Shown: positions 1-64,000 of the stretch, one piece after another
Position numbering within the stretch: the stretch's first letter is position 1
How the letters are laid out: each line of letters opens with the position of its first letter
Origin: Candidatus Peregrinibacteria bacterium GW2011_GWF2_43_17
GTDB taxonomy: Bacteria > Patescibacteriota > Gracilibacteria > UBA1369 > UBA12470
Assembly: GCA_000999315.1 (NCBI GenBank)
Contig: LCFW01000004.1
Location: 5,540-69,539, forward strand
Direction of reading: 5' to 3'
DNA: 64,000 nucleotides
Notes under the pieces: generated by a model
Told to the model about the DNA's origin: nothing
Databases searched by the model: none
What the model saw: the letters and a program-made list of their open reading frames with translations, nothing else
Translations under genes and position numbers: made by a program

Positions 1-7
1 CTATGGG

Positions 8-1030
8 GTGAACTTAGATGAACCAAACGACCTTGCATACGCAATAGGAGTCATGACCGAAGCGATCAAGTACTTCAACAAACACATCAAGGAAAACAAA
101 ATAAACGAATTATCCACGCCAACAGAAGAAGGAATTTATCATTTATTCCGAACAGCGGCGGGCAAAGGAAAAAGAATGATGACCCCTGACGCATGCGCAC
201 TTTTAAGAATAATGGCGGTTATAGATTTTATTAATAAAAACCCACTACTATCAATACTTCCTCGGGAAAGAGAGCCGGGAACCCCCAATAAAGGATATGT
301 ACTTGAAGCTTTAAGAGAAAAACTTTCCAGCAGAATAAAGAAAGAAGGCAAAAAAAACATATTCTACTCGACTGGAGGCGAAGCCGGAGATACGGGAATC
401 GAATTAATAAGAGTGGAATTAAGAATAAAAGAAAGAGACCGCGTCATCGCGAAGCTACTACACAAACCGGGAAACAAAGAAGAAGCGGTTCTTGACCATA
501 TAGGAGCAAGAATCACCACAAGAACACCTCAAGATGCCATAAAGATCATACACGAAATGTTTTTTCACCCGAGAAACGCAATATTCCCCGACATAAACAT
601 AAGAGTGGGACAAAGCAAAAACAAAATAATAAATATAGCCATATTACGTTCGGCAACACAAGGAGACCCGAAAGCCATAGAAAGCTTCATGACGGCGATA
701 GCGGAAGAAACAATAGACCATGAAGAATTGACAACCATCGAAGATGTCCCAGATCAACACAACGGACACTCATCAAGAAAATATAGAGCAATACACATAA
801 CAGTAGATATTCCTATAAGAACCGACCATGGCATAATATTATTCCCTATAGAACTGCAATTCCTCGACATACAATCAAGAATAACAAACGAACAAGAAGC
901 ATCGCATGAAGGATATGTCGCAAGACAAATGGACGCGGTAAGTAAAAGGTTATTAAGCAGTAATTTATTATCAGAATTCACAAAAGAAAGAAAAGATGGG
1001 AAAAAGAAAGCTACCGCCTTATCCTCCTAA
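8..1030 (+). CDS. RelA/SpoT-domain (alarmone-synthetase-like nucleotidyltransferase) protein, possibly 5'-partial
   Basis: The C-terminal half carries synthetase-type motifs DHIGARITT, KYRAIHITV and IELQFLDIQSRITNEQEASHEGY. The frame is open to the window edge and the first in-window start is GTG at 8. No HD hydrolase domain was seen. Confidence 0.5.
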   Translation: MNLDEPNDLAYAIGVMTEAIKYFNKHIKENKINELSTPTEEGIYHLFRTAAGKGKRMMTPDACALLRIMAVIDFINKNPLLSILPREREPGTPNKGYVLEALREKLSSRIKKEGKKNIFYSTGGEAGDTGIELIRVELRIKERDRVIAKLLHKPGNKEEAVLDHIGARITTRTPQDAIKIIHEMFFHPRNAIFPDINIRVGQSKNKIINIAILRSATQGDPKAIESFMTAIAEETIDHEELTTIEDVPDQHNGHSSRKYRAIHITVDIPIRTDHGIILFPIELQFLDIQSRITNEQEASHEGYVARQMDAVSKRLLSSNLLSEFTKERKDGKKKATALSS

Positions 1031-1709
1031 CTTCGTCCGCAACCTCCACCAAATACGCCGGCTCATTTCTCTCTCCCCTATGACTTTGAGGCGGCAGGAA
1101 CGGGCAATCGGTCTCCAATACAAATAAATTCTCGGGGGTCTTGGCAACAACCTTACGAAGCTCTTCATTTTGAGGATAAGTAACAGTCCCTCCAAACCCA
1201 AGTATCCACCCCCTCTTCCAAGCCATTTCGGCAAATTCAAGATCCTCGTTAAAACAATGCAAAGTAACTCGCTCCACTCCGGATTCAACCAAAATATCAT
1301 AAACATCTCTTGCCGACTCCCTCGCATGCACACACACAGGCAACCCAACTTGCTTAGCCAATTCCAACTGCTCTCGAAAAGCTTTTTCCTGCACCTCTTC
1401 AGACACCCTCATATGATGATAATCCAACCCAATCTCTCCTATACCAACCACTTTGGGATCTTTCGCTTGAACAAAAAATTTGCTCGCTACCTCCGAAGAC
1501 CACTTATCGGCATCGCTCGGATGCACGCCAATCATCGCCTCAATACAATCATATTTATGCGCCAACCCAACACATTTCATCGAAGACTCAAAATCACACC
1601 CGGGACAAATCATTTTCGTAACTCCGACAGATAATGCCCTCTTTATAACCTGATCTCTATCTTTATCAAATTTATGGAAATCCAAATGTGCGTGAGTATC
1701 AATCAACAT
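1011..1709 (-). CDS. tatD: TatD-family metal-dependent hydrolase/DNase
   Basis: N-terminal MLIDTHAHLDF (HxH metal motif), GEIGLDY and VHAR motifs. At 232 aa the length is typical of TatD/YcfH. Confidence 0.85.
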   Translation of the reverse strand: MLIDTHAHLDFHKFDKDRDQVIKRALSVGVTKMICPGCDFESSMKCVGLAHKYDCIEAMIGVHPSDADKWSSEVASKFFVQAKDPKVVGIGEIGLDYHHMRVSEEVQEKAFREQLELAKQVGLPVCVHARESARDVYDILVESGVERVTLHCFNEDLEFAEMAWKRGWILGFGGTVTYPQNEELRKVVAKTPENLFVLETDCPFLPPQSHRGERNEPAYLVEVADEVRRIRR

Positions 1710-1714
1710 AACTA

Positions 1715-1744
1715 TTGACTTTAAACCGCAAACAAAACTACACT
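1715..1744 (+). promoter_or_regulatory. Candidate sigma-70 promoter for the aro leader (TTGACT-18 nt-TACACT)
   Basis: TTGACT at 1715-1720 and TACACT at 1739-1744. It lies about 24 nt upstream of the leader-peptide ATG. Confidence 0.35.
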
Positions 1745-1767
1745 AAGAACATAATTCAAACAACTTC

Positions 1768-1836
1768 ATGCAAAAAGTAAGCAAACAACTCGTCGGACAA
1801 TTCTGGGCTTACTTTTACTTTACCCTAAAAGCATGA
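1768..1836 (+). CDS. Aromatic-rich leader peptide MQKVSKQLVGQFWAYFYFTLKA (22 aa)
   Basis: The ORF runs from ATG 1768 to TGA 1834-1836 and is too short for the ORF track. Six of seven consecutive codons (1801-1821) encode Phe, Trp or Tyr. It lies directly upstream of alternative hairpins and of the DAHP synthase gene. No obvious Shine-Dalgarno sequence. Confidence 0.6.
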   Translation: MQKVSKQLVGQFWAYFYFTLKA

Positions 1837-1872
1837 GGTAAGAACTTTTATAAGTATATGGTTCCCTCATGC
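1831..1872 (+). promoter_or_regulatory. Antiterminator hairpin of the aro attenuator
   Basis: GCATGAGG (1831-1838) pairs with CCTCATGC (1865-1872) over 8 bp. The 5' arm overlaps the leader stop codon. The 3' arm is shared with the terminator stem, so the two structures are mutually exclusive. Confidence 0.55.
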
Positions 1873-1900
1873 AAGCAAGATGAGGGTATTTTTATTTTTT
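1864..1900 (+). terminator. Intrinsic terminator inside the aroF 5' leader
   Basis: CCCTCAT (1864-1870), 9-nt loop, ATGAGGG (1880-1886), followed by TATTTTTATTTTTT. It lies 105 nt upstream of the aroF ATG. No plus-strand gene ends nearby. Confidence 0.65.
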
Positions 1901-2005
1901 AACCAAAAACAACCATGGAAACGATCGCGACGAAACTATTTGCACCTGTAGAATTCAAGAGGTATCTTTATCGACGCTAAAACACCACCATTAACCAATA
2001 AAAAT

Positions 2006-3034
2006 ATGATCATAGTAATGAAAAGTCATGCTCCAAAAGAGCATATCGAACACATCATAAGAGAACTCTCGGCACAAAAACTCAAACCCGTCCCTTTATA
2101 CGGCACTGAACGCACGGTAATCGCCGTAATCGGAGATGAACGCAATCTGGACATAAATCACCTTCGCGCACTTCCAAGCGTCAGCAACGTAATGCCCGTA
2201 CTCAAACCTTACAAACTTGCCGCACGCGAAACGAAACAAGAAGATACGATCATAGAAATCAAAGGGGTGAAAATCGGAGGAACAGAACTTTCAATCATGG
2301 CGGGACCATGCAGTGTCGAAAGCCAAGAGCAAATGAGCTTAACTGCACGAGCAGTCTCAAAATCAGGAGCAAAAATCTTAAGAGGTGGAGCTTTCAAACC
2401 AAGAACAACCCCATACTCCTTCCAAGGACACGAAGAAAAAGGCCTGAAAATGATCAGAAAAGCCGCCGATGAAAACAACATGCTTGTAATCACGGAAGTA
2501 ATGGACGCAAGCCAAATAGACGTCATTCTGAAATACGCCGACATCCTCCAAGTTGGAGCCAGAAATATGCAAAACTTCACACTTCTAAAAAAACTTGGGA
2601 AAATCAAGAAACCGGTCATGCTCAAACGCGGACTTTGTGCGACACTGAAAGAGTTCTTGCTCGCCGCCGAATACATCCTGGCAGGAGGAAATCAACAAGT
2701 CATCTTGTGCGAACGCGGCATTAGAACTTACGAAGATGATATGAGAAACACGCTTTCGATAGGCGCTGTCGCACGAATAAAAGAGTTAAGTCACCTGCCA
2801 CTTATAGTAGACCCAAGCCACGCAACGGGTATGGCAAGCCTTGTTTCACCGGTTGCCTTGGCCGCAGTAGCCGCGGGAGCCAACGGACTCATGATAGAAG
2901 TTCACCCAAATCCCACAACTGCACTAACCGACGGTGATCAATCCATCACACCGGAAGCATTCGAAAACATGATGGCAAAACTCAACCTCGTTGCGGTTGC
3001 GGTGGGGAAAGAACTTCCAAATAAAAAACTATGA
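2006..3034 (+). CDS. aroF: 3-deoxy-7-phosphoheptulonate (DAHP) synthase, type I-beta with N-terminal ferredoxin-like regulatory domain
   Basis: 342 aa. It shows a Thermotoga-type architecture: an N-terminal domain of about 70 aa followed by a KDO8PS-like barrel ([35 protein letters not shown]). Confidence 0.9.
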
Positions 3035-3969
3035 CCACCCACATCGAAAACCTGGCATCGACATTAAAAAAACTCCCCTACAACCGTTATTGCGTTATAA
3101 CCGATAAAAACGTCTATAAGCATTACGGCAAATTTTTGCACAAATTCGATCTAATTATCAAAGAACCCGGCGAGAAACTAAAAACACTCGCCAACATCGA
3201 AAAAACGGCAAAGAAACTCATAAAACTTGGACTGGATCGAGGAAGTTGCCTGATCGCAGTCGGAGGAGGAGTTATAGGGGATTTTACAGGGTTCCTCGCA
3301 TCAATTTACATGCGAGGAATTCCTTACATACAGGTTCCGACAACACTTCTCGCAATGGTAGACTCAAGCGTAGGCGGGAAAACGGGTGTGAATCTCTCAC
3401 TTGGTAAAAATCTGCTTGGGACATTTTATCAGCCCGTATTGACACTCTCATATCCCGAAACTTTGCAAACACTTTCGTTAAAAGAATTGAAAAATGGCAT
3501 AGCCGAGTCAATCAAGCACGCTTGCATCGGAGATAAATCGCTATTCGGATTTTTAGAAAAAAATCACGAAAAGATTCTGGCAAAAGATCCTGCGACACTG
3601 AACAAATTAATTACTCAATCTTCGGCTATCAAACTAAAAATAACGGGAAAAGACGAGCATGAAAAAGGCGTACGGATGTTTCTCAATTACGGTCATACTA
3701 TCGGACACGCAATAGAACAAGCTTCCAACTATGAATTAAGCCACGGAGAAGCGATTTCAATCGGAATACACCAGGTAAATTTATTCTCAAAATCACCGGA
3801 AACAAAACGCATTGAAAATCTCCTAAAGCTATACGATCTACCTACAAAAATCCCTTCCAATTTAAAGAAACAAGAAATCGCAAAAATCATAAAAACTGAC
3901 AAAAAAAAATTTAAAGGGAAATTAAGATTCGTAACAGTTCGAAAAATAGGATCAGCAACGATCATTTAA
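3031..3969 (+). CDS. aroB: 3-dehydroquinate synthase
   Basis: GGGVIGDFTGFLASIYMRGIPYIQVPTTLLAMVDSSVGGKTGVN and HGHTIGHAIE motifs. ATGA overlap with aroF. Confidence 0.9.
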   Translation: MTTHIENLASTLKKLPYNRYCVITDKNVYKHYGKFLHKFDLIIKEPGEKLKTLANIEKTAKKLIKLGLDRGSCLIAVGGGVIGDFTGFLASIYMRGIPYIQVPTTLLAMVDSSVGGKTGVNLSLGKNLLGTFYQPVLTLSYPETLQTLSLKELKNGIAESIKHACIGDKSLFGFLEKNHEKILAKDPATLNKLITQSSAIKLKITGKDEHEKGVRMFLNYGHTIGHAIEQASNYELSHGEAISIGIHQVNLFSKSPETKRIENLLKLYDLPTKIPSNLKKQEIAKIIKTDKKKFKGKLRFVTVRKIGSATII

Positions 3970-3970
3970 T

Positions 3971-5140
3971 ATGTCTAAAATACTCATACCCGGATCCAAA
4001 AGCTTAATGGCTCGCGCCTTAATTTTAGCCAGCATCCGCAAAGGCAAAACAGCAATTAATAATCCACTCATCTGCGAAGACTCTAAAAACCTGATAAAAG
4101 CTCTCCGGAATCTCGGCATCAAGATTGAACAAAAAAATAATTCGCAAATCACCGTTTACGGCTTAGGCAAAACACTTAAAGCCCCACCAAAAAACCTAAA
4201 TATTGGTAATTCCGGCACGGCGATAAGATTTTTAATCCCCATACTCGCAACCCAAAATTTCACATCACGCATCACGGGTAACCCACAAATGCAAAAACGC
4301 CCAATGCACGACATCATCGAAGCTCTGCAAAAAATCGGGATAAAAATCACATCGCAAAACGGCTACCCACCGCTAACCATATACGGCAACCCCAAAATCC
4401 ATCCAAAAGAAATTCCGATAAAAGGTAACGTAAGCAGTCAATTCATATCGGGACTTCTGATGGCCGCTCCCCTATTCAACAATCCGAAAATAAAAATCAT
4501 CGGCAACGTCGTCTCCAAGCCTTATATCGAGATTACCAAGGAAATTATCAGAAAATTCGACTCGCCATACACAATCGAAACGGACGCCTCCAGCGCAAGT
4601 TACTTCTTCGCACTTGGAGCCCTGGGCTTCAAAATAAAAGTCTTAAACATATCGAGAAAAAGCTTACAAGCAGACATCAAACTACTCGATTATCTCGAAA
4701 AAATGAACTGCACGATAGAAGAAGACCGCGAAGGAATTCAAGTCATCGGTCCAACGGAATTACAACCACTCGGCAAAGTTAATCTAAAAAACCTCCCCGA
4801 CTCCGCAATGACACTCGCAACTCTTGCTTGCTTCGCAAATGGAAAAAGCACGCTTACCGGACTAAGCAATTTGAGATTCAAAGAAACCAACCGACTTCAC
4901 GCCCTCAAAACGGAACTCTCGAAAATCGGCGCAAAAGTGAAAGAGTTGAAAGACGGACTTTCAATAGAGGGCACAAACAACTTTAAATCGGCAACAATCG
5001 AAACTTATAACGATCATCGAATGGCAATGTGCGCAGGAGTATTAAAATCGCAAATCCCGGGAATCAAAATCTTAAACTCTTCTTGCATAAAAAAGACTTA
5101 CCCCGAGTTTTGGCAAGATTTTGACAACGCCAACAAATGA
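3971..5140 (+). CDS. aroA: 3-phosphoshikimate 1-carboxyvinyltransferase (EPSP synthase)
   Basis: PGSKSLMARALILA, LNIGNSGTAIRFL and RFKETNRL motifs. At 389 aa it is a compact version. Confidence 0.9.
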   Translation: MSKILIPGSKSLMARALILASIRKGKTAINNPLICEDSKNLIKALRNLGIKIEQKNNSQITVYGLGKTLKAPPKNLNIGNSGTAIRFLIPILATQNFTSRITGNPQMQKRPMHDIIEALQKIGIKITSQNGYPPLTIYGNPKIHPKEIPIKGNVSSQFISGLLMAAPLFNNPKIKIIGNVVSKPYIEITKEIIRKFDSPYTIETDASSASYFFALGALGFKIKVLNISRKSLQADIKLLDYLEKMNCTIEEDREGIQVIGPTELQPLGKVNLKNLPDSAMTLATLACFANGKSTLTGLSNLRFKETNRLHALKTELSKIGAKVKELKDGLSIEGTNNFKSATIETYNDHRMAMCAGVLKSQIPGIKILNSSCIKKTYPEFWQDFDNANK

Positions 5141-6300
5141 TTAAAAAGAACCTAACTCTACTCACTCTCATCCATAGCTTCCAAAGATTCGCAACAAACT
5201 CTTTGGGATTTTTCTGGGCCATATACTTCACGCAAATAGGATTAAGCGGGACGCAATCAGGGATACTATTTATGACACTCACTGTAACAGGAGTACTTAT
5301 AACACTTCCCGGAGGACTACTAAACGACAGAATTCCATCAAAAAGAATAATCCAGCTAGGCCTAATTTTAATGATCATCGAATTTCTCACATTAAGCCAA
5401 ACACAATATTTCCCATTCATCCTCGCAATGTTCTTCATAGGAGGCATCGGAACTAATCTGTACAACATTTCAATGGACAGTTTGTTTTACAAAACCTCGC
5501 AAGGAGAACCACCATCAAAAAGAATAAAAACATATGTCGGTTTTTATCTGCTGGGAGCAGGCATTGGAGTTTTATTCAGCGGTAATATCCTCGAATATAT
5601 AGATTTTCAAAAATATTTAATCGTAACGGCGGGACTGGTTTCGATATTACTCATATTATCCCTTTTATTGCCCAGCACGGAAACTTTCAAATTCGAAATC
5701 GAATCTTATAAAAAAGATATTAAAAAACCACACGTCTTACTTTTCATCGCAATAATATTTTCATTCGCGATACACATGGGATCAGAATTCACATCATATG
5801 GACCATTTCTGAAAGAGACTCTCGGCCTCACATTTTCACAGATGGGAGCATATATGGGAACCGCAATAATATGCATGTTCGCAACGGTAAGATTAACCAA
5901 CAGAGCACTTGAAAAAGGTACCGGCATAAAAACAATAATCACACTCGGATTACTCTGTTCCGGCATAGGCTACTTGATAATGCTTATACCAATAATCCCA
6001 ATCTCGCTTGTCGGCAGAATAATTCATGAAGGAGGCGATGCAATGATGTTTGTTTTCTTATACACGGGCGTTTTGGAATTTTTCAAAAAAGAACGTATCG
6101 GAGGCAATTCGGGTTTAATAACGTTAACACAAACTTCTGCTATCGCACTAAGTTCTTTGGTCTTCGGCCCGCTGGGCTCTTCCTTCGGGAACCAAATACC
6201 GATTATAATCGGAGCGATCACAACTTTGCTCGCAATCATTCTACTCAAAGAGTATGAGCACATCTCGGAAAAACATAGTAATAACGGGAATGCGCGGTAG
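5137..6300 (+). CDS. MFS transporter embedded in the aro operon
   Basis: About 12 predicted hydrophobic helices and an MFS loop motif, GGLLNDRIPSKR. ATGA overlap with aroA, and its 3' end overlaps aroK. Confidence 0.8.
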   Translation: MIKKNLTLLTLIHSFQRFATNSLGFFWAIYFTQIGLSGTQSGILFMTLTVTGVLITLPGGLLNDRIPSKRIIQLGLILMIIEFLTLSQTQYFPFILAMFFIGGIGTNLYNISMDSLFYKTSQGEPPSKRIKTYVGFYLLGAGIGVLFSGNILEYIDFQKYLIVTAGLVSILLILSLLLPSTETFKFEIESYKKDIKKPHVLLFIAIIFSFAIHMGSEFTSYGPFLKETLGLTFSQMGAYMGTAIICMFATVRLTNRALEKGTGIKTIITLGLLCSGIGYLIMLIPIIPISLVGRIIHEGGDAMMFVFLYTGVLEFFKKERIGGNSGLITLTQTSAIALSSLVFGPLGSSFGNQIPIIIGAITTLLAIILLKEYEHISEKHSNNGNAR

Positions 6301-6778
6301 CGGGAAAACAGCTATCGGCCAGATGATCGCCAAAAAATTAAGACGAGATTTCATCGATCTCGATGTTTACATAGAACGCACTGTAAATAAAAAAATAATT
6401 AAAATAGTCGAAGAAAAAGGATGGAATCACTTTCGCGAACTTGAAGAACAAGCTGTCGACAATTTATCTAAAACAAAAAACGCCGTAATCTCAACAGGAG
6501 GGGGAACTTTTATAAACCCGGCAAACGCAAAGAAACTCAAAAAAAACGGTCTCGTCTTATTGCTTACAGCCGACCTGAAAACACTGGAAAAAAGGATCAA
6601 TTTCAGCAGAAAACGCCCTCCTCTCACCAGCCAAAAATCGCTTAAAAAAGAGCTTGAACAAATCTGGAAAGAACGCAAGAAAACCTACCTGAAAAACGCC
6701 GACTTCGTCTATGACAACTCGAGCGACAAAGACCCGGAAGAAAAAGCTGAAGAAATCTTGGAAATGCTACCGGTCTAA
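6254..6778 (+). CDS. aroK: Shikimate kinase
   Basis: P-loop ITGMRGSGKTAIG, DLD and STGGG motifs. 174 aa. Confidence 0.85.
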   Translation: MSTSRKNIVITGMRGSGKTAIGQMIAKKLRRDFIDLDVYIERTVNKKIIKIVEEKGWNHFRELEEQAVDNLSKTKNAVISTGGGTFINPANAKKLKKNGLVLLLTADLKTLEKRINFSRKRPPLTSQKSLKKELEQIWKERKKTYLKNADFVYDNSSDKDPEEKAEEILEMLPV

Positions 6779-8040
6779 CCGTTAATCCGCAGAAGCCCCC
6801 CCTCGAGTCCTTTCTTCCCCAAAACAAAAACCCTATTCCCAACTCCCCCATGCACCTCTGTAAGAGGATTGCCTTTTATGTCTTTAAACTCTTTTACTTT
6901 AATTGAAACAACCGAATCGGGCAAAACAACCTCCAAAACTTCACCAGTCGAAACTCGATTTCTCACATCTACAAGATATTCACCTTTCGAAACCTCTTTC
7001 CCCACTATTCCAACAAACTTCGCTCCTCCTATCGGACTGCTTTTCTCATACCTCATGGAATTTTTACCCAAATCTCCAAATAAAAATCCGGGAGTATAAC
7101 CCCTGGAAGCGATTTTATAAGCTTCATCCATCAAAGACTCATCAAACGGTCGCCCGGCCTTCAAATCCTCAATCGCTTGCCTATAAATCTTACAAACACT
7201 CGCAACATAATAAACTGTCTTGCTTCTACCCTCTATTTTAAACGACGTTATCCCGGCATCCGCCATTTCTTTCAAATAAGGCAACATACAAAGATCTCGC
7301 GAATTCATAATATAAGTTCCATGTTCATCCTCGGAAATCGGCATATATTCACGTGGCCTCATCTCCTCCTCAAGAACAATTTTTTTATTCAGCAAATCGA
7401 CCTTTGGGCCATAAGAAGCCTCTTCAAGCAACTTATATTTAAATCTACAAGCTTGTACGCAAGCACCCTGATTCGAATCCCGAAAACTCATATAATTGCT
7501 AAGCAAACATCTACCGCTGTAAGCCACACAAATCGCCCCATGAACAAAATATTCAAGTTCAATATCTGGAACTTTTTTATGAATTTCTCTCACCTCTTCC
7601 AAATTTAACTCTCTGGATAAAATCACTCTTTTCACACCCTGATCTCGCCAAAACTGCACACTTCTATAATTCACATTATTAGCTTGCACCGACAGATGTA
7701 TTCTCGCCTTCGGCCAAACTTCTTTTATTATCGAAATCACGCCGGCATCCGCCGCAATCAGCGCATCAGGTTTCACCTCGTCTCTAAGCCATTTGATATG
7801 TTTTATAAAAGCCGGAATCTTGCTATTCCTAGGATAAATATTAACCGTCATGAAAAAAAATTTCTTCAGTTTTTTTGCCAAAGCACGACCGCGAACAACA
7901 CTCTCCGCATCAAATTCGGTAGTCTTTGATCTCAAAGAAAAAGCACTCATCCCGACATAACAAGCATCGGCACCATATCTATATGCATACTCAAGTTTCT
8001 GATAATCGCCCGCTGGAGCGACAAGTTCAAGATTTTTCAT
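6775..8040 (-). CDS. Peptidase U32 family protein
   Basis: N-terminal ELVAPAGD..YGADACYVG and a central E..VHGAICVAYSGRCLLS motif, both typical of the U32 (YegQ/RlhA/TrhP-like) family. Confidence 0.85.
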   Translation of the reverse strand: MKNLELVAPAGDYQKLEYAYRYGADACYVGMSAFSLRSKTTEFDAESVVRGRALAKKLKKFFFMTVNIYPRNSKIPAFIKHIKWLRDEVKPDALIAADAGVISIIKEVWPKARIHLSVQANNVNYRSVQFWRDQGVKRVILSRELNLEEVREIHKKVPDIELEYFVHGAICVAYSGRCLLSNYMSFRDSNQGACVQACRFKYKLLEEASYGPKVDLLNKKIVLEEEMRPREYMPISEDEHGTYIMNSRDLCMLPYLKEMADAGITSFKIEGRSKTVYYVASVCKIYRQAIEDLKAGRPFDESLMDEAYKIASRGYTPGFLFGDLGKNSMRYEKSSPIGGAKFVGIVGKEVSKGEYLVDVRNRVSTGEVLEVVLPDSVVSIKVKEFKDIKGNPLTEVHGGVGNRVFVLGKKGLEGGLLRING

Positions 8041-8144
8041 AAAATAGCCTTATTGCAAATAAAGCAGGAAGAATTTAGCACAAGAAACCCGTGATTTACA
8101 ACGACTTTCAACATATAATCTCCACGTACTCTAACTTTAAAAAA

Positions 8145-8453
8145 ATGTCAGACCCAAAATACAAACGCTACGTCACAGAAATGTTCGAACGAAACAGAGA
8201 AAAAATGATGAAATTCATGCTTCTCAATCAAGATTACGGCAAAGACAAAAAAGGCCTGAAAGAACAGTTCGACCAAGAAGGCAAAGAAATCCAGGAAATC
8301 GTAGAAGAATGGATGGGCCGCCTTTGCAAACAGATGGAAAAAGGCCAAAACGGCTCATATTCGGGCAAGCTGGCCGACAAATTTCTACAAGAGGTTGTAA
8401 AATATTTCACCTACTATCATGAAATCGGAATCCAGTTCAAGAAAGGTCGCTAA
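8145..8453 (+). CDS. Hypothetical protein (102 aa from ATG 8145; the track ORF begins at GTG 8091)
   Basis: An open frame with Lys/Glu-rich composition like neighbouring genes. No recognisable motif. Confidence 0.4.
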   Translation: MSDPKYKRYVTEMFERNREKMMKFMLLNQDYGKDKKGLKEQFDQEGKEIQEIVEEWMGRLCKQMEKGQNGSYSGKLADKFLQEVVKYFTYYHEIGIQFKKGR

Positions 8454-9672
8454 CGCGACCGATTCTCGAACCTCTACAATAAGCCGTCCCGCTAGGCGGG
8501 ACACCGCAATCGACTTTCTCGTCATCGGCTCGGGCGCCGCGGGCCTTAATTTCGCGCTATCCGCATCCAAATATGGCAAGGTTTTAGTGATAACCAAGAA
8601 GAAAATTTCCGATTCCGCAACAGAAAAAGCTCAAGGAGGAATTGCCGCAGTCCTAAATAAAAACGATTCGTTCACATCTCATATAAAAGACACACTCGTC
8701 GCAGGCCATTACAAGAACAAAAAATCGGCAGTCGAATATATTATAAAAAAAGGTCCGGCAGTCATCGCACACCTGAAAAAACTCGGAGTGAAATTCGACA
8801 AAGATTTACGCCGCGAAGGAGGACACTCTGCTCGCAGAATTTCTCACGTCGCCGACAACACGGGTAAAGCGATAGAAGACGCCCTCATCAAAGCTGTCAA
8901 AAAAAATCCGAACACCGAGATCCGCGAATACACGAAAGCCTTAAAAATAATCAAGAAAAACGGCTCGGCAATCGGCATAATCGCAAGCGATGAACAAAAA
9001 AATTGCACATACGAAATCCGAGCAAAAGCAATGATTCTCGCAACCGGCGGGATCGGTCAAAAATTCAAATCGACAACCAACCCGGAAATATCAACCGGCG
9101 ACGGCATCGACATGGCAAAAAAAATCGGCACACGCCTTGCCGACATGAATTACATCCAATTTCACCCAACAGTCTTAAACGCTCCGGGAACACCAAAATT
9201 CCTATTAACAGAAGCTCTTCGCGGAGAAGGCGCCAAAATCGTAAACGAAAAAAAAGAACGATTCATAAATGAACTTCTCCCTCGCGACACAATTTGCAAA
9301 GCAATGGAGAAACAGATAAAACAAGGTCATAAAATCTTCCTCGATTTCACGCACAAAAAAGCCTCTTACACCAAAAAAGCTTTTCCATACGTATATAAAA
9401 ATCTTAAAAAATACGACTTCGATCTGACAAAAGACCTTATCCCAATCGCACCAGCACAACACTATCTCTGCGGAGGAATCGCAGTTGACCTACAAGGCAG
9501 GACATCCATCCCGGGATTATATGCATACGGCGAAACAGCAAGGACCGGCCTTCATGGAGCAAACAGACTTGCATCAAATTCACTGTTAGAAGCAATTGCC
9601 ACAACTATGGAAACGCCAAACGGGATAGTCCGATATTTGTCTTCAAACCCTCTCGAATTTCGCACAAAATAA
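8419..9672 (+). CDS. nadB: L-aspartate oxidase-like flavoprotein, C-terminally short
   Basis: DFLVIGSGAAGL (FAD), AQGGIAAV, EGGHSARRI, TTNPEISTGDG, QFHPT, EALRGEGA and HGANRLASNSLLE motifs. The ORF stops about 25 aa after the last motif, so the usual C-terminal helical domain of about 90 aa is absent. Confidence 0.8.
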   Translation: MKSESSSRKVANATDSRTSTISRPARRDTAIDFLVIGSGAAGLNFALSASKYGKVLVITKKKISDSATEKAQGGIAAVLNKNDSFTSHIKDTLVAGHYKNKKSAVEYIIKKGPAVIAHLKKLGVKFDKDLRREGGHSARRISHVADNTGKAIEDALIKAVKKNPNTEIREYTKALKIIKKNGSAIGIIASDEQKNCTYEIRAKAMILATGGIGQKFKSTTNPEISTGDGIDMAKKIGTRLADMNYIQFHPTVLNAPGTPKFLLTEALRGEGAKIVNEKKERFINELLPRDTICKAMEKQIKQGHKIFLDFTHKKASYTKKAFPYVYKNLKKYDFDLTKDLIPIAPAQHYLCGGIAVDLQGRTSIPGLYAYGETARTGLHGANRLASNSLLEAIATTMETPNGIVRYLSSNPLEFRTK

Positions 9673-9676
9673 CATT

Positions 9677-10771
9677 TTACGCATCAGTCCCTCGTTTGTT
9701 CCCCACCATCCTCATCGCCTGATCCTCAATCGTCAATTTTTCAATCATATCCCCGATATTCCCATCCATAATCGAAGGAATATTGCTGAAATTCACATGG
9801 ATTCTGTGATCGGTAACCCTATCTTGAGGAAAATTATAAGTCCTGATTTTATCCGACCTGTCACCGGAACCGATTTGGCTTAGACGAGCCTCGCCAAGCT
9901 CTTTCTGACGTTTCTCTTGCTCTGCCGCATACAAACGCGACCTCAAAATGGACATCGCTTTAACCTTATTCTTAAGCTGAGATTTCTCATCCTGACATTG
10001 AACAACCAAACCGCTCGGCAAGTGAGTAATCCTAACAGCCGAATCGGTAGTATTGACACTTTGCCCTCCGCATCCACCGGATCTAAAAACATCAATTCTC
10101 AAATCCTGATCGCTTATCTTAATTTCAAGTTCTTCAACTTCAGGCAAAACAACAACAGAAGCGGTAGAGGTATGTATCCTGCCTTGAGCTTCTGTCGCAG
10201 GCACTCTTTGAACTCTGTGAACACCACTCTCATACTTCATCCGACCATAAGCTCCTTCTCCGTTAACCTTAAAAATAACTTCTTTAATACCATGATCGCT
10301 GTTACTCCTGCTCATCAACTCAACCTTAAACCTCTCTCTTTCAAGATACTTCATATACATCCTCATAAGCTCTTCGCCAAACATAGATGCCTCTTCCCCC
10401 CCCGTTCCGGCACGAATTTCAATAATACAATTCTTTTCATCGTTTGGATCTTTTGGTAAAAGTTCGACCTTTATTTGTTCTGAAAGTTTTTCGACCTGCT
10501 CTCTCGCACCCCCGAGCTCTTCTTTCGCCATCTCCCTCATCTCCTCATCATTTTCGGTCTCCAAAATACCCTCCGAACCGGCAATAATTTGGGACACCTT
10601 CTTAAACTCTTGAAAAAGAGCAACCACTTTCCCAAGTTCCTTATGCCTCCTGCCGGCACTGGCATATTCGCGAGAATTGGCAATCAACTTGGGATCACCA
10701 AGACCGGATTCGAGTTTCAGAAACTCGTCCTCGATTTCCTGCAACTTCTTTATGTGTAGTTCGTCAATCAT
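9677..10771 (-). CDS. prfA: Peptide chain release factor 1
   Basis: GGQ motif ([24 protein letters not shown]) and the RF1-type PAT tripeptide ([14 protein letters not shown]). Confidence 0.95.
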
Positions 10772-11604
10772 AAACTTATTATAAAATTTCTATCGAGTCC
10801 CGACAAGTCCTGCTTAACAGTATACACGGCTTTTGGGAAATATTTCTTGATATCTTCTTTTAAAATCTCCGCATGCAAAAAACCAAACTCACCAAGAATA
10901 TAAGAAGGCTTCATCCCATAATCTAAAATTCGCACGAACAATTTCCTGTATAATTCAAGACCGTCATTTCCACCATACAAAGCCACATTCGGTTCGTATT
11001 TCGTAACATTCGTCTCCACGAAATTATATTTTTCGGTTCCAATATAGGGCAAATTCGCGACTATAATATCAAAATCGACATCCTTAACGGGTTCAAGCAA
11101 ATCACCACAACGAAGATCAACCTTCGCTCCCAAATCTTCGATATTTTTTCTCGCAACCTCGCAAGCCACTTCACTAACTTCTGTCGCATAGATCTCAAGA
11201 TTTTTTGAATTTTTAGCTAAAGAAATGGAGATTGCGGCACATCCGGTCCCAACATCGACAACTCGAACAACTTTTTTGCTCGCGAATCGCGGACCTTGGC
11301 TTAAATCAAGCACTTCCGACACCAACGATTCCGTCTCAGGTCGAGGAATCAGCACTCGCCCATCAACATAAAAATCCATCGCGAAAAACTCTTTTTTATT
11401 AACCAAATAAGCAACAGGCTCACTCTGCAAAAACCTAGTCCATAATTCATGAAACCCTTTAACATCCCGAATCGACAACTCAAAATCATCATGAGCTATA
11501 ACCCACTCTTTAGACTTTTTAAGGGAAAAAGCCAACAAAACCTCGGCTTCCAAGGATTTTTTATCAACCTTTGCCTTACTTAAAATATCCGCGATTCTCA
11601 TCAA
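10768..11604 (-). CDS. prmC: Release-factor glutamine N5-methyltransferase
   Basis: SAM motif [11 protein letters not shown] and an NPPY-like catalytic motif, ANLPYIG. ATGA-coupled to prfA. Confidence 0.85.
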
Positions 11605-11606
11605 TA

Positions 11607-11810
11607 CTAATAATGTTGCTTCCTTGCTCTTTCAGCACGGTATTTGGCGGCCATAATAGCGTATTTTTTCTGAGCTACACGACTACGCTTTTTCTTCTTG
11701 AATTTTTTCGCCTTACTTTCAAGAATTACTCGGCTTTTGCCAACAACTTTATTGAAAATATTAACCAGTCTGTCGTTCGAAATCTTGCTATGTTTTATAA
11801 CTCCTATCAT
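11607..11810 (-). CDS. rpsU: Probable 30S ribosomal protein bS21
   Basis: A 67-aa basic protein, MIGVIKHSKISNDRLVNIFNKVVGKSRVILESKAKKF..KKRSRVAQKK, that follows the S21 pattern. GGAGG lies 10 nt upstream of ATG 11810. Confidence 0.5.
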   Translation of the reverse strand: MIGVIKHSKISNDRLVNIFNKVVGKSRVILESKAKKFKKKKRSRVAQKKYAIMAAKYRAERARKQHY

Positions 11811-11886
11811 CTTAAAGTCACCTCCCTTCGAAATTATTAAATAAAAAAGCACGGGTATTTTACCTGTACAGGGGATGAAGTCAACC

Positions 11887-12192
11887 TTAAACTTTCTTAA
11901 AAACTCCTTTCATAAATCTCACCACATCTTCGCTCAAGGCATAAACTTTTCCTTCCACAACCCTGAGAATCGCGCAATCCACGTCATCCGAAAGATTGAT
12001 ATTTTCCTCAAAAACCCAGTGATCGCCTTTCATTCTTTTAAAAACATACGTCGCAATACCCTTTGATTTCTTATTCAACTTATCAATAAATTGCCTGAAT
12101 TCATCTGAAGTCGCAACAAACAAATCCTGAGACTCGCAAGCAGCCTCAAACACAAGCTCCTCATCGTCATTTAGATCGAAAACAAAATTCAT
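11887..12192 (-). CDS. Hypothetical protein (101 aa, acidic)
   Basis: Open frame only; no motif recognised. Confidence 0.4.
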   Translation of the reverse strand: MNFVFDLNDDEELVFEAACESQDLFVATSDEFRQFIDKLNKKSKGIATYVFKRMKGDHWVFEENINLSDDVDCAILRVVEGKVYALSEDVVRFMKGVFKKV

Positions 12193-12247
12193 CTTTTATT
12201 TTTATATCTACAAATTATACTACAAAATAGTCTGATAGTCCAACAAA

Positions 12248-12420
12248 CTAAAGGAACCTCTGAAAAATGTGGTTCCGTTACGAAATTCTCATTCTTTCGA
12301 GCGAAAATAGCGAAAACCGACGAAGTCGTCCCGCTTAGCGGGACGTCGAGGAGGTCTGAGCTGTTTGCAGCCGAAAGATGGGAATTGCAGTAGGAAGTAT
12401 GTTTTTCAGAGGTTCCCTAA
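12248..12420 (+). repeat. Palindromic intergenic element, copy E1 (173 nt, MITE-like or structured RNA)
   Basis: 15-bp perfect terminal inverted repeat GGAACCTCTGAAAAA/TTTTTCAGAGGTTCC, with imperfect pairing continuing inward. The arms 12253-12305 and 12345-12416 are 53/53 and 72/72 identical to the reverse complement of 50527-50579 and 50297-50368. TA lies on both flanks. It sits 30 nt downstream of the gyrB stop. Confidence 0.8.
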
Positions 12421-12450
12421 TAATCACATAGTCCCTATGAGTCTATGGAA

Positions 12451-14364
<1,914 letters not shown>

Positions 14365-14431
14365 TTATTTATTTTTTAAAAGACGTGCGAAATTTTATCA
14401 CAAAAAGACTAAAGATGCGAAATCAAAACGA

Positions 14432-15544
14432 TTACTCGTTTGACCCCCGTTTGAAAGCATTTATCGCGGCCTCAACCCTTACCCTAAAGTTACGTATCAA
14501 GGGTCTTATCCCAGCAAACAAATCCACCTCCGCGGTCGCCTTCTGCCTTTCTCTAACGACAGCCAGCTTATCATCCGTTACACTCAATTTATGACGCACG
14601 GACTCTTCAACCATAGCTATCATTAAAGACAATGTTTCTTCCGTAACACAACCTCTCGCCACAACCAATGGCACGTATTCGCCAATTATATCACCACCCG
14701 CCACCACGGTAACGTCGATATTGTCGTCGCTGACACCGGCACCAACTCGTTCAAAGAGCATCTGGGGCCCGTCAACCTGCGCAAGCTGTTTCCCCTCCCT
14801 ATTCATAATCAAAACCGACCCCTGTTTCAGAACAAAAACATATCCCGGTCTGGATTGCAATTCTTGACCACCACGACATTCAACTTCTTCAACCGGAATC
14901 TGCTTCTCATTGAGCAATTCTTTCAAAACCTCAAGTACCCTTTCATCTCCCGGTTGCATGATCGGCCAAAACTTAAGCTCGCCAAGTTGCTCATTGGCAA
15001 GAGGCAAAACATTGCATCTCAAAAGAGCCAACTTGACCGTATTGGCATCTTTAAGCGACAAACCAAGTTCGGCCATATTAAAAGGAACACTGACAACTTC
15101 GCCATCGCTCGCCGCAATCACATCGGTCGCTCTTCCCTTGGATGGATCGCGAAAACCCAACTCACCTATCGTAGCACCTTTCGGCAGAAAAGATTCGCCA
15201 TAGTCGGTCTTAACATGTATCCCATCCCTATTTAGAACAACCAAAAAACCTTGCCCGAGAGGCAAAGCCTTATTACGACTATCGGGAATTTCCCCCCTGC
15301 GCATAAGAACGGTGCCGGCATGAACCGAAAATTTCTTTAAGGACGTCGAAAGCCCCGCTAACACATTCCGATCAATACCATCAAACAACGCACAATCGGA
15401 AACAGCATTGAGCAAAGCAAAATCCTGCTTTTCAATTTTCGTTTCAGGCAAAACCACCGGCCTCGGCACATCAGTATCAGCTTCAGACGCAAAACGAAGC
15501 GGTCCACCACCCACAGATTCCCGTGGCTTATTTGGTTCACCCAT
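14432..15544 (-). CDS. Tandem cyclic-nucleotide-binding-like domain protein
   Basis: The first domain has LFDGIDRNVLAGL..GTVLMRRGE and a phosphate-binding-cassette-like GELGFRDPSKGRATDVIAA. A second, weaker beta-roll-like repeat follows. Confidence 0.5.
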   Translation of the reverse strand: MGEPNKPRESVGGGPLRFASEADTDVPRPVVLPETKIEKQDFALLNAVSDCALFDGIDRNVLAGLSTSLKKFSVHAGTVLMRRGEIPDSRNKALPLGQGFLVVLNRDGIHVKTDYGESFLPKGATIGELGFRDPSKGRATDVIAASDGEVVSVPFNMAELGLSLKDANTVKLALLRCNVLPLANEQLGELKFWPIMQPGDERVLEVLKELLNEKQIPVEEVECRGGQELQSRPGYVFVLKQGSVLIMNREGKQLAQVDGPQMLFERVGAGVSDDNIDVTVVAGGDIIGEYVPLVVARGCVTEETLSLMIAMVEESVRHKLSVTDDKLAVVRERQKATAEVDLFAGIRPLIRNFRVRVEAAINAFKRGSNE

Positions 15545-15650
15545 AAATAAATACTTTTAAAAAATTAAAACATAAAAATGTTAACTCGCCACCACTATAA
15601 CGTCAAAAAAAATATGATGACTTAAAAGGTATTTTTACGTGAAATACATC

Positions 15651-17909
15651 TCAATCACCGGTAATCAGTGATTGAATATCTTCAATTCCGGAAACCTCCC
15701 CGTCCACATAAACTTCGCTCAAACTTCCGTCATCCAGATCCACAACGAAATCAAGAACCGTCTCTCCTGCAATCGCACCCCGCACCTCGAATATATTCTC
15801 ATCAACCTCGACAAAAACAACATTTTTTTCCGCCGCTTCAATCCCGAATTCACTCAAGTACTCTATCAATAAAACTATCGCGGCCTCCTCGGTGGAAGAA
15901 AACCCCTCTTCGACTTCCGCTTCCTCTGCATCCGAAATCACCTCGTCGGTGATCTCTCCTTCCTCAACTCCCGACACAACTTCGCTCAAATCGTCCAAAC
16001 TCACTCCCGTCGTAAATCTGGACTCTCCGACCGCAAGATCGTAAACAAGCTTACTCTCTCTGTCATATTTAGCCTCAAAAGAAACCCCTCCAGCCTCAGC
16101 GCCATTAAGTTCGAAAAGTCTGTAAGCATTATCTCCCATTGAAATTATCGCCGTATAAGAAATTCCGGCGGTTTCCAAATCGGAATAAACAATCTCTTTC
16201 GCTTCGGTAAGAGTCAATCCGCTCGACGATTCATCACCCAAATGCAAGTTTTGCAAATAATTTCTCAAATCCTCGACATCCTGCTCTTTAGCAACAAACG
16301 CCTCATATTTTTCATCGAAAGTACCGCTCGTACTCTCATATTCAACCGAATTTATAAATTTCAAAACCAACCACCCTTCTGAAATCTCTTCCTCGTAATA
16401 AGACAAAATCGACGCCGTTGATTCAACTTCGCTCGCCAAAACTTCCGCGTCATCAAGCAAAAAACCGAGCAAATCGGTAGCCTCCGCGACAGACATCTGC
16501 GAAAGCGCCAGCAAATCCGTAACGGAATTTACAACATCAACCTTATCGGCGATAAAAACAAGCCTCTCCTCATCCAAATCGGTCCCCGAAATCGCAACCT
16601 TGAATATCGCCTGCTCAAAACTTTCAAGAAGATCGAAATAATCGGTATCATAAAACCCCTCCTCCTTCAAAAGCAACACGGACAAAAGCTCACGCTCCTC
16701 GTTTATATCATCCCGATAAACCGAAAGTTCATCCGCCGACATCCCGAGAAAATCCCACCATCCCCTTTCGTAATCGGAAAAAGCCTCTTTCGCGAAAGCC
16801 ATTTCGCCATCATCGCACAAATCATACATTTCATTAAGCCTGTCCCTCAAAACAACCATCTGCCCATCATAAGAATCGCCCCACAAAACTTCTCTCAAAT
16901 AATTTTTAACGACATACAAATCATCCCCATACAAAGAATTGTTCAAAACAACACTCACATAATTCAAATAAGGAAGATATTTTTCATCTATAACGCTTGA
17001 AATATCTTGCAGTTCGGAAAGCGCATCCTCAGCCGAACCTTTCGCGCTCAAATACAGCGCCGCATTCAATTTATTAATGGATTCGGACTTGCTCCATTCA
17101 TCTTTTTTCGATTCGGAAAATGTTAAAATTTCTCTCAACTTATCAACAATTTCACCCCCACTCTCGCCGACATAATCGTCATACTCGTACAAGACCATCG
17201 CCTCGAAATCGCCCAAAATATCGGAATATCTCAAATCGTCAATCTTCGCATAATCGGCAAGCCCTTCGCGCGCTTGATTCTCGGTCAATTTATAAAAAGG
17301 ATACTCTTTTACCAATTTCGCATATCTCAAATCCGAAACCACGGAACTCGGCACGCCCCTCTCAAGCTCGACATAATAACCTTGCGGTAAAATATAATCG
17401 TTCAAAGAGTTACCGCTTTCATCGAGAAAATAAACACTCACCGGATGCTTGTAAGCATAAGCGAAATACCCGTTTTCGTTCACTTCGACATAATAATAAC
17501 CGTCAACATTTTGGAACATATACCCGTCAACTTTTATCATCAAATCCAAAACCCCGCCCATATTTGAAATCCACGCACTTCCCTCTTCCAAAGTCATGGA
17601 AACGGTATAAAAACCATCTTCGTCGGTAACATCACCAACATTGATCGCGGAACCTTCGGAAAAACGCACGACATCTATACCATCAAAAACAACTTCCGAC
17701 TTGGACTCGAAATCATACTCCCCCACGGAAAACTCGTTTTGAACCCCGTCTTCCATCAGATAAACCGCATCATCCAAAACGGTTTCCGCCTCGAAATCTT
17801 TCAGAAAAGTCACCCATAAAAAAATCCCGAACAAAAAACTCGCAACCAAAAAAAACATGAGAAACCTGGCAAAAAGTCCTTTATTCAAACCGGTAAAATC
17901 ATCCGACAT
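15651..17909 (-). CDS. Large acidic membrane-anchored protein (752 aa), function unknown
   Basis: Single N-terminal TM helix (FLMFFLVASFLFGIFLWVTFL) followed by about 700 aa that are very Asp/Glu/Tyr-rich. The long uninterrupted frame supports coding. Confidence 0.6.
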   Translation of the reverse strand: MSDDFTGLNKGLFARFLMFFLVASFLFGIFLWVTFLKDFEAETVLDDAVYLMEDGVQNEFSVGEYDFESKSEVVFDGIDVVRFSEGSAINVGDVTDEDGFYTVSMTLEEGSAWISNMGGVLDLMIKVDGYMFQNVDGYYYVEVNENGYFAYAYKHPVSVYFLDESGNSLNDYILPQGYYVELERGVPSSVVSDLRYAKLVKEYPFYKLTENQAREGLADYAKIDDLRYSDILGDFEAMVLYEYDDYVGESGGEIVDKLREILTFSESKKDEWSKSESINKLNAALYLSAKGSAEDALSELQDISSVIDEKYLPYLNYVSVVLNNSLYGDDLYVVKNYLREVLWGDSYDGQMVVLRDRLNEMYDLCDDGEMAFAKEAFSDYERGWWDFLGMSADELSVYRDDINEERELLSVLLLKEEGFYDTDYFDLLESFEQAIFKVAISGTDLDEERLVFIADKVDVVNSVTDLLALSQMSVAEATDLLGFLLDDAEVLASEVESTASILSYYEEEISEGWLVLKFINSVEYESTSGTFDEKYEAFVAKEQDVEDLRNYLQNLHLGDESSSGLTLTEAKEIVYSDLETAGISYTAIISMGDNAYRLFELNGAEAGGVSFEAKYDRESKLVYDLAVGESRFTTGVSLDDLSEVVSGVEEGEITDEVISDAEEAEVEEGFSSTEEAAIVLLIEYLSEFGIEAAEKNVVFVEVDENIFEVRGAIAGETVLDFVVDLDDGSLSEVYVDGEVSGIEDIQSLITGD

Positions 17910-18012
17910 ACTCTCTTTATTTTTATTCGCAAGAAATTATAACACGATTTGCAAAACTGAAAAAATTAATATATAAGGAACCCCCTGTAAATTTTTAAAT
18001 CAAACAATACTC

Positions 18013-19746
18013 ATGAAAAAGATCATTATAGGATGTGTAACAATCCTTATCGCTCTAAATGCGACCTTGGCTTACGCTCAATTTACCGACGTATCGGAAG
18101 ACAACGAATACTATTATGCGATTTCGTATCTCGAATCCAACGGGACGATAGCCGCAAACGCAGACGATTTATTCTACCCCGATAGAGATATAAACAAGGC
18201 TGAATTTTACAAAATGCTTCTTGCAGACTCCGGTTTCGATCCCAAAGGACAAAAAGACGCGGACAACCAATTCGATGACTTAAAAGGAGACGAATGGTAC
18301 GCACCATACGCAAACAAAGCGGCCAAAATAGGATTGATAGATTTAGCCGGAGAACCTGACAATTTTTATGCCAACAGACCAATTACAAGAGGCGAAGCGG
18401 TTAAAATAATGATGGAATGGGCGGGCATACCGATACCCATGTATATAGACGAGGGAGATTTCGATCTGCCTTACAAAGACACGTCGTACACGAATATATA
18501 CGCGCCTTACATCGAAATGGCATTATCGATAGGATTGATGGAACCATATAATGAAAATTATTTCGGCACATATAAGAAAATCACCAGAGCAGAAGCGGCA
18601 CAATTGATATATCTTTTCGACAGTTTCGCCGTAACCGACGCATATTTGGAATCAATCGCGGACGAAATCCGAGCAAACCTCGACATCCCATACTTACTGA
18701 TACTTGAAGACGTTTACACCAGATTAACGGAAGATTACTACGGAGGCGGACTTAACGGTGAAGAGTTGATGTACTCCGCAATCGAAGGGATGGTAAATTC
18801 AATCGAAGACGTAAACACAACATATTTCTTACCGGACGCCGCCACATCTTTCACCCAGTTATTAAGCGGAAACTTCGAAGGAATCGGCGTTTATCTCCAG
18901 ACAAATGAAGACGGCACGATTGAGATAATGCAAGTTATAGAGGAAGCACCGGCCGAAACGGCGGGCCTCTTGGCGGGAGACATTATCCTCGAAGTGGACG
19001 GAGTATCAACCGAAGGGCTCAATGTCGAAGAAGTTGCAAGCCTGATCAGGGGAGAAGTGGGAACCGATGTCAGCATCAAAATACACCGAGAAAACAGCAA
19101 CTCTTCGGAAACGACGGTTATCACTGTTACACGAGCCGAATTCGAAATCGAATATGTATCGGCGGAAATAATAAACAGAAATATCCTCTATTACGATTTG
19201 GCAAGTTTCGGAGAATTCACGGGACTGGATTTTGAAGAACTGACAACGGATATGCTCGAAGATTACGACGTGGAAGGCGTTATCGTAGACTTAAGAGATA
19301 ATGGTGGCGGATATCTGACCACATGCGCAGACATCATGTCGCACTTTATAACGGATGATGGAGAAATTATGATCATCAAAACAAACTACGACGAAACAAC
19401 ATACTACTCCGAAGGACCGGCGGATCTGAACGGATTGCCATTAATAATCTTGGTAAACGGCAACAGCGCCTCGGCATCCGAAATAATGGCGGCTGTTTTG
19501 CAAGAATACGACCAAGCGACAATCATCGGCACTCAATCTTACGGCAAAGGTAGTGCTCAAGATGTAGTCACTTACTACGACGGCTCAAGCTTGAAAATTA
19601 CAATAGCTCACTGGCTCACGCCGGGAGGACAAGACCTTAACGGAATCGGGGTAACTCCGGATATCGAAATCGAAGATGCCGTAACCAGCGACGACGACGA
19701 ACAACTTGAAAAAGCGGTGGAAGAACTAAAGGAAATGATGGAATAG
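18013..19746 (+). CDS. ctpA: S41 carboxy-terminal processing peptidase with three N-terminal SLH-like repeats and a PDZ domain
   Basis: Signal peptide; three repeats of about 55 aa with SLH character (FTDVSEDNEYYYAISYLESNG.., ..WYAPYANKAAKIGLID.., ..YAPYIEMALSIGLM..); PDZ (GLLAGDIILEVDG); S41 core (DLRDNGGG, NGNSASASE, G..SYGKG). Confidence 0.85.
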   Translation: MKKIIIGCVTILIALNATLAYAQFTDVSEDNEYYYAISYLESNGTIAANADDLFYPDRDINKAEFYKMLLADSGFDPKGQKDADNQFDDLKGDEWYAPYANKAAKIGLIDLAGEPDNFYANRPITRGEAVKIMMEWAGIPIPMYIDEGDFDLPYKDTSYTNIYAPYIEMALSIGLMEPYNENYFGTYKKITRAEAAQLIYLFDSFAVTDAYLESIADEIRANLDIPYLLILEDVYTRLTEDYYGGGLNGEELMYSAIEGMVNSIEDVNTTYFLPDAATSFTQLLSGNFEGIGVYLQTNEDGTIEIMQVIEEAPAETAGLLAGDIILEVDGVSTEGLNVEEVASLIRGEVGTDVSIKIHRENSNSSETTVITVTRAEFEIEYVSAEIINRNILYYDLASFGEFTGLDFEELTTDMLEDYDVEGVIVDLRDNGGGYLTTCADIMSHFITDDGEIMIIKTNYDETTYYSEGPADLNGLPLIILVNGNSASASEIMAAVLQEYDQATIIGTQSYGKGSAQDVVTYYDGSSLKITIAHWLTPGGQDLNGIGVTPDIEIEDAVTSDDDEQLEKAVEELKEMME

Positions 19747-20148
19747 ACCGTGGGTACGGGCTATCTCGCGAAAGCTTTTCTTCGTCCACGCCTTTTCAAC
19801 TCGATACTGATGAACTAATCCCCTCCTAATCATCTCGTTGCGCACAACGCCTCCTCTGTGCGGATGTCTATATTGCCTCTTAAGCGGCGAACAAAAACCG
19901 TGCACATAATGCACGAGTTCATGAGCAAGAACAGCTTCGACAACTTCAGCCGGAATTAAAGGGTCTTTAAATACCCCGTTAATCAAAACCACCGACTTTC
20001 TTTTATCTCTTGTCATCCTGATCGAACCCAAACGCGTCCTTGCCACTCGAGAAAATTTAACCTCCAAAATATTCCCCTTCTCAACATCAAAAAAATATCT
20101 ATCCCACAAATCCGAAAGCAAATCCGAAAGCCATTTATTATCGCGCAT
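19726..20148 (-). CDS. SprT/DUF45-like HExxH zinc metallopeptidase
   Basis: RLGSIRM....VVLINGVF..P..VVEAVLAHELVHYVH matches the SprT/YgjP pattern, including the HELVH zinc motif. Confidence 0.55.
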   Translation of the reverse strand: MRDNKWLSDLLSDLWDRYFFDVEKGNILEVKFSRVARTRLGSIRMTRDKRKSVVLINGVFKDPLIPAEVVEAVLAHELVHYVHGFCSPLKRQYRHPHRGGVVRNEMIRRGLVHQYRVEKAWTKKSFREIARTHGLFHHFL

Positions 20149-20185
20149 GACTGAAAACTACACGAGGAATTAATTACGAGCAACT

Positions 20186-22330
20186 CTAAGATTTAATACC
20201 GATCTGGCTCGTATTATCAAACCCGGCATCCGCGGTATTGGCCGGTGCGACAGGAGCAACTTGTGTTTGTGCAACCGAAGTAGCGGGAACGGTTTGTTGC
20301 TGGGGCTCTTCAGCTTTTGCAGGTTCCGGAGCCGCAACATTTGTAAATTGTCTGACATCTTTTTGTTTCAAAATCTCTTCCGGGTTCGTAGTGATAATTC
20401 TGTCTTCAGTATAAGAAGCGATAATTTGAACCGCAACATGCTTCAACCCGGCAAAAAATAATCCTTGCCCAACACCGCTGTTAAGAAGCATATACCTCTC
20501 CCCTTCTGTTAAATTGAAAACTTTCTGCAACATCTCTATCGCAGTGGCGGATTGCTTCAAAAGCAATTGCATCGAAGAGTTTGTAATAATCGGCTTTCCG
20601 TAATCGCTCTTCATAAAATCTTCCACATCCTGAGTAATCGTACTGACACCCAAATAATATTTTCTCGCTCTCTTGACCAAGCCGTACAAGAATTTTGCGG
20701 AATCGTCATGTTGCATCATTGACCAAGCCTCATCTATCACAAGTAGTCTCTTTTTCATCCGACTTCTAACCCTGTTCCATATATATCCCAATATAATATA
20801 CATGGCGATCGGCCTAAGCTGATCTTCAAGATCTCTGACAGAGAAAACAACAAGCCCTTCATCAAGATTTACGTTTGTAGGTTTATTGAAAATTCCAGCA
20901 AAAGTACCGGTCGTAAATTTTTGTATTCTTTGAGCCATCTGCTCCGCACCTTCCATCGAAGACAAAACCGCATAAAAATCCTCCATAGTCGGCGCATTAA
21001 ATGCCGACGGATTCGGAGTATCCATAGTTATACCTTTCGTGGCATAAACATCTATCAAAGCTTTATCCAAAATACCTTCCTCCGACGGGCTAATCCCTCC
21101 AAGCATTAATTTCATAAGACCGGTCAAATCTATAATCGCCGCCCTAAGAAGATCTCCGGGCTTTGACTCCTCGCCTTCAATGGCTCTCGGCAAATCAAAC
21201 GGATTAATTCTTCTATCGCTATTCAAAGAAACCTTCAAATAACTGCCTCCGACAGATTGTGCAAGCGCCTGATACTCATTTTCGGGATCTATGATTATCA
21301 CATCCACTCCCATCATCAAATATCTCAAAACCTCCAACTTAACGGCATAAGATTTACCGGCACCCGACTTGGCAAACACAACCGAATTCGCATTCTCAAG
21401 AGAGAATCTGTCGAAAATCACCAAACCCTCATTATGCCTGTTTAAACCATATAAAATACCCTCATTCGAAGTAAGTTCGGAAGAGATAAACGGAAAAGTT
21501 GTCGACAACGGCGACGTATTCATATTTCTGCTTACCTTAAGCTCATCCAAACATATCGGAATAGTCGAATTGAAAGCATATTCCATCTGCAAATCGGTCC
21601 TTCGCGTCATTACCAACTTGCCACCGAGAAGACTCTCTAGTTGTTTTGTAATCTTTTCAAGTTTTTTAAAGTCATCGCTATAAACCGTAAAATACATCCC
21701 AAATTGGAAAAATTTCTCTTGCCCTCGTTGCAACTCGACTCGAAGTGATTCCGCATCTTCAAGCGCGGTTTCAAGCGCGGGATCGCTAACATTGCCTTTT
21801 TCTCTGCTCATCCTTATGGAAGCTTGGAATTGGGCAACTTTCTTTCGTAAAACCCTCATGATTTCCGCAGAATTTACCGGATATATAAACTGTGAAATAT
21901 CCATCGTAACCTCGAAATTCACAACGGGCGAAAGCCAATTTGTCTCGAGATACCTTGGATATGCATAAACGAAATAACTTTGCGCATGAAAACCTTCCAC
22001 TCTCAAATGGTCGTAAGCCACTTCAAAAGATGCCGGCGCAATAAGATCGCGTATCGAAGCCAACCCTTCATTATAAAGCTTTTCCGCATCCAAAATCGCC
22101 TGCCTCTCAACTTGAGTTAAAGATTTTTCGGCACCTTCCGGAGACTGAACCGCAGGTTGAGCGGACACAACCGCCGTTTTCTTAGAACCAAAAAGCTTGT
22201 TTTTCAAATTATCCACAATCGAAGTCTTGGGAACAACCGCTTTTTGAATCTGCACCGTAGCATCAACTTTAGGGCTTGCAACAGCCACGAGTTGGACGTT
22301 AGCTGGGCTCTGTACTGTTTGGTCTGCCAT
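20186..22330 (-). CDS. VirB4/TraC-family (type IV secretion-like) ATPase
   Basis: Walker A FAKSGAGKSYAVK, IIDPENEY and Walker B LLVIDEAWSMM, with the N-terminal VirB4-type domain. It has low-complexity Q/A/V/P-rich N- and C-terminal tails. Confidence 0.8.
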   Translation of the reverse strand: MADQTVQSPANVQLVAVASPKVDATVQIQKAVVPKTSIVDNLKNKLFGSKKTAVVSAQPAVQSPEGAEKSLTQVERQAILDAEKLYNEGLASIRDLIAPASFEVAYDHLRVEGFHAQSYFVYAYPRYLETNWLSPVVNFEVTMDISQFIYPVNSAEIMRVLRKKVAQFQASIRMSREKGNVSDPALETALEDAESLRVELQRGQEKFFQFGMYFTVYSDDFKKLEKITKQLESLLGGKLVMTRRTDLQMEYAFNSTIPICLDELKVSRNMNTSPLSTTFPFISSELTSNEGILYGLNRHNEGLVIFDRFSLENANSVVFAKSGAGKSYAVKLEVLRYLMMGVDVIIIDPENEYQALAQSVGGSYLKVSLNSDRRINPFDLPRAIEGEESKPGDLLRAAIIDLTGLMKLMLGGISPSEEGILDKALIDVYATKGITMDTPNPSAFNAPTMEDFYAVLSSMEGAEQMAQRIQKFTTGTFAGIFNKPTNVNLDEGLVVFSVRDLEDQLRPIAMYIILGYIWNRVRSRMKKRLLVIDEAWSMMQHDDSAKFLYGLVKRARKYYLGVSTITQDVEDFMKSDYGKPIITNSSMQLLLKQSATAIEMLQKVFNLTEGERYMLLNSGVGQGLFFAGLKHVAVQIIASYTEDRIITTNPEEILKQKDVRQFTNVAAPEPAKAEEPQQQTVPATSVAQTQVAPVAPANTADAGFDNTSQIGIKS

Positions 22331-22380
22331 ATAAATCCGTTAACTTTATCTGATAATTATACCAGAAAAGCCGTCCGGAA

Positions 22381-23589
22381 TCAATCATCAATCTGCGATT
22401 TAATTGACTGGAAATCCCCGATAGATTCATCACTAACAACACCATCTTTCAAAAATCTGCGAATCACAACATTCGAACCATCAAGAAATGCAATACCATT
22501 TTTACCATGTTCTTTAACAGCATACACAAGCGTATCAGCTATACCAACTAAACGATTCGCAAAAGAATGCTGATCACCATTAACAGAAACTCCTCGATTA
22601 AAAAATGTTACAACACCAATCGAAAGACTGGCAAACCCCTTTTGCAAACCGGCATTTTGCCTTACCTCCGGCATTAACTCTATACGATCAACATCATCAC
22701 CAAGTTCGGCACGAAAATCGTCTTTAGTTAAACCCTCAACAATACAACGTATTTCGTCAGCTTTAGCAAGAGCATCCTCCCGGCTTGAGATTTCATCCAA
22801 TACAATAATCAATTCGTCCCCTCCGTTTCTTTTTTTAATATCATTCAATCTCAATATCCCGGATATAGATCGTGCAATCACTCTTAAAACGGCATCTCCG
22901 TATTTATGCGGATTTTCCAACTTGGCAAAAGTATCATTCCAAAGTTTAAATCCATCCAAGTCAATATGCAAAATTGCAAAACCTTTTTTCCCTTCAACTA
23001 TTTCAGAATCAGCATGTCTACGAGGATCGGGAGAAAAATATCTCTTTAATCGCAAACTCAAATCGTAATCTTGTTGCATAAATCCAAACTCACCGATCAG
23101 CGGAGCCAATGTCGCACGCTTACGCAAAGTTTCTATGACGTTTCCATTGGCAACACGACGCAAATGCAAAGTCACAAATTTACTTAAAAACGGATTTTGA
23201 GAATAATTTTTAAGCACCTGCGAATCATCACCAATAGATTCCGGAATAACACCATCGTCAATTGAAGCCTCCCTGAAATCCGACATGCCTCGAGAAACGG
23301 CTTCAATAAGCGATTTTCCTTCCACCCCCAAGAACGACAGCCATTTCATAATCACATCATCGCACAAAGCATCCTTAACCTTGGCAAGCAATTCATCATC
23401 CCCGCCACCCGCCTTAAACAATTCCATAAGATCGGATAATTTCTGCCCCATCTTCACCTTTAATTGCGCAACATATCCGGCATCCTCCATCTGAGAAGCC
23501 ACTATGAATTGTTCGGCGATATCCTTGATATCCGCCAATAACGAATCCACATTACGCTCCGCATCTTGGTTTCTTTGAATATCTGACAT
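22381..23589 (-). CDS. GGDEF-domain diguanylate cyclase-like protein with unknown N-terminal domain
   Basis: HIDLDGFKLWNDTF..GD..L plus the active-site variant GGDEL, preceded by an I-site-like RLND five residues upstream (RLNDIKKRNGGDELIIVLD). Confidence 0.8.
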   Translation of the reverse strand: MSDIQRNQDAERNVDSLLADIKDIAEQFIVASQMEDAGYVAQLKVKMGQKLSDLMELFKAGGGDDELLAKVKDALCDDVIMKWLSFLGVEGKSLIEAVSRGMSDFREASIDDGVIPESIGDDSQVLKNYSQNPFLSKFVTLHLRRVANGNVIETLRKRATLAPLIGEFGFMQQDYDLSLRLKRYFSPDPRRHADSEIVEGKKGFAILHIDLDGFKLWNDTFAKLENPHKYGDAVLRVIARSISGILRLNDIKKRNGGDELIIVLDEISSREDALAKADEIRCIVEGLTKDDFRAELGDDVDRIELMPEVRQNAGLQKGFASLSIGVVTFFNRGVSVNGDQHSFANRLVGIADTLVYAVKEHGKNGIAFLDGSNVVIRRFLKDGVVSDESIGDFQSIKSQIDD

Positions 23590-23729
23590 AAAATTGATTT
23601 AACAGATATATAATTTTACACCGTTTAAGCAAATTGTCAATCCCAACCTCCGGATAAAAACAAGTCGGGATTCCTTATAAGTAAACTTTATGGTAAATTT
23701 ACTCCGTTAAAATTTAAACAGGTTTAAAT

Positions 23730-26381
23730 ATGTCTCCAAAGAAAAACAATAAAAAAAACGAGGAACCAATCGAACCAAAAATACCGGAAGAGCCGAAAAA
23801 AGACACCACTCCCCCGGAAACCGAGAACACAAAGAATAACACTCAGGATCAACAAACAATGGGCTTTTTCGACGCAAATACAAAACTAAGAAACATCTCG
23901 GACGAAATGGAAGAATGCTATCTGGATTATGCGATGAGTGTCATCGTTTCTCGCGCACTACCTGATGTTAGAGACGGCTTAAAGCCGGTCCACAGAAGAA
24001 TATTATTTTCAATGCACGAATTGGGACTTCGCCCAAACTCATCTTTCAGAAAATCGGCAACTGTAGTCGGTGATGTGCTTGGTAAATACCATCCTCATGG
24101 AGATTCTGCGGTTTACGATTCAATGGTCAGATTGGCACAAGATTTCTCGATGAGATATACGCTGGTAAGAGGACAAGGGAACTTTGGTTCAATAGATGGA
24201 GACTCAGCCGCCGCAATGCGTTACACGGAAGCAAAAATGGAAAAGATAACAGAAGAAATGTTGGCCGATATTGAAAAAGAAACTGTCAAATGGACTGAAA
24301 ACTATGACGGAAGACTTAAAGAACCAACGGTATTACCGGCCAGAATCCCGCAATTACTACTAAACGGCACAATGGGTATAGCCGTAGGCATGGCGACAAA
24401 TATTCCGCCACACAATCTTGGAGAACTCATTGATGGAACAATGCACCTGACTGACAACCCGGACTGCACAATAGAAGATTTAATGCAGTTCATAAAAGGT
24501 CCTGATTTCCCAACATCGGGCGTAATTTACGACGTCAACGCGATAAAAGAGATGTACACCAACGGACGCGGAGGAATAGTCATAAGAGCGAAAGCGGATA
24601 TAGTGGAGAAAAAAGGCAACAAATTTCAGATTATAATCACCGAAATCCCATACCAAATAAACAAATCGACACTGGTAACGAAAATAGCGGATTTGGTAAG
24701 AGATAAAAAAATCAAAGGAATCACAGACATCCGAGACGAATCAAATCGTGAAGGCATCAGAATAGTCGTCGAACTTAAAAAAGAGTCTTATCCTAAAAAA
24801 GTTTTAAATCAACTCTTCAAGCTTACACCGATGCAAGACACGTTCAATATGAACATGATCGCATTGGTCGACGGCTTACAGCCCAGGCTCCTCAACTTAA
24901 AGCAAGTTCTCGAATATTTCATCGCACATAGAAAAGAGGTTATCACCAACAGAACGAAATACGAGCTCAAAATGGCCAAGGCCAGAGCCCATATTTTGGA
25001 AGGATTGAATATCGCTCTCGATCACATAGACGCGGTAATAGAAACGATCAAGAAATCGGCAACAAAAGAAGATGCTCAAGCCGCTTTGATGAAAAAATTC
25101 AAACTTTCCGACCTTCAATCGCAAGCCATCCTGGAAATGAGACTTCAAACATTGGCGGGATTGGAACGTAAAAAAATCGAAGACGAATACAAGGAAAAAT
25201 TAGCGCTTATAGATGAACTCGAAGACATTTTAAAAGACACAAAGAAAGTTTTGAAAATAATGAAAAAAGAACTCGCTGAAATAAAAGAAAAATACGCCGA
25301 CGAAAGAAAGACGGAAATCGTACCACATGCAATAGGGGAAATTTCGCAAAAAGACACAATCCCTAATGCACCAATGGTCATCACTCTTACAAAAGAAAAT
25401 TACATTAAGAGATTACCGCCATCATCATTCCGAACTCAAAAAAGAGGAGGAAAGGGAGTCGTAGGCATGGCTACAAAAGAAGAAGATGAAATAGACATAG
25501 TCAAGTTTGCAATGAACCACGACGACGTAATGTTCTTCACGAGCAAAGGTCGCGTATTCAAATTGCCGGTTTATGAAATACCGCAAGCCTCAAGACAAGC
25601 AAAAGGCTTACCTGTAGTAAACTTATTGCAACTCGCTGACGGCGAAAGAATCACTTCAATCCTGACAAGTGGCGAAGAAAAAGCCGGCCAATTCTTATTC
25701 ATGGCAACCAGAAAAGGCACAGTCAAGAAAACCCCGATGGAAGATTTTAAAAACATAAGAAAAACAGGCTTAATAGCTATAAAATTGCGCGACGATGACG
25801 ATCTGGAATGGGTCAGACAAACAAATACGGGAGAAAGAATCGTCCTTGTAACACACGAAGGTAAGTGCATCCAATTTGACGAAGCCGACGTACGCTCAAT
25901 GGGCCGCGCTTCAATGGGAGTCAGAGGTATCCGAGTAAAAGGTAACGACTATTGCGTGCAAATGGACGTGATCAAGAATGAAAACGCCGACCTTCTAGTA
26001 GTAATGTCAAACGGCCTCGGCAAGCGAACTCCACTTTCAAGTTACAGATTCCAAGGCCGCGGCGGTTCGGGCGTAAAAACAGCCAACATTACCGAAAAAA
26101 CCGGCAAAGTAATAGGCGCAAGCGTAATAATGGAAACCACGGACTCGGATCTCATAATAATCTCCAAGCACGGACAAATTATAAAAATGCCTTTGGCAAG
26201 CATCCCGGCAAGAGGCAGAGCGACACAAGGCGTTTATCTGATGAGACTAAACAGTGGAGACATCGTGGCTTCAATCTCGGTAATAGATCATATAAAAGAA
26301 GATGAAATAGCCGCCGCGGAATCAGAATCTTTCGAAGAAGAAATGCAAGAAAAAGAGGAGGAAATTACAGAAGAAATTTAA
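23730..26381 (+). CDS. gyrA: DNA gyrase subunit A
   Basis: [32 protein letters not shown] and AAMRYTE (active-site Tyr) motifs, plus a C-terminal beta-pinwheel. It has a Lys/Pro-rich N-terminal extension of about 45 aa and an acidic tail. Confidence 0.97.
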
Positions 26382-26398
26382 AATTTAAAAGTAAGAAT

Positions 26399-27691
26399 AT
26401 GGCAAAGCACAAAAAAATCTCTTCCATAGGGCTGGCTTTGTTCGCATTAATACTCGGACTTAGCCCGCTAAAAGCTTTCTCCGCAGGCGGAGACCTCTTT
26501 TTAATCGATAGCAACGTTTATTTTTCAACAAGTTATTTCGTTGAAGACATCTCAGTAATAATTTACGCCACAGCCGGCAACAATTCGTCGGAAGACCTGC
26601 TTGGCACTATAAAATTCTGGAACGACACTTACGGATATCAAATCGGTGCGGATCAACCGATATCGGCACTTGCGGGATCCACGGACACGGTATTCATCAA
26701 TTGGACCCCCGATCCGGGAACTCAACAAATATCAATATCCGTCACACCTTGGACAAGTGAAGGCGATGATCCAAGCAACAACACGATATGGGAAACCATA
26801 ACCGTATTGGACGACTCAGATTCCGACGGTGTCCCAAACACGGAAGACACGGACGATGATAACGACGGATATCCGGACTATGAAGATGATTTTCCAAAAG
26901 ACACCTCTGAATGGCACGATACGGACGGCGACGGATCCGGTGACAATACGGATACGGACGACGATAACGACAGTGTAACGGATGAATCCGATGAAATGCC
27001 CCTGGACTACGACGAGACGACAGATACGGATGGTGACGGAATCGGCAACAATAAAGACGCTGACGACGATGGAGATTCCATAGATGACATCGACGAATCG
27101 GAAACAGGTACGGATCCTTTAAACTCAGATTCGGATAACGACTCTTATTCGGACTCGGAAGACAGCTTCCCAACGGACTCGGAAGAATGGATAGATTTTG
27201 ATGAAGATGGAATAGGAGATAATACCGACACTGACGATGACGATGACAGCACTATGGATCCGGAAGACATAGACGACCACAATAAAGGTCCGACAATCAA
27301 AATAAACGAACCGAATTGGCCATTTTATTTAACAGGACAAGATCTGACTTTCGATGCTTCCGTATCTTACGACGAAGATGGCGAAATCAAAGAATACAAA
27401 TGGGTACAAGGAGGCTCAACCATATCAGTAAACGATACCCTCGAAACCTCATATCTCAAATCGGGAACTCAGACGATAGAATTGGTTATCACGGATAACA
27501 AAGGTGAAACAAGAAGCGAACAATTGGATATTCGCATATATTCAAAAAGCTTCCTCCTATTTCTGGGCTTATTCATAACGATATTACTTATACTTGCCTT
27601 CTATATTATTTTTAAGTACAATCCACGCGCTAGAGCGCAGGGAACAAAAGACGACCGACACTCAAAAACATCTAAAAAGATTAGAAAATAA
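26399..27691 (+). CDS. Secreted, C-terminally membrane-anchored protein with thrombospondin-type-3-like Ca-binding Asp repeats and a PKD domain
   Basis: Signal peptide; repeated DxDxDGxxDxxD units (DSDSDGVPNTEDTDDDNDGYPD, DTDGDGSGDNTDTDDDND, DTDGDGIGNNKDADDDGD); a PKD-like segment FDASVSYDEDGEIKEYKW; C-terminal TM helix followed by a basic tail. Confidence 0.7.
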   Translation: MAKHKKISSIGLALFALILGLSPLKAFSAGGDLFLIDSNVYFSTSYFVEDISVIIYATAGNNSSEDLLGTIKFWNDTYGYQIGADQPISALAGSTDTVFINWTPDPGTQQISISVTPWTSEGDDPSNNTIWETITVLDDSDSDGVPNTEDTDDDNDGYPDYEDDFPKDTSEWHDTDGDGSGDNTDTDDDNDSVTDESDEMPLDYDETTDTDGDGIGNNKDADDDGDSIDDIDESETGTDPLNSDSDNDSYSDSEDSFPTDSEEWIDFDEDGIGDNTDTDDDDDSTMDPEDIDDHNKGPTIKINEPNWPFYLTGQDLTFDASVSYDEDGEIKEYKWVQGGSTISVNDTLETSYLKSGTQTIELVITDNKGETRSEQLDIRIYSKSFLLFLGLFITILLILAFYIIFKYNPRARAQGTKDDRHSKTSKKIRK

Positions 27692-27708
27692 GTTACTAAC
27701 TAATTACA

Positions 27709-28074
27709 ATGAAAAAAGGCAACGTACATCCGGAATATCATACGGACGCTCAAATAACCTGTTCTTGTGGAGCGGTTTTCACAACCGGATCCACAAAAAA
27801 AGAACTGCACACTGAACTTTGTTCTCACTGTCATCCTTTCTATACCGGCCAACAGAAATTGGTAGATACAGCCGGAAGAGTGGACAAATTCAGAACCAGA
27901 GTCGAGAAAGCCAAAAAAGTTCAAGAAGAGGCTAAAACCAAGACTACGAAACAAAGAAAGAAAAAGACGATACAGGACAAAGTTAACGAAAAACTGACAG
28001 AAACTTTGGAAAAAGAACAAGCCGCCGAAGCCAAAGCGGTTGAAAAGAAAAAAACACGAAAGGCAAAAAAATAA
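27709..28074 (+). CDS. rpmE: 50S ribosomal protein bL31 with Lys-rich C-terminal extension
   Basis: HPEY....CSCG....ST....[26 protein letters not shown] is the canonical Zn-ribbon L31. It is followed by a K/E/A-rich tail of about 50 aa. Confidence 0.85.
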
Positions 28075-28077
28075 ATC

Positions 28078-30621
<2,544 letters not shown>

Positions 30622-30632
30622 AACCCTCCCCC

Positions 30633-31208
30633 ATGCTTGCCTACATCGAAGGAAAAATCCAACACAAATCCGATAAAACGCTAATAATAAATGTGAACGG
30701 CGTAGGATATTTGGTGTCGGTCACGGAAGGCACATTTTTAAACTCACAAGAAAACTCTCAAATAAGTTTATTCCTTCACACGCAAGTCCGTGAAGATGCA
30801 ATCAGTCTGTACGGATTCGCCGACATAAACGAACTTAACTTTTTCAAAAAATTAATATCAGTCTCGGGAATAGGCCCTAAAACAGGTATGGAAATAATGA
30901 ACGCGGATATTTTTAAAATAAAATCGGCAATAATAAACGGCGACGTCGCAACAATTTCGGGAATAAAAGGAATCGGGAATAAAACTGCGGAACGTCTCGT
31001 CCTGGAATTAAAAAACAAAATAGAACCGGATTTTAATGGAGCACAAAGAAATCACGGTCAGATCGCACGAGAAATAGACCAAGATGCAGTTGAAGCCCTG
31101 ATGAGACTCGGCTACTCCCAAGGTCAAATCGAAAAAGTAATATCACGCGCAGAAGAGACATTCACGGATACGGAAACGTGCATCAAATATTTCCTGAAGA
31201 ACGTTTAA
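30633..31208 (+). CDS. ruvA: Holliday junction branch-migration complex subunit RuvA
   Basis: MLAYIEGKI...VNGVGYLV (OB fold), HhH motifs (ISVSGIGPKTG, IKGIGNKTAERL) and C-terminal domain III. Confidence 0.85.
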   Translation: MLAYIEGKIQHKSDKTLIINVNGVGYLVSVTEGTFLNSQENSQISLFLHTQVREDAISLYGFADINELNFFKKLISVSGIGPKTGMEIMNADIFKIKSAIINGDVATISGIKGIGNKTAERLVLELKNKIEPDFNGAQRNHGQIAREIDQDAVEALMRLGYSQGQIEKVISRAEETFTDTETCIKYFLKNV

Positions 31209-32398
31209 TGCAAATACGACTTTCATCACAAATCGCAGAAATCTCTCACTCAAACCTAAAAGAAAATTTCCTCAAAGAAGTCTCGAAAGGACTTCATCCG
31301 TTCATTGATTCGGCACTCGACAAGAATCTGATAAAAAGACTAAAAACACCGAAAAAGAATTTTAAGAAAATAATCATACTCGGAATAGGCGGCTCGGCAC
31401 TCGGAGGGATCGCAGTCATGCGCGCGCTTTATCGCCCGCTCAAACACATGGAAAAAGATTCGACACACTTCTTTTTCTTGGATCAAATCGACCCGGACCT
31501 TATTTTCCATTTATCCGAAAATATATCTTTAAAAGACACTCACTTCATTGCAATAAGCAAGTCGGGCAATACGATAGAAACCGTGAGTTTGTTTAAGTTT
31601 TTTTACAAAAAAATTCTAGACGCGAAATTGAATCCGAAAGACCACTTTACAATCATAACCGCGGAAAAAAACGGCTTTTTGGGAAAAACGAACTTACCGC
31701 TCATAACTATACCGAAAAACTTGAGCGGAAGATTTTCTGTACTATCGGAAGTCGGCTTACTGCCTGCCAAAATCGCAAAAATCGACATCGCGAAAATCCA
31801 AAAAGGCGCATCGTCGGCATTTGAACATTTCAAAAAAGAACCTGCCGAGAAAAACATCCCGTTGCTACTTGCGGAACACCAATTTGCGCACGATCGAGCC
31901 GGCAAAAATATAACCGTAGTATTCCCCTACTCTTACAGACTTAACAGATTCGCGGACTGGTACATTCAGTTAATGGCGGAAAGTCTCGGAAAAACACCGG
32001 AAATCGGCCCGACACCAATTCGTGCAGTCGGTCCAACCGACCAACATTCGCAACTTCAACTTTTCATGGAAGGACCAAGAAACAAACAATTTCTTTTCTT
32101 GGAAGTTGAACACCATCATCACGCCCCGCAAATCCCCGGAGAAACATATACGCTCGAGGACTTGGTCAACGCCGAGAAAAAAGGCACAGAACAGGCGCTT
32201 GCAAAAGCCGGCATTCCGACCCAAACACTGATAATTCCGAAAATAACGGAAGAAACCATCGGAGAATTAATCATGACCCTCGAGCTCCAAATCGCCTTAC
32301 TTGGAAAAATGTACAGTGTAAACACTTATAATCAGCCGGGAGTTGAAGAAGGAAAAAAGATTGCGATGAAAATCATACATCGCACAATTCATGAATAA
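31208..32398 (+). CDS. pgi: Glucose-6-phosphate isomerase (short SIS-type)
   Basis: ILGIGGSALG, ISKSGNTIET and GPTDQHSQLQLFMEG motifs. TAATG overlap with ruvA at 31206-31210. Confidence 0.85.
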   Translation: MQIRLSSQIAEISHSNLKENFLKEVSKGLHPFIDSALDKNLIKRLKTPKKNFKKIIILGIGGSALGGIAVMRALYRPLKHMEKDSTHFFFLDQIDPDLIFHLSENISLKDTHFIAISKSGNTIETVSLFKFFYKKILDAKLNPKDHFTIITAEKNGFLGKTNLPLITIPKNLSGRFSVLSEVGLLPAKIAKIDIAKIQKGASSAFEHFKKEPAEKNIPLLLAEHQFAHDRAGKNITVVFPYSYRLNRFADWYIQLMAESLGKTPEIGPTPIRAVGPTDQHSQLQLFMEGPRNKQFLFLEVEHHHHAPQIPGETYTLEDLVNAEKKGTEQALAKAGIPTQTLIIPKITEETIGELIMTLELQIALLGKMYSVNTYNQPGVEEGKKIAMKIIHRTIHE

Positions 32399-33413
32399 AA
32401 TTATGAACCTCCTCATTACTTCGGAACCCAATATTCGCTATCTTTCAAACTTCACAGGTTCGAAAGCGATAATTTTACAAACTCCCAAACACAACTATTT
32501 CATAACGGACGCAAGATATTTCGATGAAGCGAAAAAAATCATTCCGCAAGATTTCATATTGGAAAAATACAAAAAAACCGATTTTGAAGATTTTTGGGCG
32601 AAAACTTTAAAAAAACATCATATCAAAGAGCTTTTTTTCGAAGCGGATCATCTCACCTACTCCGCACTCAAGAAATGGAAAGAAATCTCTCGCCCGACAA
32701 AACTCCTGCCGCAATCGGGAGGAATCGAAAAACTTCGCGCGATCAAAAAAGCGGAAGAGATAGCCCTGATCACCCACTCCCAACGCATCAATGAACAAAT
32801 TTTTTACTCAATCATCAAACTGCTCAAGCCGGGAATAAAAGAGTCCGAAATCGCATGGAGAATTCACGAAATTGGCCGCGATTTATCATTTGAACCGATA
32901 ATCGCTTTCGGCAAAAATTCGGGAATCCCGCACCACCAAAGCGACAACACCCGCCTTAAAAAAGGCGACGTCGTATTAATAGACATGGGAGTAAAATACA
33001 AAGGCTATTGTTCGGATATGACCAGAACGCTTTTCACCAAAACTCCAACTCAATTTGAAGCAAAAATATACGAAACCGTACTTGAAACGCAAAACAAAGC
33101 CGTCTCCAAAATAAAACCCGGCATAACGGGTCACAAAACATGGTCCGCCGCCACACAAATATTCAAGAAGAACGGCTATCTCGAAAATTTCACCCACGGT
33201 CTCGGTCACGGAGTCGGCCTCCAAATCCACGAATCCCCCAATCTTGCCGAAAAATCGAAAGACAAATTAAAAGAAGGCATGATAATCACTCTGGAACCGG
33301 GTATTTATATCGAAGGAAAATTCGGCGTAAGAATCGAAGATATGGGAATTGTAACAAAAGATGGATTTAAAAATCTAACAAAAGTGGATAAAAAACCGAT
33401 CGTATTGCCATAA
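32391..33413 (+). CDS. pepP: M24-family Xaa-Pro aminopeptidase
   Basis: Metal-ligand pattern DMG...YCSDMTR...HGLGHGVGLQIHE...LEPG..IE...VRIED. Confidence 0.85.
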   Translation: MNKIMNLLITSEPNIRYLSNFTGSKAIILQTPKHNYFITDARYFDEAKKIIPQDFILEKYKKTDFEDFWAKTLKKHHIKELFFEADHLTYSALKKWKEISRPTKLLPQSGGIEKLRAIKKAEEIALITHSQRINEQIFYSIIKLLKPGIKESEIAWRIHEIGRDLSFEPIIAFGKNSGIPHHQSDNTRLKKGDVVLIDMGVKYKGYCSDMTRTLFTKTPTQFEAKIYETVLETQNKAVSKIKPGITGHKTWSAATQIFKKNGYLENFTHGLGHGVGLQIHESPNLAEKSKDKLKEGMIITLEPGIYIEGKFGVRIEDMGIVTKDGFKNLTKVDKKPIVLP

Positions 33414-33481
33414 TCAATAGCTACTGGACTCCCCCCCCTATCTATACTAAACTTCTACAGTCTACTATCTACTATCTTCCC

Positions 33482-35260
33482 ATGTGCGGAATATTTGCCT
33501 ACTTAGGTCCAAAATCAAACTCGGCGCAAATTGTCCTCGAAGGACTTAAAAAACTCGAGTATCGCGGATACGACTCTTGGGGAATCGCATGCAGAAGGGA
33601 TTCCGGCGAAATCGTAATCGAAAAACACACGGGCAAAATTTCAGACGTTTCAAGTTTAAAAAAAGAGTTAACCGAAGAACCGGCACACATCGCAATCGGC
33701 CACTCAAGATGGGCGACCCACGGCGGCGTAACAGATATGAACGCACACCCGCACGCAAGCGAAGAAAAAGAAATAGTAATCGCACACAACGGAATTTTGG
33801 AAAACTACGAATCGCTCAAGAAAGATTTAATCGAAAAAGGTCATAAATTCGTCTCCGAAACCGATACGGAAGTTTTCGCACATCTGATTCAGGAAAACAT
33901 CGGCGAAGGATTTGAACAAGCTTTCAAAATCGCCCTCTCGAAAGGAGCCGGTCGTTATGCACTCATAGCCATCTCCAAAAACGAAGAAAAAATTCTAGCG
34001 GCTCGCAGAGGCTCACCACTGATCGTCGGCACCGGATCAGACGAATACTTCATCGCATCAGATATCCCCGCCTTCCTCAAATACACCAAAAAAGTGATGT
34101 ATTTGGATGATGATCAAATGGTTTCACTTGCAAAAGATGGAATCACATTCACCGACCTCAAAACAGACAAGAAAATAGAAAAACGCACGATAATAATAGA
34201 CTGGGATGAAAAAAGCGCGGAAAAAGGCGAATTCAAACACTTCATGCTAAAAGAGATAATGGAACAAAAGATGACCCTCACCCGAGCGATCAACCAAGAC
34301 GAAGAGAAAATCCTCGAAGTGGCGCAAGCGATAAAAACCGCTTACGGAACTTATATCGTAGGTTGCGGCACAGCCGGGAAAGTCGGCATGGTCGGAACAT
34401 ATCTTTTCTCGCATATCGCGCAAAAACACATCAACTTCATGTTCGGCTCGGAATTCTCAAGTTTTCTCCCGTTCATGAAAGATAAATCGCTCATGATCGC
34501 CATCTCGCAAAGCGGCGAGACGGCCGACACGCTTGAAGCTATCGAAGAGGCAAAGAAAAAAGGCGTGAAAATCGTCTCGATCGTCAACGTCGAAACTTCC
34601 ACGATGGCTCGCATCTCCGACATCGTAATCCCAATAAAAGCGGGTCCGGAAAAAGCTGTCGCCTCAACAAAAGCGACAACTTCTCAACTAGCGATTCTCA
34701 CTCTGCTCGCCTACGCGTGCGCCGGGAAACTCGACGAAGGCAAGCGCCTACTTGTCGCAACAGCAAGCCAAATCAACGACATGCTTAATCCGCGCTACGA
34801 AAATTACATCCGTGAAATCGCCGAGAAAATCCAAAACGTAGAAAGCATGTACATAATCGGTAAAGACTTAAACTATCCAATCGCCATGGAGTCAGCAATC
34901 AAACTTCAAGAAGTTTCGTACATCCACGCCGAAGGTTTCGCCGGAGGCGAACTCAAACACGGCCCAATCGCACTAATATCAAAAGGTACGCCTTGTATCG
35001 CAATCGTCGCCAATGACGAAACAAAAGCGGGAATAATTTCGAACGCAACGGAAATAAAAGCCCGCGGCGGTTACATCATCGGAGTCTCACCCGAGAACAA
35101 CTCTGTTTTCGATTTCTGGATAAAAGTCCCGGACGCCGGAATGGCATCTCCGATAGTCTCAATCATCCCAATCCAAATACTCGCTTACCAACTCGCCGTT
35201 TTACGCCAAAACAATCCCGATATGCCAAGAAATCTGGCGAAAAGTGTAACGGTTAAATAA
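33482..35260 (+). CDS. glmS: Glutamine--fructose-6-phosphate aminotransferase
   Basis: MCGIFAY (Ntn Cys), HSRWATHG, two SIS domains (SQSGETADT) and the C-terminal LAKSVTVK-type end. Confidence 0.95.
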
Positions 35261-36092
35261 ACACCCTGAGATTTTTGCTTCGTTTTTCATGCCTCAATTT
35301 ACGCAAAGCCTTCATTTCTATTTGACGAATCCTTTCACGAGTCAAATGAAACCGCTTCCCTATTTCCTCAAGAGAATATGTACACGGCTCGCCTATCCCA
35401 AACCGCAACTTCGTAACGGTTTCTTCCACCGGCGTAAGCTTCGACAAAGCTTCCTCAAGATTACCTCTCAACTCCGCTTGCGTGGAATCCAAATCAACCT
35501 TTCCCGCATCCGAATCTTCAACAAAATCTCCAACCGTATTCCGACCACCCTCTTCCATAGGCGCATCAAGAAACACGACCCCGCGATCCCATACCATAAA
35601 CTGACTAACCTCATCCGCCTCCATCTCAAGCTTGTCGGCGATCTCCTTATTGGTCGGCTCTCGTCTCAAATTTCGACATAACTCTTCCCGCGCCCGATAA
35701 ATCTTATTAACAACTTCAAGTTTATATGGAGGTATTCTAATGTGCCTCGCTTGCGACTCGATAGCCCTCACGATTGTCTGACGAATCCACCAAGTCGCAT
35801 AAGTTGAGAATTTCACGCCCCTTCTATAATCAAATTTTGTCACAGCTCTAATCAAACCTAAATTCCCCTCCTGAATAAGATCGGTCAACGGCAATCTGCG
35901 ACCGATATATTTTTTCGCAATACTGACAACCAATCTCAAATTCGCATTAATCAAAATTTGTTTGGCTATTTCCGCATCCGGTCCACCCGCCGCAATTCTG
36001 CGCGCAACTTCAATTTCATCCTCACGATTTAAACGAGAAACTTGTCCCATATTCCGCAAATACCTATTAAGCACCATCTCACCGTTTCTCAT
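35253..36092 (-). CDS. Sigma-70 family RNA polymerase sigma factor (second, short RpoD-like paralogue)
   Basis: Regions 2-4 are present: [40 protein letters not shown], and the region 4 motif [10 protein letters not shown]. At 279 aa it has no region 1.1. Confidence 0.85.
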
Positions 36093-36152
36093 TTGTTCAA
36101 ATTTACTTTTGGCGCTAAACTTACGTCAACAAACATAAAAAATCAATCCGTA

Positions 36153-37556
36153 ATGCCACAACGCACCAAAATAGTCGCGACACTCGGTCCGGCATCCGAT
36201 AACCTATACACATTGGAACGCATGCTCCAAGCCGGCATGGATTTGGCAAGATTGAATTTTTCACACGGATCATATGAGAATTTCTCTCAAATTATTAAAA
36301 ATTTGCGTCTCGCCGCAACAAAAACCGGCAAAAACATCGCCATCCTCCAAGATCTGCAAGGCCCGAAAATAAGAGTCGGCAAACTACCAAACGAAGGATT
36401 TAAAATCGAAAAAGGACAAAAAATAATCCTATCCGTATCGCCAAAAAAAAACGAAATCCCCATCCAATATAAAAAACTCCCAAAAGAAGTAAAAAAAGGC
36501 GACATCATCTTAATTGACGACGGCCTAATCGAACTTCAAGTTCTCTCGACAACAGATAAGACCATAACGACAAGAGCCCTCAACAAAGGGATTATAACAA
36601 GCAATAAAGGCATCAATATCCCGGGCTGTAAATTGAACGCGGACTCTTTAACAAAAAAAGATTTAAACGATCTGAGATTCGGGATAAAAGAAGGTGTGGA
36701 TTACGTCGCCCTCTCTTTCGTCAAATCAAAAGAAGATATATTGAACCTTCGCAAAAAAATTGAAAAACTTAACTCAAACGGCCCAAAAATAATCGCGAAA
36801 ATCGAACGTAAAGAAGCCATCGAAAATCTACGAGAAATTATCGAAGTATCGGACGGGATAATGGTCGCACGAGGAGACCTCGGATTAGAGGTGCCGGCCG
36901 AAATGGTCCCGATTTATCAAAAAGAGATTATTCATCTTTGCAACGAACAGGCGAAGCCGGTCATCGTGGCAACTCACGTCCTGCAATCGATGATAGAGTC
37001 ACCACGCCCGACAAGAGCGGAAATATCCGATGCGGCAAATGCAATCTTTGATCGTGCCGATGCCTTCATGCTCTCAAATGAAACCGCGGTAGGCAAATAC
37101 CCGCTAAAAGCTGTTCGAACACTTGCAGACGTCGGTCGAGCCGTCGAAAACGAGCTCAAAAAACGACCTTTCCTCCTGACACCTCTCCACGAAAACAAAC
37201 ACCTTTCAATAACCGACGCCTCCTGTTTAAACGCAATCAACCTCGCCGAAAACATCAAAGCAAACCATTTGGTGCTTTTAACCGAAAAAGGTTACACCGC
37301 CCGCCAAATCGCCAAATATCGCCCAATGACGGAATTAATCGCGATAACAACAAGCGAAAAAACCAAAAGAGAATTGGCTTTGATTTGGGGCATAAACAAA
37401 ATTCTGATATCCGACTCTTCAATCAAAAACGAATCCGGACTGGAAACCGCAACGATAAAACTGCTCAAAAAGAACCGCCTCATAAAACCGGGCGACAAAA
37501 TCGTCATCATCAGCGCAAACAAAGATAGAAAATTGCTTTCGAGCGTAAAAGTCTAA
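36153..37556 (+). CDS. pyk: Pyruvate kinase
   Basis: MPQRTKIVATLGPAS, ARLNFSHG, LQDLQGPKIR, MVARGDLG and ATHVLQSM motifs. The start was chosen at the ATG that gives the canonical N-terminus. Confidence 0.92.
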   Translation: MPQRTKIVATLGPASDNLYTLERMLQAGMDLARLNFSHGSYENFSQIIKNLRLAATKTGKNIAILQDLQGPKIRVGKLPNEGFKIEKGQKIILSVSPKKNEIPIQYKKLPKEVKKGDIILIDDGLIELQVLSTTDKTITTRALNKGIITSNKGINIPGCKLNADSLTKKDLNDLRFGIKEGVDYVALSFVKSKEDILNLRKKIEKLNSNGPKIIAKIERKEAIENLREIIEVSDGIMVARGDLGLEVPAEMVPIYQKEIIHLCNEQAKPVIVATHVLQSMIESPRPTRAEISDAANAIFDRADAFMLSNETAVGKYPLKAVRTLADVGRAVENELKKRPFLLTPLHENKHLSITDASCLNAINLAENIKANHLVLLTEKGYTARQIAKYRPMTELIAITTSEKTKRELALIWGINKILISDSSIKNESGLETATIKLLKKNRLIKPGDKIVIISANKDRKLLSSVKV

Positions 37557-37560
37557 CACT

Positions 37561-38046
37561 ATGACAGACTGCATTTTGGGAATAGACCCCGGAACCGCAA
37601 CAACAGGTTACGCGATCATCAAATACGATGGAGACAATTTGGATTTGATAGATTTTGGAATAATCAAAACCAGCCCGGCGGATAAAAACGCAGACCGCCT
37701 AAAACAGATATGTGACGACATTGAGACTTTGATAAAAAAATTCAAACCCAATCAGTCGGCAATAGAAGAAATCTTCTTCACGAAAAACGTCAAAACTGGA
37801 ATAAAAGTCGCTCAAGCCAGAGGCGCAATCATCGCAACTCTCACGAAACACAATGTCGAAGTCAGCGAATACAAACCGGTCGAAATCAAATCCGCGATAA
37901 CCGGCAACGGCCAAGCCGATAAAAAACAGGTCCAAAAAATGGTTCAAATCATCATGAAAATGAAAATGGAACCGATGCAAGACGACGCGGCAGACGCAAT
38001 CGCAATCGCTATAACTCATGCGTGGCGAAAAAAAGAGTTACTTTGA
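37561..38046 (+). CDS. ruvC: Crossover junction endodeoxyribonuclease RuvC
   Basis: ILGIDPGTATTGYA, EE.FF..N and DAADAIAIA catalytic acidic motifs. Confidence 0.9.
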   Translation: MTDCILGIDPGTATTGYAIIKYDGDNLDLIDFGIIKTSPADKNADRLKQICDDIETLIKKFKPNQSAIEEIFFTKNVKTGIKVAQARGAIIATLTKHNVEVSEYKPVEIKSAITGNGQADKKQVQKMVQIIMKMKMEPMQDDAADAIAIAITHAWRKKELL

Positions 38047-38090
38047 GGAAAAAACACACTATAATCACAAGCGCAAAACAAAAACCCCGC

Positions 38091-39494
38091 ATGAAAAAAA
38101 TCTTCTTCGCACTTCTTGCTTTAATCATAGTCACCGTAGGCTTGGCGGGAGCCTCTATTTTCCTAAATAAAACCGATCTTTGGACCAGCATCTTAAGTCT
38201 AACCCAGGAAGAACCAGAAGAAAATAAAGTAAAAACATCCGAAAATTATGAAAGTTACCTCGCAAAAGGCGACCTGCTTTTTGAAAACGGATATTACACT
38301 CTCGCAATCAACGAATACGCTTCCGCCGCACAAGAGAAACCAGAAGCCGCAGAACCATACAATCTGATCGGCAACACATATCTCGAACTTAGAAATTACG
38401 AAAAATCCCTATCGAATTTCCAAATATCCTTGGAAAAATCATCCGAAAATATCAACGCGGTTATCGGAATGGCAAAAAGCTATTTCCATTTAAGCCAATT
38501 CGACACGGCAAGAAATTTCCTCGACTCATCCAACCTGGCCGAAAACCCGGAAGTAAAATATTATCTCGCAATGCTTTACGCATACGAAGGAGAATACGAT
38601 AGAAGCAAAGAAACTTTTACAAAAGTAACAGAAGAGACCGACATAACCAGCGAACTCGCCGCAAACAGCCAGAAATTCTTAGACTCATACACAACTTACG
38701 ACGCGCAACTGGGAGGTCAAGAAAGCCACCTCCGCACATTGATAGCCGAAGCTTGCACCAAAGTCTCTCAAGACGAACTCGCAATCACAATCCTTTACCA
38801 AGTTTTAAGCCAAACCCCAACATACAGAGACGCCTGGATCCTTCTCGGATACGCTTATTTGAATCTCGAAAAATACGAAGACTCAGCATCCGCATTCGAA
38901 GAAGCAATCGAACTCGACACAACCAAGCCGGAAACCAACTACTTCTTGGCACTCGCCTATCTTGGACAAGACAGATACGAAGAAGCAATAACATATCTTG
39001 AACTTGCACTTGTTTACGGATTCGAACCACAAGTTCAGGTTTATCAAAAACTCGCAGAAACATACTTCCTGATTCCGGATTACGAACTCGCAACTCGCAA
39101 CTACGAAAAAGTCCTCGACCTCAACGATACAGACGTAAATTATTTCGTAAGACCGATTTGGCTAAACATGGAAAAACTCGGCAACATCGACAAAGCACTT
39201 GAACTGGCAAAGTGGGCACTTTCATCCCACCCAGACGAAGCTATGAGCTACAACTTAATGGGTTGGGCAATGATAAGCGCACAAGATTACGAAGAAGCAC
39301 GCACCTATCTGGAAGACGCACTTTCAATGGATGATGATCTCGCCGCCGCCTACTTAAACCTCGGCACAATAGACGAAATCGAAGGGGACCTCGAATCTGC
39401 AAAAGAAAACTATAAACAAGCTTACACTCTCGACCAAAACGATTCTGTCGGAGCGTTAGCCGCAGAAAAATACAACAACCTGTTAAACCAATGA
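38091..39494 (+). CDS. Membrane-anchored TPR-repeat protein
   Basis: N-terminal TM helix (IFFALLALIIVTVGLAGASIF) followed by repeated A..Y...G..Y....Y..A...F..AL TPR units. The ATG at 38091 is preferred to the upstream GTG, which lies inside ruvC. Confidence 0.7.
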   Translation: MKKIFFALLALIIVTVGLAGASIFLNKTDLWTSILSLTQEEPEENKVKTSENYESYLAKGDLLFENGYYTLAINEYASAAQEKPEAAEPYNLIGNTYLELRNYEKSLSNFQISLEKSSENINAVIGMAKSYFHLSQFDTARNFLDSSNLAENPEVKYYLAMLYAYEGEYDRSKETFTKVTEETDITSELAANSQKFLDSYTTYDAQLGGQESHLRTLIAEACTKVSQDELAITILYQVLSQTPTYRDAWILLGYAYLNLEKYEDSASAFEEAIELDTTKPETNYFLALAYLGQDRYEEAITYLELALVYGFEPQVQVYQKLAETYFLIPDYELATRNYEKVLDLNDTDVNYFVRPIWLNMEKLGNIDKALELAKWALSSHPDEAMSYNLMGWAMISAQDYEEARTYLEDALSMDDDLAAAYLNLGTIDEIEGDLESAKENYKQAYTLDQNDSVGALAAEKYNNLLNQ

Positions 39495-40276
39495 CAGAAA
39501 TAAAAACGCTGATCTTCCCTCTTGTCCTTGCGATAGGCATATCGTTCGGAAGTTTTTTAACCATGCTAATCCCAAGAATATACGAAAAAGAAAGCGGTAT
39601 ATTCCTCGGCCGGTCACACTGTAGATTTTGCAAAAAAACACTTCGCGCAAGAGACTTGATCCCAATCGCAAGTTACTTAATCAACAGAGGCAAATGCGCC
39701 TTTTGCAAAGAAAAAATCAGCACCCTGTACCCAACAATCGAAATTTCAACAGCAATAATGTTCGCTCTCATATACACAAAATTCCCATTCGAAAACATCT
39801 CTGGGATTCCACTAACAGCGTTTTACCTAACAATCTCATTCGCTCTGATATTTACGTTTTTTTACGACATCAAATATCTGGAAATCTCGGATATAATTCT
39901 CCTGCCGGCAATCGCCCTCGGTTTGATAAAATCTTTCGTCACCGACTCGCCAAGTTTTGAATCGGCATTAATCGGCGGACTCATCGGCATTTCTTTCTTT
40001 TTGATTCAAATCCTTCTTTCAAAAGGCAAATGGGTCGGCGCTGGAGACATCCGAATCGGAGCTTTAATGGGCATACTTTTGGGATGGCAAATGACGCTCA
40101 CTGCACTGGTGATAAGTTACGTCATAGGCTCAATCGTCAGCATCGGACTTTTGGCCGCAAAACAGAAGGAAATCGGTGGTAAAATCGCCCTCGGTCCGTT
40201 CCTCGTAAGTGGCACTTTCATCACACTCTTTTTTGGAGAAAATATTATCAATTGGTATTTAAATTTATTTTTATGA
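39491..40276 (+). CDS. pilD: Prepilin (type IV leader) peptidase, A24 family
   Basis: CRFCKKTL....CAFCKEKIS zinc-knuckle region, multiple TM helices, and catalytic Asp contexts (ISD; GAGDIRIGALMG). Confidence 0.85.
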   Translation: MTEIKTLIFPLVLAIGISFGSFLTMLIPRIYEKESGIFLGRSHCRFCKKTLRARDLIPIASYLINRGKCAFCKEKISTLYPTIEISTAIMFALIYTKFPFENISGIPLTAFYLTISFALIFTFFYDIKYLEISDIILLPAIALGLIKSFVTDSPSFESALIGGLIGISFFLIQILLSKGKWVGAGDIRIGALMGILLGWQMTLTALVISYVIGSIVSIGLLAAKQKEIGGKIALGPFLVSGTFITLFFGENIINWYLNLFL

Positions 40277-41742
40277 ATAATCGCGCACTTTTGGTCATTC
40301 TCGACGGTTTCGGATATGGCAAAAAATATCCGGGAAACGCAATTGAACTCGCGGATATGAAATTTGAAAAATCGCTACGCAAAAAATATCCGACGACAAC
40401 ACTAAAAGCCAACGGAGAAGCTGTCGGCTTGCCAAAAGGCTCAATGGGAGGAAGCGAAGTCGGCCATTTCACAATGGGAGCCGGAAGAGTCGTTTGGCAA
40501 TCTTTGGAACACATAAATCAAGAGATTAAAAACGGCAAATTCGCCAAGAACGAAGCAATACTGAAAGCAATCAAAAACGCTAAAAAACACAAATCCGCAC
40601 TTCACTTGATCGGCATGATTTCAGATGAAGGAGTCCACTCTCACATCAACCACCTTTTCGCATGCCTTGAATTGGCGAAAAAACACGGACTGAACAAAAT
40701 TTTTATACACGCGATAACAGATGGCAGAGATGTCCCCGAGAGGTCAGCTCCAAAATACATAAAAAAGATTTTAAAAAAGAAAATCGGCACACTCGCAACA
40801 ATCGTCGGCAGATACTATGCAATGGACCGAGACACAAATTGGGACAGGACAAAAAAAGCTTTCAACCTATATAAAAAAGGTGACGGATTCGAGGAAACAA
40901 ACCCGATACAAGCGATCAAAAACGCCTACGCACGAGGCGACAAAACGGACTACTACATACAACCGATCATGCTCGCCAAAGAAGGGACCATCAAAACGGA
41001 TGATTCGGTAATCTTTTGGAATTTCAGAACCGACCGCGCCAAGCAACTCACCGAACTTCTCGCAAAAGAAAAAATCGCGCTCACGATCTTCGGCGACTAT
41101 TCGAAAAAAGCTGACATCGCCTTCCATTCAACGGAAGTAAAAAACAACCTCGGCGAAACTTTATCAAAAAACAAAATCCACCAACTCCGCATCGCGGAAA
41201 CAGAAAAATACGCACACGTCACATTCTTCTTTAATTCACAAGTCAAAGACCCCTACCCACTCGAAGCAAGAGTTATGATCCCGTCACCGAAAGTCCCTTC
41301 CTACGCGCAAAAACCCGAAATGAGCGCTCACGCCGTCACGACGCGAGTAATCAAAGAAATTTCACGCGAAAAATACGGATTCATCGCACTCAATTACGCA
41401 AACGCGGATTTAGTCGGCCACTCGGGCGAACTCAAACCGACAATCGAATGTTGCAAACATCTGGACAAATGCCTCTCGGAAGTCGTTCCGCAAGCCCTAA
41501 AACACGGTTACGACATCATTCTCACGGCCGATCACGGCAACGCCGATACAATGCTCGCAAAAGACAACTCCCCCAACCCTGCCCACTCATTCAATCCCGT
41601 CCTTTGCACCATCATCTCAAACAAACCGGAGCTCAAAAAACTCCGCCTAAAAAAAGAACGGGGGCTCTCGGTAATCGGTCCAACCGTTTTGAAAATGCTC
41701 GGAGTGGAAAAACCGAAGGAGATGGGAGAGGGGATCTATTAA
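40273..41742 (+). CDS. gpmI: 2,3-bisphosphoglycerate-independent phosphoglycerate mutase
   Basis: LLVILDGFG, GSEVGHFTMGAGR, SDEGVHSH, TDGRD, NADLVGH and ADHGN motifs. ATGA-type overlap with pilD. Confidence 0.9.
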   Translation: MNNRALLVILDGFGYGKKYPGNAIELADMKFEKSLRKKYPTTTLKANGEAVGLPKGSMGGSEVGHFTMGAGRVVWQSLEHINQEIKNGKFAKNEAILKAIKNAKKHKSALHLIGMISDEGVHSHINHLFACLELAKKHGLNKIFIHAITDGRDVPERSAPKYIKKILKKKIGTLATIVGRYYAMDRDTNWDRTKKAFNLYKKGDGFEETNPIQAIKNAYARGDKTDYYIQPIMLAKEGTIKTDDSVIFWNFRTDRAKQLTELLAKEKIALTIFGDYSKKADIAFHSTEVKNNLGETLSKNKIHQLRIAETEKYAHVTFFFNSQVKDPYPLEARVMIPSPKVPSYAQKPEMSAHAVTTRVIKEISREKYGFIALNYANADLVGHSGELKPTIECCKHLDKCLSEVVPQALKHGYDIILTADHGNADTMLAKDNSPNPAHSFNPVLCTIISNKPELKKLRLKKERGLSVIGPTVLKMLGVEKPKEMGEGIY

Positions 41743-41749
41743 GTTTCAA

Positions 41750-43039
41750 CTAATTCCCCAAACTATTCATAAGCAAATTCTGAGGCGTCTCGATAACAAA
41801 CGTGGGAGCGGTATATCCACCTTGCTTATTTTTATGCGTATTCAGTCTACGAGGCATAATTATAGGGGACTCTCTCCCATTACTTGCCAATTCCTCATAT
41901 ATTACAAATCTAACTTGACCCTGAAATCCCAACTTTCGCAATAAATCCTCCCATTGCGCCGAATTTCTCCTTCTCACATTTCCCTCGGGAGAAACAACAA
42001 CTCTTAAAGGCACATGTTTCTCGTCTGCAATTGCCATCGCTTGACGAATCCTGCTCAAATCAAGTGCAAATATGGAAGCAACGCTTTCTTCCGACTTAGC
42101 TACAACCGGCACGCCCTCGGTATCCACACTTGCACCTTTCCCCTTTCGCCTAATACCACTTGGAATACCAACGGGCAACGCCCTACTCCGTAACACATCG
42201 CCACCTGAATCCCTGACAGTAGGAAGGGCTCTGAATTGAGCATCCAGCCTCTCCATCAATGGCTTAAACCGACCGGCATTTCGCAAATCACGTTCCAAGA
42301 TTTCTATTTCGTCTTCAATAATATGCATCTGGGCAACCAAATGCGTAAGCCTATCCATATATCTATTAAAAACAGTCTGGATATCATGATGCAACGAAGG
42401 ACCACGACGAACACAAGGACTATTCTTTACAATTCTCAACGCATAACGAAGAATAATATGATCAACCTCCTTATCCATAAAATTATCAATCGCATCCAGC
42501 AATTCAGCATACTCGCGATCCCTTCGTTCCAATCCTCTATACAAATTACGCAATCTCTTCTCGTTGCGGCCTACAGTACCAAGAACCGCCCTACATCTTG
42601 ACCTTTGCTCGAATAAAACAGCCCTCAGGTGAGCATCAATATCTTTCGTAACCTCGAGATAACGAGCCTCCAAAACCAAAACAGACTCCGGCTTAGTATA
42701 AAAATAATCGGTACAAGCCTCACCTAACATCTCCCTAACTTTTTCAATAACAGCTTGTTCGTCAGGAATCGGAGATTCCAAAACAGCTCTCGCCCCCATC
42801 ATGGCTATCCATCGCTTCATAACAGGAGTACTTTCAGACCCTTCAGCCTTAGTTATCAACTCTGCAAGATCCGCACTCAAAGGTCTAACTTCAGTCATAA
42901 ATATTTTTACAAGAGGCGTACTATAAACACTTACGCGCCCCTTGTCAAGACCCAGGCCTAAAAAACCACCCCGATTCCCCCCCGGGGAGAAAATGCCAAA
43001 TGGCGCTTCTCGAAAAAACACTATTTCCTTACTCCCCAC
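41750..43039 (-). CDS. Arg-rich hypothetical protein (429 aa from GTG 43039; alternative ATG at 42898)
   Basis: A long open frame that overlaps the PRMT-like gene's 3' end by 19 nt. It has a coiled-coil-like centre, unusually high Arg relative to the Lys-rich neighbours, and GGNRGGF near the putative N-terminus. No known domain was recognised. Confidence 0.6.
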   Translation of the reverse strand: MGSKEIVFFREAPFGIFSPGGNRGGFLGLGLDKGRVSVYSTPLVKIFMTEVRPLSADLAELITKAEGSESTPVMKRWIAMMGARAVLESPIPDEQAVIEKVREMLGEACTDYFYTKPESVLVLEARYLEVTKDIDAHLRAVLFEQRSRCRAVLGTVGRNEKRLRNLYRGLERRDREYAELLDAIDNFMDKEVDHIILRYALRIVKNSPCVRRGPSLHHDIQTVFNRYMDRLTHLVAQMHIIEDEIEILERDLRNAGRFKPLMERLDAQFRALPTVRDSGGDVLRSRALPVGIPSGIRRKGKGASVDTEGVPVVAKSEESVASIFALDLSRIRQAMAIADEKHVPLRVVVSPEGNVRRRNSAQWEDLLRKLGFQGQVRFVIYEELASNGRESPIIMPRRLNTHKNKQGGYTAPTFVIETPQNLLMNSLGN

Positions 43040-43881
43040 CTCACATCCACCCCAACCGAATACCTGGTATCCGACTTTATCTCAACAGATACGGTCTCGC
43101 CTTTTTTCGCCACAATCGGCTTCTTTAGAGGCAAAAATATCTGCTCCCAATGAGTCGCTTTCGCAAAAGGACTCGTACTGATTTTCACACCGGGCACAAG
43201 TTCGCAATCCCACCACAACACAAACCCGTAAATTTTCGCATCTTTGGCAATCTTAAACGACCCACTCCCACTCCTCACGCTCTTATTTTTCACCCTGAAA
43301 TCAACCTCATCCCACACAACCCCATCACCCATCACCTCATCCCCCTTGACCGTTTTCACATACATACTACTGCACGCCACCTCTTTAATTTTTGAAAAAT
43401 TCACCCCGTATCCAACCTCATTCCACACATTTATTTCATCAAAAACTCTCGCACTTAAAACAGGCGCCACGAAATAAGTAAGTTTCTGCGGAATCACAAC
43501 TCCGCCCTTCTTCAAAAAACGTTTCGCGTCATTCATCACCTCTATAATATGTTCCTCATAAGCGAAATTTCCCAGAGTCTCCGAAACAACAATATCCGTC
43601 TTCACAGGATTCATCATCTCCGTACTGTAAGTTTCATAAAAACTGCACCCCTTCACCCCGCTATCTTTTGCGATTTTTTTACTCAAAAGCAGCATCGGCG
43701 TCTCGCTCTCGTAAAGATGACACTCCCTCGCCCCCAGCTTCGCCGCCAAAAAACTCAAAAAACCCGTCCCCGACCCGATATCCGAAACCGTACTCCCCTT
43801 CTTAACAACTCTTTTCAAAGCCTCATAAAAAGCCTGATTCCTCCCCTTGTCCCCAATCAACTTTTGCTGAAATTCAATCAT
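43021..43881 (-). CDS. Protein arginine N-methyltransferase (PRMT)-like class I SAM methyltransferase
   Basis: Motif I VSDIGSGTGFLSFLAAKLGA, post-I acidic residue (HLYE), double-E-loop-like DIVVSETLGNFAYEEH, motif III FLKKGGVVIP, and a THW loop (ATHWEQIFLPL) inside a C-terminal beta-barrel-like half. ATG at 43881. Confidence 0.75.
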   Translation of the reverse strand: MIEFQQKLIGDKGRNQAFYEALKRVVKKGSTVSDIGSGTGFLSFLAAKLGARECHLYESETPMLLLSKKIAKDSGVKGCSFYETYSTEMMNPVKTDIVVSETLGNFAYEEHIIEVMNDAKRFLKKGGVVIPQKLTYFVAPVLSARVFDEINVWNEVGYGVNFSKIKEVACSSMYVKTVKGDEVMGDGVVWDEVDFRVKNKSVRSGSGSFKIAKDAKIYGFVLWWDCELVPGVKISTSPFAKATHWEQIFLPLKKPIVAKKGETVSVEIKSDTRYSVGVDVRWGVRK

Positions 43882-44099
43882 GAGCAAAGATTATCAGGAG
43901 TTCCAGGGAACGAGCAACAGAAAATCACGTCTACCTGATCAAACGGAGCTTCCAAAGGCGAACTTGCGAGCCCTCCCTCATGCCGCTCAAAACCAAAACA
44001 CGTAAGCGCAACAAAAGCATCCCTCATCTCTTGAACATCACCTGCCAGCGCAACGAAATCAACATCGGCGGCACAAGATGCCACTCTCAAATCAACCAT
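43878..44099 (-). CDS. Small hypothetical protein (73 aa), possibly the downstream half of a frameshifted ORF of about 108 codons
   Basis: Its TGA overlaps the PRMT ATG as ATGA, which suggests translational coupling. The upstream 39-codon ORF (44093-44212) would join it in frame if one copy of a 7-nt tandem repeat were removed. Confidence 0.35.
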   Translation of the reverse strand: MVDLRVASCAADVDFVALAGDVQEMRDAFVALTCFGFERHEGGLASSPLEAPFDQVDVIFCCSFPGTPDNLCS

Positions 44100-44231
44100 C
44101 AACCATCAACCGACTATCCTTTAATAAACCCACACATCTCGTCAAAGCACATTCGACAAGACGACCATAACTTTCTTTTAAATCATCCTGATTTTCACCT
44201 ACGGTTTCCATAATTTTTTATAAAGGCATAT

Positions 44232-44259
44232 ATTCTACGTATTCCGGCACCCCTGTCAA
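44232..44259 (-). promoter_or_regulatory. Candidate sigma-70 promoter of the PRMT operon (TTGACA-16 nt-TAGAAT)
   Basis: On the minus strand, TTGACA lies at 44259-44254 and TAGAAT at 44237-44232. It sits about 20 nt upstream of the first small ORF ATG (44212). Confidence 0.45.
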
Positions 44260-44319
44260 CCTCTTTCTCCCCTTCAGTCAAGCTTTTATAGTATAATTAA
44301 TTATCATAAATTTGAAAAT

Positions 44320-44514
44320 ATGAGCACTTACGAACAACCGTCTCAGGACAAATTGCTTAATATGTATAATCAGCACGAAGCAAATACTGCGCAAATAAGG
44401 GAAGACGCGGCAAGAGCTATGGCCGAGTTGAATGGTCGAAGAATTGAATTTGAGCTCGCCCTAGAAGGCATATTTACAAAACCGGAAGGTGTTTTTCGAG
44501 ATATTTCCTTCTAA
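44320..44514 (+). CDS. Small hypothetical protein (64 aa)
   Basis: An open frame followed by a 7-bp hairpin (GACTGAA/TTCAGTC, 44521-44541). No motif recognised. Confidence 0.35.
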   Translation: MSTYEQPSQDKLLNMYNQHEANTAQIREDAARAMAELNGRRIEFELALEGIFTKPEGVFRDISF

Positions 44515-44711
44515 AAACGACTGAAGCTTTCTTTCAGTCCCAAGTCACCACATCCGTCATTCGGATTTCCACCTATGGTTTTCGTGCTTTTTTACAAAGA
44601 TCTACGTCTTACATATTCCGACACTTCTGTCAACCTTTTTCTCCCCCCATCCTCAACTTTTCCATTAAAATACTTAAAGTTCCTAGGACCTATATACTCT
44701 TAACTACCCCC

Positions 44712-45737
44712 ATGTACGCAGTCATCCTCGCGGGAGGAGCCGGCACACGCCTTTGGCCCCTCTCAACAGAAGAAAAACCCAAGCAGTTTCACGCTCTCGT
44801 TTCGGATAAAACGATGCTACAGGAAGCTTTTGAACGCGCCTCTTTTTTACCTGCAAGAAATATTTACGTCGCAACTAATGAAAAATATATTCACTTCGTA
44901 AAAGAACAACTCCCCGAAATCCCGGAAGAAAACATCTTGATCGAACCCGCGCTCAGAGACACCGCAACATGCATCGGCTTCGCCGCCGCAATAATCAACA
45001 AGCGAGATCCCGAATCTGTCATGGCAGTGATCTATGCCGATCATATGGTGAAAGACAAAGACGAGTTCGCAAGCAAACTGAAAACAGCGGAAGCCGTCGC
45101 CCTTCGCGACCACACATTGAACATCGTAGAAGTTGAAGCACGCGAACCAAACACGAATTTCGGCTACGTCGAAATCGGCCCCGAAATCGAAAAAATAGAT
45201 GGCAATTCAATAAAATCTTTCAAAAAATTCACAGAAAAACCCGACCTCGCAACCGCAAAAAAATATATAGAATCCGGCAAATACCTCTGGAACACCGGCT
45301 ACTACGTTTGGCGCACATCCGACATTCTGGAAAAATACAAAAAACATCTTCCCGACACATACGCCCGATTAATAAAAATGCAGTCCTCACCCGAAACAAT
45401 CGCCGCGGAATATCCGCAGTGCCAAAAAATCTCCATCGACTACGCAATCATGGAAAAACTCTCTCCTGACGAAGTCAGAATCCTCCCGGCAACCTTGGGC
45501 TGGAGCGACATCGGAACTTGGGAAACTTTATTCAAAGAACTTCATAACAGCGCACCAAACATCGAAAAAGGCGAAATCCAATCCGTAGACAGCGAAGGCA
45601 ACCTCATCTACAACTACGTCAAAAATCAAAAAATAAATCTCCTCGGGATAAAAGATTGCGCAATCGTAAACACGGGGAAAGATATATTGATTTGCCCTTT
45701 GAAAGAGAGCCAAGACGTAAAGAAGCTACAGAAATAA
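44712..45737 (+). CDS. manC: Mannose-1-phosphate guanylyltransferase (nucleotidyltransferase part only)
   Basis: AVILAGGAGTRLWPLS, plus GYVE and a left-handed helix region. At 341 aa it lacks the C-terminal cupin found in bifunctional ManC. Confidence 0.85.
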   Translation: MYAVILAGGAGTRLWPLSTEEKPKQFHALVSDKTMLQEAFERASFLPARNIYVATNEKYIHFVKEQLPEIPEENILIEPALRDTATCIGFAAAIINKRDPESVMAVIYADHMVKDKDEFASKLKTAEAVALRDHTLNIVEVEAREPNTNFGYVEIGPEIEKIDGNSIKSFKKFTEKPDLATAKKYIESGKYLWNTGYYVWRTSDILEKYKKHLPDTYARLIKMQSSPETIAAEYPQCQKISIDYAIMEKLSPDEVRILPATLGWSDIGTWETLFKELHNSAPNIEKGEIQSVDSEGNLIYNYVKNQKINLLGIKDCAIVNTGKDILICPLKESQDVKKLQK

Positions 45738-45738
45738 A

Positions 45739-45999
45739 CTAATAGACCTGATTGTGAGTTCCGACATCAAGCATCACAACCAAGACATAATTGTCGAACT
45801 CTTCGAAAACAACTCGCAAATCACCACCAGCCCAAAAAGCCCTCTTCCCTTCCAGTCGACCATTCAAAGAGTGATTTCTCAGGATCGGATCATACGGATT
45901 CGCAATAAATCTTTTTATCGCGCCATCCACTTTAACTTTCAACTTGTTATCAAGTTTTCGATATCGTTTTTCGAAATTTTTATGGAATTCGAGAATCAT
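45739..45999 (-). CDS. Type II toxin, RelE/YafQ family mRNA interferase
   Basis: 86 aa, with ...NHSLNGRLEGKRAFWAGGDLRVVFEEFDNYVLVVMLDVGTHNQVY fitting the RelE/YafQ C-terminal pattern. It lies 1 nt downstream of a DinJ-like gene. Confidence 0.75.
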   Translation of the reverse strand: MILEFHKNFEKRYRKLDNKLKVKVDGAIKRFIANPYDPILRNHSLNGRLEGKRAFWAGGDLRVVFEEFDNYVLVVMLDVGTHNQVY

Positions 46000-46000
46000 C

Positions 46001-46279
46001 TCATTTCAAACTATCCAAATAAGATTTAGCCTCACTCCACCCTTTCACCTTCTTAACATTTTTCCCAATCCTCGCCTCGCCGGAAGCGTTTAAAATCGCA
46101 ACCTCTTCACCAATAGTCATGCCGTTCTCGGTAACTAACCTAAACGGTATCCCCTTATTAATCACTATTTGCCTCAAATAAACCTTGATAGCGGAACTCA
46201 TATCCATTCCAACATCATCAAGGACTTTTTTCGCAGAATTTTTCGTTTTTTCGTCTATACGAATCTGTATAGTGGACAT
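46001..46279 (-). CDS. Type II antitoxin, RelB/DinJ family
   Basis: IQIRIDEKTKNSAKKVLDDVGMDMSSAIKVYLRQIVINKGIPF is the DinJ ribbon-helix-helix signature. Confidence 0.75.
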   Translation of the reverse strand: MSTIQIRIDEKTKNSAKKVLDDVGMDMSSAIKVYLRQIVINKGIPFRLVTENGMTIGEEVAILNASGEARIGKNVKKVKGWSEAKSYLDSLK

Positions 46280-46304
46280 AGAAAAGAAGGTTAAATCTAT
46301 TGTA

Positions 46305-46334
46305 ATTATATCTCGCCTGTCACTACATTGTCAA
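46305..46334 (-). promoter_or_regulatory. Near-consensus sigma-70 promoter of the toxin-antitoxin operon (TTGACA-18 nt-TATAAT) with ACAAT repeats
   Basis: On the minus strand, TTGACA lies at 46334-46329 and TATAAT at 46310-46305. GACAATGTAG overlaps the -35 and TTACAATAG follows the -10; these are plausible antitoxin operator half-sites. Confidence 0.5.
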
Positions 46335-46450
46335 TACGTGAAAAAACTACAAAAATGACCATATGTCTACGGGACTATAAGCCTATTTTCCCAAATCCCT
46401 AGCTTCGAATCCCACATCGGAATAAACTATACGCGCTTATTTTTTATAGG

Positions 46451-46831
46451 ATGGAAATACAAATAAAACCAAAACCGTGGGGCAAAGAAATATGGTTCGC
46501 GCACACAGATAAATACGCTGGGAAAATTTTAGAAATAAAAAAAGGACACAGGTATTCCCTCCAGTACCATAAGCGAAAATTCGAGACTCAATACGTCCTA
46601 GAAGGCCGCGTCAAAATGACTTACGGCAAAGAAGAAATCATCCTCAATCCCGGCGACAAAATCGACATAACTCCGGGCACAGTCCACAGAGCGGAAGGCC
46701 TCGAAGACAGCAAAATCCTCGAAGTCTCAACCCCGGACCTGGACGACGTTGTAAAAATCGAAGACGACTACGGCAGAAAAGGCGAAGGCAACGACGACGC
46801 TCTCGACACAAAACTCTCAACAAAGTTATAA
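46451..46831 (+). CDS. Cupin-domain protein (type II phosphomannose-isomerase-like)
   Basis: PWGKEIW, KGHRYSLQYHKRKFETQYVLEG and PGTVHRAE are cupin motifs 1 and 2, as in the C-terminal domain of bifunctional ManC. Confidence 0.7.
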   Translation: MEIQIKPKPWGKEIWFAHTDKYAGKILEIKKGHRYSLQYHKRKFETQYVLEGRVKMTYGKEEIILNPGDKIDITPGTVHRAEGLEDSKILEVSTPDLDDVVKIEDDYGRKGEGNDDALDTKLSTKL

Positions 46832-46845
46832 CTTAATTTACTCCT

Positions 46846-49800
46846 ATGAAACGCTACCTCTCATGGCAACTCGCCACAATCGTCATCATGGCTCTCGTGC
46901 TGGGCTTTATCAGTATGCCCTACAGCCTCCAAAGTAAAATTCTCCCCTCCGAATCCGAATTTCTCAAAAATACATACATAAACCTCGGATTAGACTTACA
47001 AGGCGGCACACAACTCGACTACAAAGTCGACTTAAGAAATGTTGGCGATGCCGACAAAGAGTCAATCGTCGAAGGCGTAAAAGAAGTAATTTCAAAAAGA
47101 GTAAACGGGTTGGGAGTAGCGGAACCAACAATTTATATTTCTCAAATAGCTGACGAATACCATATCGTAGTTGAACTCGCAGGTATAAAAGACCTCGAAG
47201 AAGCAAAATCTGTAGTTGGCAAAACAATCCAGCTTGAATTCAAAGAAGAAAGCACCGATACCAATTTGGCGGAAGAACAAAAAACGGAAAGATACGGTTA
47301 CGCATCCGCGGCACTCGAGGCGGTTTTAGGCGGACAAGACATAAAAGTTATCGGGGAAGAAGATCAACTCGCCTACCCAAGTATCGCAGTATACTCGGAA
47401 ACAGAGCTCACACCGGCAGATGAACTTTCTGAAACGATTAAAAACGCCGTAAGCGGACTTGAATCCGGCAATATCGTACAAGAAGTCGTCGAAGGAGAAG
47501 ACGGATATACTTATACATACGGTGGCGACCTTATTCCTCTTACGGGATATTTCGTAATACAAGTCACGGATCACCAGTTCGTTGACGAAACGGAGAGCAA
47601 CGACAAGGAAGTACAAGCCAGTCACATTTTAATAGGCTGGGATACATCGGAAGTCGGATCGGATAGAACAAAAGACGAAGCATACACATTAATTGCGGAA
47701 ATCCTCGAAAAAGCCAATAACGGAGAAGATTTCGCAGAATTGGCAAAAACTTATTCCGAAGATTTGGGATCCGGACAGAACGGGGGCGAACTTGGATACT
47801 TCGGCGCGGGAACAATGGTACAAGCATTTGAAGATGCCGCATTCGCAATGGCAACGGGCGGAATTTCAGATATAGTGGAAACCGAATTCGGCTACCATAT
47901 AATCAAGGTAACCGACATAAAAGAAGCTTCCTCGGAAGCGATAACGGTTGAGAAATACGCATTCAACCAAATCACCTACTCAACCGTTGCGGATCCATGG
48001 GTCACAACCGAACTGACAGGTGAACATTTCGTACATGCCGACGTACAATTCGACCAAAACAACACGCCATACGTATCAATAGAATTCGATGAAGAAGGAG
48101 GCAAACTTTTCGAAGAGATCACCTCCAGAAATGTCGGAGGACCACTCGCGATTTTCGTAGGAGGTGAAATGATCTCGGCACCAACGGTCAACGAAGCGAT
48201 TTCAGGAGGCAAAGCCCAAATAACGGGTCAATTCTCAGTTGAAGAAGCAACCAACTTGGCAAGAGATCTGAACACGGGCGCCATACCGGCTCCGATAACT
48301 TTGGCGGGGCAATACACAATCGGCGCATCTCTTGGCACGGAAGCCTTACACTCAAGTTTAATCGCCGGATTAATCGGACTTATCGCACTTGGATTATTCA
48401 TGCTTTTATACTATAGACTCCCGGGCTTAATGGCGGATATCGCGCTTTGTATCTATGTAATACTTTTAGTATTCGCAATCAAAGTCGCTCTCCCATTGGC
48501 GGTAGCAATCTTAATCGCCTTCGGAATATTTGGAGCAATAGTGGCAATTCTTCTTAAATCCAACGATCCGGGATGGGAAAAGTTAATCACATTCGTGTTG
48601 GCTTGTTTCATCCTTTTCTTCATGTCTTTTGTACTATCGAGCCAAATTACATTAACTCTCGCAGGTATAGCCGGCGTCGTCCTTTCCATAGGTATGGCGG
48701 TTGATGCCAACGTATTGATTTTTGAAAGAATAAAAGAAGAACTCAAAGCCGAGAAACCTTTCGCACTCGCAATAGAAACGGGTTTCCAAAGAGCTTGGGA
48801 TTCAATCAGAGATTCAAACTTCTCTTCATTGATCACATGCGCAATACTTATATACTTCGGCTCATCAATCATCAGAGGATTCGCATTCAACCTTGCCCTA
48901 GGTATTTTGATCTCAATGTTCACGGCAATAACGATTACAAGAACATTCTTGCGAAGCGCGGTAGGCAAAAAAGCTCTCGAAAGCGACTTTTTATTCGGAA
49001 TAAACAGAAAGAAAAAACATGTACAATTAAAGATCATCAAGAACTCAAAATTCTGGCTCGCCGCTTCCGCCGTTATCGGGGCAATCTCAATCATCGTAAT
49101 TCCGTTATTCGGATTCAACTGGGGCATGGATTTCACAGGCGGGACTTCGATGGAAATAAAATTCTCACAAGAAGTCACATCTGAAGAACTGACTTCGGCA
49201 ATGACGGAAATCGATACGGAACTCGATACGGAAACCGGCACGGAAAGCGTCCTGGTCGTCGATCAAGAACAGTCCGACGAACCTGTCGAACTCGGTACTC
49301 CGATCATAGTAAAAACCAACGACGGATCTTACATAATCAAAATCAAACATATCTCCGAAGAAACACACAACTACATAATAAGCGCACTTGAAAACAGATT
49401 CGGAGAACTCGAAGAACCGAAATTCACAACGATAGGTCCGACAATCGGGGAAACTTTGAAGAAAAAAGCAATCATCGCCATCTTCATAGCACTCGTAATG
49501 ATCGTCATGTATATAGGTTTCGCATTCAGAAAAGTACCAAGAAAAGTCGGCGCATTCAGATTCGGCATCTGCGCAATCATCGCCCTGGTACACGACCTAT
49601 TGCTCGTAATAGGATTGTTCGTCGTCTTAGGCAAATTCGCCAACGTCGAAATAGACGCTCTCTTTATAACAGCACTACTAACAATCTTAGGCTTCTCGGT
49701 ACACGACACAATCGTAGTTTTCGACAGGATCAGAGAGAATTTGAGGAAAGGTTTATATGCAACTTTCGCCGAGACTACAGACGCCGCATTGAATCAAACC

Positions 49801-50007
49801 TTGGCAAGATCTGTAAACACATCATTGGCAACTTTGATCACAATCGTTTCTCTCCTGATATTCGGCGCGGATTCGATATTCTACTTCGTACTCGCATTGA
49901 CGGTAGGCATAATATCGGGAACATACTCCTCGATCTTCATCGCCTCTCCATTGTTGGTATTGTGGAATAAATATAACGAGAACAAGAAACACAGCCACCT
50001 AAACTAA
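46846..50007 (+). CDS. secDF: SecD-SecF fusion protein with an inserted parvulin-type PPIase domain
   Basis: SecD N-terminus and P1 base (LGLDLQGGTQL, VELAGI, IFVGGEMISAPTV), six TM helices, then SecF (GMDFTGGTSMEIKF) with six more TM helices. Residues about 256-358 (nt 47611-47920) read as a PpiC/parvulin domain: ASHILI...EDFAELAKTYSED.GSGQNGGELGYFG.G.MV.AFEDAAF......SDIVETEFGYHIIKV. Confidence 0.9.
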   Translation: MKRYLSWQLATIVIMALVLGFISMPYSLQSKILPSESEFLKNTYINLGLDLQGGTQLDYKVDLRNVGDADKESIVEGVKEVISKRVNGLGVAEPTIYISQIADEYHIVVELAGIKDLEEAKSVVGKTIQLEFKEESTDTNLAEEQKTERYGYASAALEAVLGGQDIKVIGEEDQLAYPSIAVYSETELTPADELSETIKNAVSGLESGNIVQEVVEGEDGYTYTYGGDLIPLTGYFVIQVTDHQFVDETESNDKEVQASHILIGWDTSEVGSDRTKDEAYTLIAEILEKANNGEDFAELAKTYSEDLGSGQNGGELGYFGAGTMVQAFEDAAFAMATGGISDIVETEFGYHIIKVTDIKEASSEAITVEKYAFNQITYSTVADPWVTTELTGEHFVHADVQFDQNNTPYVSIEFDEEGGKLFEEITSRNVGGPLAIFVGGEMISAPTVNEAISGGKAQITGQFSVEEATNLARDLNTGAIPAPITLAGQYTIGASLGTEALHSSLIAGLIGLIALGLFMLLYYRLPGLMADIALCIYVILLVFAIKVALPLAVAILIAFGIFGAIVAILLKSNDPGWEKLITFVLACFILFFMSFVLSSQITLTLAGIAGVVLSIGMAVDANVLIFERIKEELKAEKPFALAIETGFQRAWDSIRDSNFSSLITCAILIYFGSSIIRGFAFNLALGILISMFTAITITRTFLRSAVGKKALESDFLFGINRKKKHVQLKIIKNSKFWLAASAVIGAISIIVIPLFGFNWGMDFTGGTSMEIKFSQEVTSEELTSAMTEIDTELDTETGTESVLVVDQEQSDEPVELGTPIIVKTNDGSYIIKIKHISEETHNYIISALENRFGELEEPKFTTIGPTIGETLKKKAIIAIFIALVMIVMYIGFAFRKVPRKVGAFRFGICAIIALVHDLLLVIGLFVVLGKFANVEIDALFITALLTILGFSVHDTIVVFDRIRENLRKGLYATFAETTDAALNQTLARSVNTSLATLITIVSLLIFGADSIFYFVLALTVGIISGTYSSIFIASPLLVLWNKYNENKKHSHLN

Positions 50008-50063
50008 CATTGAGTGACTCTGCAACGCTACGGAAAGCGAAGCTTTAGTGAATCAACACCAGG

Positions 50064-50132
50064 TTTTTTGTGTTGTCTCGAGCAACTCCACAGCGCTACC
50101 GTTCCATGCTCCAAGAGAGACAACACAAAAAA
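50064..50132. repeat. 16-bp perfect inverted repeat with 37-nt spacer, abutting the tRNA-Arg 3' end
   Basis: TTTTTTGTGTTGTCTC (50064-50079) pairs with GAGACAACACAAAAAA (50117-50132). Confidence 0.6.
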
Positions 50133-50134
50133 AC

Positions 50135-50211
50135 TGGTGCGCCCGGAGGGAATCGAACCCACAACCCCCGGTTCCGAAGACCGGTGCTCTATCCAATTGA
50201 GCTACGAGCGC
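50135..50211 (-). tRNA. tRNA-Arg (anticodon UCG), CCA encoded
   Basis: The reverse complement is GCGCTCG-TA-GCTC-AATTGGATA-GAGC-A-CCGGT-CTTCGGA-ACCGG-GGGTT-GTGGG-TTCGATT-CCCTC-CGGGCGC-A-CCA. It folds as a cloverleaf with one G-U in the acceptor stem and one T-T mismatch in the T stem. Confidence 0.88.
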
Positions 50212-50292
50212 AAACCGCTAACGTCGTAAATAGTACATAGGACACAGGAAATAGTCCAGACGCTCAAAAGACGCGGCTCTCCAATCCTTAAT

Positions 50293-50583
50293 CTAAGGAA
50301 CCTCTGAAAAACATACTTCCTACTGCAATTCCCATCTTTCGGCTGCAAACAGCTCAGACCTCCTCGACCAGGCTGTCCGACAATGAACTTTTTTAAGAAA
50401 ACGCATTGTTTTTAAATTTGCTTAATAATTCGCAATGCTTTTTGCTATCTGTTGCACAGAATAACATTTTACGCGTCAATCCTTCGCTTGTTTAGGACCG
50501 TCCTCCAATTTCATTGTCGGACGGTCTTCGCTCGAAAGAATGAGAATTTCGTAACGGAACCACATTTTTCAGAGGTTCCCTAG
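50293..50583 (-). repeat. Palindromic intergenic element, copy E2 (291 nt; inverted relative to E1, different and larger core)
   Basis: The arms 50297-50368 and 50527-50579 are 100% identical to the reverse complement of the E1 arms. The 158-nt core (50369-50526) is unrelated to the E1 core and is bounded by its own 13-bp inverted repeat, GTCCGACAATGAA (50375-50387) / TTCATTGTCGGAC (50510-50522). TA lies on both flanks. The right end supplies the last four codons and the stop of the 729-aa ORF. Confidence 0.8.
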
Positions 50584-52758
50584 CATTATCATTTCCCACA
50601 GCTCCATGCATATATCTCCCCTATCCCTTCCTTCATCCGGCATGAAATATCCACCTTCCTCCTCAACCAAGATCCCTAAATCAAAAGCCAACTTCACATA
50701 TCCGGCATACCAAGCCGTAGAATAAGTATCCTTATAAGGCATCCCGTCGGAAACATCTTCATCTTCCGACACTTCATAGCCGTAAGCATTCAAAAGCATC
50801 TTCACCGCCTCAACCTTATTTACAGTGTCTTCGGGATGAAAATAACCGTCCGAATACCCGGAAACCCATCCTTCCTCTTTGGCGTAACAAACATATTTCG
50901 CATACCAATCATCATCGACATCCGGGAAACAATCTTTGTATTCATCGGGATCGGAAGTAAGCCCCAACCCTTCGACCAATATCTTAAGAAGTTCCGCCCT
51001 GTTCACAGTATTATTCGGGTAAAAATTCCCATCATCGTAACCATCTATAACTCCCATCTCCCACAAACCCATAACCGCATCATAAGCATCATTCGTAGAC
51101 TCCAAATCACCAAAAACAAACTCCTCCGTATAACCGGCGATCTCCGACGATGAAATCAAAAGCTCGTCATCCTCGGAGTAAGCCTCGATTGTAAAATAAT
51201 AAATCGTATCTGGAGCAAGTTCGCTTATTGTAGACATCACCGTCCAAGCATTTTCCACATATTCCGATCCGATATACTCACCCGAAACATCGCCGAAATA
51301 CAAAATATAATGATCTATATCCAGTTGAGAAAGCCTGTTCCATTCCAAAGTAATGGATCCGTCATCATAAGACAAAACTTCCAAAATCAATTCATCAACT
51401 TCTCTAACCTCATCTCCGGTACCCACATCTTCCCCTTCTTTATCCGTATCGCCGGTATCTATCTCGGCACCCGAATCCGCTAACGACACCTCTTCGCTTT
51501 CATCAAAATCTCCGAACTCGGCGGAATAATAATAAGCATACCCTGTATCAAAAGTCAGAACCCCGCTCCCCATTTCCGTCGTAACGGGAGAAACAATCAC
51601 GTACACAATATCAAAATCTGAGGCATCCTCAAAAACAAACTCGGAATACGTCGCATTAACATCCGACGTTTCCTCTTCAACTTTTGTCAGATAAAAATTT
51701 CCAGAAGAGTCCGCAGGAACGAAAGTGACAAGCGTTTCAACAAAATCATTTTTCGTAATGGTAAACTTAAGATCGTCCTCGGTCACGGAAGAGGTGTCAA
51801 AACCTATGTAATTCGATCCATACAACGCCGGGAAAGCTTGCGGATGAGGCATTTTATTTTCGACAGGATAAGAACTCCACAATCGTATTAAACTGACATC
51901 GGGATAATTTTCACCTTCCTGATAAGTTTCATCATGAGCCAAATTCCAAATCGTAAATTCCCTGTAAACTTCGGGCAACTCATCCCCAAGAATTTCAACT
52001 ATCTCCGAAACGGAATTGTAAACCGTTAAAACCCCTTTGGCTCCGACATCTTCACTCTCAAAATAAGTCTCCCAAATATCCACCAAAACCTCGTCATCTT
52101 CATAATATTCCGTCAAAAATATCGGCCATATTCCGAGCGCATATTCGAACAAAGTCCCATTAGGAGCAATTCCGGCAAAAATCGAATAATCGGGATAAGC
52201 AAAATAATCCTGTAAATAAGTTAAAATAATATCAGCCTCATCATACACATACTCTTCCGCCCAAACCGCAGTAGCTTCCGCGAAATTCAAACTCTGATAA
52301 GTCTCCAGAAAATAAGGGTCGTAAGAAAACTGTATACAATGCATAAATTCATGAGCGATAGTCGATTTCATCAAGTCGGAAGTCAACCAAACATCCACAG
52401 CTATATAAGAAGTCAAATCTGGCAAAGACCAAGTAGTCCCTATAGATCCTTCATACAAATACTCATATTCATCATCAAAAATAATCGGGATATACCCGCT
52501 TTCTATCGGAGGATCGAATCCCAAATCATCAATTTCCCTATCCCAACTTTCTTCGGCATAAACACCGACATCTTCAACCGTATCCGGTATTCCATCCGAA
52601 TCGGAATCGACCTGAACTTGAACTATTTTGTCGTACTCTATTTGAAAATGTTCGGTATAAAACGCGTACTCTTTAAACTCACCGGTTTCGGCAAAAGCAA
52701 CCGCGGGAAGAAAGAATAATGCCAATCCGATAAATAGGAGAATCGCTTTTGTTTTCAT
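50569..52758 (-). CDS. Secreted putative zinc metallopeptidase with FN3-like domain and three C-terminal SLH-like repeats
   Basis: Signal peptide; HExxH (TIAHEFMHCIQF); an FN3-like segment (LEWNRL..YYFTIEAY); C-terminal repeats of SLH character (FGDL...YDAVMGLWEMGVIDGY, FPDVDDDWYAKYVCYAKEEGWVSGY, YKDT..AWYAGYVKLAFDLGI). Confidence 0.7.
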   Translation of the reverse strand: MKTKAILLFIGLALFFLPAVAFAETGEFKEYAFYTEHFQIEYDKIVQVQVDSDSDGIPDTVEDVGVYAEESWDREIDDLGFDPPIESGYIPIIFDDEYEYLYEGSIGTTWSLPDLTSYIAVDVWLTSDLMKSTIAHEFMHCIQFSYDPYFLETYQSLNFAEATAVWAEEYVYDEADIILTYLQDYFAYPDYSIFAGIAPNGTLFEYALGIWPIFLTEYYEDDEVLVDIWETYFESEDVGAKGVLTVYNSVSEIVEILGDELPEVYREFTIWNLAHDETYQEGENYPDVSLIRLWSSYPVENKMPHPQAFPALYGSNYIGFDTSSVTEDDLKFTITKNDFVETLVTFVPADSSGNFYLTKVEEETSDVNATYSEFVFEDASDFDIVYVIVSPVTTEMGSGVLTFDTGYAYYYSAEFGDFDESEEVSLADSGAEIDTGDTDKEGEDVGTGDEVREVDELILEVLSYDDGSITLEWNRLSQLDIDHYILYFGDVSGEYIGSEYVENAWTVMSTISELAPDTIYYFTIEAYSEDDELLISSSEIAGYTEEFVFGDLESTNDAYDAVMGLWEMGVIDGYDDGNFYPNNTVNRAELLKILVEGLGLTSDPDEYKDCFPDVDDDWYAKYVCYAKEEGWVSGYSDGYFHPEDTVNKVEAVKMLLNAYGYEVSEDEDVSDGMPYKDTYSTAWYAGYVKLAFDLGILVEEEGGYFMPDEGRDRGDICMELWEMIMLGNL

Positions 52759-52806
52759 GTTTCGGGAGAAACTCTACTATAATACATATGTTTAACCAAG
52801 AAAAAA

Positions 52807-54762
52807 TTGTTCGCAGATATACTTTTAAATCAAAAATACTCGCAACTGAAAGAAACTTTCACATACGAAGTTGATAATTTACAGGTTGGCTCGGTCGTAA
52901 TGGCACCATATGGCAAAAAAAAACTTGGAGGAATCATAATCAACCTTTCCGACCAAAAACCCAACTTCAAAACCAGAAAAATCGAAGAGATAAATCGAAT
53001 ATATCCGCAAATGCCGAATTGGCAATTTCAAACCGCGCTTTTTATAAAAGATTATTATCTCTCATCAATTTATAAATGTTTCAAACTTTTTATCCCCGAT
53101 AAAATCTGGAACCTGCGAGGAAAATTTGGAATCGAAAAAGAAAAAAACGAAACGATAAAACTGCCGCACCTTACACTCACCGATCTCCAGAAAAAGGCCT
53201 TGAAAAGCATAGAATCCGATTCCGCGAACAAATTTCTTATACATGGCATCACCGGTTCCGGCAAAACCGAGATTTATCTCCACCTAGCATACAAACTCGC
53301 GAAAGAAGGTAAGCAAACTTTAATACTGGTACCCGAAATATCACTCACGCCTCAGACGCGAAATTATTTTAAAAAAATCTTTAAAAACAAAACCTCAATC
53401 ATCCATTCCCAGCTGACAGAATCTCAAAAAGTAAAAGAGTGGATAAGGATAAAAGAAGGCTTATCTTCGGTAATAATAGGCTCAAGATCAGCGCTGTTCC
53501 TACCTTTCAAAAACCTGGGAGCAATCGTCATAGACGAAGAACACGATTTGAGTTATAAACAGGATCAAAACCCCAGATACGACGCAAGAACCGTAGCCGA
53601 AAAAATCGCCGACCTACTGAAAATCAAACTTATACTCGCTTCAGCCACTCCTTCAATCGAAACTTATCAAAAAGCACTCAGCGGCAAACTTAAACTCCTC
53701 AACTTGGAAGAAAGAATCGGCGGCACGAAACTCCCCAAGGTCAAAATAGTGGACATGCGCGAAGAACTTAAAAAAAAGAACTTCGGAATCTTCAGCGAAG
53801 AACTTGAAAAAGAACTTAGAAAAATTCTTGCGAATAAAAGACAGGCAATCCTCTTCTTAAATCGACGCGGAACGGCATCATCAATAACCTGCCGTGAATG
53901 CGGATTCTCCCCCGAATGCGAAAATTGCTCCGTGAAAATGACTTACCACTTCTATCCGAAAACAAACTCCGGCATCCTGCTTTGTCATCACTGTGCCAGC
54001 ACCAAAAAATCACCTCTCGCATGCCCGACTTGCGGCAGTATTTACATCAAAAACATAGGACTGGGAACCGAGCGCGTTGAACAAGAAATTTACTCAATGT
54101 TCCCGGGCGCAAAAGTTTTACGAGCCGACAAAGACACGGTTAAAACACGTGATGACTTTCCCGCCATCTATAAAAAATTTCAAGAAGGTTCTGCGGACAT
54201 ACTGATAGGCACTCAAATGATTGGGAAAGGGCTAGATATAGAAAAAGTTGACCTCGTCGCGGTAATACTCGCCGACATCGGTCTTCACGTACCCGACTTC
54301 AGAGCGCAAGAGTACACTTTTCACACCCTCACCCAAGTCGCAGGAAGAGCAGGCAGAAGAGAGTCGCGCGGCACGGTAATTTTTCAAACTTACACACCCG
54401 ATAATTTCGCAATTCAGGCCTCAAAAGATCACGACTACAAAAAACTTTTTAAAAAAGAGATTTCGATCCGAGAAAAACACAATCTCCCTCCTTTTTACAA
54501 AATCATAAAACTGACATATACTGGCGACAGCCTTCAAACCTCGAAACAAAAAATTTTAAAGTCGGCGGAAATCTTCGCAAAATCTCCGGGAATCGAAATA
54601 AGCATGGCCCCGGCGTTAATTGCAAAAAGACACGGGAAATATCATTACAACCTGTTTTTAAAAGCAAAAAAATTCGAAAAAGAGACGAAAGAACAACTCG
54701 CCCAAATCCTAAAATCAGACGAAAACTTCAAGGTCGACATAGACCCTCTAATAACAACCTAA
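52807..54762 (+). CDS. priA: Primosomal protein N' (replication restart helicase PriA)
   Basis: Walker A HGITGSGKTEIY, DEEHD, the Cys-rich zinc insertion (CRECG..C.NC....CHHC....CP.CG) and the helicase C-terminal motifs. TTG start. Confidence 0.92.
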   Translation: MFADILLNQKYSQLKETFTYEVDNLQVGSVVMAPYGKKKLGGIIINLSDQKPNFKTRKIEEINRIYPQMPNWQFQTALFIKDYYLSSIYKCFKLFIPDKIWNLRGKFGIEKEKNETIKLPHLTLTDLQKKALKSIESDSANKFLIHGITGSGKTEIYLHLAYKLAKEGKQTLILVPEISLTPQTRNYFKKIFKNKTSIIHSQLTESQKVKEWIRIKEGLSSVIIGSRSALFLPFKNLGAIVIDEEHDLSYKQDQNPRYDARTVAEKIADLLKIKLILASATPSIETYQKALSGKLKLLNLEERIGGTKLPKVKIVDMREELKKKNFGIFSEELEKELRKILANKRQAILFLNRRGTASSITCRECGFSPECENCSVKMTYHFYPKTNSGILLCHHCASTKKSPLACPTCGSIYIKNIGLGTERVEQEIYSMFPGAKVLRADKDTVKTRDDFPAIYKKFQEGSADILIGTQMIGKGLDIEKVDLVAVILADIGLHVPDFRAQEYTFHTLTQVAGRAGRRESRGTVIFQTYTPDNFAIQASKDHDYKKLFKKEISIREKHNLPPFYKIIKLTYTGDSLQTSKQKILKSAEIFAKSPGIEISMAPALIAKRHGKYHYNLFLKAKKFEKETKEQLAQILKSDENFKVDIDPLITT

Positions 54763-54764
54763 TC

Positions 54765-57378
<2,614 letters not shown>

Positions 57379-58785
57379 ATGCCTCAATACAAGTATCTTG
57401 CGATAACGCAAGATAACCAAAAAATGTCGGGAAGCTTCAACGCTTCAAACGAGGAAGACGCGAGAAAAGAATTAAACCAACTTGGTCTCGCGATTTTGAG
57501 CATCGAAGAAGTTGCCGGAATCGTACAACCACCCAAAACACAGGAGGCACCGTCGGCAACACCACCGCCTCCTCCCCAACCCGTCAAACAAGCAACCGTA
57601 ATCCCCAAAAGAGAAGAAAAAATCGATCCGGGAAAAATACTGATAAAATTCGAATTCGAAGCCCTCGACAAAACCGGCAGAAAAATAATCGGCACAATCC
57701 CCGCTCAAAATAAATTTTCGGCATTTTCTCGCTTAACGAAAGAGTACCAATTCGACATCTCATACATAAGCAAAGCCGACGCCCCTCAGACCGAAAAAGA
57801 TCACGATCACCAAGAAGGAATCGAAATATTGAAAAAACAATTTGAAGATGTCGCGGAAACTCAAAAAAAAATCGGGGTGACGGTAAAAAACGACGAATTT
57901 ACGACAAAACAAGAATTACTCTTGCAAAAAGTTGACTTTGTTATTGAAAAAATCAAAAAAGTTCTAACCGACTTCGGACAAGAAATGAAACCGGAAAACA
58001 AAAAACTGATCCAGGGATATATAGACAAACTTTTAAGAATCAAAAACAGCACGAACCTCGAATACATAGAACACACCGCCGAAGATCTTTTAAGAAAAAT
58101 TCAAGATCAAGAGCTATTCCTCCATAAAGAGAATATGCAAAAACAGAGAGCCTCTTTAACGGTTGAAAGCCAAGAACTTTTAGCCTCACTGCGCTCAACA
58201 CACGCTCCCGAAAAAACTTTCAAGCAAGATCTGAACGAGCAAATAACGCGTTTCAAATATAAACCTCTTCAAAATCTCGCAAGAAAAGGGCTTGAACTCT
58301 TCAAGGAAGACCCGGAAATCACCTCCATCAAATCAATGATCAAAACCGTAAATAAACAAATATTAACCTATATAAAAATCTGGATCACGGCAAAAGACAA
58401 AGAGGCTAAAAATCACGTCGCCGAAAGTCTCAAGAAAATCTTCGAAGAGAAACAAAATCTCAAAACCAAACTTAAAGACATAAAGAAACAAAAAAGCACA
58501 AGAGTCGTCCAAGAAATCAGAAGATCGGAAGACGATACCTTTTCCTCCGAAAGCGCAAACTTCTTGGGCTGGCTCACGACATTTTATCTCGGTTATTATT
58601 TCTACTCCTATTATCTAGACAAAGAAACCGAGTCCACACTGTTTAAATATTTAGTACCGGCACTGTTTTTATGGTATATTTTGCTGGCAGGAAAAGCGAA
58701 ATTCGCACCAAAACAAACATACTTAACCGCATTCGCAATCGCATTTGGAATAATAAGCACAACATTATTAATTTTTAATTTCTAA
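57379..58785 (+). CDS. Membrane protein with two PilC/GspF-N-terminal-like modules, a long coiled coil and three C-terminal TM helices
   Basis: PQYKYLAITQDNQKMSGSFNASNEEDARKELNQLGLAILSIEE and FEFEALDKTGRKIIGTIPAQNKFSAFSRLTKEYQFDISYI follow the Y.Y.A.D..G....G...A.....A...L...G pattern of PilC N-termini. Pro-rich linker; hydrophobic C-terminus. Confidence 0.5.
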   Translation: MPQYKYLAITQDNQKMSGSFNASNEEDARKELNQLGLAILSIEEVAGIVQPPKTQEAPSATPPPPPQPVKQATVIPKREEKIDPGKILIKFEFEALDKTGRKIIGTIPAQNKFSAFSRLTKEYQFDISYISKADAPQTEKDHDHQEGIEILKKQFEDVAETQKKIGVTVKNDEFTTKQELLLQKVDFVIEKIKKVLTDFGQEMKPENKKLIQGYIDKLLRIKNSTNLEYIEHTAEDLLRKIQDQELFLHKENMQKQRASLTVESQELLASLRSTHAPEKTFKQDLNEQITRFKYKPLQNLARKGLELFKEDPEITSIKSMIKTVNKQILTYIKIWITAKDKEAKNHVAESLKKIFEEKQNLKTKLKDIKKQKSTRVVQEIRRSEDDTFSSESANFLGWLTTFYLGYYFYSYYLDKETESTLFKYLVPALFLWYILLAGKAKFAPKQTYLTAFAIAFGIISTTLLIFNF

Positions 58786-59576
58786 TGTATCCAATATTAT
58801 TTGAGATAGGTCCGTTCACATTACACTCTCTATGGCTTTTTGTGACAATCGCGTTCATTGTGGGAATCATATCTTTTGCAAAAATAGCAAAAAGACAAAG
58901 ACTCGATCTCGGCATGTTGTTCAACCACGGAATCAGCATCATCTTCATAACTCTTCTGATATCCAGACTGACATTCTTCCTGGGAAATCTGCAGTATTAT
59001 ATGCCAACATTTTCGCTCCACGGACTTTTGAGCTTTTTCTTCATAATAGATAAAGGCCTGTCTTTCTGGGGCGCACTCGCGGGCATGTTGATAATGTTCG
59101 GAGTTGTAAGTTTAAAAAGAGAAGAGAGTATCTTGAAGTGGCTAGACGCGCTAATCGTACCTTTGGGAACAGGCATAGTTATCGCCAACTTCGGACAACT
59201 TTTGGACGGACAAGCTTACGGTATTCCGACCAATCTCCCTTGGGGTATCACTTATGAAAGTATCAATGTTAAATACACCGTCCCGGTACACCCAACACAA
59301 ATTTACTCGATGTTATACGTCTCCGGCATTATCAGCATTTTGAAAAAATATCGAAAACACGAATTCCTAAAACACGAAGGAAATCAGACCCTGATAGCCA
59401 TCACATTATACTCTTTCATTAGATTCTTAACGGAATTTTTGCGAGGAGATGATGTGTCGGAAATCTTTGGCATAAGAATAGCAAGCGCAATTTCATTGGT
59501 AATATTTTTTATTTCTGGATATTGCTTGTACAAAAGGATAAAATCTTTCAAGAAAAAACCTATAATTACAGACTAA
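58785..59576 (+). CDS. lgt: Prolipoprotein diacylglyceryl transferase
   Basis: A polytopic membrane protein with Lgt-type motifs (GPFTLH, ANFGQLLDGQAYGIPT.LPWGI, YSFIRFLTEFLRGDD). Confidence 0.8.
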   Translation: MYPILFEIGPFTLHSLWLFVTIAFIVGIISFAKIAKRQRLDLGMLFNHGISIIFITLLISRLTFFLGNLQYYMPTFSLHGLLSFFFIIDKGLSFWGALAGMLIMFGVVSLKREESILKWLDALIVPLGTGIVIANFGQLLDGQAYGIPTNLPWGITYESINVKYTVPVHPTQIYSMLYVSGIISILKKYRKHEFLKHEGNQTLIAITLYSFIRFLTEFLRGDDVSEIFGIRIASAISLVIFFISGYCLYKRIKSFKKKPIITD

Positions 59577-59577
59577 A

Positions 59578-59988
59578 ATGGACCCACTAAAACTTCTTTC
59601 TCCATCTTACTTGTTTCAAGTTACACCAGGGGCCGATTTTATGTACTTTTGGCCATGCTTAGCGTTTTTTCTAGTGTTAATCGCAGGAGGATTCGTCGCG
59701 AAATATTTAATTAAAAACAGCGAAAACAAGAAAACCTTGAAGTTTGTATTCAGAAATACGACAATGAACTTTGTTTTAACCGGCGCATTCGGACTCGCCG
59801 CCTTGTTTTTCAGAGATCAAAACATGCCATATTTGGCTTTAAGACCGATACTCGCAATCATCATAATCACGGGCTTGTATTTGATAGGTAAAACCGCCTA
59901 CCTTTATTTCAAAGTCCTTCCCGTTAGCCTGCAAAAGAAAACTCAAGCGAAAGAGATGAAAAAATATATGCCGAAGGCAAAGAGATAA
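59578..59988 (+). CDS. Hypothetical membrane protein (136 aa, 3-4 TM helices)
   Basis: An open frame with hydrophobic helices and a basic C-terminus. Confidence 0.45.
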   Translation: MDPLKLLSPSYLFQVTPGADFMYFWPCLAFFLVLIAGGFVAKYLIKNSENKKTLKFVFRNTTMNFVLTGAFGLAALFFRDQNMPYLALRPILAIIIITGLYLIGKTAYLYFKVLPVSLQKKTQAKEMKKYMPKAKR

Positions 59989-60004
59989 TTAGTGTGCACA
60001 GACC

Positions 60005-60622
60005 CTAGAAGATCTTCGCAATTTTGCATTTGATCTTCCCGGCAGGCACAACGACATCAACTGTATCCCCTGTTTTATGCCCCATAATTGCATTGCCTAT
60101 TGGGGATTCGTTGGAAATCCTGTTTGCCATCGGATCAGCCTCGGTTGAACCAACTATCGTATACTCTTCGTTATCACCTTCTTTTCCTGCCTTAATAATT
60201 CTTAAAACAACTTTCGTACCCAAATTTACAACTTTTGTACCCGGTTTGTCTTTTTTTTCGGAAATAACTTTGGCATGCTTTACCTTCTCTTCAAGTTCTC
60301 TGATTCTGCCTTCAACGAAAGCTTGCTCATTTTTAGCCTCTTCATATTCGGCATTCTCGGAAAGATCACCATAAGAAATCGCTTCCTTAAGCCTTTGTGC
60401 AACCTCTCTTCTGCGAGTCGTCTTTAAATGTTCAAGTTCGTCCCGAAGTTCTTTTAAACCTTCCCTGGTAACATAAACAACCTCGTCACCATCGATAGAA
60501 ACTACGGGATCGCCAGTAGTAACATCATCATCTCCAAAACTGGCAGAAGAACTATCGGCCGGATCTTCTTCATCCGTAAAATCATCATCGCCCCATCCCG
60601 TATTTGCAAGAATCAATGTCAT
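60005..60622 (-). CDS. greA: Transcription elongation factor GreA with acidic N-terminal extension
   Basis: [17 protein letters not shown]...[27 protein letters not shown] (coiled-coil finger) plus the C-terminal FKBP-like domain. The ATG at 60622 is preferred because the longer track ORF runs into the E3 repeat arm. Confidence 0.88.
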
Positions 60623-60640
60623 AAATTTTAAATTAAATTT

Positions 60641-60810
60641 TAAAAGACGTCTGCAAAAGTACAATTTTAATACGAAATATGCAATCTTTGAGCGAAAATA
60701 ATGAAGCGCGACGAAAACGTATCAGGGAAAGATACGATGAGAAGCGATGAATTATTTGTAGCCAAAGAGTGCATATTGCAGTAAAAAAGGTACTTTTGCA
60801 GACGTCTTAG
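60641..60810 (+). repeat. Palindromic intergenic element, copy E3 (170 nt; diverged homologue of E1/E2)
   Basis: 19-bp perfect terminal inverted repeat AAGACGTCTGCAAAAGTAC (60644-60662) / GTACTTTTGCAGACGTCTT (60790-60808). It shares internal blocks with E1 (TACGAAAT, CTTT(C)GAGCGAAAATA, CGACGAA, TTTG(C/T)AGCC(G)AAAGA, ATTGCAGTA) in the same order and spacing. The rpoD stop codon lies in its right end. Confidence 0.7.
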
Positions 60811-61958
60811 TTGTCTTTTATACGAACGCTGGTCGGATGCTCGCGAAGTTTCTGAAGAACTTTCGCTTCAATTTGTCTAATTCTTTCTCTTGTAACACCA
60901 AACTCCTTCCCAACCTCTTCAAGAGTGTGGCCGATACCATCTTTAAGCCCGAATCTCATCTCAATAATCTTTCTCTCACGAGGAGAAAGATATTGAAGCA
61001 TATCATGAATATTTTCCTTAATTAACTGCTTATTTGTTAAATCCGCCGGAGAAAGCGCGTCGTCATCTTCAATAAAATCTCCAAGCTTACTATCTTCTTC
61101 GGCACCAACCGGAGCCTCCAAAGAAACTATATCCTGAGAAATTTTCAAAACATGTCGAACCTTCTTGATATCCATACTCATTTCAGCCGCCAACTCTTCG
61201 ATCAAAGGCTCACGACCAAGCTCTTGTACAAGCCTTCTTTGCGTATGCGTAAGCTTGTTGATAGTCTCAACCATGTGGACCGGAATACGAATCGTCCTGG
61301 CTTGATCGGCAATGGCGCGAGTAATCGCCTGCCTAATCCACCAAGTTGCATAAGTTGAAAACTTAAAACCTCTGTCCGGATCAAACTTTTCAACAGCCCT
61401 GAACAAACCTATATTTCCTTCTTGTATAAGATCCAAAAAAGAAAGACCTCTACCAATGTATTTTTTCGCAATACTGACAACAAGTCTCAAGTTCGCCTCG
61501 GCAAGCGCCTTTTTGGCAGACTGATCGCCTTTCTCAATCCTTCGCGCAAGTTCAGCCTCTTCTTTCGCAGTAAGCAACTTAACTTTCCCTATTTCACAAA
61601 GATACATCCTTATCGAATCGTTCGCTATTTCCTGAAGTTGAATTTGTCTATCAGCCTCTTCGGTTGCCGCCTCTTCAGCTCCATCATCTTGTATTAAAAG
61701 TTCATCTTCCTTGGCGTTATCGCCCCAAATCATGGAGTCCTTAACATCCATAACTTTTATACCCAAATCCATGAAAACGGCATAAATCTCATCGAGAAGC
61801 ATGACGTCCTCCTCAACCGAAGGAACAGCCTTAACAAGCTCCTGATGCGTTACAAAACCGCGCTGCTTGCCTTTTTCAATAAGAGCACGGACCTCAGGCG
61901 GAAACTTAGCCAGTTTCTCGTCGGAGATACCGGTAATAAATTTTCTCGTTCTTGCCAT
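60807..61958 (-). CDS. rpoD: Primary RNA polymerase sigma factor
   Basis: Regions 1.2-4.2 are present: [69 protein letters not shown], and the region 4 motif [10 protein letters not shown]. It lies immediately downstream of dnaG. Confidence 0.93.
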
Positions 61959-61970
61959 TTATGAGATTAC

Positions 61971-63734
61971 TTAGGAAATAAAAGTTGCATACTCTTGAAG
62001 AAGCTTCGCCTCCGTTTCCGAATCACCACTCAACACCGCCTCTCTGATTTTCTTGGCAAAATCTTTTTGTTTGCGTTTTCCCGAATCCGTTTTCACCTTG
62101 ATAAACACTTTTTCAAACTCCTTTTCGACCTCGGCACTTGTCCATTCGGATACTCGATTATCAACATACAAAGCGTAAACTTGTAACTTCTCTTTTTCCT
62201 CTTCCGTAAACTCGGAAAGGACGGAATCGTCCAAACAAGCTTTGGCATTATAATAACTTGCAAGTCTTTTGTAAATATTTTTTAAATTATCTTCAAACAG
62301 GTCTGCGTGCTTATCGTCCAGATACTTGGCAAACCTATCTTTGAAATTCATCATAAATCCGATGAAATACTCCTGTAAAGATATGCTCGTCTTTCTAGGC
62401 TCCTCTTCGATTTTCGACATGCTGGATCGCAAACTGTTTTTTGCCAAAAACTTCATCCTTTCTTCAAGTTGCGCATAAGGTAATGCCAATTTCGACCCAA
62501 GTTTTTTCAAATAAACATCTCTCTCAAGAGGATGAGCAACTCCCTTCAAAATATTCAAATAAAGGTCACAAAACTCTTTGCTCTGATTGAGATCCGCTAA
62601 ATCGTACTTTTTTGAAAAATCATCGAGATAAAAATCCAAATAATATTTTGCATCCAAAACGGCTTTGCGCCAATTTTCAGGGTTGTTTTTGACACACTCG
62701 TCCGGATCTTTAAATCCATCTATGGTTACAACTTTCATATTAAAACCCGAAGGTTGCGCATTCTGAACAGCTCTGAAAAGCGCTTCGCGACCCGCGGAGT
62801 CCATATCAAAAGAAAAAGCCAAATTAGAGGTAAATCTCTTGATAATTTTCAGCTGTTCAACCGTCAAAGCCGTACCTGAAGAAGCCACAACATTTTTCAC
62901 TCCCGCTTGATACGAAGAAATCGCATCCATATACCCTTCAACGACCACGCAAAGATCTTGCTCTTTAATATGACTTTTTGCCAAATTTAACCCGTAAAGA
63001 ACCTTCCCCTTGTGATAAACCGGTGATTCGGGAGAGTTCAAATATTTCGGTTCGTCCTCTTTTTTGAGCGCTCGTCCGCCAAAAGCCACAATTCGCCCAA
63101 CATCGTCGCAAATCGGGAACATGAGTCTAAGTCTGAATCTATCATAAACTTTTTCCCCGGCGGTATCTTTTGAAATCAAAACTCCACACCTCACGGCATC
63201 GCCCTTTTTAAACCCGTTATTTACAAGGTAACTGTAAACCGAATCATAACTGTCCGGCGCAAATCCAAGTTTAAACTCCCTCACGGAATCATCAGTTAGG
63301 CCTCTTTTACGAACATATTCAAGAACCTTCTGCCCAGCCTCGGTTTCAAGCAAATTTCTCGAATAAAAACCTGCCGTCTCCCCTTGAAGCTCAAACAAAA
63401 TATCCTTCTCATCTTTTGTTATTTTCGGACCCGACGTCTTATAAGCCGCCAAATCCACATTCGCTTTATCAGCCAAAATCTCAAGCGCACCTTTAAAATC
63501 CACCCCCTCAACATACTCGATAAATTTAAACATATCACCACCCTTGTGACACCCGAAACAGTAAGCCAACCCCTTCTCCGGACTCACTATGAAACTCGGC
63601 GTTTTCTCCTGATGAAAAGGACAACAAGCCTTGAAATTCCGCCCAATCTTTTTAAGCTGAACATAAGGCGCAACAACATCCTCTATCGAGAGACGAGACT
63701 TGATTTCGGAGATCGGGTCGAGAGGCATGGGCAA
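61971..63734 (-). CDS. dnaG: DNA primase
   Basis: Zinc ribbon CCPFHQEKTPSF.V....YCFGC, RNA polymerase core, and Toprim (VVEGYMD). Confidence 0.93.
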   Translation of the reverse strand: MPMPLDPISEIKSRLSIEDVVAPYVQLKKIGRNFKACCPFHQEKTPSFIVSPEKGLAYCFGCHKGGDMFKFIEYVEGVDFKGALEILADKANVDLAAYKTSGPKITKDEKDILFELQGETAGFYSRNLLETEAGQKVLEYVRKRGLTDDSVREFKLGFAPDSYDSVYSYLVNNGFKKGDAVRCGVLISKDTAGEKVYDRFRLRLMFPICDDVGRIVAFGGRALKKEDEPKYLNSPESPVYHKGKVLYGLNLAKSHIKEQDLCVVVEGYMDAISSYQAGVKNVVASSGTALTVEQLKIIKRFTSNLAFSFDMDSAGREALFRAVQNAQPSGFNMKVVTIDGFKDPDECVKNNPENWRKAVLDAKYYLDFYLDDFSKKYDLADLNQSKEFCDLYLNILKGVAHPLERDVYLKKLGSKLALPYAQLEERMKFLAKNSLRSSMSKIEEEPRKTSISLQEYFIGFMMNFKDRFAKYLDDKHADLFEDNLKNIYKRLASYYNAKACLDDSVLSEFTEEEKEKLQVYALYVDNRVSEWTSAEVEKEFEKVFIKVKTDSGKRKQKDFAKKIREAVLSGDSETEAKLLQEYATFIS

Positions 63735-64000
63735 AAACTTGTGACTTATAGCTCATAACTTATAGCATATAGGAAGGGAAGGAGGCAATCGGCTGCCTCG
63801 CTAAAAGGCACCAGTTTTTCGCACCTCACGACAAACACGACACGCTTCTCGAAAAATCATACATCGCATCACCAGCCCTAGATTTCCAAAACTTACACGC
63901 TAACCTGATAGCACTATATCCAAGAAAAGCCGCTACTTTCGGAACAGCATTTGAAACTCCCCACAGCCTGGGCTCAATTTTATTACCATAATCGCGCAAA

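Follow-up and report, generated by a model that had tools for sequence, protein, structure and literature searches.

The operon for the common shikimate pathway in this Peregrinibacteria genome is preceded by a short ORF rich in aromatic codons and by mutually exclusive RNA hairpins, which, judging from the sequence and from modelled folds, very probably constitute a ribosome-mediated, leader-peptide-dependent transcription attenuator. A first-pass annotation of this DNA had proposed such an attenuator, and the proposal gains support here from the conservation of the arrangement in related lineages, from two nearly isoenergetic conformers of the leader RNA and from a modelled fold whose outcome depends on masking of the leader stop-codon region. 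The elements on which it was based, namely a TTGACT-18-TACACT promoter candidate, an ORF with the run F-W-A-Y-F-Y-F at codons 12-18, a stem within this ORF, an antiterminator whose 5' arm lies over the leader stop codon and a terminator followed by a T-tract, were all re-found at the coordinates it had given. Together with their pairing partners they occupy the following positions of the window, by which we mean the whole 64-kb stretch of DNA analysed:

1715-1744, forward strand: candidate sigma-70-type promoter, with -35 box TTGACT at 1715-1720, an 18-nt spacer and -10 box TACACT at 1739-1744
1763-1771, forward strand: region 1, ACTTCATGC, which includes the leader ATG and, in the MFE structure, is paired to region 2
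1768-1836, forward strand: leader ORF of 22 codons, with ATG at 1768 and TGA at 1834-1836, encoding the peptide MQKVSKQLVGQFWAYFYFTLKA
1773-1816, forward strand: stem A, a hairpin within the leader ORF, in which 1773-1782 (AAAAGTAAGC) pairs with 1807-1816 (GCTTACTTTT) over 10 bp (-10.8 kcal/mol)
1801-1821, forward strand: putative regulatory codon run F W A Y F Y F, codons 12-18 (TTC TGG GCT TAC TTT TAC TTT)
1821-1846, forward strand: region 2, the 5' side of the antiterminator, with its core 1831-1838 (GCATGAGG) over the stop codon and flanks 1821-1826 and 1842-1846
1860-1872, forward strand: region 3, the 3' side of the antiterminator, of which 1864-1870 is also the terminator 5' arm
1880-1900, forward strand: region 4 and U-tract, with the 3' arm ATGAGGG at 1880-1886 and the U-tract TATTTTTATTTTTT at 1887-1900

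Six of the seven consecutive codons in the leader run specify Phe, Trp or Tyr, the end products of the downstream pathway; in the genes of the window, F, W and Y together account for 8.6% of codons. The enrichment that characterizes leader-peptide attenuators is found in the ORF at 1768-1836 and equally in 11 further lineages. TGA is an ordinary stop codon here, ending 9 of the 51 genes in the window. The operon that would be regulated makes a product that matches the regulatory codons, and its gene order, assigned with Pfam, is identical in the relatives:

2006-6778, forward strand: the operon as a whole
2006-3034, forward strand: DAHP synthase, with an N-terminal ferredoxin-like domain
3031-3969, forward strand: aroB
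3971-5140, forward strand: aroA
5137-6300, forward strand: MFS transporter
6254-6778, forward strand: aroK

No other leader-type element and no other amino-acid biosynthesis operon was found in the 64-kb window.

A scan of the upstream regions of aroF orthologues found the small ORF, the aromatic run and the hairpins conserved. In 11 other lineages, with DAHP synthases 59-90% identical to that of the window, an ATG-started uORF with an aromatic run occupies the equivalent place:

L085: MQTLRSQFAFYFYFNPLA
L088: MQKVSQNLPFVWAYFYFTNF
L090: MQKVSRNFWATNAYFYVLK
L092: MQKVSQNQNFFGAYFYFARF
L095: MREVSQQLGLNSTFWAYFYFTRF
L097: MNTKKSPSLSKNTGIQSWAFTYFYFYSRG
L099: MQNTQPSAAVSQKQHVQSWGFSYFYYFTRA
L101: MQKVSNNRLLQHNAYFYFTLKA
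L108: MNMTAQKWGFEYFYFPSP
L109: MFASKSFQFWAFYYFPLNT
L110: MNSKSLQTAAFNFFQKFWAFGFAYSFIKA

The lengths and N-terminal parts of these uORFs vary, while the aromatic run and its frame persist, the run being kept via synonymous changes (TAC/TAT, TTT/TTC). The leaders hold five to seven aromatic codons, usually including Trp. As scored, the run stops 9-12 nt short of the stop codon in nine of the 11 lineages, and L088 and L092 have an additional Phe as last leader codon. Ten of the 11 relatives are complete, and counts of 11 complete lineages are used for structure comparisons. All ten complete relatives possess a hairpin with a T-run and an antiterminator straddling the stop codon; across the complete lineages, the terminator hairpins range from -5.8 to -13.9 kcal/mol, and the antiterminator 5' partner lies in or beside the leader stop codon, at -16 to +9, in 11 of 11. 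The stem sequences vary between clades (GCATGAGG/CCTCATGC, AGGAACTT/AAGTTCC and ACCTGAGG/CCTTAGGT) on a constant architecture. Within clade A they are nearly invariant and formal covariation is thin, with compensatory changes in three of six pairs of a terminator-only alignment as weak support. As a cross-clade MAFFT alignment placed the differing stems out of register, each lineage was folded independently and compared with shuffle controls. A DNA-pattern scan of metagenome contigs returned four true matches, one of them a new variant (L101), and three chance matches (L103-L105). A protein-guided scan of genome contigs was dominated by universal DAHP synthase motifs and yielded only relatives of at most 57% identity from other phyla, which served as an out-group survey. 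In it, candidate leaders composed of an aromatic uORF plus terminator precede a DAHP synthase of the same type in Syntrophaceae and Phycisphaerales genomes. Other out-group candidates were discarded: L053 and L075 were unsupported by the equilibrium model described below, L058 had no convincing terminator and L046 no T-run.

The leader peptides contain somewhat more pattern than a bare codon run would need. Each of the nine leaders with Trp has Ala or Gly as the next residue (WA in seven, WG in two), and W-[AG]-[FY]...YFYF is an order seen repeatedly in different clades, as might be expected if a nascent arrest peptide, rather than a simple sensor of tRNA charging, detected free aromatic amino acids in the exit tunnel, similar to TnaC, with the same hairpins turning the stall into termination or read-through. 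We consider this improbable, however, since Trp is wholly absent from three of the 12 leaders (L085, L092, L101), the spacing inside the run is variable, and the N-terminal and C-terminal parts are unconserved. Moreover, a stall within the run caused by an abundant amino acid would lead to read-through, which is the wrong sign for a biosynthetic operon, and the conservation of TGGGC/TGGGG is explicable at the RNA level.

At the RNA level, two mutually exclusive structures compete. The terminator pairs 1864-1870 (CCCTCAT) with 1880-1886 over 7 bp around a 9-nt loop (-9.4 kcal/mol) and is, with its interrupted U-tract, weak by E. coli standards; 14-nt stretches with at least 11 T occur only 13 times on this T-poor strand. 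By sequence, it is a predicted intrinsic terminator located after the leader ORF and ahead of the DAHP synthase gene. The antiterminator core pairs 1831-1838 with 1865-1872 (CCTCATGC) over 8 bp and is extended by further helices, 1842-1846/1860-1864 and 1821-1826/1883-1888, so that both terminator arms are captured; as a whole, it reaches -20.9 kcal/mol, against the -9.4 kcal/mol of the terminator. In the context of the full leader (1751-1900), the terminator conformer (-32.3 kcal/mol) and the antiterminator conformer (-33.5 kcal/mol) are nearly isoenergetic, indicating that the terminator is competitive. For 1750-1905, folding gives a z-score of -2.81.

The effect of ribosome position on this competition was modelled at equilibrium, not kinetically, with the A site set on chosen codons. 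P(terminator) is ~0-0.05 in most lineages when the central aromatic codons occupy the A site, and 0.44-0.96 when the leader stop codon does. Which conformer wins in this equilibrium model thus depends on masking of the stop-codon region, and the geometry for such position dependence, with the stop codon inside or next to the antiterminator 5' arm and the run at a sufficient distance upstream for this arm to stay free, is in place. When the spacer was shuffled, only 1 of 300 shuffles was as suppressive as the real spacer for the window, and at most 17 of 300 matched the observed suppression in 10 of 11 lineages. L090 discriminates poorly, with values of 0.08-0.44 on the aromatic codons and 0.44 on the stop codon, and in several lineages stalls at the last one to three aromatic codons fail to suppress the terminator (0.59 and 0.93 for Y13 and F14 of L085, 0.43-0.72 for F18-F20 of L095, and ~0.65 for Y26 and F27 of L099). 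For the untranslated full leader of the window, the equilibrium P(terminator) is only 0.09, and termination in this situation therefore hinges on folding order.

The same data bear on the question of coincidence, that is, of an aromatic-rich ORF that happens to adjoin a common terminator or insulator separating tatD from the aro operon. By itself, the aromatic run is indeed no rarity: translating the 64 kb in six frames gives seven places where at least six of seven codons are F/W/Y. A terminator scan of 1000-9000 showed no enrichment over shuffles. Yet transcription of tatD runs away from the element, which means that the hairpin cannot be the tatD terminator; the arrangement has been kept at a DAHP synthase identity of only 59-65% and with different stem sequences; and the shuffle controls argue against chance, making a fortuitous association extremely unlikely.

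Two further helices involve the leader ORF itself. A 1:2 anti-antiterminator helix, which the first-pass annotation had overlooked, joins 1763-1771 (ACTTCATGC) to 1831-1839 (GCATGAGGT) over 9 bp and encloses the entire leader ORF. Its duplex energy of -13.9 kcal/mol is equalled by only 1 of 500 shuffles; the corresponding pairing beats most shuffles in L085, L088, L090, L092 and L108 (7-19 of 500 as good), is weaker in L095 (50 of 500) and, by the same duplex-versus-shuffle comparison, is absent in L097, L099, L109 and L110. Stem A, in turn, has both arms kept in L088, L090, L092, L095 and L101, and is absent in L085 and, by sequence inspection, in L097, L099 and L108-L110. Its 3' arm encodes Ala-Tyr-Phe, and as these codons double as part of the stem, their conservation in clade A is not purely coding. 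Stem A may act as a pause or synchronisation hairpin, which the first ribosome to translate the leader would melt.

Taken by themselves, mutually exclusive hairpins are compatible with every type of attenuator, and a protein, tRNA or small molecule might in principle choose between them in an RNA-only or factor-dependent switch, with the ORF untranslated or irrelevant. This is rendered very doubtful by the leader ORF: although its sequence and length have changed greatly, all 12 lineages keep an uninterrupted ATG-initiated frame containing the aromatic run, with synonymous change in the aromatic codons and a stop codon that always lies in or adjoining the antiterminator 5' arm. Nor does the RNA resemble known switches. 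The only gathering-level Rfam match in the whole window is a tRNA, with no leader, T-box or riboswitch family among the matches, including Trp_leader, Phe_leader, His_leader, Leu_leader, Thr_leader and the leu/phe leader; a search of 1650-2050 at E values up to 10 gave only two chance-level matches, both on the opposite strand. The absence of a T-box match is accompanied by a leader of only ~150 nt from the predicted start to the U-tract, almost half of it ORF, and neither TRAP-type triplets nor other repeated motifs for protein binding were seen.

For a translated leader to control termination, it must be transcribed and initiated appropriately. The promoter candidate would place the transcription start near 1751, leaving a 5' UTR of ~16 nt without a Shine-Dalgarno (SD) sequence. 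L088 and L092 of clade A carry TTGACA-17-TAAAGT at matching distance, with 23-24 nt between -10 box and ATG, and a TTGACA/TTGACT box is located at the equivalent place in L085, L090 and L095, where the automatic scan chose other hexamer pairs. The first-pass annotation had counted the missing SD against the leader ATG; this is no objection, because an SD-like motif precedes only 3 of the 51 gene starts in the window, compared to a background of 13.7%. In three relatives, the -10 box is just 7-12 nt upstream of the leader ATG, and their leader mRNAs are therefore leaderless or nearly so.

On this basis, we propose that the leader-peptide attenuator would operate as follows. Transcription would begin ~16 nt upstream of the ATG, and the leader would be translated while the polymerase makes regions 2, 3 and 4. 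As long as Phe-, Trp- and Tyr-tRNAs are all charged, the ribosome would reach the TGA and cover region 2 (1831-1838), permitting 3:4 pairing and termination in vivo near 1890-1900, and the operon would be off. If any one of these charged tRNAs became scarce, the ribosome would stall in codons 12-18 (1801-1821) and leave region 2 free; together with its flanks, region 2 would then take both terminator arms, and read-through would allow DAHP synthase, aroB, aroA and aroK to be made. Without translation, region 1 (1763-1771) would pair with region 2 as soon as the latter is made, so that a kinetic order of folding would favour termination.

Downstream of the terminator, the leader contains a second conserved uORF:

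1915-1980, forward strand: uORF2, METIATKLFAPVEFKRYLYRR, downstream of the terminator and ahead of the DAHP synthase start

The motif T[AGT]TCTTTA[TC] (Y/C/F-L-Y) is found in frame with the uORF2 ATG, at offsets of 48, 48, 48, 63, 78, 78 and 57, and the F-K-R codons differ synonymously between the window and L095. A stretch TTTGCA-18-TATCTT, conserved, judging by eye, in clade A only, might instead be an internal promoter. We consider this less likely than a coding function, because the motif never leaves the reading frame, indels come in multiples of three and some changes are synonymous; the promoter reading retains some probability because in L088 an in-frame TGA, a stop codon in this lineage, precedes the motif. 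A hairpin over the DAHP synthase start that uORF2 might control was considered and rejected, as most of the start region is unpaired in every lineage. The aro leader could conceivably be a two-stage device, in which the F/W/Y attenuator is followed by a translated uORF2 as separate sensor or arrest peptide, although we regard this as rather unlikely. The Y/C/F-L-Y motif near the uORF2 C-terminus could be Tyr-specific, or might govern how Rho gains access or how ribosomes re-initiate at the SD-less start of DAHP synthase. DAHP synthase expression would, in such a two-stage device, be gated twice, by the translation of two different uORFs.

The usual picture of CPR/Patescibacteria is one of ultra-reduced symbionts that have few regulators and limited biosynthesis. 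A conserved attenuator responding to tRNA charging would imply that their shikimate pathway is functional and tuned to the supply of aromatic amino acids, that transcription and translation are coupled closely enough in CPR for attenuation to occur, and that attenuation is workable on SD-less and even leaderless leader mRNAs. From the sequence and the modelled folds, this looks like a known, textbook mechanism in a new group, the uncultivated Peregrinibacteria (CPR); our literature search found no paper tying leader-peptide attenuation to Peregrinibacteria or CPR.

The mixed aromatic leader in front of a DAHP synthase is itself less novel than first-pass annotation suggested, having been described in Corynebacterium glutamicum and proposed in Acholeplasma. 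In C. glutamicum, a Phe-Tyr-Phe leader peptide upstream of aroF was first noted in PMC4046766, and aroR-aroF attenuation has been described experimentally (Neshat et al. 2014, as related in PMC11802643). Both systems place a short mixed-aromatic leader peptide before a DAHP-synthase-first operon, and ribosome stalling on aromatic codons increases read-through there, as we propose here. They belong to Actinobacteria and CPR/Patescibacteria, respectively, and are likened by description, not by sequence; the runs described here are longer (five to seven aromatic codons) with Trp as a usual constituent, initiation is SD-independent or, in some relatives, leaderless, and a second conserved uORF follows the terminator. 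In Acholeplasma and unidentified environmental sequences, uORFC-13-1 is a computationally predicted uORF that carries an RBS and in which a U-run encodes at least one Phe; an intrinsic terminator comes directly after it, and it occurs only upstream of aroF (PMC8632094). The Rfam 15 scan yielded no corresponding model. Compared by description, it shares the Phe codons directly before a terminator upstream of aroF, whereas the present element has a mixed F/W/Y run, no RBS and explicit 1:2, 2:3 and 3:4 pairings. Given the Syntrophaceae and Phycisphaerales candidates, control of the common pathway by mixed aromatic leaders may extend beyond these two literature cases.

The classical enterobacterial attenuators are those of trpL, pheL-pheA and hisL, with multivalent leaders in thr and ilvGMEDA. 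With these, the element shares the 1:2 protector, the 2:3 antiterminator, the 3:4 terminator with its U-tract and the position of the regulatory codons a few codons ahead of the leader stop; like the ilv and thr leaders, it would respond to several amino acids. The trp and pheA systems are summarised in PMC11802643. There is no similarity to the enterobacterial attenuators in sequence or to their Rfam models, and the layout differs too: region 1 overlaps the start codon here and not the regulatory codons, regions 1 and 3 (CTTCATGC/CCTCATGC) and regions 2 and 4 (GCATGAGG/GATGAGGG) are near-duplicates, and it is the common aromatic pathway, not a terminal branch, that would be regulated.

The element lies on the + strand of the window, between the tatD gene and an operon for the common aromatic pathway. 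The parts claimed by the first-pass annotation were all recovered: a reading of positions 1400-2300 together with an ORF listing returned the leader ORF with its aromatic run, the coordinates of the three proposed stems are correct, and the promoter candidate matches the sequence.

Features of the element and its surroundings
1011-1709, transcribed divergently from the leader: tatD, upstream of the leader
1715-1744, +: promoter candidate, TTGACT-18-TACACT
1768-1836, +: leader ORF, ATG at 1768, 22 codons, MQKVSKQLVGQFWAYFYFTLKA, TGA at 1834-1836
1801-1821, +: aromatic run, codons 12-18, TTC TGG GCT TAC TTT TAC TTT
1773-1782 with 1807-1816, +: stem A, inside the leader ORF
1831-1838 with 1865-1872, +: antiterminator (regions 2 and 3)
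1864-1870 with 1880-1886, +: terminator (regions 3 and 4), then T-tract 1887-1900
1915-1980, +: second upstream ORF (uORF2), METIATKLFAPVEFKRYLYRR
2006-3034, +: DAHP synthase with N-terminal ferredoxin-like domain PF18152 (Pfam)
Following genes: aroB, aroA, MFS transporter, aroK (Pfam)

The MFS transporter gene (5137-6300) sits inside the shikimate operon and overlaps both aroA and aroK, which form one fused gene in the related loci L108-L110. Groundwater metagenome contigs and assembly GCA_000999965.1 encode a DAHP synthase of identical sequence; named relatives belong to Candidatus Peregrinibacteria, Patescibacteria and Gracilibacteria, which places the window in a CPR bacterium. Two same-species assemblies, GCA_000999965.1 included, carry deletions of ~119 nt and ~35 nt (L082 ~2685-2760, L084 ~1010-1100; against window 1607-1731) that take away the tatD start together with the leader promoter's -35 box and leave the leader itself identical; these could be population variants or assembly artefacts. 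Across sixteen 4-kb bins of the + strand, GC skew is negative in 15 and AT skew positive in 15, with no clear switch.

The missing Shine-Dalgarno sequence before the leader ATG, previously raised as a caveat, loses its weight here: an SD-like tetramer lies within 20 nt upstream of only 3 of 51 gene starts, compared to a background of 13.7%, so that an SD-less start is normal for this strikingly SD-poor genome. TGA is likewise an ordinary stop codon, terminating 9 of the 51 genes, that of DAHP synthase among them, and it serves as a stop in relatives too. In the window's own clade, the promoter is consensus-like and at a fixed distance, most clearly in L088 and L092 (TTGACA-17-TAAAGT, 23-24 nt from -10 box to ATG). 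Since a TATAAT box precedes the leader ATG by 7 nt in L108 (1704-1723) and L109 (1690-1709), and a TATGAT box precedes it by 12 nt in L110, the leader mRNAs of these three loci are, judged by promoter position, probably leaderless or nearly so. The L108 leader lies directly 3' of tyrA on the same strand.

A scan of the regions upstream of aroF in relatives, proposed earlier as a check, bore the claim out. In DNA upstream of DAHP synthase homologues of 59-90% identity, complemented by one metagenome pattern scan, 11 further distinct lineages all have an ATG-started aromatic ORF at the equivalent position, and all ten complete relatives have a hairpin immediately followed by a T-run (L101 ends at its contig end before the terminator).

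Leader peptides of the related DAHP synthase loci
L085: MQTLRSQFAFYFYFNPLA
L088: MQKVSQNLPFVWAYFYFTNF
L090: MQKVSRNFWATNAYFYVLK
L092: MQKVSQNQNFFGAYFYFARF
L095: MREVSQQLGLNSTFWAYFYFTRF
L097: MNTKKSPSLSKNTGIQSWAFTYFYFYSRG
L099: MQNTQPSAAVSQKQHVQSWGFSYFYYFTRA
L101: MQKVSNNRLLQHNAYFYFTLKA
L108: MNMTAQKWGFEYFYFPSP
L109: MFASKSFQFWAFYYFPLNT
L110: MNSKSLQTAAFNFFQKFWAFGFAYSFIKA

Length (18-30 codons) and N-terminal sequence are free to vary, whereas the aromatic run and its frame are kept through silent exchanges between TAC and TAT and between TTT and TTC. All 12 leaders contain Phe and Tyr codons and nine contain Trp codons, and in each of these nine Ala or Gly follows Trp (TGGGC or TGGGG; TGG GCT at window 1804-1809). 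This constancy exceeds the need of a pure codon-starvation sensor, and its cause could lie at the level of the RNA or of the peptide. It is also the sole hint of a TnaC-like arrest peptide, a reading that is hard to square with the leaders lacking Trp and with the sign of regulation, and that we regard as very unlikely.

Folding added two features to the proposed structures: a 9-bp helix between regions 1 and 2 (1763-1771 with 1831-1839) that takes in the leader AUG, and helices flanking the antiterminator (1842-1846 with 1860-1864, and 1821-1826 with 1883-1888), through which it sequesters both terminator arms. Region 1 (CTTCATGC) is a near-duplicate of region 3 (CCTCATGC), and region 2 (GCATGAGG) of region 4 (GATGAGGG). 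The suggested comparison of conformer energies gave nearly isoenergetic states over 1751-1900, -32.3 kcal/mol for the 1:2 helix with stem A and the terminator, and -33.5 kcal/mol for stem A with the extended antiterminator; in these folding models, this is the relation expected of a switch set by the ribosome and by folding order. Few shuffles pair as well as the 1:2 helix of the window's clade and of L108 (1-19 of 500; 50 of 500 in the weaker case of L095), but the helix was not found in L097, L099, L109 or L110 when the pairing was tested against 500 shuffles, and is therefore accessory rather than core.

Stem sequences are near-invariant within the window's clade and differ in others, as in L097 and L099 (AGGAACTT/AAGTTCC and GGGAAC/GTTCCC), L109 (ACCTGAGG/CCTTAGGT, terminator GTCCCTTAGGT...ACCCAAGGGAC) and L108 (TGAGGG/CCCTCA). 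A whole-switch alignment across clades was not meaningful; each lineage was folded on its own, and all gave the same geometry. When the terminators were aligned with MAFFT, three of six consensus pairs showed compensatory changes. In 11 of 11 lineages the antiterminator's 5' partner is placed at the leader stop codon or next to it (-16 to +9), and in nine of 11 the scored aromatic run finishes 9-12 nt short of the stop; in L088 and L092 the last leader codon is a further Phe. An RNA switch that operates untranslated is hard to reconcile with this position of the stop codon, with the preserved frame and with the synonymous changes, and we consider it highly improbable; Rfam scans matched no model to the leader.

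We then modelled the ribosome by masking the mRNA to 12 nt past the first nucleotide in the A site, and computed how probable the terminator helix is in the Boltzmann ensemble. When a central aromatic codon occupies the A site, this predicted probability is ~0-0.05 in most lineages (0.08-0.16 in the exceptional L090); when the stop codon does, it is 0.44-0.96. The window gives 0.0005-0.009 from F12 to Y17, 0.19 at F18 and 0.93 at the stop; in several lineages the terminator escapes suppression if the modelled ribosome stalls at the final one, two or three aromatic codons. Suppression as strong as that observed arose in no more than 17 of 300 dinucleotide shuffles of the spacer in ten of 11 lineages, and in a single shuffle of 300 for the window. 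The exception is again L090: the stall codon picked for it automatically, W9, is not part of the main run, and this lineage discriminates weakly anyway. These controls, together with the conservation of the element, make coincidence scarcely credible.

The conserved run and frame, the stop-codon geometry and a modelled terminator probability that is low on the central aromatic codons and high at the stop thus support the attenuator reading, and classical ribosome-mediated attenuation with three inputs very probably explains the element best. Termination would need a sufficient supply of both Phe- and Tyr-tRNA and, in leaders with a TGG codon, of Trp-tRNA as well; shortage of any one would stall the ribosome in the run, leave region 2 free and permit read-through into the common-pathway operon. 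Stem A (codons 2-16), which the first ribosome would melt, is plausibly a polymerase-pause or synchronisation hairpin. The PF18152 domain mediates feedback inhibition by Tyr and Phe in the Thermotoga enzyme; if this role holds here, this DAHP synthase would be under allosteric as well as genetic control.

A second ATG-started ORF, uORF2, lies between terminator and DAHP synthase start in ten of 11 lineages: the window, L085, L088, L090 (MDKEKRFTLAPFQKSRYLYSR), L092, L095 (...TFKRYLYCRFWR), L097 and L099 (MLHLH...KICLY), L108 (...SQFLY) and L109. It starts no more than ~45 nt from where the T-run begins; only in L092 does an insertion shift it ~130 nt downstream. Near its end, T[AGT]TCTTTA[TC] encodes Tyr/Cys/Phe-Leu-Tyr, always in frame with the ATG despite a variable distance (48, 63, 78, 57 nt), and across F-K-R the changes between window and L095 are synonymous, from which it seems that uORF2 may be translated. 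Against this, a TGA interrupts the L088 frame immediately ahead of the motif, where L092 has TGG, and on sequence grounds the blocks conserved in the window's clade could instead be an internal promoter, TTTGCA-18-TATCTT. Candidate roles are a second sensor, ribosome delivery to the SD-less start, or protection from Rho; a start-sequestering hairpin is ruled out as its mechanism, since no lineage shows structure around the DAHP synthase start. The spacer just before this start carries lineage-specific short tandem repeats in L088 (1940-2000), L085 (1960-2000), L092 and L095 (both upstream of 2001), namely CCCTATA x3, CTGCAAT x2, ACTTGGT x2 and CTTGCGAC-like x4, and small GTTTCGCAAAGCGAAAC-type palindromes flank uORF2 in L092 and L095. 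Comparison of the spacers found neither in the window.

In the multivalent thr and ilv leaders, shortage of the tRNA for any sensed amino acid leads to read-through, and the element would follow the same multi-input logic. Among 80 out-group loci from other phyla, obtained by a protein-guided DAHP synthase scan of genome contigs, ORFs with at least five of seven aromatic codons occur within 300 nt upstream in five cases on the sense strand and in none on the antisense strand. Two of the five are attenuator-like in the ribosome-masking model, with the terminator suppressed on the aromatic codons: L018 (Syntrophaceae, ~900-1380, MDRKLNANVSFYGYWFYNYYVS...) and L032 (Phycisphaerales, ~2800-3000, ...RYWGWFGGYFYP..., MKASDLRYWGWFGGYFYPRTHIAS), each followed by a strong terminator just upstream of a DAHP synthase of the same type. 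The earlier suggestion of novelty holds in part: our literature search found no paper that connects attenuators or leader peptides to Peregrinibacteria or CPR, but aromatic aroF leaders are already known or predicted elsewhere. An attenuator at E. coli aroF is an old hypothesis, as cited in PMC8632094 and PMC2659441, and uORFC-13-1 of Acholeplasma is a predicted aromatic leader peptide before aroF (PMC8632094). For C. glutamicum aroR-aroF, PMC11802643 and PMC4046766 report leader-peptide attenuation before aroF, with an F-Y-F leader responding to Phe limitation, and the element would share its logic of stalling and read-through. Given these known leaders and the two out-group loci, the mechanism is not new, and the element belongs to an already known, probably under-reported kind.

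Follow-up and report, generated by a model that had tools for sequence, protein, structure and literature searches.

Three long palindromes lie at gene ends in the 64,000-nt stretch of Candidatus Peregrinibacteria DNA analysed here (the window), and the question they raise is what kind of sequence they are: mobile DNA, structured RNA with a host function, or an artefact of assembly. The present study suggests, with a probability that we put at roughly 0.8, that the element is a non-autonomous transposon (MITE). E1, E2 and E3 form one palindromic family with three copies in the window, exactly the three that a covariance-model scan without filters returns. As a MITE, it is a previously undescribed family of Peregrinibacteria, of a well-known general kind. 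The copies and their parts are as follows.

12248 to 12251, unstranded: CTAA direct repeat left of E1, with one extra A between repeat and element
12253 to 12416, plus strand: E1, the full 164-nt copy, top strand on plus (covariance model R1: 177 bits on plus, 56 bits on minus)
12253 to 12276, plus strand: left terminal inverted repeat of E1, the 5′ side of the outer stem, pairing with 12393 to 12416
12279 to 12286, plus strand: conserved motif TACGAAAT, 5′ side of internal loop 1 (GA facing GCA), invariant in all full-length members
12299 to 12309, plus strand: conserved motif GAGCGAAAATA, 5′ side of internal loop 2
12318 to 12324, plus strand: conserved CGACGAA, 5′ side of the purine-rich internal loop closest to the hairpin tip
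12328 to 12344, plus strand: tip hairpin of E1, GTCCCGCTTAGCGGGAC, unlike the family's usual CGTATC...GATACG tip
12348 to 12353, plus strand: conserved GAGGAG, 3′ side of the internal loop closest to the tip
12364 to 12372, plus strand: conserved TTTGCAGCC (TTTGYAGCC in the family), 3′ side of loop 2
12384 to 12392, plus strand: conserved ATTGCAGTA, 3′ side of loop 1
12393 to 12416, plus strand: right terminal inverted repeat of E1, the 3′ side of the outer stem
12417 to 12420, unstranded: CTAA direct repeat right of E1
50293 to 50296, unstranded: CTAA flank of E2, the same as the other flank at 3 of 4 bases
50297 to 50579, minus strand: E2, in opposite orientation, with arms identical to those of E1 and a central insert (91.6 bits on the minus strand)
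50369 to 50526, minus strand: the central insert of E2, 'Ins160', 158 nt, with its own inverted ends GTCCGACAATGA
50569 to 50571, minus strand: stop codon (TGA) of the gene for a 729-aa SLH protein, inside E2
50580 to 50583, unstranded: CTAG flank of E2
60645 to 60807, plus strand: E3, a diverged 163-nt copy between rpoD and greA (183.8 bits)
60807 to 60809, minus strand: rpoD stop codon (TAA), which shares the last base of E3

A sequence-only reading of the window had described palindromic elements and, in E1 and E2, shared arms in opposite orientation, and the repeat finder confirms both: the 53-nt arm at 12253–12305 is 100% complementary to 50527–50579, and 12345–12419 is 99% complementary to 50294–50368, with 72 nt within the element identical. 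The 15-bp perfect terminal stem that it reported is also present, the first 15 nt of E1 (GGAACCTCTGAAAAA, 12253–12267) having their exact reverse complement at 12402–12416. E2 is a copy of E1 in its arms only; the 158-nt insert occupies its centre, and the core has also lost 24 nt, so that E2 is probably a defective copy. E3, proposed as a diverged third copy, is one, with bounds at 60645–60807 and the orientation of E1. Its sequence has diverged, short invariant motifs being common to both copies and the stems between them changed on both sides, and it is an older copy. Across the family the element is 158–164 nt long, or 222–283 nt with nested inserts, and its terminal inverted repeats, of ~24 nt, start with GG. 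It encodes no protein, its ORFs being short and non-conserved. A conserved small ORF was considered and rejected: an ATG after GAGCGAAAATA is confined to some subfamilies and belongs to a stem, with which it covaries.

That the palindromes are a non-autonomous mobile element was one candidate interpretation of the sequence-only reading, and it is borne out by near-identical copies at unrelated loci, by target duplications and by a precise empty site. A young subfamily comprises eight copies that differ at 0–5 of 164 nt and stand in unrelated flanks, next to genes for a GNAT acetyltransferase, RF-1, DUF192, a transketolase and others; its terminal repeat is common with E1 and its inner stems are different. 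Multiplication of the element is recent in at least one lineage. Perfect adjacent 4-nt direct repeats (ATAA, TCTA, TTAG, TTTA twice, TAGA, ATTA and TGAG) are found at 8 of the 19 loci, from all subfamilies, that have both flanks. Two further loci match with a 1-nt offset (E1, CTAA; L087, TAAG) and three more at three of four positions (E2, L055 and L098); by our own estimate, a 4-nt match in AT-rich flanks has a chance of ~0.01 per locus. The E1 subfamily (E1, E2 and L087) lacks clean adjacent 4-nt duplications and has the offset or three-of-four matches.

The empty site lies at rpoD. The order dnaG–rpoD–greA is kept in relatives, and in the closest of them (GreA 87% identical) the rpoD–greA spacer aligns on both sides of E3, lacks E3 and is shorter by exactly 167 nt, that is, 163 + 4. 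Two more distant relatives are also without E3. Downstream of gyrB, relatives with GyrB 84–94% identical carry no copy, the spacer being too diverged for a precise junction. These empty sites came via GreA and GyrB homologues; the retrieved loci that carry copies yielded none. From the direct repeats and the empty site it follows that insertion produced a 4-bp target duplication. The element inserts into very short AT-rich spacers at gene ends, of which 4 bp are duplicated. The TA flanks previously noted on E1 and E2 are instead CTAA on both sides of E1, with the 1-nt offset on the left, and CTAA and CTAG for E2. An IS630/Tc1-mariner origin with TA duplication, suggested from those flanks, is not supported, the duplication being 4 bp and variable, with TA mostly not abutting the element.

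The insertions bear closely on gene ends. The earlier statement that all copies lie at or within 30 nt after a stop codon was right in placing them at gene ends and wrong in the distance, since E1 is 34 nt away from the gyrB stop codon and the SLH stop lies inside E2. The terminal repeat of E2 provides the last codons and the TGA stop of the gene for the 729-aa SLH protein. At rpoD, the closest relative, which lacks E3, encodes an RpoD with the same final residues as that of the window, and the target duplication therefore restored the rpoD stop codon. Several further copies lie 0–14 nt from stop codons, and copies occur in both orientations relative to adjacent genes with no consistent bias. 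Separately, the GreA ORF beside E3 (60005–60622) is 205 aa long here and in the closest relative, compared with 163–172 aa in most other Peregrinibacteria, and reflects either an N-terminal extension particular to the lineage or an over-called start. E3 is not its cause, since the longer ORF is also present in the relative without E3.

The family extends beyond the window. The exact core pattern scanned, TACGAAAT-N(9-15)-GAGCGAAAATA, gives mostly chance matches: only three of its 35 matches in genome contigs are true members (L006, L007 and L030), from two Peregrinibacteria genomes and one low-GC bacterium, and in metagenome contigs it returned 98 DNA stretches. A covariance model built on four members (E1, E3 and two GTDB Peregrinibacteria copies) recognizes ~22 distinct members among window-related and metagenome contigs, several contigs carrying two or three, and the proposed family thereby gains its further copies in other contigs. 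Every true match is a short element and, contig-end-cut copies aside, none ends a longer gene-bearing one. The family is restricted to some Peregrinibacteria. blastn of E1 against plasmid and phage records gave no match, and in viral contigs the core pattern and the terminal repeat gave only single chance-like matches. Comparison with Rfam, which the sequence-only reading had named as the check on novelty, matched no known family: at the gathering threshold the whole window holds only a tRNA, and in E-value mode nothing relevant appears at E1 and E3 even at E = 10. A more distant hairpin element of ~158 nt was observed at L065:4307-4464 (46 bits with the family model), with ends GCGTGTTTAAGAAATG and CTAG on both sides; it suggests that the 4-bp duplication is common to a wider superfamily.

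In agreement with the sequence-only reading, no transposase was found in the window from 2.4 to 64 kb among precomputed Pfam hits of called genes, nor does one adjoin the tested copies, whose neighbours are housekeeping genes or genes of uncharacterized function. An autonomous partner with matching terminal repeats was sought in the window, in ~1 Mb of retrieved loci and in pattern-selected contigs, and none was found. Among long-range inverted repeats in all true-member loci there is only an IS4-family element, whose ends are unrelated. This insertion sequence (L102:8232-9544) encodes a 390-aa protein with PF01609 and DUF4372, is bounded by perfect inverted ends of 21 bp (CACTAGTGTCCCAAGAAAGTT) with a duplication of 9 bp (TTTGTAAGT), and shares its Peregrinibacteria-like metagenome contigs with the young subfamily. 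An HTH protein encoded between two copies in L132 was considered as a recombinase and rejected by Pfam.

A DDE transposase acting in trans, with cuts staggered by 4 bp, may move the element; its gene would lie elsewhere in the genome or have been lost. Judged from established family descriptions, IS5- or IS701-like families would be the best fit for such an enzyme, because of the 4-bp duplication and the GG termini. Members of the IS5 and IS701 families have a 4-bp target duplication, often with TA (YTAR-like), and ends that start with GG (ISfinder descriptions). The CTAA, CTAG and TTAG sites of the element are YTAR-like; its TCTA, ATAA and TGAG duplications, however, do not fit YTAR, and no such transposase with matching ends was found in the searched loci. 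We know of no requirement for a whole-element hairpin in either family.

The general anatomy is reminiscent of the bacterial MITEs, including Correia/NEMIS of Neisseria, ERIC/IRU and RUP, reviewed in PMC3184786. The element shares with them a length below 200 bp, the lack of a transposase gene, terminal inverted repeats, flanking target duplications, an intergenic position at gene ends, a fold into one long stem-loop, near-identical copies, and presence or absence between relatives. It differs in lacking sequence similarity (Rfam, plasmids, phages), in a duplication that is 4 bp and variable rather than TA, in internal loops that are more conserved than the terminal repeats, and in a host that belongs to the candidate phyla radiation. 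A precedent of similar size is bcr1 of the Bacillus cereus group (~155 bp), which has short direct repeats, is patchy between close strains and keeps its structure by compensatory changes (PMC3184786). Like the element, bcr1 is a non-autonomous mobile repeat with direct repeats at its flanks. In contrast, its direct repeats are 5 bp and its fold is cruciform-like with two stems, compared with 4-bp repeats and a single long hairpin here; its sequence and host are unrelated, and its transcription has been shown. In the searchable literature we found no description of a MITE from Patescibacteria or from the candidate phyla radiation, and the Peribacteria genome paper makes no mention of such repeats.

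The hairpin shape of the family is unusually well conserved. E1 folds as RNA at −88.1 kcal/mol (z = −10.9 compared with shuffled sequences) and E3 at −69.8 kcal/mol (z = −12.6); the opposite strands reach −68.8 and −63.9 kcal/mol, respectively, so that the top strand is better by 6–19 kcal/mol. In an 18-member alignment, 95% of cells are standard pairs and 40 of the 61 pairs have changed on both sides, values that 0 of 500 shuffles reach, while slid partners pair at 36–49%. Covarying pairs make up 22 of 26 in the terminal repeats and 9/16, 6/12 and 3/7 in the inner helices. Compensatory changes preserve the single long hairpin over the full length of the element and not just at its termini. 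The young copy in L102 has only two differences from its master, and these constitute a compensatory change of a G-C to an A-T pair in the terminal repeat.

The helices are separated by asymmetric loops that are nearly invariant: UAC-GA-AAU facing AUU-GCA-GUA, GC-GA-AAAU facing AUUU-GYA-GC, GAA facing UGA and GACGAA facing GAGGA. By inspection, every one of these purine-rich loops admits a reading as tandem G·A pairs, to which the first two add a bulged pyrimidine; the opposite strand would have pyrimidine-pyrimidine mismatches at these positions. The G-U pairs that had been taken to favour the strand as written do so family-wide: G·U exceeds A·C cells by 56:5 on one strand of the 18-member alignment, and by ~22:4 in our own count with each of nine lineages counted once. 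Many rows of the alignment come from one young subfamily, and the cell counts overstate independent events because these rows are closely related; the pair-level measures are less affected. Moreover, the terminal repeats are more variable between subfamilies than the internal loops. In MITEs the reverse is usual, terminal repeats being less variable than the interior.

To our knowledge, ordinary DDE transposition needs neither a whole-element hairpin nor conserved asymmetric loops nor a strand bias, and part of the anatomy is thus unexplained by a DDE mechanism. To multiply, a copy may require its better-pairing strand in folded, single-stranded form, whether DNA or RNA, possibly for recognition by the mobilizing enzyme or by a host factor. 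Taken further, the hairpin with its tandem G·A loops would be the substrate of an undescribed structure-recognizing mobilization pathway that leaves a 4-bp duplication, the substrate then being a folded single-stranded DNA or an RNA intermediate, or else it would be a mobile structured RNA with a cellular role in genomes as reduced as these. We regard this reading as improbable, although it would fit the covarying terminal repeats with fixed loops, the compensatory pair of L102 and a set of seven substitutions that are all G to A. The latter are the 7/7 single substitutions, relative to the subfamily master, in L096, L085 (1477-1652), L098 and L132 (6055-6230); they are G to A on the better-folding strand in any genomic orientation, with a probability of ~0.03 by a rough estimate that assumes substitutions proportional to G and C content, and the sample is too small to interpret.

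About equally improbable is that the element is in the first place a structured RNA (a small RNA gene, or a cis-acting hairpin that stabilizes or terminates mRNA 3′ ends) with a host function to which mobility is secondary or ancient. Strong covariation along the entire hairpin, nearly invariant internal loops and the G·U excess on one strand all suit such an RNA, and copies 0–35 nt from stop codons would be transcribed by read-through. In addition, Correia and bcr1 MITEs are transcribed and affect transcripts (PMC3184786). A strand-specific mRNA element should, however, be biased in orientation, and among copies between co-directional genes the better-folding strand is sense in 3 and antisense in 6; this mixed placement makes a strand-specific role within neighbouring mRNAs unlikely. 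No promoter was found inside E1 and no terminator-like site was detected at E1, a single promoter-like match lying just outside it and directed at the next gene. Relatives are without the element at the rpoD and gyrB loci, and these genes therefore do not need it; in E2, moreover, part of the conserved core has been lost. The absence of an Rfam match also argues against a structured RNA of known type, including the stand-alone 6S-like RNA that had been put forward. The element shares with 6S RNA a hairpin of ~170–180 nt with internal loops, but it matches no Rfam 6S model, is multi-copy and mobile, is found in either orientation and is absent in close relatives.

Less likely still is that the element, read here as a MITE, moves as single-stranded DNA by means of an HUH enzyme of the REP/REPIN-RAYT or IS200/IS605 kind, the folded top strand being recognized. 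A hairpin with conserved extrahelical or mismatched bases and a preference for one strand are hallmarks of folded-strand recognition, and the intergenic hairpin repeats of these systems likewise have conserved mismatches or bulges and one folded strand that matters; that no DDE partner was found points the same way. REP/REPIN-RAYT and IS200/IS605-derived elements, however, come with a cognate HUH gene, insert beside a tetra- or pentanucleotide of fixed sequence and cause no target duplication. The flanking 4-mers of the element, in contrast, are duplicated and variable, the empty site lacks 4 nt more than the element itself, and no RAYT, TnpA or other HUH gene is present among the called genes of the window or beside the copies. 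Its 164 nt with 24-nt terminal repeats also differ from REP units of 20–40 nt. An integron attC site was rejected by inspection: attC sites have R″/R′ cores (RYYYAAC ... GTTRRRY) in a gene-cassette array beside an integrase, and the element has ends GGAACC...GGTTCC, housekeeping neighbours and no integrase.

Finally, that the repeats are artefacts (assembly duplication, a chimera or chance palindromes) is so improbable that it can be set aside. One contig, L068, does run from the left flank of copy L108b into the right flank of copy L064, either by recombination between copies or as an assembly chimera across the 164-nt repeat. The E1 locus, however, shows no difference among eight independent assemblies drawn from ENA, NCBI, JGI and Logan, which excludes assembly duplication. 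Every contig with an identical GyrB beside E1, including LCGT01000006.1 of NCBI GCA_000999965.1, carries E1; a second genome record has E2 and E3 as well; and chance is excluded by the z-scores and the covariation.

The genomes of candidate-phyla-radiation bacteria are very small, and the family documents recent transposition in one group of them, the Peregrinibacteria. It is of note for its host phylum, for its recent activity and for a hairpin specific to one strand and better conserved than the terminal repeats, which makes it a tractable case for asking what a miniature transposon needs beyond terminal repeats to multiply. The element also offers a ready marker of insertion polymorphism in groundwater populations. 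Gene ends have been reshaped by it, the SLH gene taking its stop and last codons from E2 and the rpoD stop being abutted by E3, and recognizing the family avoids its misannotation as small RNAs, terminators or assembly errors.

Replacement of the hairpin tip, and inserts nested in it, may be tolerated, as E2 and a strain variant of E1 illustrate. In assembly L038 the E1 locus carries an E2-type insert (12018-12176, 99% identical) in place of the 17-nt tip hairpin, and the tip is thus polymorphic within the population. Within the E2 insert, 52 nt are 81% identical to the 3′ end of prfA (9662-9713), where prfA and a FAD-binding gene have convergent ends, and are co-linear with the last prfA codons and the same stop (RTVLNKRRIDA and stop in one of the two). 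The insert looks like a captured gene-end fragment. No closer match to it was found in the prfA regions of relatives, and a check of its coding potential gave nothing convincing. Exactly at the prfA/FAD-binding gene junction of a relative (L187:5610-5660) there is a perfect 44-nt palindrome, GAACTGATAATTATTAGCCACTAGTGGCTAATAATTATCAGTTC, where the gene ends of the window overlap.

Other repeats were observed as well. In the window, a 23-bp inverted repeat (50057-50139; 96% complementary, 37-nt spacer) sits between the end of the SecDF gene and a tRNA gene (50138-50211, minus strand) and is probably a shared terminator hairpin with no relation to the element family. A second sigma-70 family gene, of 279 aa, lies at 35253-36092 and is shorter than rpoD (60807-61958); a 173-nt stretch is 73% identical between the two (35773-35945 in the shorter gene, 61324-61496 in rpoD). 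A different module of two hairpins, ~60 nt long, is nested in two element copies (module and relative: L108:1170-1230, L096:14421-14465, L102:2331-2388). The relative of this module, from the same metagenome, immediately follows a tRNA gene, is 83% identical and has compensatory changes in both hairpins, and the module may represent a second small structured repeat family.

What the first reader, a model, noticed from the sequence alone, without database searches (positions are those of the whole stretch)
41750..44259. Operon encoding a eukaryote-type protein arginine methyltransferase (PRMT) homologue plus an Arg-rich unknown protein, with its own near-consensus promoter
The 286-aa protein (43021-43881) shows the full set of PRMT hallmarks in the correct order: motif I (DIGSGTGFLS), the post-I acidic residue, a double-E-loop-like SETLGNFAYEE, motif III (KKGGVVIP) and the diagnostic THW loop (THWEQ) in a C-terminal beta-barrel-like half. 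PRMTs are overwhelmingly eukaryotic, and bacterial homologues are rare and poorly characterised. The gene is ATGA-coupled to a small upstream ORF. Its 3' end overlaps a 429-codon ORF encoding an Arg-rich, coiled-coil-like protein. That Arg bias is atypical against the Lys-rich neighbours and the region looks locally more GC-rich, which hints at horizontal origin. If the GTG start is used, this protein has a GGNRGGF motif near its N-terminus, which resembles the RGG boxes that PRMTs methylate. A TTGACA-16-TAGAAT promoter precedes the set. This could be a self-contained methyltransferase and substrate (or effector) module.
Basis: partly seen in the sequence, partly recalled or inferred. Interest (0 to 1): 0.65.

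Follow-up and report, generated by a model that had tools for sequence, protein, structure and literature searches.

The report
Bacterial PRMT-like methyltransferase, stand-alone gene
The window encodes a genuine relative of eukaryotic protein arginine methyltransferases, but it belongs to a widespread and already auto-annotated bacterial family, and the proposed operon with an arginine-rich substrate protein does not hold up.

Summary
The 286-aa gene (43021-43881, minus strand) is a real PRMT homologue. It matches Pfam PRMT_C at 4e-21 and eukaryotic PRMT2/1/6/CARM1 chains at about 1e-23. Its AlphaFold model (pLDDT 95) superposes on type-I PRMTs with TM 0.83-0.90. Motif I, both double-E glutamates and the THW His-Trp are invariant across 39 homologues. 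It is not rare: 798 homologues were found, in at least 112 species (Peregrinibacteria, cultured Hyphomicrobium and Solimonas, others), and JGI already labels some of them PRMT1.

- The downstream gene starts at ATG 42898 (382 aa), not at the GTG (429 aa).
- GGNRGGF therefore lies in a non-coding spacer that holds a terminator-like hairpin and a second near-consensus promoter.
- The downstream protein belongs to an uncharacterised coiled-coil family of about 50 clusters. It sits next to a PRMT gene only here and in one close relative.
- The 74-aa upstream ORF is absent from relatives.
- GC content is ordinary. The Arg/Lys contrast with the neighbours is largely a strand-composition effect.

Verdict: a new member of a known, biochemically untested bacterial PRMT-like family, most likely a stand-alone arginine methyltransferase with an unknown substrate.

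The parts
43021..43881 (-). PRMT-like SAM-dependent methyltransferase gene, 286 aa (ATG 43881, stop TAG 43021-43023). It has a Rossmann domain followed by a PRMT beta-barrel with a dimerisation arm.
   Evidence: Pfam PRMT_C 4.1e-21. PDB phmmer hits PRMT2/1/6/8/CARM1 down to 2e-23 over residues 7-269. AF2 pLDDT 95.2. Foldseek top 50 are all PRMTs, TM 0.83-0.90. The ATG start is supported by homologues that begin MIEFQ/MIELQ and by the 286-aa form being in the public collection.
43753..43782 (-). Motif I, DIGSGTGFLS (res 34-43), the SAM-binding glycine loop.
   Evidence: D34, G36, G38, T39 and G40 are invariant in 39 homologues.
43552..43584 (-). Double-E loop, SETLGNFAYEE (res 100-110).
   Evidence: S100, E101, E109 and E110 are invariant. 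E101 and E110 align with the two glutamates of PRMT2 and Naegleria PRMT1.
43141..43155 (-). THW loop, THWEQ (res 243-247).
   Evidence: H244, W245 and Q247 are invariant and T243 nearly so. The loop aligns with THWKQ of PRMTs.
42899..43020 (-). 122-nt spacer between the two genes.
   Evidence: Codon score -0.07, non-coding-like. Homologues start at ATG 42898.
42969..42987 (-). Terminator-like hairpin CCCCGGGGGGGAATCGGGG followed by TGGTTTTTTA. Its G-run is what translates as GGNRGG.
   Evidence: Scan hit. A larger hairpin of about -17 kcal/mol followed by U6 forms, but it is not better than shuffles (z = -0.05), and the structure is weak in L001 and L007.
42920..42948 (-). Second near-consensus promoter, TTGACA-17-TATAGT, 21 nt upstream of ATG 42898.
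   Evidence: 11 of 12 matches. L001 has the same architecture before the orthologue: TTGACA-17-TAGAAT, then ctttgtaaaaatgttttATG.
41750..42898 (-). 382-aa protein of an uncharacterised family. It has an N-terminal helical domain, a long coiled-coil hairpin, a disordered basic linker (about res 225-269) and a small C-terminal alpha/beta domain (270-382).
   Evidence: The profile search finds 49 representative clusters, 35 of them below 1e-10. Alignment A4. AF2 pLDDT 87.5. No Pfam, PHROGs, PADLOC, PDB-fold or BFVD-fold match. It is only 42% identical to the L001 orthologue, against 83-89% for the neighbours.
44232..44259 (-). Promoter-like site TTGACA-16-TAGAAT, 350 nt upstream of the PRMT ATG. 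It is the downstream copy (copy B) of a duplicated promoter/leader.
   Evidence: It lies in a 90-nt direct repeat (44183-44272 and 44557-44646, 77% identical, spacing 374). Both copies align to the single promoter of L001.
43878..44102 (-). 74-codon ORF overlapping the PRMT start by ATGA; probably not a gene.
   Evidence: The region is absent from L001, where promoter and ATG are about 100 nt apart. L007 has a different upstream gene. The ORF is not in the 15-billion-protein collection although the locus is on six contigs. No Pfam, NCBIfam, PHROGs or PADLOC hit. Its codon score of 0.17 is ambiguous.
44320..44514 (+). 64-aa ORF on the opposite strand, inside the roughly 650-nt stretch that the window has and L001 lacks.
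   Evidence: Gene finders call it on six contigs (P0123). No family match. Codon score 0.11 in frame against about -0.27 out of frame.

Best explanation
The 286-aa gene encodes a stand-alone, SAM-dependent methyltransferase with the PRMT catalytic core. It belongs to a bacterial family found throughout Peregrinibacteria and in several other phyla.

**Shown.** It has a Rossmann SAM-binding domain and the PRMT-specific beta-barrel with a dimerisation arm. The catalytic set is invariant across the family: the motif I glycine loop, the post-I acidic residue (E58, nearly invariant), both double-E glutamates (E101, E110), the THW His-Trp (H244, W245), and D11/R14, which align with the conserved Asp and Arg of the helix just N-terminal to the Rossmann domain in solved PRMTs.

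**Inferred mechanism, by analogy with PRMT1.** The enzyme acts as a dimer. The two glutamates hold a substrate arginine guanidinium. The THW loop and D11 help to position and deprotonate it. A methyl group passes from SAM to a terminal nitrogen of an arginine in one or more of the cell's own proteins. The substrate is unknown. The only contextual hint is translation-related: in Hyphomicrobiaceae the orthologue follows rRNA methyltransferase genes and RF2.

**Relation to the neighbours.** The enzyme is not functionally tied to them. The downstream 382-aa coiled-coil protein is a separate, fast-evolving gene with its own promoter. The upstream 74-codon ORF is most likely spurious, a by-product of a lineage-specific insertion and promoter duplication.
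For: **Homology and fold.** Pfam PRMT_C 4.1e-21 and PRMT5_C 2.7e-10. PDB sequence hits are PRMTs throughout the 60 listed, from 2e-23 to 9e-13, over nearly the full length. The AF2 model has pLDDT 95.2 and pTM 0.90. The Foldseek top 50 are all PRMT1/2/3/6/8/CARM1, TM 0.83-0.90.

**Catalytic residues.** D11, R14, N15, D34, G36, G38, T39, G40, S100, E101, E109, E110, H244, W245 and Q247 are invariant in 39 sequences of 48-84% identity to the query, and E58 is nearly invariant. The arm region aligns to Naegleria PRMT1 with only two one-residue gaps.

**Resident gene under constraint.** It is 82% identical to the L001 orthologue, like the neighbours at 83-89%. It nests in a Peregrinibacteria clade.

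**Stand-alone.** The neighbours differ in L002, L004, L006 and L007 and in 15 Peregrinibacteria species loci. A family HMM of the 382-aa protein hits none of the other 86 loci held at that point except L001. Two members of that family have no PRMT within 8-10 kb.

**Separate promoter.** A promoter and an ATG precede the 382-aa gene, and both are conserved in L001.

**Translation hint.** In 22 Hyphomicrobiaceae loci the gene lies 8-57 nt downstream of a SpoU rRNA methylase, with an RlmI-like methyltransferase and RF2 further upstream.
Against: - No biochemical data exist for any member of this bacterial family in the literature I could search. Arginine specificity is therefore inferred from conserved residues only.
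- The protein starts at the second N-terminal helix. It lacks the N-terminal YFxxY helix (the alpha-X lid) that, from my own knowledge of type-I PRMTs, covers SAM. Cofactor binding or regulation may differ.
[quoted passage not shown] A peptide or non-arginine substrate is therefore conceivable.
- Co-transcription with the 382-aa gene cannot be excluded. The hairpin is not better than shuffles, and it is weak in relatives.
- The Hyphomicrobiaceae synteny comes from one family and may simply be inherited gene order.
Confidence: 0.68

Rival explanations
1. One reading: the methyltransferase and the Arg-rich downstream protein form a self-contained enzyme-substrate (or enzyme-effector) module, transcribed together from the 44259 promoter.
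For: The genes are adjacent on the same strand in the window and in L001. The neighbour is Arg-rich (10.7% R) and has a disordered basic linker containing RRKGKG. In L007 a different Arg/Ala/Glu-rich ORFan of 491 aa lies 10 nt upstream of the orthologous PRMT. The terminator-like hairpin is weak.
Against: The adjacency is confined to two closely related genomes, whereas the PRMT family spans hundreds of genomes with other neighbours. Members of the neighbour's family occur without a PRMT nearby. The claimed RGG box is non-coding, the real protein has no RGG and only 2 RG, and only 4 of 43 family members have any RGG. A conserved near-consensus promoter lies between the genes. The 491-aa protein of L007 is not homologous to the neighbour.
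Confidence: 0.07
2. A PRMT-fold enzyme with a different substrate class. It might methylate a peptide or natural product, a non-arginine residue of a ribosomal protein or translation factor, or RNA, rather than protein arginine.
For: Bacterial relatives of PRMTs were described as peptide methylases in secondary-metabolite operons (PMC3417536). Some homologues are auto-annotated as L11 methyltransferase or RNA methylase. The Pfam PrmA model matches the Rossmann half at 1.4e-8. Hyphomicrobiaceae orthologues sit in a row of rRNA methyltransferase genes. The N-terminal lid helix is missing.
Against: The double-E glutamates and the THW His-Trp are invariant; from my own knowledge these are what bind and activate a guanidinium in PRMTs. 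The whole two-domain fold, including the arm, matches type-I PRMTs at TM up to 0.90. The NCBIfam prmA score is 23.6 against a cut-off of 183. No NRPS, dioxygenase or other biosynthetic genes appear among the called genes or recurring neighbour clusters of the loci examined.
Confidence: 0.2
3. A recently acquired foreign gene pair, from a eukaryote or on a mobile island, which would explain atypical composition.
For: The PRMT gene has the second-lowest same-strand codon-usage score of the minus-strand genes compared (0.196 against 0.322 +/- 0.058), and its G3 of 0.44 is the highest. The surroundings show small lineage-specific insertions: a RelB/YafQ pair, a promoter duplication and a 64-aa ORF.
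Against: GC is within 1.3 sd and equals that of the flanking housekeeping genes. Orthologues lie in the same place between manC and iPGM in L001. The gene nests among Peregrinibacteria sequences. It is only 20-25% identical to eukaryotic PRMTs but 37-51% identical to bacterial ones. No integrase, transposase or tRNA lies at the borders; the only tRNA in the window is at 50135.
Confidence: 0.03

Closest known systems
Eukaryotic type-I protein arginine methyltransferases (PRMT1, PRMT6, PRMT8, CARM1/PRMT4, PRMT2, PRMT3)
   Same: Both have a Rossmann SAM domain plus a beta-barrel with a dimerisation arm, and motif I, the post-I acidic residue, the double-E loop and the THW loop. Foldseek TM is 0.83-0.90 and sequence E-values reach 2e-23.
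   Different: Identity is only 20-25%. At 286 aa the protein is the bare catalytic core. It starts at the second N-terminal helix and lacks the YFxxY lid helix and any N-terminal targeting domain (SH3, zinc finger, PH). The host is a bacterium without histones or RGG-rich RNA-binding proteins in the window. Activity and product type (MMA, ADMA or SDMA) are untested.
The bacterial PRMT-like family itself (Peregrinibacteria/Peribacteria, Hyphomicrobiaceae, Solimonas/Nevskiaceae, some Myxococcales, Planctomycetota, Bacteroidota). Sources annotate members as 'methyltransferase domain-containing protein', '50S ribosomal protein L11 methyltransferase' or, at JGI, 'protein arginine N-methyltransferase 1'.
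   Same: Full-length homology at 37-85% identity, with the same invariant residues and the same length class.
   Different: The window protein and its two closest relatives lack the C-terminal tail of roughly 15-30 residues (consensus Q..DM.KG) that most members carry.
Bacterial PRMT-related peptide methylases of secondary-metabolite operons (Aravind et al., cited in PMC3417536) and the predicted, uncharacterised PRMTs of Legionella (PMC10117894)
   Same: These are bacterial relatives of PRMTs that are known only from sequence analysis.
   Different: The window gene is not in a biosynthetic cluster and is not fused to NRPS modules. I did not compare it directly with those sequences.
PrmA, the ribosomal protein L11 lysine methyltransferase
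   Same: Both are class-I SAM methyltransferases. Pfam PrmA matches residues 20-130 at 1.4e-8.
   Different: The match covers only the Rossmann half (PrmA profile positions 153-257 of 296). NCBIfam prmA scores 23.6 bits against a cut-off of 183. The C-terminal half is a PRMT barrel, not a PrmA domain.

Membership tests
PRMT (type-I-like protein arginine methyltransferase) | Class-I Rossmann SAM-binding domain with motif I (D/E-x-G-x-G-x-G) and a post-I acidic residue | tested here: met
   DIGSGTG at residues 34-40, invariant. E58 (LYE) is nearly invariant. Methyltransf_31/25/11 hits.
PRMT (type-I-like protein arginine methyltransferase) | Double-E loop: two glutamates nine residues apart that bind the substrate guanidinium | tested here: met
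   E101 and E110 are invariant in 39 homologues and align with the PRMT2 and Naegleria PRMT1 glutamates.
PRMT (type-I-like protein arginine methyltransferase) | THW loop in the C-terminal half | tested here: met
   T243-H244-W245; H, W and Q247 are invariant. It aligns with THWKQ.
PRMT (type-I-like protein arginine methyltransferase) | C-terminal beta-barrel with an inserted dimerisation arm | tested here: met
   Pfam PRMT_C 4.1e-21, above the cut-off of 27 bits. The model has helices 144-150 and 163-169 inserted between barrel strands. TM 0.83-0.90 to PRMT1/6/8/CARM1.
PRMT (type-I-like protein arginine methyltransferase) | N-terminal alpha-X helix with the YFxxY motif closing over SAM (a feature of type-I enzymes, from my own knowledge) | tested here: not met
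   The protein begins MIEFQQKLIGD, and residues 4-7 align to positions 21-63 of PRMT chains, so nothing corresponds to the preceding helix. Most of the 39 homologues aligned start at the same point.
PRMT (type-I-like protein arginine methyltransferase) | SAM-dependent methylation of protein arginine, and the product type | not testable with these tools
   This needs an enzyme assay. No report on this family was found in the searchable library.
PRMT (type-I-like protein arginine methyltransferase) | Homodimer or oligomer through the arm | not tested
   No multimer prediction was available. The arm is present in the monomer model.
PrmA (L11 methyltransferase) | Full-length match to the PrmA equivalog, including its N-terminal substrate-recognition domain | tested here: not met
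   TIGR00406 scores 23.6 bits against a cut-off of 183.15. Only profile positions 151-256 match.
Operon / enzyme-substrate module with the downstream protein | Conserved gene adjacency across the enzyme's family | tested here: not met
   The adjacency occurs only in the window and L001. It is absent from the other loci that carry PRMT homologues, and from two loci centred on members of the neighbour's family.
Operon / enzyme-substrate module with the downstream protein | RGG/RG-rich target motif in the putative substrate | tested here: not met
   GGNRGGF lies upstream of the true start. The 382-aa protein has 0 RGG and 2 RG.
Operon / enzyme-substrate module with the downstream protein | Single transcription unit with no internal promoter or terminator | tested here: inconclusive
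   A near-consensus promoter, conserved in L001, and a hairpin followed by a U-run lie between the genes. The hairpin is not better than shuffles, and no transcript data exist.

The most novel reading that the evidence does not exclude
In this narrow Peregrinibacteria lineage the PRMT-like enzyme may have acquired a lineage-specific partner. The fast-evolving 382-aa coiled-coil protein (42% identity between genomes whose neighbouring genes are 83-89% identical) would be methylated on arginines of its disordered basic linker. This would be an evolving enzyme-target pair, possibly involved in the episymbiont's interaction with its host cell. More broadly, this bacterial family, with the PRMT catalytic core but no N-terminal lid helix, could be the prokaryotic stock from which eukaryotic PRMTs arose.
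Probability: 0.08. Interest if true: 0.65.

Novelty: new member of a known kind. Interest (0 to 1): 0.33.

Why it matters
Protein arginine methylation is regarded as a mainly eukaryotic regulatory system, and its prokaryotic roots are known only from sequence analysis. This gene shows that reduced-genome CPR bacteria keep a minimal PRMT core with every catalytic residue intact.

The same family occurs in cultured, genetically tractable bacteria: Hyphomicrobium zavarzinii, H. facile and Solimonas variicoloris. Activity, substrates and product type could therefore be tested directly. That would bear on where eukaryotic PRMTs came from and on whether bacteria use arginine methylation on their own proteins, for example in translation.

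The specific claim that made the finding attractive, a self-contained enzyme plus RGG-substrate operon of foreign origin, is not supported. The window itself adds only one more member of a large family that is already auto-annotated.

Tried and rejected
- **Leader RNA.** A permissive Rfam search of 41000-45500 gave only a chance snoU85 hit at E=0.76. A gathering-threshold search of the whole window found only one tRNA. The 350-nt leader is not unusually structured (z=0.22). I therefore rejected a riboswitch or leader RNA.
- **Terminator conservation.** The hairpins in L001 and L007 are weak, and the window hairpin is no better than shuffles. I kept it only as 'terminator-like'.
- **PHROGs and PADLOC.** All four proteins gave only generic methyltransferase-domain hits. 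I rejected a phage or defence-system origin.
- **Fold search for the 382-aa model.** Foldseek against PDB and BFVD returned only generic coiled-coil matches at E>=0.04, and Pfam gave single chance hits across 43 family members. No family assignment was possible.
- **Metagenome scan with the 382-aa family alignment.** The third protein search, with the same alignment, returned only 3 proteins because of the word-index cap. Context could be read for only 2 family members on contigs long enough to show neighbours.
- **Homology between the 491-aa L007 neighbour and the 382-aa protein or the 74-aa ORF.** Only short motif-like matches (LGF.G.V) at E about 1, and no HMM hit. Rejected.
- **The roughly 374-nt unit as a full tandem duplication.** Similarity stops after about 140 nt.
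- **Codon-usage test with a pooled model.** It made both genes look foreign (0.05 against 0.27). This was an artefact of the extreme strand bias and largely disappeared with a same-strand model.
- **RGG-rich candidate substrates among the window's proteins.** None was convincing.
- **Phylogeny with eukaryotic PRMTs.** Not done, because no eukaryotic sequences were available in the sandbox.


Full report
**What is in the sequence**

All the features lie on the minus strand. The mechanical ORF list and the sequence itself confirm three ORFs:
- a 286-codon ORF from ATG 43881 to TAG 43021;
- a 74-codon ORF (43878-44102) whose TGA overlaps that ATG;
- a 429-codon ORF (41750-43039) starting at a GTG 19 nt inside the first gene.

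The promoter-like site TTGACA-16-TAGAAT lies at 44259-44232. The same scan also finds a second, equally good site, TTGACA-17-TATAGT, at 42948-42920. Just upstream of that site is a terminator-like hairpin with a T-run at 42987-42969.

**The methyltransferase is a true PRMT homologue**

- Pfam gives PRMT_C (arginine methyltransferase oligomerisation subdomain) at 4.1e-21 for residues 135-269, PRMT5_C at 2.7e-10, and generic class-I methyltransferase domains for residues 20-135.
- NCBIfam has no specific model. Its prmA equivalog scores 23.6 bits against a cut-off of 183, so the 'L11 methyltransferase' label on some homologues is wrong.
- Against PDB sequences, the 60 listed matches are all PRMTs (PRMT2, PRMT1, PRMT6, PRMT8, CARM1, PRMT3, PRMT5, PRMT7). 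E-values reach 2e-23 over residues 7-269. The two glutamates and THW align residue for residue.
- An AlphaFold2 model built on 39 homologues has mean pLDDT 95.2 and pTM 0.90. Its 50 best Foldseek matches in the PDB are all PRMTs, with TM 0.83-0.90 at 20-25% identity.
- The dimerisation-arm region (two helices, 144-150 and 163-169, between barrel strands) is present and aligns to Naegleria PRMT1 with only two one-residue gaps.
- In the 39-sequence alignment (48-84% identity to the query) these residues are invariant: D11, R14, N15, D34, G36, G38, T39, G40, S100, E101, E109, E110, H244, W245 and Q247. E58 is nearly invariant. From my knowledge of PRMT1, these correspond to D51/R54 (cofactor carboxylate and proton relay), motif I, E100, E144/E153 and H293/W294.

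One type-I feature is missing. The protein, like most of the homologues aligned, starts at the second N-terminal helix and has no YFxxY lid helix.

**The family is neither rare nor foreign to this genome**

The word-indexed search found 798 proteins at E<1e-5. The named ones are from Candidatus Peregrinibacteria, Peribacteria or Patescibacteria, with a plateau at about 50% identity. JGI already calls several of them 'protein arginine N-methyltransferase 1'.

They include Peregrinibacteria and also the cultured Hyphomicrobium zavarzinii ATCC 27496, H. facile DSM 1565, Hyphomicrobium sp. GJ21 and Solimonas variicoloris DSM 15731. MAGs labelled Devosia, Filomicrobium, Nevskiaceae, Myxococcales, Planctomycetota and Bacteroidota also carry it. 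Identity to the window protein is 31-51%.

A rough neighbour-joining tree puts the window protein, with its 82-85% relatives, inside a Peregrinibacteria-dominated clade. Hyphomicrobiaceae form their own clade. A few sequences labelled Proteobacteria sit among the Peregrinibacteria sequences.

Composition gives no sign of an island:
- GC is 0.453 for the PRMT gene and 0.444 for the neighbour, against 0.421 +/- 0.024 for 51 ORFs. The flanking iPGM and manC genes are at 0.450 and 0.453.
- A pooled codon model made both genes look aberrant. This was an artefact. The window has an extreme strand asymmetry at third codon positions: plus-strand genes have A3 0.38 and C3 0.30, minus-strand genes G3 0.29 and T3 0.38.
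- With a same-strand model the two genes score 0.196 and 0.244, against 0.322 +/- 0.058. That is low but within about 2 sd.
- The same bias explains much of the 'Arg-rich versus Lys-rich neighbours' impression. Both neighbours are plus-strand genes, and minus-strand genes have systematically higher R/(R+K).

In the closest relative with context (L001), the gene sits in the same place, in the order manC, PRMT, neighbour, iPGM, prepilin peptidase. The PRMT is 82% identical there, like its neighbours at 83-89%.

**The downstream gene**

The 429-codon reading is wrong, for four reasons:
- A profile search of 1.84 billion representatives found 49 clusters, 35 of them below 1e-10, of proteins mostly 340-490 aa long.
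- In the 43-sequence alignment, every member starts with its own Met opposite ATG 42898.
- NCBI and JGI also call the 382-aa form.
- The 47-codon extension has a non-coding codon score of -0.07, against 0.365 +/- 0.108 for real minus-strand coding pieces.

L001 has the same layout before its orthologue: TTGACA-17-TAGAAT, then ctttgtaaaaatgttttATG. The window has TTGACA-17-TATAGT, then cttgtaaaaatatttATG. The GGNRGGF 'RGG box' is therefore the translation of the G-run of the hairpin in a 122-nt spacer. The real protein has no RGG and only two RG.

The AlphaFold model of the 382-aa protein (pLDDT 87.5) shows four parts:
- an N-terminal helical domain;
- a long antiparallel coiled coil (87-157 and 169-209);
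- a disordered basic linker (about 225-269);
- a small four-stranded alpha/beta domain (270-382), which is the best conserved part.

Nothing similar turned up in the PDB, BFVD, Pfam, PHROGs or PADLOC. My low-confidence guess is that it is a coiled-coil scaffold whose basic linker and C-terminal domain bind a partner.

It evolves much faster than its surroundings. It is 42% identical to the L001 orthologue over 308 aa, with the N-terminal 90 residues not alignable.

**Is there a module?**

The evidence is against one:
- A family HMM of the 382-aa protein hits only the window and L001 among the 87 loci then held, most of which were fetched around PRMT homologues.
- Two members of that family on longer contigs have no PRMT within 8-10 kb.
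- PRMT neighbourhoods elsewhere are unrelated. They include an M23 peptidase with an acetyltransferase and LigA; Hcp with a DksA-type zinc finger; an RlmI-like methyltransferase with gyrase; and, in L007, a non-homologous 491-aa ORFan.

The only recurrent context is in Hyphomicrobiaceae. There the gene lies 8-57 nt downstream of a SpoU-family rRNA methylase, preceded by an RlmI-like methyltransferase and RF2. This is a weak hint towards the translation apparatus, and because it comes from one family it may only be inherited gene order.

**The upstream region**

Relative to L001, the window carries about 650 extra nucleotides between the ancestral promoter and the conserved PRMT 5' leader. The extra stretch contains:
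- a second, 77%-identical copy of the roughly 90-140-nt promoter/leader;
- a 64-aa plus-strand ORF that gene finders call but that has no family;
- the body of the 74-codon ORF.

The last codons of the 74-codon ORF are simply the conserved leader, which L001 also has without any such ORF. The ORF is absent from the public protein collection although the locus is on six contigs. It has no homologue in any locus I held. Its codon score of 0.17 is ambiguous. I consider it probably spurious.

The 44259 promoter is thus the better-matching copy of a duplicated element, 350 nt from the ATG. Whether it is used cannot be told from sequence.

**Literature**

In the searchable library I found no experimental work on this family. 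[quoted passage not shown] Another lists predicted, uncharacterised PRMTs in Legionella (PMC10117894).

**Verdict**

The PRMT assignment is right. The claims of an operon, a substrate, an RGG box, horizontal transfer and rarity are not supported.

The most likely function is a stand-alone, probably dimeric, SAM-dependent protein arginine methyltransferase acting on an unknown cellular substrate. The fold and the catalytic residues are shown; the chemistry and the substrate are inferred.

This is a new member of a known but biochemically untested bacterial family. Interest is moderate to low for this window. The family itself would be worth testing in cultured Hyphomicrobium or Solimonas.

Noticed in passing
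window 1-64000: There is an extreme strand asymmetry at third codon positions. The 30 plus-strand genes average A3 0.38, C3 0.30, G3 0.15 and T3 0.17. The 15 minus-strand genes average A3 0.20, C3 0.12, G3 0.29 and T3 0.38. Cumulative GC skew falls almost monotonically across the whole window. The bias shifts amino-acid usage (Arg against Lys) and can make minus-strand genes look foreign in pooled codon tests.
   Followed up: partly
window 43925-44570 (against L001 4037-4180): The window has about 650 nt that its closest relative lacks, between manC and the PRMT gene. The stretch includes a duplicated promoter/leader (44183-44272 and 44557-44646, 77% identical, spacing 374) and a 64-aa plus-strand ORF (44320-44514) with no known family. 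The upstream promoter copy would read antisense to that ORF.
   Followed up: partly
window 45739-46279 (minus strand): A RelB antitoxin (5.6e-13) and a YafQ/ParE-like toxin (2.2e-6, below the Pfam cut-off) form a pair between manC and the cupin/mannose-6-phosphate isomerase gene. In L001 those two genes are only 82 nt apart, so the toxin-antitoxin pair is another small lineage-specific insertion.
   Followed up: partly
window 44589-44599, 44215-44225, 42904-42914; L001 about 4103-4113 and 5137-5147: A (C/T)TT(G/A)TAAAAA motif follows the -10 hexamer of all the promoter-like sites around these genes, in both genomes. In the window as a whole, CTTTGTAAAAA with one mismatch occurs 11 times against 3.8 expected, and 1 of 100 shuffles reaches 11. 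It may be a shared leader or initiation-region element.
   Followed up: partly
L007 316-1791: In the relative whose PRMT is 85% identical, the gene is preceded at a distance of 10 nt by a 491-aa Arg/Ala/Glu-rich ORFan. That protein has no Pfam hit and no detectable homology to the window's 382-aa protein. A second, different Arg-rich unknown protein next to this PRMT is unexplained.
   Followed up: partly
L025-L080 (Hyphomicrobiaceae loci), upstream of the match at 6001: In 22 loci the PRMT homologue lies 8-57 nt downstream of a SpoU-family rRNA methylase with an MRM3-like substrate-binding domain. An RlmI-like class-I methyltransferase and release factor 2 lie further upstream on the same strand. 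An RlmI-like methyltransferase is also the divergent neighbour in the Peregrinibacteria locus L006.
   Followed up: partly
L004 5230-5556 and 10192-12582: In a Peribacteria genome, a 108-aa SET-domain protein and a 796-aa Ser/Thr kinase lie within a few kb of the PRMT homologue. This is a local concentration of eukaryote-like protein-modifying enzymes.
   Followed up: no
alignment A2, C-terminus: Most family members carry a tail of roughly 15-30 residues after the barrel, with a conserved Q..DM.KG motif. The window protein and its two closest relatives have lost it.
   Followed up: no

Follow-up and report, generated by a model that had tools for sequence, protein, structure and literature searches.

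Several classes of small mobile or repeated sequences in bacteria are built around palindromes. The palindrome-associated elements derived from IS200/IS605 move as single strands by a “peel and paste” reaction, need the Y1 transposase TnpA, and insert 3' of a fixed tetranucleotide. Elements nested within one another are familiar among MITEs, and nested MITEs are known from plants. In bacteria, the MITEs include Correia/NEMIS, ERIC, RUP, Nezha and Chunjie, and both the nesting of such elements and their supply of stop codons to neighbouring genes are well documented (PMC3184786). REPs, in turn, are known targets of insertion sequences, among them IS1397 and ISKpn1 of the IS3 family and IS621, ISPpu9 and ISPa11 of the IS110 family (Tobes and Pareja 2006, PMC1525189). 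REPINs, finally, are long hairpins moved by RAYT (Y1 HUH) transposases (Bertels and Rainey 2011, PMC3116915; Nunvar 2010, PMC2817692).

The locus described here lies in the genome of a groundwater Peregrinibacteria, a CPR bacterium, assembled as 1.2 Mb in 16 contigs (C1 and so on) with a completeness score of 100%. The window is the whole stretch of 64,000 nt that was analysed, C4:5540-69539, and positions given without a contig name refer to it. At 50293-50583 the window contains a repeat, E2, which probably combines two palindromic repeats, both non-coding and unrelated to each other, an element of one family (B) having been substituted for the 17-nt hairpin at the tip of the other (A). The nested structure is ordinary; what is unusual is the exact substitution of one hairpin by another. 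To our knowledge, the textbook mechanisms do not account for a precise hairpin substitution without target duplication in a genome that lacks RAYT, IS110 and IS3 transposases. At least three interacting palindromic repeat families (A, B and D) are present in this 1.2-Mb CPR genome, together with a REP-like 17-mer. The groundwater project PRJNA268031 has yielded other assemblies of this DNA, and three from the same population (L032, L033 and L036: an ENA scaffold, a megahit contig and the NCBI MAG GCA_003484725.1) were compared with the window. On their contigs the SecDF and protease proteins and E2 are those of the window, apart from 24 nt at one E2 junction that are considered below.

E2 belongs to family A, a hairpin MITE of this genome, through full-length homology of both its arms to E1 (12249-12420, plus strand), an intact copy of the family. 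BLAST and alignment match the first arm (50293-50368, including a flanking CTAA) to E1 97-171 reversed, E2 2-76 being 98.7% identical over 75 nt, and the second arm (50528-50583, including a flanking CTAG) to E1 5-57 reversed, E2 235-287 being 100% identical over 53 nt. An earlier note on this DNA had described E2 as sharing two arms with E1 in inverted orientation, and both points hold. Four occurrences of the arm motif GGAACCTCTGAAAAA are seen in the window, where 0.38 would be expected. With regard to a putative 4-nt target duplication, the flanks of E2, CTAA and CTAG, agree at three of four positions, while those of E1 are best read as TAA and TAA, a 4-nt CTAA leaving an extra A on the left. 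No polymorphism in E1 was found across five assemblies.

Folded as DNA, E1 gives z = -9.15, and the tip of its fold is a 17-nt hairpin at 12328-12344. A third copy in the window, E3 (60641-60810, plus strand), is diverged and carries a different tip hairpin, GTATC-AGGGAAA-GATAC. Family A is found without B in E1 and in the copies on C3, C1 and C10, and of the roughly seven family-A copies of the genome E2 is the only one that contains it. The family-A tip is thus found in three states, GTATC-N7-GATAC (E3 and the C3 copy), GTCCCGCTTAGCGGGAC (E1, C1 and C10) and B (E2), and the term “variable apical domain”, used in the earlier note, is apt as a description. E2 itself folds better than its shuffles on both strands, with z = -7.0 for the plus and z = -9.2 for the minus strand. 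From the inverted position of E2, likewise at a gene's 3' end, it had been argued that hairpin shape rather than a specific strand is what matters. This argument is not sustained: it rests on two or three copies, and opposite orientations are expected of any element that inserts either way round, so that they are no evidence of function.

In E2 of the window, E1 positions 58-96 (39 nt, including GTCCCGCTTAGCGGGAC at 12328-12344) are missing, as had been noticed before. The core found in their place measures 159 nt (50369-50527) and not the 158 nt first given, and the replacement did not take the form of one swap of 39 nt; it resolves into the substitution of 17 nt by 160 nt and a secondary deletion of 24 nt. 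The evidence comes from the long allele of the three sister assemblies, which has 24 extra nucleotides at the right B/A junction (...GTCGGACGGTCTG|GACTTCGTCGGTCTTCGCTATTTTCGCTCG...) and reads ...CCTCCTCGAC|B...GGTCTG|GACTTCGTCGG... in all three. At the left junction, CCTCCTCGAC is followed directly by B, base for base the same in all three assemblies as in the window. To the right, the complete B of the long allele is followed directly by the family-A sequence that comes after the hairpin in E1 and in the C3, C1 and C10 copies. Since B is complete and family-A sequence resumes directly on both of its sides, the segment that it has replaced is the 17-nt hairpin GTCCCGCTAAGCGGGAC, neither more nor less; in the E1 fold this hairpin is the very tip of family A. 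There is no target duplication at B in E2.

The deletion that distinguishes the window lies between 50527 and 50528, where the final G of B and 23 nt of family A (GACTTCGTCGGTCTTCGCTATTT) are missing. Short direct repeats, GGTCT...GGTCT and TCGCT...TCGCT, border the lost segment, which fits slippage. The 24-nt difference reflects either a genuine polymorphism due to slippage or a choice made by the assembler, and the right junction of E2 is accordingly to be read with the caution that 24 nt differ between assemblies.

The core belongs to a repeat family of its own, non-coding and palindromic, here named family B. Its copy in E2, with all features on the plus strand, is 159 nt long and lacks the last G, whereas it is complete at 160 nt in the three sister assemblies. 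The terminal inverted repeats are CAGGCTGTCCGACAATGAA on the left (50369-50387) and TTCATTGTCGGACGGTCT(G) on the right (50509-50527); of 14 other copies, 13 have the terminal G, which therefore belongs to B. The 13-bp inverted repeat reported earlier (50375-50387 and 50510-50522) was confirmed and, if two mismatches are allowed, can be lengthened to 19 nt, of which 17 pair. The second stem, GACCGTCC/GGACGGTC, is likewise found, at 50496-50503 and 50519-50526, and forms a right sub-terminal hairpin, GACCGTCC-N15-GGACGGTC (50496-50526). Alignment places an inner hairpin, GCATTG...CAATGC, at 50403-50438, with an A-run on one side and a T-run on the other, and an apical mini-hairpin, TCTGT-TGC-ACAGA (50448-50460), lies within an 18-nt block, GCTATCTGTTGCACAGAA, that is also kept in the homologue from a related genus. 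Folded alone, B forms a 19-bp terminal stem and this small apical hairpin. The longest ATG-initiated peptide that could be read by eye from the sequence has about 12 amino acids.

A BLAST search of the genome with the core returned 13 near-full copies on ten contigs, two further copies cut by contig ends, and several fragments, a total of about 15 copies plus mini-derivatives. All begin with (C)CAGGCTGTCCGACAATGAA and finish with TTCATTGTCGGACGGTCTG, while their flanks are unrelated; with constant ends at more than ten unrelated loci, the description of E2 as an element within an element is confirmed. The copies have a median identity of 97.5% over shared columns and range from 129 to 160 nt in length. 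In eight other copies the loop of the inner hairpin GCATTG...CAATGC has suffered graded deletions of differing extents, and two other internal deletions also distinguish copies of B. A 35-nt derivative that consists of the right sub-terminal hairpin only, mini-B, occurs at five other loci, at one of which a further small hairpin is nested in its loop. At 9662-9713 the window also contains a 52-nt fragment, 81% identical to inner B, that overlaps the 3' end of the minus-strand ORF 9677-10771. Two contigs break inside copies of B, at C1:127401-127500 (the end of C1) and at C13:1-105 (the start of C13), and the interior of the C13 copy is inverted with respect to its CAGGCTG end. The fragmentation of this MAG is due in part to B.

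Family B has a narrow range. The 18-mer GCTATCTGTTGCACAGAA occurs 15 times in this genome and twice in G007, a genome of one related genus, and not once in the 199 other genomes of the order that were scanned. A conserved 19-mer of B had no match in the viral contigs scanned, and a 15-mer, TTCATTGTCGGACGG, sought in the genome contigs of other organisms, gave chance single matches in unrelated phyla. G007 holds one homologue of B, 72% identical overall and with compensated changes in its ends, and one fragment; the 18-nt block is kept across the two genera despite this overall divergence. An empty-site comparison of the G007 homologue with its congener G005 was uninformative, the spacer being rearranged.

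By crude ORF calls, all copies of B are intergenic. Of 17 B ends, nine are no more than 30 nt from the stop codon of a gene, compared with 15% of intergenic positions (binomial P about 3e-4), and nine of 11 of these, with E2 among them, share one orientation relative to the upstream gene. At unique loci the self-complementarity of the flanks of B did not exceed that of random sites (mean -9.1 vs -8.3 kcal/mol, P = 0.24). Searches for a regulatory or RNA signal in E2 gave little: the best sub-threshold Rfam match had E = 1.2, a promoter scan of 50000-50700 found one promoter-like site, as many as shuffles would give, and no intrinsic terminator (GC-rich stem, loop of 3-8 nt and T-run) was found in the same interval. 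Short-loop variants of B elsewhere, with GCATTG-TTCG-CAATGC followed by TTTTT, look closer to an intrinsic terminator.

The substitution seen in E2 recurs in a third repeat, family D, which is about 290 nt long, has inverted ends of about 33 nt (TAGGGCCTGTGCACACTATTGGTT) and contains two internal short hairpins. Copies of D lie at C2:205836-206131, C5:8120-8396, C6:7765-8052, C3:~7817-8025 and C2:361584-361999. D and family A share a central motif, CGACGAAGT...hairpin...GAGGAGG, and the left junction of D is common to a 245-bp family (C3:70689, C4:89322, C2:334532). Analysis of the flanks of B showed that it is found in D at two different places. At the first, the intact sequence CTGGAAA|GCCCCGCTAAGCGGGGC|GAGGAGGAG is replaced by CTGGAAA|B|GAGGAGGAG in C5:38146-38285, with GAGGAGG in the right flank, and three further copies share this left junction with B. 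At the second, CACTC|GCGTACCAACGGGTACGC|AGCGCTCC is replaced by CACTC|B|AGCGCTCC in C2:361658-361797, with AGCGC in the right flank. In both swaps a hairpin with a 7-bp stem and a loop of 3-4 nt was removed from base to base, and no duplication is present. The 15 copies that share the left junction of the first site are found in different states, seven with GTATTA(C), four with the GC hairpin and four with B; the B cases may descend from a single event, which would leave three independent events in total. At all three B sites whose prior state can be read, that state was a short hairpin with a 7-bp stem, replaced exactly. Coincidence cannot reasonably explain three such events, both boundaries being exact in this genome for two of them and in the sister assemblies for the third.

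The hairpin displaced in E2 is itself repetitive. The 17-mer (G)YCCCGC-NNN-GCGGGR(C), with the core CCCGC-NNN-GCGGG, occurs in 30 copies in the genome against 0.35 in shuffles, and often tips longer, locus-specific stems, as in GGCCGGTA[17-mer]TACCGGC; a solitary example in the window is GTCCCGCTAGGCGGGAC at 8486-8502 on the plus strand. Another mini-hairpin family, CCTGTC-GGNA-GACAGG and variants, is represented at C2:~180680-180744 and C2:~361870-361890, one such copy lying in the loop of a mini-B and one being inserted in a copy of D. Hairpin-in-hairpin nesting is recurrent in this genome. Two simple derivations of these repeats from one another were considered and rejected. The 17-mer is not a collapsed B, as the stems differ (GTCCCGC vs GTCCGAC) and the outer 6 nt of B are absent from it; nor was B copied into family A from a B-bearing D through the shared CGACGAAGT and GAGGAGG, as the junctions of E2 keep family A's own bases up to the hairpin.

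E2 lies between two genes, and its effect on them appears slight. The protease-like gene with SLH domains (50569-52758, minus strand, 729 aa) has its last five codons, including the stop, within the family-A terminus: the ORF ends ...EMIM-L-G-N-L-TGA, with the final 15 nt (50569-50583) inside E2. The earlier statement that the right terminus of E2 supplies LGNL and the TGA is literally correct, but what the element contributes is G-N-L and the TGA only, and these come from the family-A terminus and not from B. When the flanks are joined with a single flanking CTAR, the reconstructed empty site reads ...ICMELWEMIMLD*, with the end ...EMIMLD*, and the old TAA is still present just beyond E2. On this reconstruction, the insertion changed D* to GNL*, a net gain of two amino acids. 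The SLH repeats (Pfam) lie upstream of this C-terminal tail, which is not conserved. Eight orthologues were compared, seven at family level (52-61% identical where the whole protein aligns) and a metagenome relative (L021, Ga0172371_10059111) that is 86% identical; their tails run for 5-9 aa after a conserved ELW and are unrelated (GILSQ, ELLGVLDLR, ELINSL, ELISGW and others). In this comparison of C-termini, which had been proposed earlier, the ending LGNL occurs in none of the eight, and the closest relative, L021, has no element at this locus. L021 has instead, at 1875-3112, a stretch of about 1.1 kb with a small hydrophobic ORF between the protease gene and tRNA-Arg; the local gene order thus differs, and no repeat is found there. 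The suggestion that the element had truncated or extended the gene is not borne out, as D was exchanged for GNL in an unconserved tail and the gene is neither truncated nor meaningfully extended. Downstream of E2 the next gene is tRNA-Arg(TCG) (50135-50211, minus strand), the only Rfam match at gathering score. The consequences for the protease and for the tRNA are probably nil, and B at most adds another stem-loop after the protease gene.

What enzyme, if any, might have moved B was approached through the gene content of the genome. Six-frame HMM searches detected no Y1/RAYT gene (Y1_Tnp, PF01797) at E <= 0.01, under conditions in which control genomes matched, and no IS110, IS630, TnpB or rve genes; a cognate transposase for B was not found in this genome. 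The sole recognisable insertion sequence, at C14:~5524-6808 (L026 996-2280), encodes a DDE_Tnp_1 transposase of 391 aa, flanked by 19-nt inverted repeats, CTAAAAAGGCACGAATTTT, that are unrelated to the ends of A, B and D. The genome also encodes four tyrosine recombinases (C6:28361-28882, C6:34176-34691, C6:80004-80540 and C8:33740-34219), two of them 6 kb apart, and one large serine recombinase (C4:346-783).

We propose the following order of events. Family A would have inserted first, at a CTAR site, converting the protein end from ...IMLD* to ...IMLGNL*; B would have arrived afterwards, and the 24 nt may then have been lost by slippage between the direct repeats GGTCT and TCGCT. The short GC hairpins displaced by B would be REP-like repeats of the same general kind, and B would be moved in trans by a structure-specific enzyme that recognises the base of extruded hairpins and cuts there. 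In its behaviour B would then stand closer to REPINs or single-strand hairpin cassettes than to DDE elements that cut and paste. A filled/empty pair for B in otherwise identical DNA was obtained at no unique locus, and insertion of B is therefore deduced from paralogous repeat copies only. A broader version of this proposal, which we advance tentatively and hold to be rather doubtful, is that B, and perhaps the 17-mer and the other mini-hairpins, are hairpin cassettes, for which an undescribed reaction excises a short extruded palindrome at its base and puts another in its place, without target duplication; every transposase family known for activity on REPs or hairpins is lacking in the genome.

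Set beside the described systems, B resembles MITEs, REP-targeting insertion sequences and REPINs, yet fails one defining feature of each. Like REPINs, it consists of two inverted ends that fold into one long hairpin; the 17-mer is, like REPs, an abundant short GC-rich extragenic palindrome, with its 30 copies; and an intergenic location near gene ends, the lack of target duplication and an orientation bias are shared as well. Unlike in REPIN systems, the genome has no Y1/RAYT gene, the ends of B, GTCCGACAATGAA, are not a doublet of the 17-mer, GTCCCGCTWAGCGGGAC, and copy numbers are in the tens and not in the hundreds. We know of no REPIN described to exchange one hairpin exactly for another. 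The insertion sequences that target REPs share with B the choice of short extragenic palindromes, a “safe” site behind genes, all three readable B sites having had 7-bp stems. However, they carry genes and split the palindrome, which they leave in place, whereas B has no gene and the palindrome is removed whole; B also has no transposase of its own, and neither an IS3 nor an IS110 transposase is found in this genome.

The likeness to MITEs is that B is small (129-160 nt), non-coding, bounded by terminal inverted repeats and dispersed; MITEs may also fuse with ORF ends and provide a stop codon there, and may lie one inside another. Classical MITEs, by contrast, create a target duplication and have a parent insertion sequence with the same ends. 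At 13 copies of B no target duplication is visible, and at three sites a hairpin was deleted; no parent was found in this genome, in which the only insertion sequence is of the DDE_Tnp_1 type, and the motif is absent from the 199 genomes of the order and from the viral contigs. Ordinary MITE nesting, moreover, deletes no precise piece of the host element, whereas B does. With elements derived from IS200/IS605, B has in common hairpin ends and the absence of target duplication, and its orientation bias is compatible with a single-strand mechanism. It differs from them in its long terminal inverted repeats, where theirs are sub-terminal hairpins, and in its diverse left flanks, and the genome encodes neither Y1 nor TnpB.

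Exact hairpin replacement might also be reached without any enzyme dedicated to it, if replication stalled at the base of a hairpin and switched by copy choice to another hairpin as template and back, or if a hairpin that host nucleases had cleaved were repaired from an ectopic copy. This explanation would account for the lack of a cognate transposase in the genome, for the absence of target duplication with swap boundaries that lie exactly at hairpin bases, for the numerous deletions of the slippage type in hairpin loops and at direct repeats, and for the nesting of several kinds of hairpin in one another. Yet the same two ends of B are found at more than 13 unrelated loci, where ragged ends would be expected; template switching needs microhomology, of which none is visible at the three resolvable junctions; and the orientation bias relative to the upstream gene, nine of 11, is not predicted by it. 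We regard it as the main rival, though an unlikely one. Far less probable is that the core is not foreign at all and represents an alternative functional apical domain, such as an RNA domain, of one modular family for which the A arms are the scaffold. The three states of the family-A tip, the preservation of GCTATCTGTTGCACAGAA across two genera at 72% overall identity and the good fold of E2 as a whole would suit such a domain. It is hard to reconcile with the occurrence of B at more than ten loci without A arms and inside a different repeat family, D, with its presence in one of about seven family-A copies, with the lack of an Rfam match (best E = 1.2) or of promoter and terminator signals above chance, and with the decay of B copies by deletions.

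That the nested structure is an artefact of assembly, in which repeats were wrongly joined, had been recognised in the earlier note as a danger to its description, and it is a fair concern in view of the multiple copies of B, the breaks of C1 and C13 inside it and the 24 nt by which the window allele departs from other assemblies. We can nevertheless dismiss it with near certainty, as three independent assemblies place B at the same position inside E2 with an identical left junction and a right junction that has 24 extra nt, and as unique genes flank both sides. The reading that we prefer for E2 remains that of a composite in which B probably took the place of the family-A tip hairpin.

For the two adjoining genes the finding has little import: the domains of the protease are intact, and its tail, which is not conserved, is longer by two residues. 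The value of the finding lies in repeat biology. Family B and the substitution of one hairpin by another are new here, and they provide a testable handle on the spread of REP-like sequences. If the hairpin-cassette proposal is true, it would bring to light, in a CPR bacterium, a new way of moving DNA or a structure-specific recombinase that is itself new.

Follow-up and report, generated by a model that had tools for sequence, protein, structure and literature searches.

Is the long palindrome that lies between rpoD and greA in Candidatus Peregrinibacteria bacterium GW2011_GWF2_43_17 a control element of these two genes, or is it a repeat that came to lie there by insertion? In the window, by which we mean the whole stretch of 64,000 nucleotides that was analysed, the original prediction had described this element, E3, as a diverged third copy of a palindrome whose other copies are E1 and E2, and had proposed that it could act as an rpoD terminator or attenuator, or as a greA leader structure. 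It placed E3 at 60641-60810 (170 nt), bounds that contain the element and are slightly wide; the exact bounds are 60644-60808 on the plus strand of the window, a length of 165 nt. E1 and E3 are indeed similar in length, at 166 and 165 nt rather than the 173 and 170 nt first given. The orientation of the repeat family on the plus strand places E3 antisense to both rpoD and greA, and the locus is made up as follows.

60005..60622, minus strand: greA, 205 aa from a conserved ATGACA start
60623..60643, minus strand: native AT-rich spacer UUAAAAUUUAAUUUAAAAUUU, from E3 to the greA ATG, homologous to the spacer of a sister species
60644..60808, plus strand: E3, a type-B copy (nhmmer; covariance model 187 bits, E 3e-38; folds)
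60644..60662, plus strand: left terminal arm of E3, AAGACGTCTGCAAAAGTAC, which pairs perfectly with 60790-60808
60718..60736, plus strand: apical hairpin of E3, CGTATC-AGGGAAA-GATACG, an apex common to copies M1, M2 and M3
60790..60808, plus strand: right terminal arm of E3, GTACTTTTGCAGACGTCTT, its last two bases being the AA of the rpoD TAA stop (minus strand)
60807..61958, minus strand: rpoD, 383 aa, with its TAA (60807-60809) at the same codon position (...KDN-stop) as in relatives

The palindrome is real, and far beyond chance. Its ends form a perfect 19-bp inverted repeat (60644-60662 with 60790-60808), the self-complementary terminal stem that had been predicted, and all 165 nt fold into a single long imperfect hairpin on either strand, with energies of -69.8 kcal/mol for the plus strand and -63.9 kcal/mol for the minus strand. 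Dinucleotide shuffles of E3 give about -26 to -34 kcal/mol (z for E3 about -10), and none of 200 folded as well. At the right terminus the rpoD stop codon lies where it was said to lie, overlapping the last two bases of E3; at the other end, read on the minus strand, the stem is followed by UUUUAAAAUUU, and the greA ATG stands 21 nt beyond the end of the element. The element belongs to no Rfam family, 6S RNA included: at the gathering thresholds a tRNA was the only match in the whole window, and in E-value mode around E3 the best score, 26 bits where the threshold is 249, was that of a plant miRNA model, with no match to 6S RNA.

The two neighbouring genes have features of their own. GreA has 205 aa here, compared with 201 aa in the sister species and 166-172 aa in more distant Peregrinibacteria, and the 5' end of greA (60500-60622) encodes an N-terminal extension that is acidic, serine-rich and about 35 aa longer than in the more distant relatives. 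For rpoD, the window holds a second sigma-70 paralogue at 35253-36092, which is shorter (279 aa, regions 1.2-4) and in which a 173-nt stretch (35773-35945) has 73% DNA identity to 61324-61496 in rpoD.

An HMM built from E1 and E3 found exactly three copies in the 64-kb window, namely E1, E2 and E3. The homology of E3 to the other two is supported by nhmmer (E 1e-43 to 1e-50), with the covariance model in agreement, so that E3 stands as a diverged copy of the same palindromic element; the ordered conserved blocks listed for it at the outset are also present in the copies. The two type-A copies in the window are described by the following features.

12252..12417, plus strand: E1, type-A copy, 166 nt (nhmmer, covariance model)
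50296..50580, minus strand: E2, type-A copy in reverse orientation (inverted/direct repeat search, nhmmer)
50369..50526, no strand: E2 insert, 158 nt, with its own 13-bp inverted repeat (GTCCGACAATGAA)

The arms of E1 and E2 are 99-100% identical, which points to recent copying. E2 is nevertheless not a simple copy: its central ~40 nt have been exchanged for the unrelated 158-nt insert, in which a 52-nt stretch is 81% identical to 9662-9713, where prfA meets a convergent FAD-oxidoreductase gene, the fragment resembling the 3' end of prfA. The insert looks like filler DNA captured at the broken centre of the palindrome, or else a second, nested small element.

Beyond the window, JGI metagenome contigs were scanned with a 20-base pattern from the left arm that is conserved between E1 and E3. 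This gave three further distinct copies, M1-M3, each present in two or three assemblies. The proteins adjoining them belong to the same accession series as the window proteins (KKT02xxx, HAU39-40xxx), which indicates that all six copies reside in one genome, that of Candidatus Peregrinibacteria bacterium GW2011_GWF2_43_17. This is a metagenome-assembled genome from groundwater, and its proteins include ones identical to the RpoD and GyrB encoded in the window. All copies seen are fixed in every sampled assembly (E3 in L001-L006, M1-M3 in two or three assemblies each). The same pattern run against 185,579 species-representative genomes gave only three chance matches, in unrelated taxa and with the pattern alone matching; across these genomes and the JGI contigs scanned, the E family was thus found in one species only. 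No further diverged copy beyond E1, E2 and E3 appeared when the covariance model was run over the 64-kb window with filters off, nor any further copy when nhmmer was run over ~0.55 Mb of other loci, and of four scans of viral contigs, made with the left block, the right block and each of the two end sequences, none yielded more than chance matches.

The six copies fall into two subtypes, A (E1, E2, M1) and B (E3, M2, M3), with ends GGGAACCTCTGAAAAATG and GAGACCTCTGCAAAAGTAC, respectively. Identity is 91-100% within a subtype, and about 40% of columns differ between the two. The terminal repeat of type B is 19 bp and perfect, compared with ~25 bp with wobble oppositions in type A, and the type-A arms each end in a small palindrome, GGAACC-N12-GGTTCC, of which the type-B arms have only a weak counterpart. 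An apex of the type CGTATC-AGRRAAA-GATACG is found in the type-B copies and also in M1, a type-A copy; the tip of E1 is different, perfectly palindromic and of the same length. Since M1 keeps a type-B-like tip, this apex is the ancestral one, so that the apical hairpins of E1 and E3 do differ, as had been noted, with the replacement having occurred in E1 and not in E3. Short ORFs exist in the copies, with lengths of 23, 27 and 35 codons rather than the 23-29 originally quoted; none is conserved, and there is no other coding capacity.

Other repeats occur in the window. At 50057-50139, in the interval from the secDF stop (50007) to a minus-strand tRNA (50138-50211), there is a 23-bp inverted repeat, 96% complementary, with a 37-nt loop and T/A runs, which is unrelated to the E family and looks like a bidirectional terminator. 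In addition, an 825-nt gene-poor stretch contains two 90-nt direct repeats (44183-44272 and 44557-44646), 77% identical and 374 nt apart, each carrying on the minus strand a TTGACA-N17-TAGAAT-like promoter followed by an ATG; these may be tandem paralogous small genes.

How is the palindrome maintained while its sequence changes? The covariation alignment comprised the five full copies (E2, its centre replaced, is not a full copy), for which RNAalifold gave 60 pairs in five helices. Standard pairs occupy 98.7% of the sequence-by-pair cells, a share that falls to ~42% if the 3' partners are displaced by 1-3 columns; in 500 column shuffles the observed values were never reached. Changes on both sides are found in 24 of the 60 pairs, although the independent compensatory events are fewer than 22-24 because a register shift, amounting to two paired indels, inflates the count in the terminal helix. 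The compensatory stem changes first proposed from E1 and E3 are thus borne out. The register shift separates the subtypes: type A has one additional A, type B one additional C, and each of these bases has its counterpart in the opposite arm. Interior helices are mirrored too, for example TTCTCA/TGGGAA versus TATGCA/TGCATA, and the paired indel that had been pointed out between TCTTTCG/CGAAAGA in E1 and TCTTTG/CAAAGA in E3 is real. Within a subtype, E3 and M2 show 12 differences, of which six make up three perfectly compensated pairs (G-C to A-T, C-G to G-C and C-G to T-A), five are in loops and one breaks a pair. For 12 random substitutions, the probability of three or more compensated pairs is 8e-5, and about six broken pairs would be expected against the one observed (P = 0.003).

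These comparisons support the view that the two arms co-evolve, and that it is the palindrome, rather than its sequence, that is preserved at the level of the repeat family. The suggestion of selection for the fold over the sequence therefore holds in so far as it concerns structure-preserving evolution of the family; its tie to a function at rpoD or greA is unsupported. Copies are near-identical within a subtype, and the subtypes are diverged yet fully paired, implying that the mirrored changes arose in the lineages of the element and not at the rpoD-greA locus.

Several causes for this upkeep are possible: selection may act on a folded single strand, whether RNA or a DNA transposition intermediate; both ends may have to fit the same protein; or quasi-palindromes may be corrected on a hairpin template during replication. 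All of the non-Watson-Crick oppositions within the helices are of the transition type, and G.U exceeds A.C on the family-sense strand by ~7:3 events, a bias that is weak and not significant, so that the covariation fits RNA-level selection and DNA-level causes alike. In each of the five full copies, which represent only two independent lineages, the fold of the family-sense strand is more stable than that of its complement, by 5-23 kcal/mol. Against simple homogenisation of the arms stand mismatched, purine-rich blocks that are common to both subtypes, ACGAAAT opposite ATTGCAGTA and GAGCGAAAA opposite TTTGYAGCC. DNA-level behaviour is favoured by the instability of the apex, with a new tip in E1 and 158 nt of filler in E2.

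The settings of the copies have little in common. E1 lies behind gyrB (stop at 12451), closely followed by the promoter-like TTGGAC-N18-TATAAT that belongs to the next gene; E2 is within the last codons of an SLH-domain protein gene, whose stop (50569-50571) is inside the E2 terminus; M1 follows immediately on the TAA of a lipoprotein gene; M2 is 15 nt upstream of a DUF177-like gene; and M3 is between divergent genes. At E1, E3 and M2 the family-sense strand is antisense to local transcription, and at E2 and M1 it runs with it. Such unrelated contexts and mixed orientations are the pattern of a dispersed, inserted repeat. Short direct repeats flank five of the six copies (CATA at M2, AAGA at M3, TAA at E1 and M1, TA at E2), their length not uniform at 2-4 bp; E3 has no clear target-site duplication. 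A TAR trinucleotide stands at the junction of four sites, and in three of these it is a stop codon. The borders of E3 are ambiguous, both because the AGACGTCT at its end is identical to its own reverse complement and because the empty site in the sister species has flanks that are too diverged and AT-rich.

Two of the insertion sites show further detail. The SLH-domain protein gene (50569-52758, minus strand) now ends in E2 as ...MIML-GNL-stop, with its TGA in CCTCTGAAAAA; when E2 and one TA are removed, the predicted original end is ...MIMLD-stop, so that the C-terminal residues appear to have been altered by the insertion. Just to the left of M2 (L011 11520-11545), the 9-mer TAGTCCATA occurs twice, once overlapping the DUF177-like start codon, and CATAG recurs on the right flank (L011 11709-11720); the flank duplication of M2 may be longer than 4 bp, or there may have been a local tandem duplication.

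The most direct answer to the question posed by the locus comes from relatives that have the same genes. In the sister species (JGI sample 3300013138, locus L040), RpoD is 99% identical, the DNA is 79-85% identical and the gene order dnaG-rpoD-greA-lgt is that of the window, and the rpoD-greA spacer is 35 nt long and free of the element. Homology to the window breaks off at 60805 and starts again at 60643; both have ...KDN-stop at the end of RpoD and ATGACA at the start of greA. Three more distant Peregrinibacteria (L019/L020, L021 and L023) have rpoD-greA spacers of 54, 56 and 25 nt, again without the element. E1, too, is missing downstream of gyrB in the sister species (L041), where the promoter-like TGnTATAAT of the next gene is conserved. 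E3 is thus not a conserved greA leader or rpoD attenuator. Neither role put forward in the original prediction is supported by the five related loci: an rpoD terminator or attenuator should have a counterpart at the same position, and none has the element there; a greA leader structure should be retained in spacers that in fact measure 25-56 nt and have no hairpin element. On this comparative evidence, E3 is a recent insertion missing from close relatives rather than a conserved control element of rpoD or greA. An insertion polymorphism within the population was also considered, from a 108-bp difference between L005 and the window near 59100, and was rejected when this proved to be a scaffold gap of Ns: a run of Ns at L005 4540-4575 explains the apparent 108-bp indel in lgt. 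Similarly, an N run at L018 ~11790-11890 explains why greA is not called in an assembly of a related species.

We conclude that E3 is probably one copy of a non-autonomous hairpin repeat, of the MITE, REPIN, Correia or ERIC kind, that was inserted at the rpoD stop codon. The family would consist of at least six copies of ~165-bp non-coding, end-to-end imperfect palindromes in one Peregrinibacteria genome of roughly the 1-Mb class. E3 would have been inserted at or just after the rpoD TAA, after the split from the sister species, leaving the RpoD frame, its stop codon and the native AT-rich spacer upstream of greA intact. A transposase encoded elsewhere would move the element, and the hairpin, or the two-fold symmetry of the ends, may be needed for its propagation or else be restored by hairpin-templated repair. 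Several attributes of a MITE are found, namely copies of 165-166 nt that have no coding capacity, terminal inverted repeats, six dispersed locations and empty sites. Among the ~50 proteins of the 64-kb window there is no transposase, and neither the window nor the viral contigs gave a parent element with matching ends, which would be expected to share GGGAACCTCTG and GAGACCTCTGC. Also counted against this reading are the flanking repeats, uneven in length and with no clear duplication at E3, the fixation of every copy in the assemblies sampled, which gives no sign of current mobility, and the restriction of the family, among the genomes scanned, to one species. A candidate of another kind, an integron attC site, was rejected, the ends reading RRRRAAC...GTTYYYY and not RYYYAAC...GTTRRRY, and the copies being dispersed with no cassette array.

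Among known systems, the E family comes closest to hairpin-forming miniature repeats such as Correia elements, REPINs and ERIC. MITEs derived from IS5-family and PIF-Harbinger elements, such as the Tourist-like elements, have short, TA-containing target repeats. The E family resembles them in its ends, which start with GGG or GAG, in the short TA-containing repeats (TAA, TA, CTAR-like) at four or five of the six copies and in the preference of its insertions for AT-rich gene borders and stop codons; it differs in that the repeat length varies, with CATA and AAGA at two copies, and in that its palindrome is full-length, going beyond ordinary terminal inverted repeats. The short TA-containing flanking repeats and the GGG/GAG ends are compatible with a DDE transposase of the IS5/Harbinger type. 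The ERIC or IRU sequences of enterobacteria are imperfect palindromes of ~127 bp that occur in both orientations in intergenic regions that are transcribed, with orientation-dependent effects on neighbouring mRNAs; the E family has in common with them a structure-preserving variation, and differs in sequence, host range and length.

Another parallel is provided by the Correia repeat enclosed elements (CREE/NEMIS) of Neisseria, which are 100-160-bp dispersed, non-coding repeats that can create promoters or RNase III sites (PMC2649163). Like these, the E elements have terminal inverted repeats, would form a hairpin over the whole element if transcribed, lie next to or between genes and differ in presence or absence between close relatives (PMC2649163). 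Correia elements, however, number in the hundreds and possess an IHF site and a TA duplication, compared with six known copies, 2-4-bp repeats and no evident IHF-like site for the E family; no sequence relationship is seen, or would be expected, the host of the E family being of the Patescibacteria/CPR lineage.

Which alternatives have to be weighed against a mobile repeat of this kind? The least unlikely is that the folded 165-nt hairpin, with its asymmetric purine-rich loops, is recognised as ssDNA or RNA by a dedicated protein, and that this recognition, instead of the usual binding of double-stranded ends, drives the compensatory evolution, a kind so far undescribed in CPR. The conserved mismatched blocks hint at a sequence-specific ligand, and a plain MITE model leaves them unexplained.

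Next in order, and unlikely, is a REPIN-like origin, by which the folded single strand, an ssDNA hairpin or clover, is the substrate of a Y1 transposase of the RAYT or IS200-like type encoded once elsewhere in the genome, so that the hairpin itself is directly selected. REPINs are hairpin-forming miniature mobile DNAs in which compensatory arm changes are frequent and in which conservation is stronger for length and pairing than for the sequence of the spacer (PMC3116915), a description that the E family shares as regards its compensated arms. Such selection would also agree with the full-length palindrome, in which the interior helices are compensated as well as the ends, with the small palindrome at the end of each type-A arm and with the better folding of the family-sense strand in all five full copies; an unstable apex, too, is expected if hairpins form in vivo. 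Yet REPs are defined by an unpaired GTAG or CGTC tag and are linked to a single-copy RAYT gene (PMC3733652), and no such unpaired terminal tag is present here: the CGTC in the end of E3 is paired, and M2 and M3 have CCTC/GAGG in its place. REPINs consist of two 20-40-bp REPs and are abundant, usually with tens to hundreds of copies, compared with the six known here; the direct repeats that flank five of six copies are unexpected for, and argue against, a Y1 mechanism; and no RAYT gene was found in the window or in the other loci retrieved. The E family falls outside the REPs and REPINs in lacking the GTAG/CGTC tag, and appears to do so in copy number too.

Although E3 is not a conserved control element, it could in principle work, or have been co-opted, as a cis-acting RNA of the dnaG-rpoD-greA transcript, whether as terminator or attenuator, as processing or stability hairpin or as greA leader; we regard this as improbable. 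The rpoD stop and the greA start enclose it exactly, and the dnaG-rpoD-greA spacers are very short in all relatives, which makes co-transcription likely. E3 would then be transcribed within this unit, and the mRNA would carry a hairpin of -64 kcal/mol, beginning within the rpoD stop codon and with UUUUAAAAUUU behind it; incidentally, this may cut read-through or create an RNase III site. The apical hairpin, followed on the minus strand by UUUUCGUCG, was flagged as terminator-like in a consensus scan, and E3 is fixed in six of six assemblies of the species. The ability of Correia elements to create promoters and RNase III sites (PMC2649163) offers a precedent.

Against this reading, the U-rich tail after E3 is native flank that the sister species also has at its empty site, and lies outside the element; no U tract follows the other copies. 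As to the signals themselves, the whole minus-strand hairpin has only UUUU, then AAAA, after it, what the scan picks out is just the inner apical hairpin with UUUUCG, and promoter and terminator sites are no more frequent than in shuffled sequence. The better-folding strand is antisense at this locus, and the same spacer lacks the element in the sister species and in three other Peregrinibacteria. In E. coli, the greA leader, part of the greA promoter region, gives rise to the terminated small RNAs known as GraL. With this leader E3 has only its position upstream of greA in common, being a repeat inserted in one species whose family-sense strand is antisense to greA.

A side effect of E3 on rpoD termination or greA expression is nevertheless possible. 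The native greA spacer has a -10-like TAAAAT at 60637-60642, so that greA may keep a -10 box of its own, with a -35-like hexamer, TTGTAC, at a 16-nt spacing that would now come from the end of the element. The consensus scan does not call TTGTAC-N16-TAAAAT, which is possibly a local accident; an outward-facing promoter of this form was rejected as a feature of the family, since it occurs at greA only and the equivalents in M2 and M3 have no -10 box. As regards initiation in general, only 5 of 52 window genes have a Shine-Dalgarno-like motif, and in many a TATAAT or TGnTATAAT box precedes the start codon by 12-35 nt, a pattern suggesting that in this Peregrinibacteria genome leaders are very short and initiation is SD-independent.

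Very improbable, finally, is that each copy encodes a structured small RNA, folded as a rod-shaped hairpin and expressed in the family sense, whose conserved internal loops bind a protein, since the conservation of purine-rich blocks (ACGAAAT, GAGCGAAAA, CGACRAAA) in the internal loops of both subtypes while the helices vary, the consistently greater stability of the family-sense strand and the excess of G.U over A.C on it, a strand bias that is not significant (~7:3 events), are set against the absence of an Rfam match (6S RNA included) and of any conserved promoter or terminator associated with the copies, the absence of copies from the sister species and the replacement of the E2 centre by 158 nt of unrelated DNA.

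A mobile hairpin repeat thus remains our preferred explanation for E3, and it removes a tempting wrong reading, according to which a conserved regulatory RNA would separate the gene of the housekeeping sigma factor from greA. A lesson for annotation comes with it, in that covariation alone is no sign of a cis-regulatory RNA when the sequence is a repeat. A full-text literature search gave no paper linking Peregrinibacteria with miniature inverted-repeat elements, and the E family may be undescribed, though of a familiar type; it documents a small hairpin-repeat family in Peregrinibacteria, whose genomes are tiny and from which few mobile elements have been described. With a ~40% difference between subtypes that are 99% paired, the family is a compact case of arm co-evolution in a dispersed palindrome, and could be used to ask whether such compensation comes about by selection on a folded intermediate or by hairpin-templated repair.
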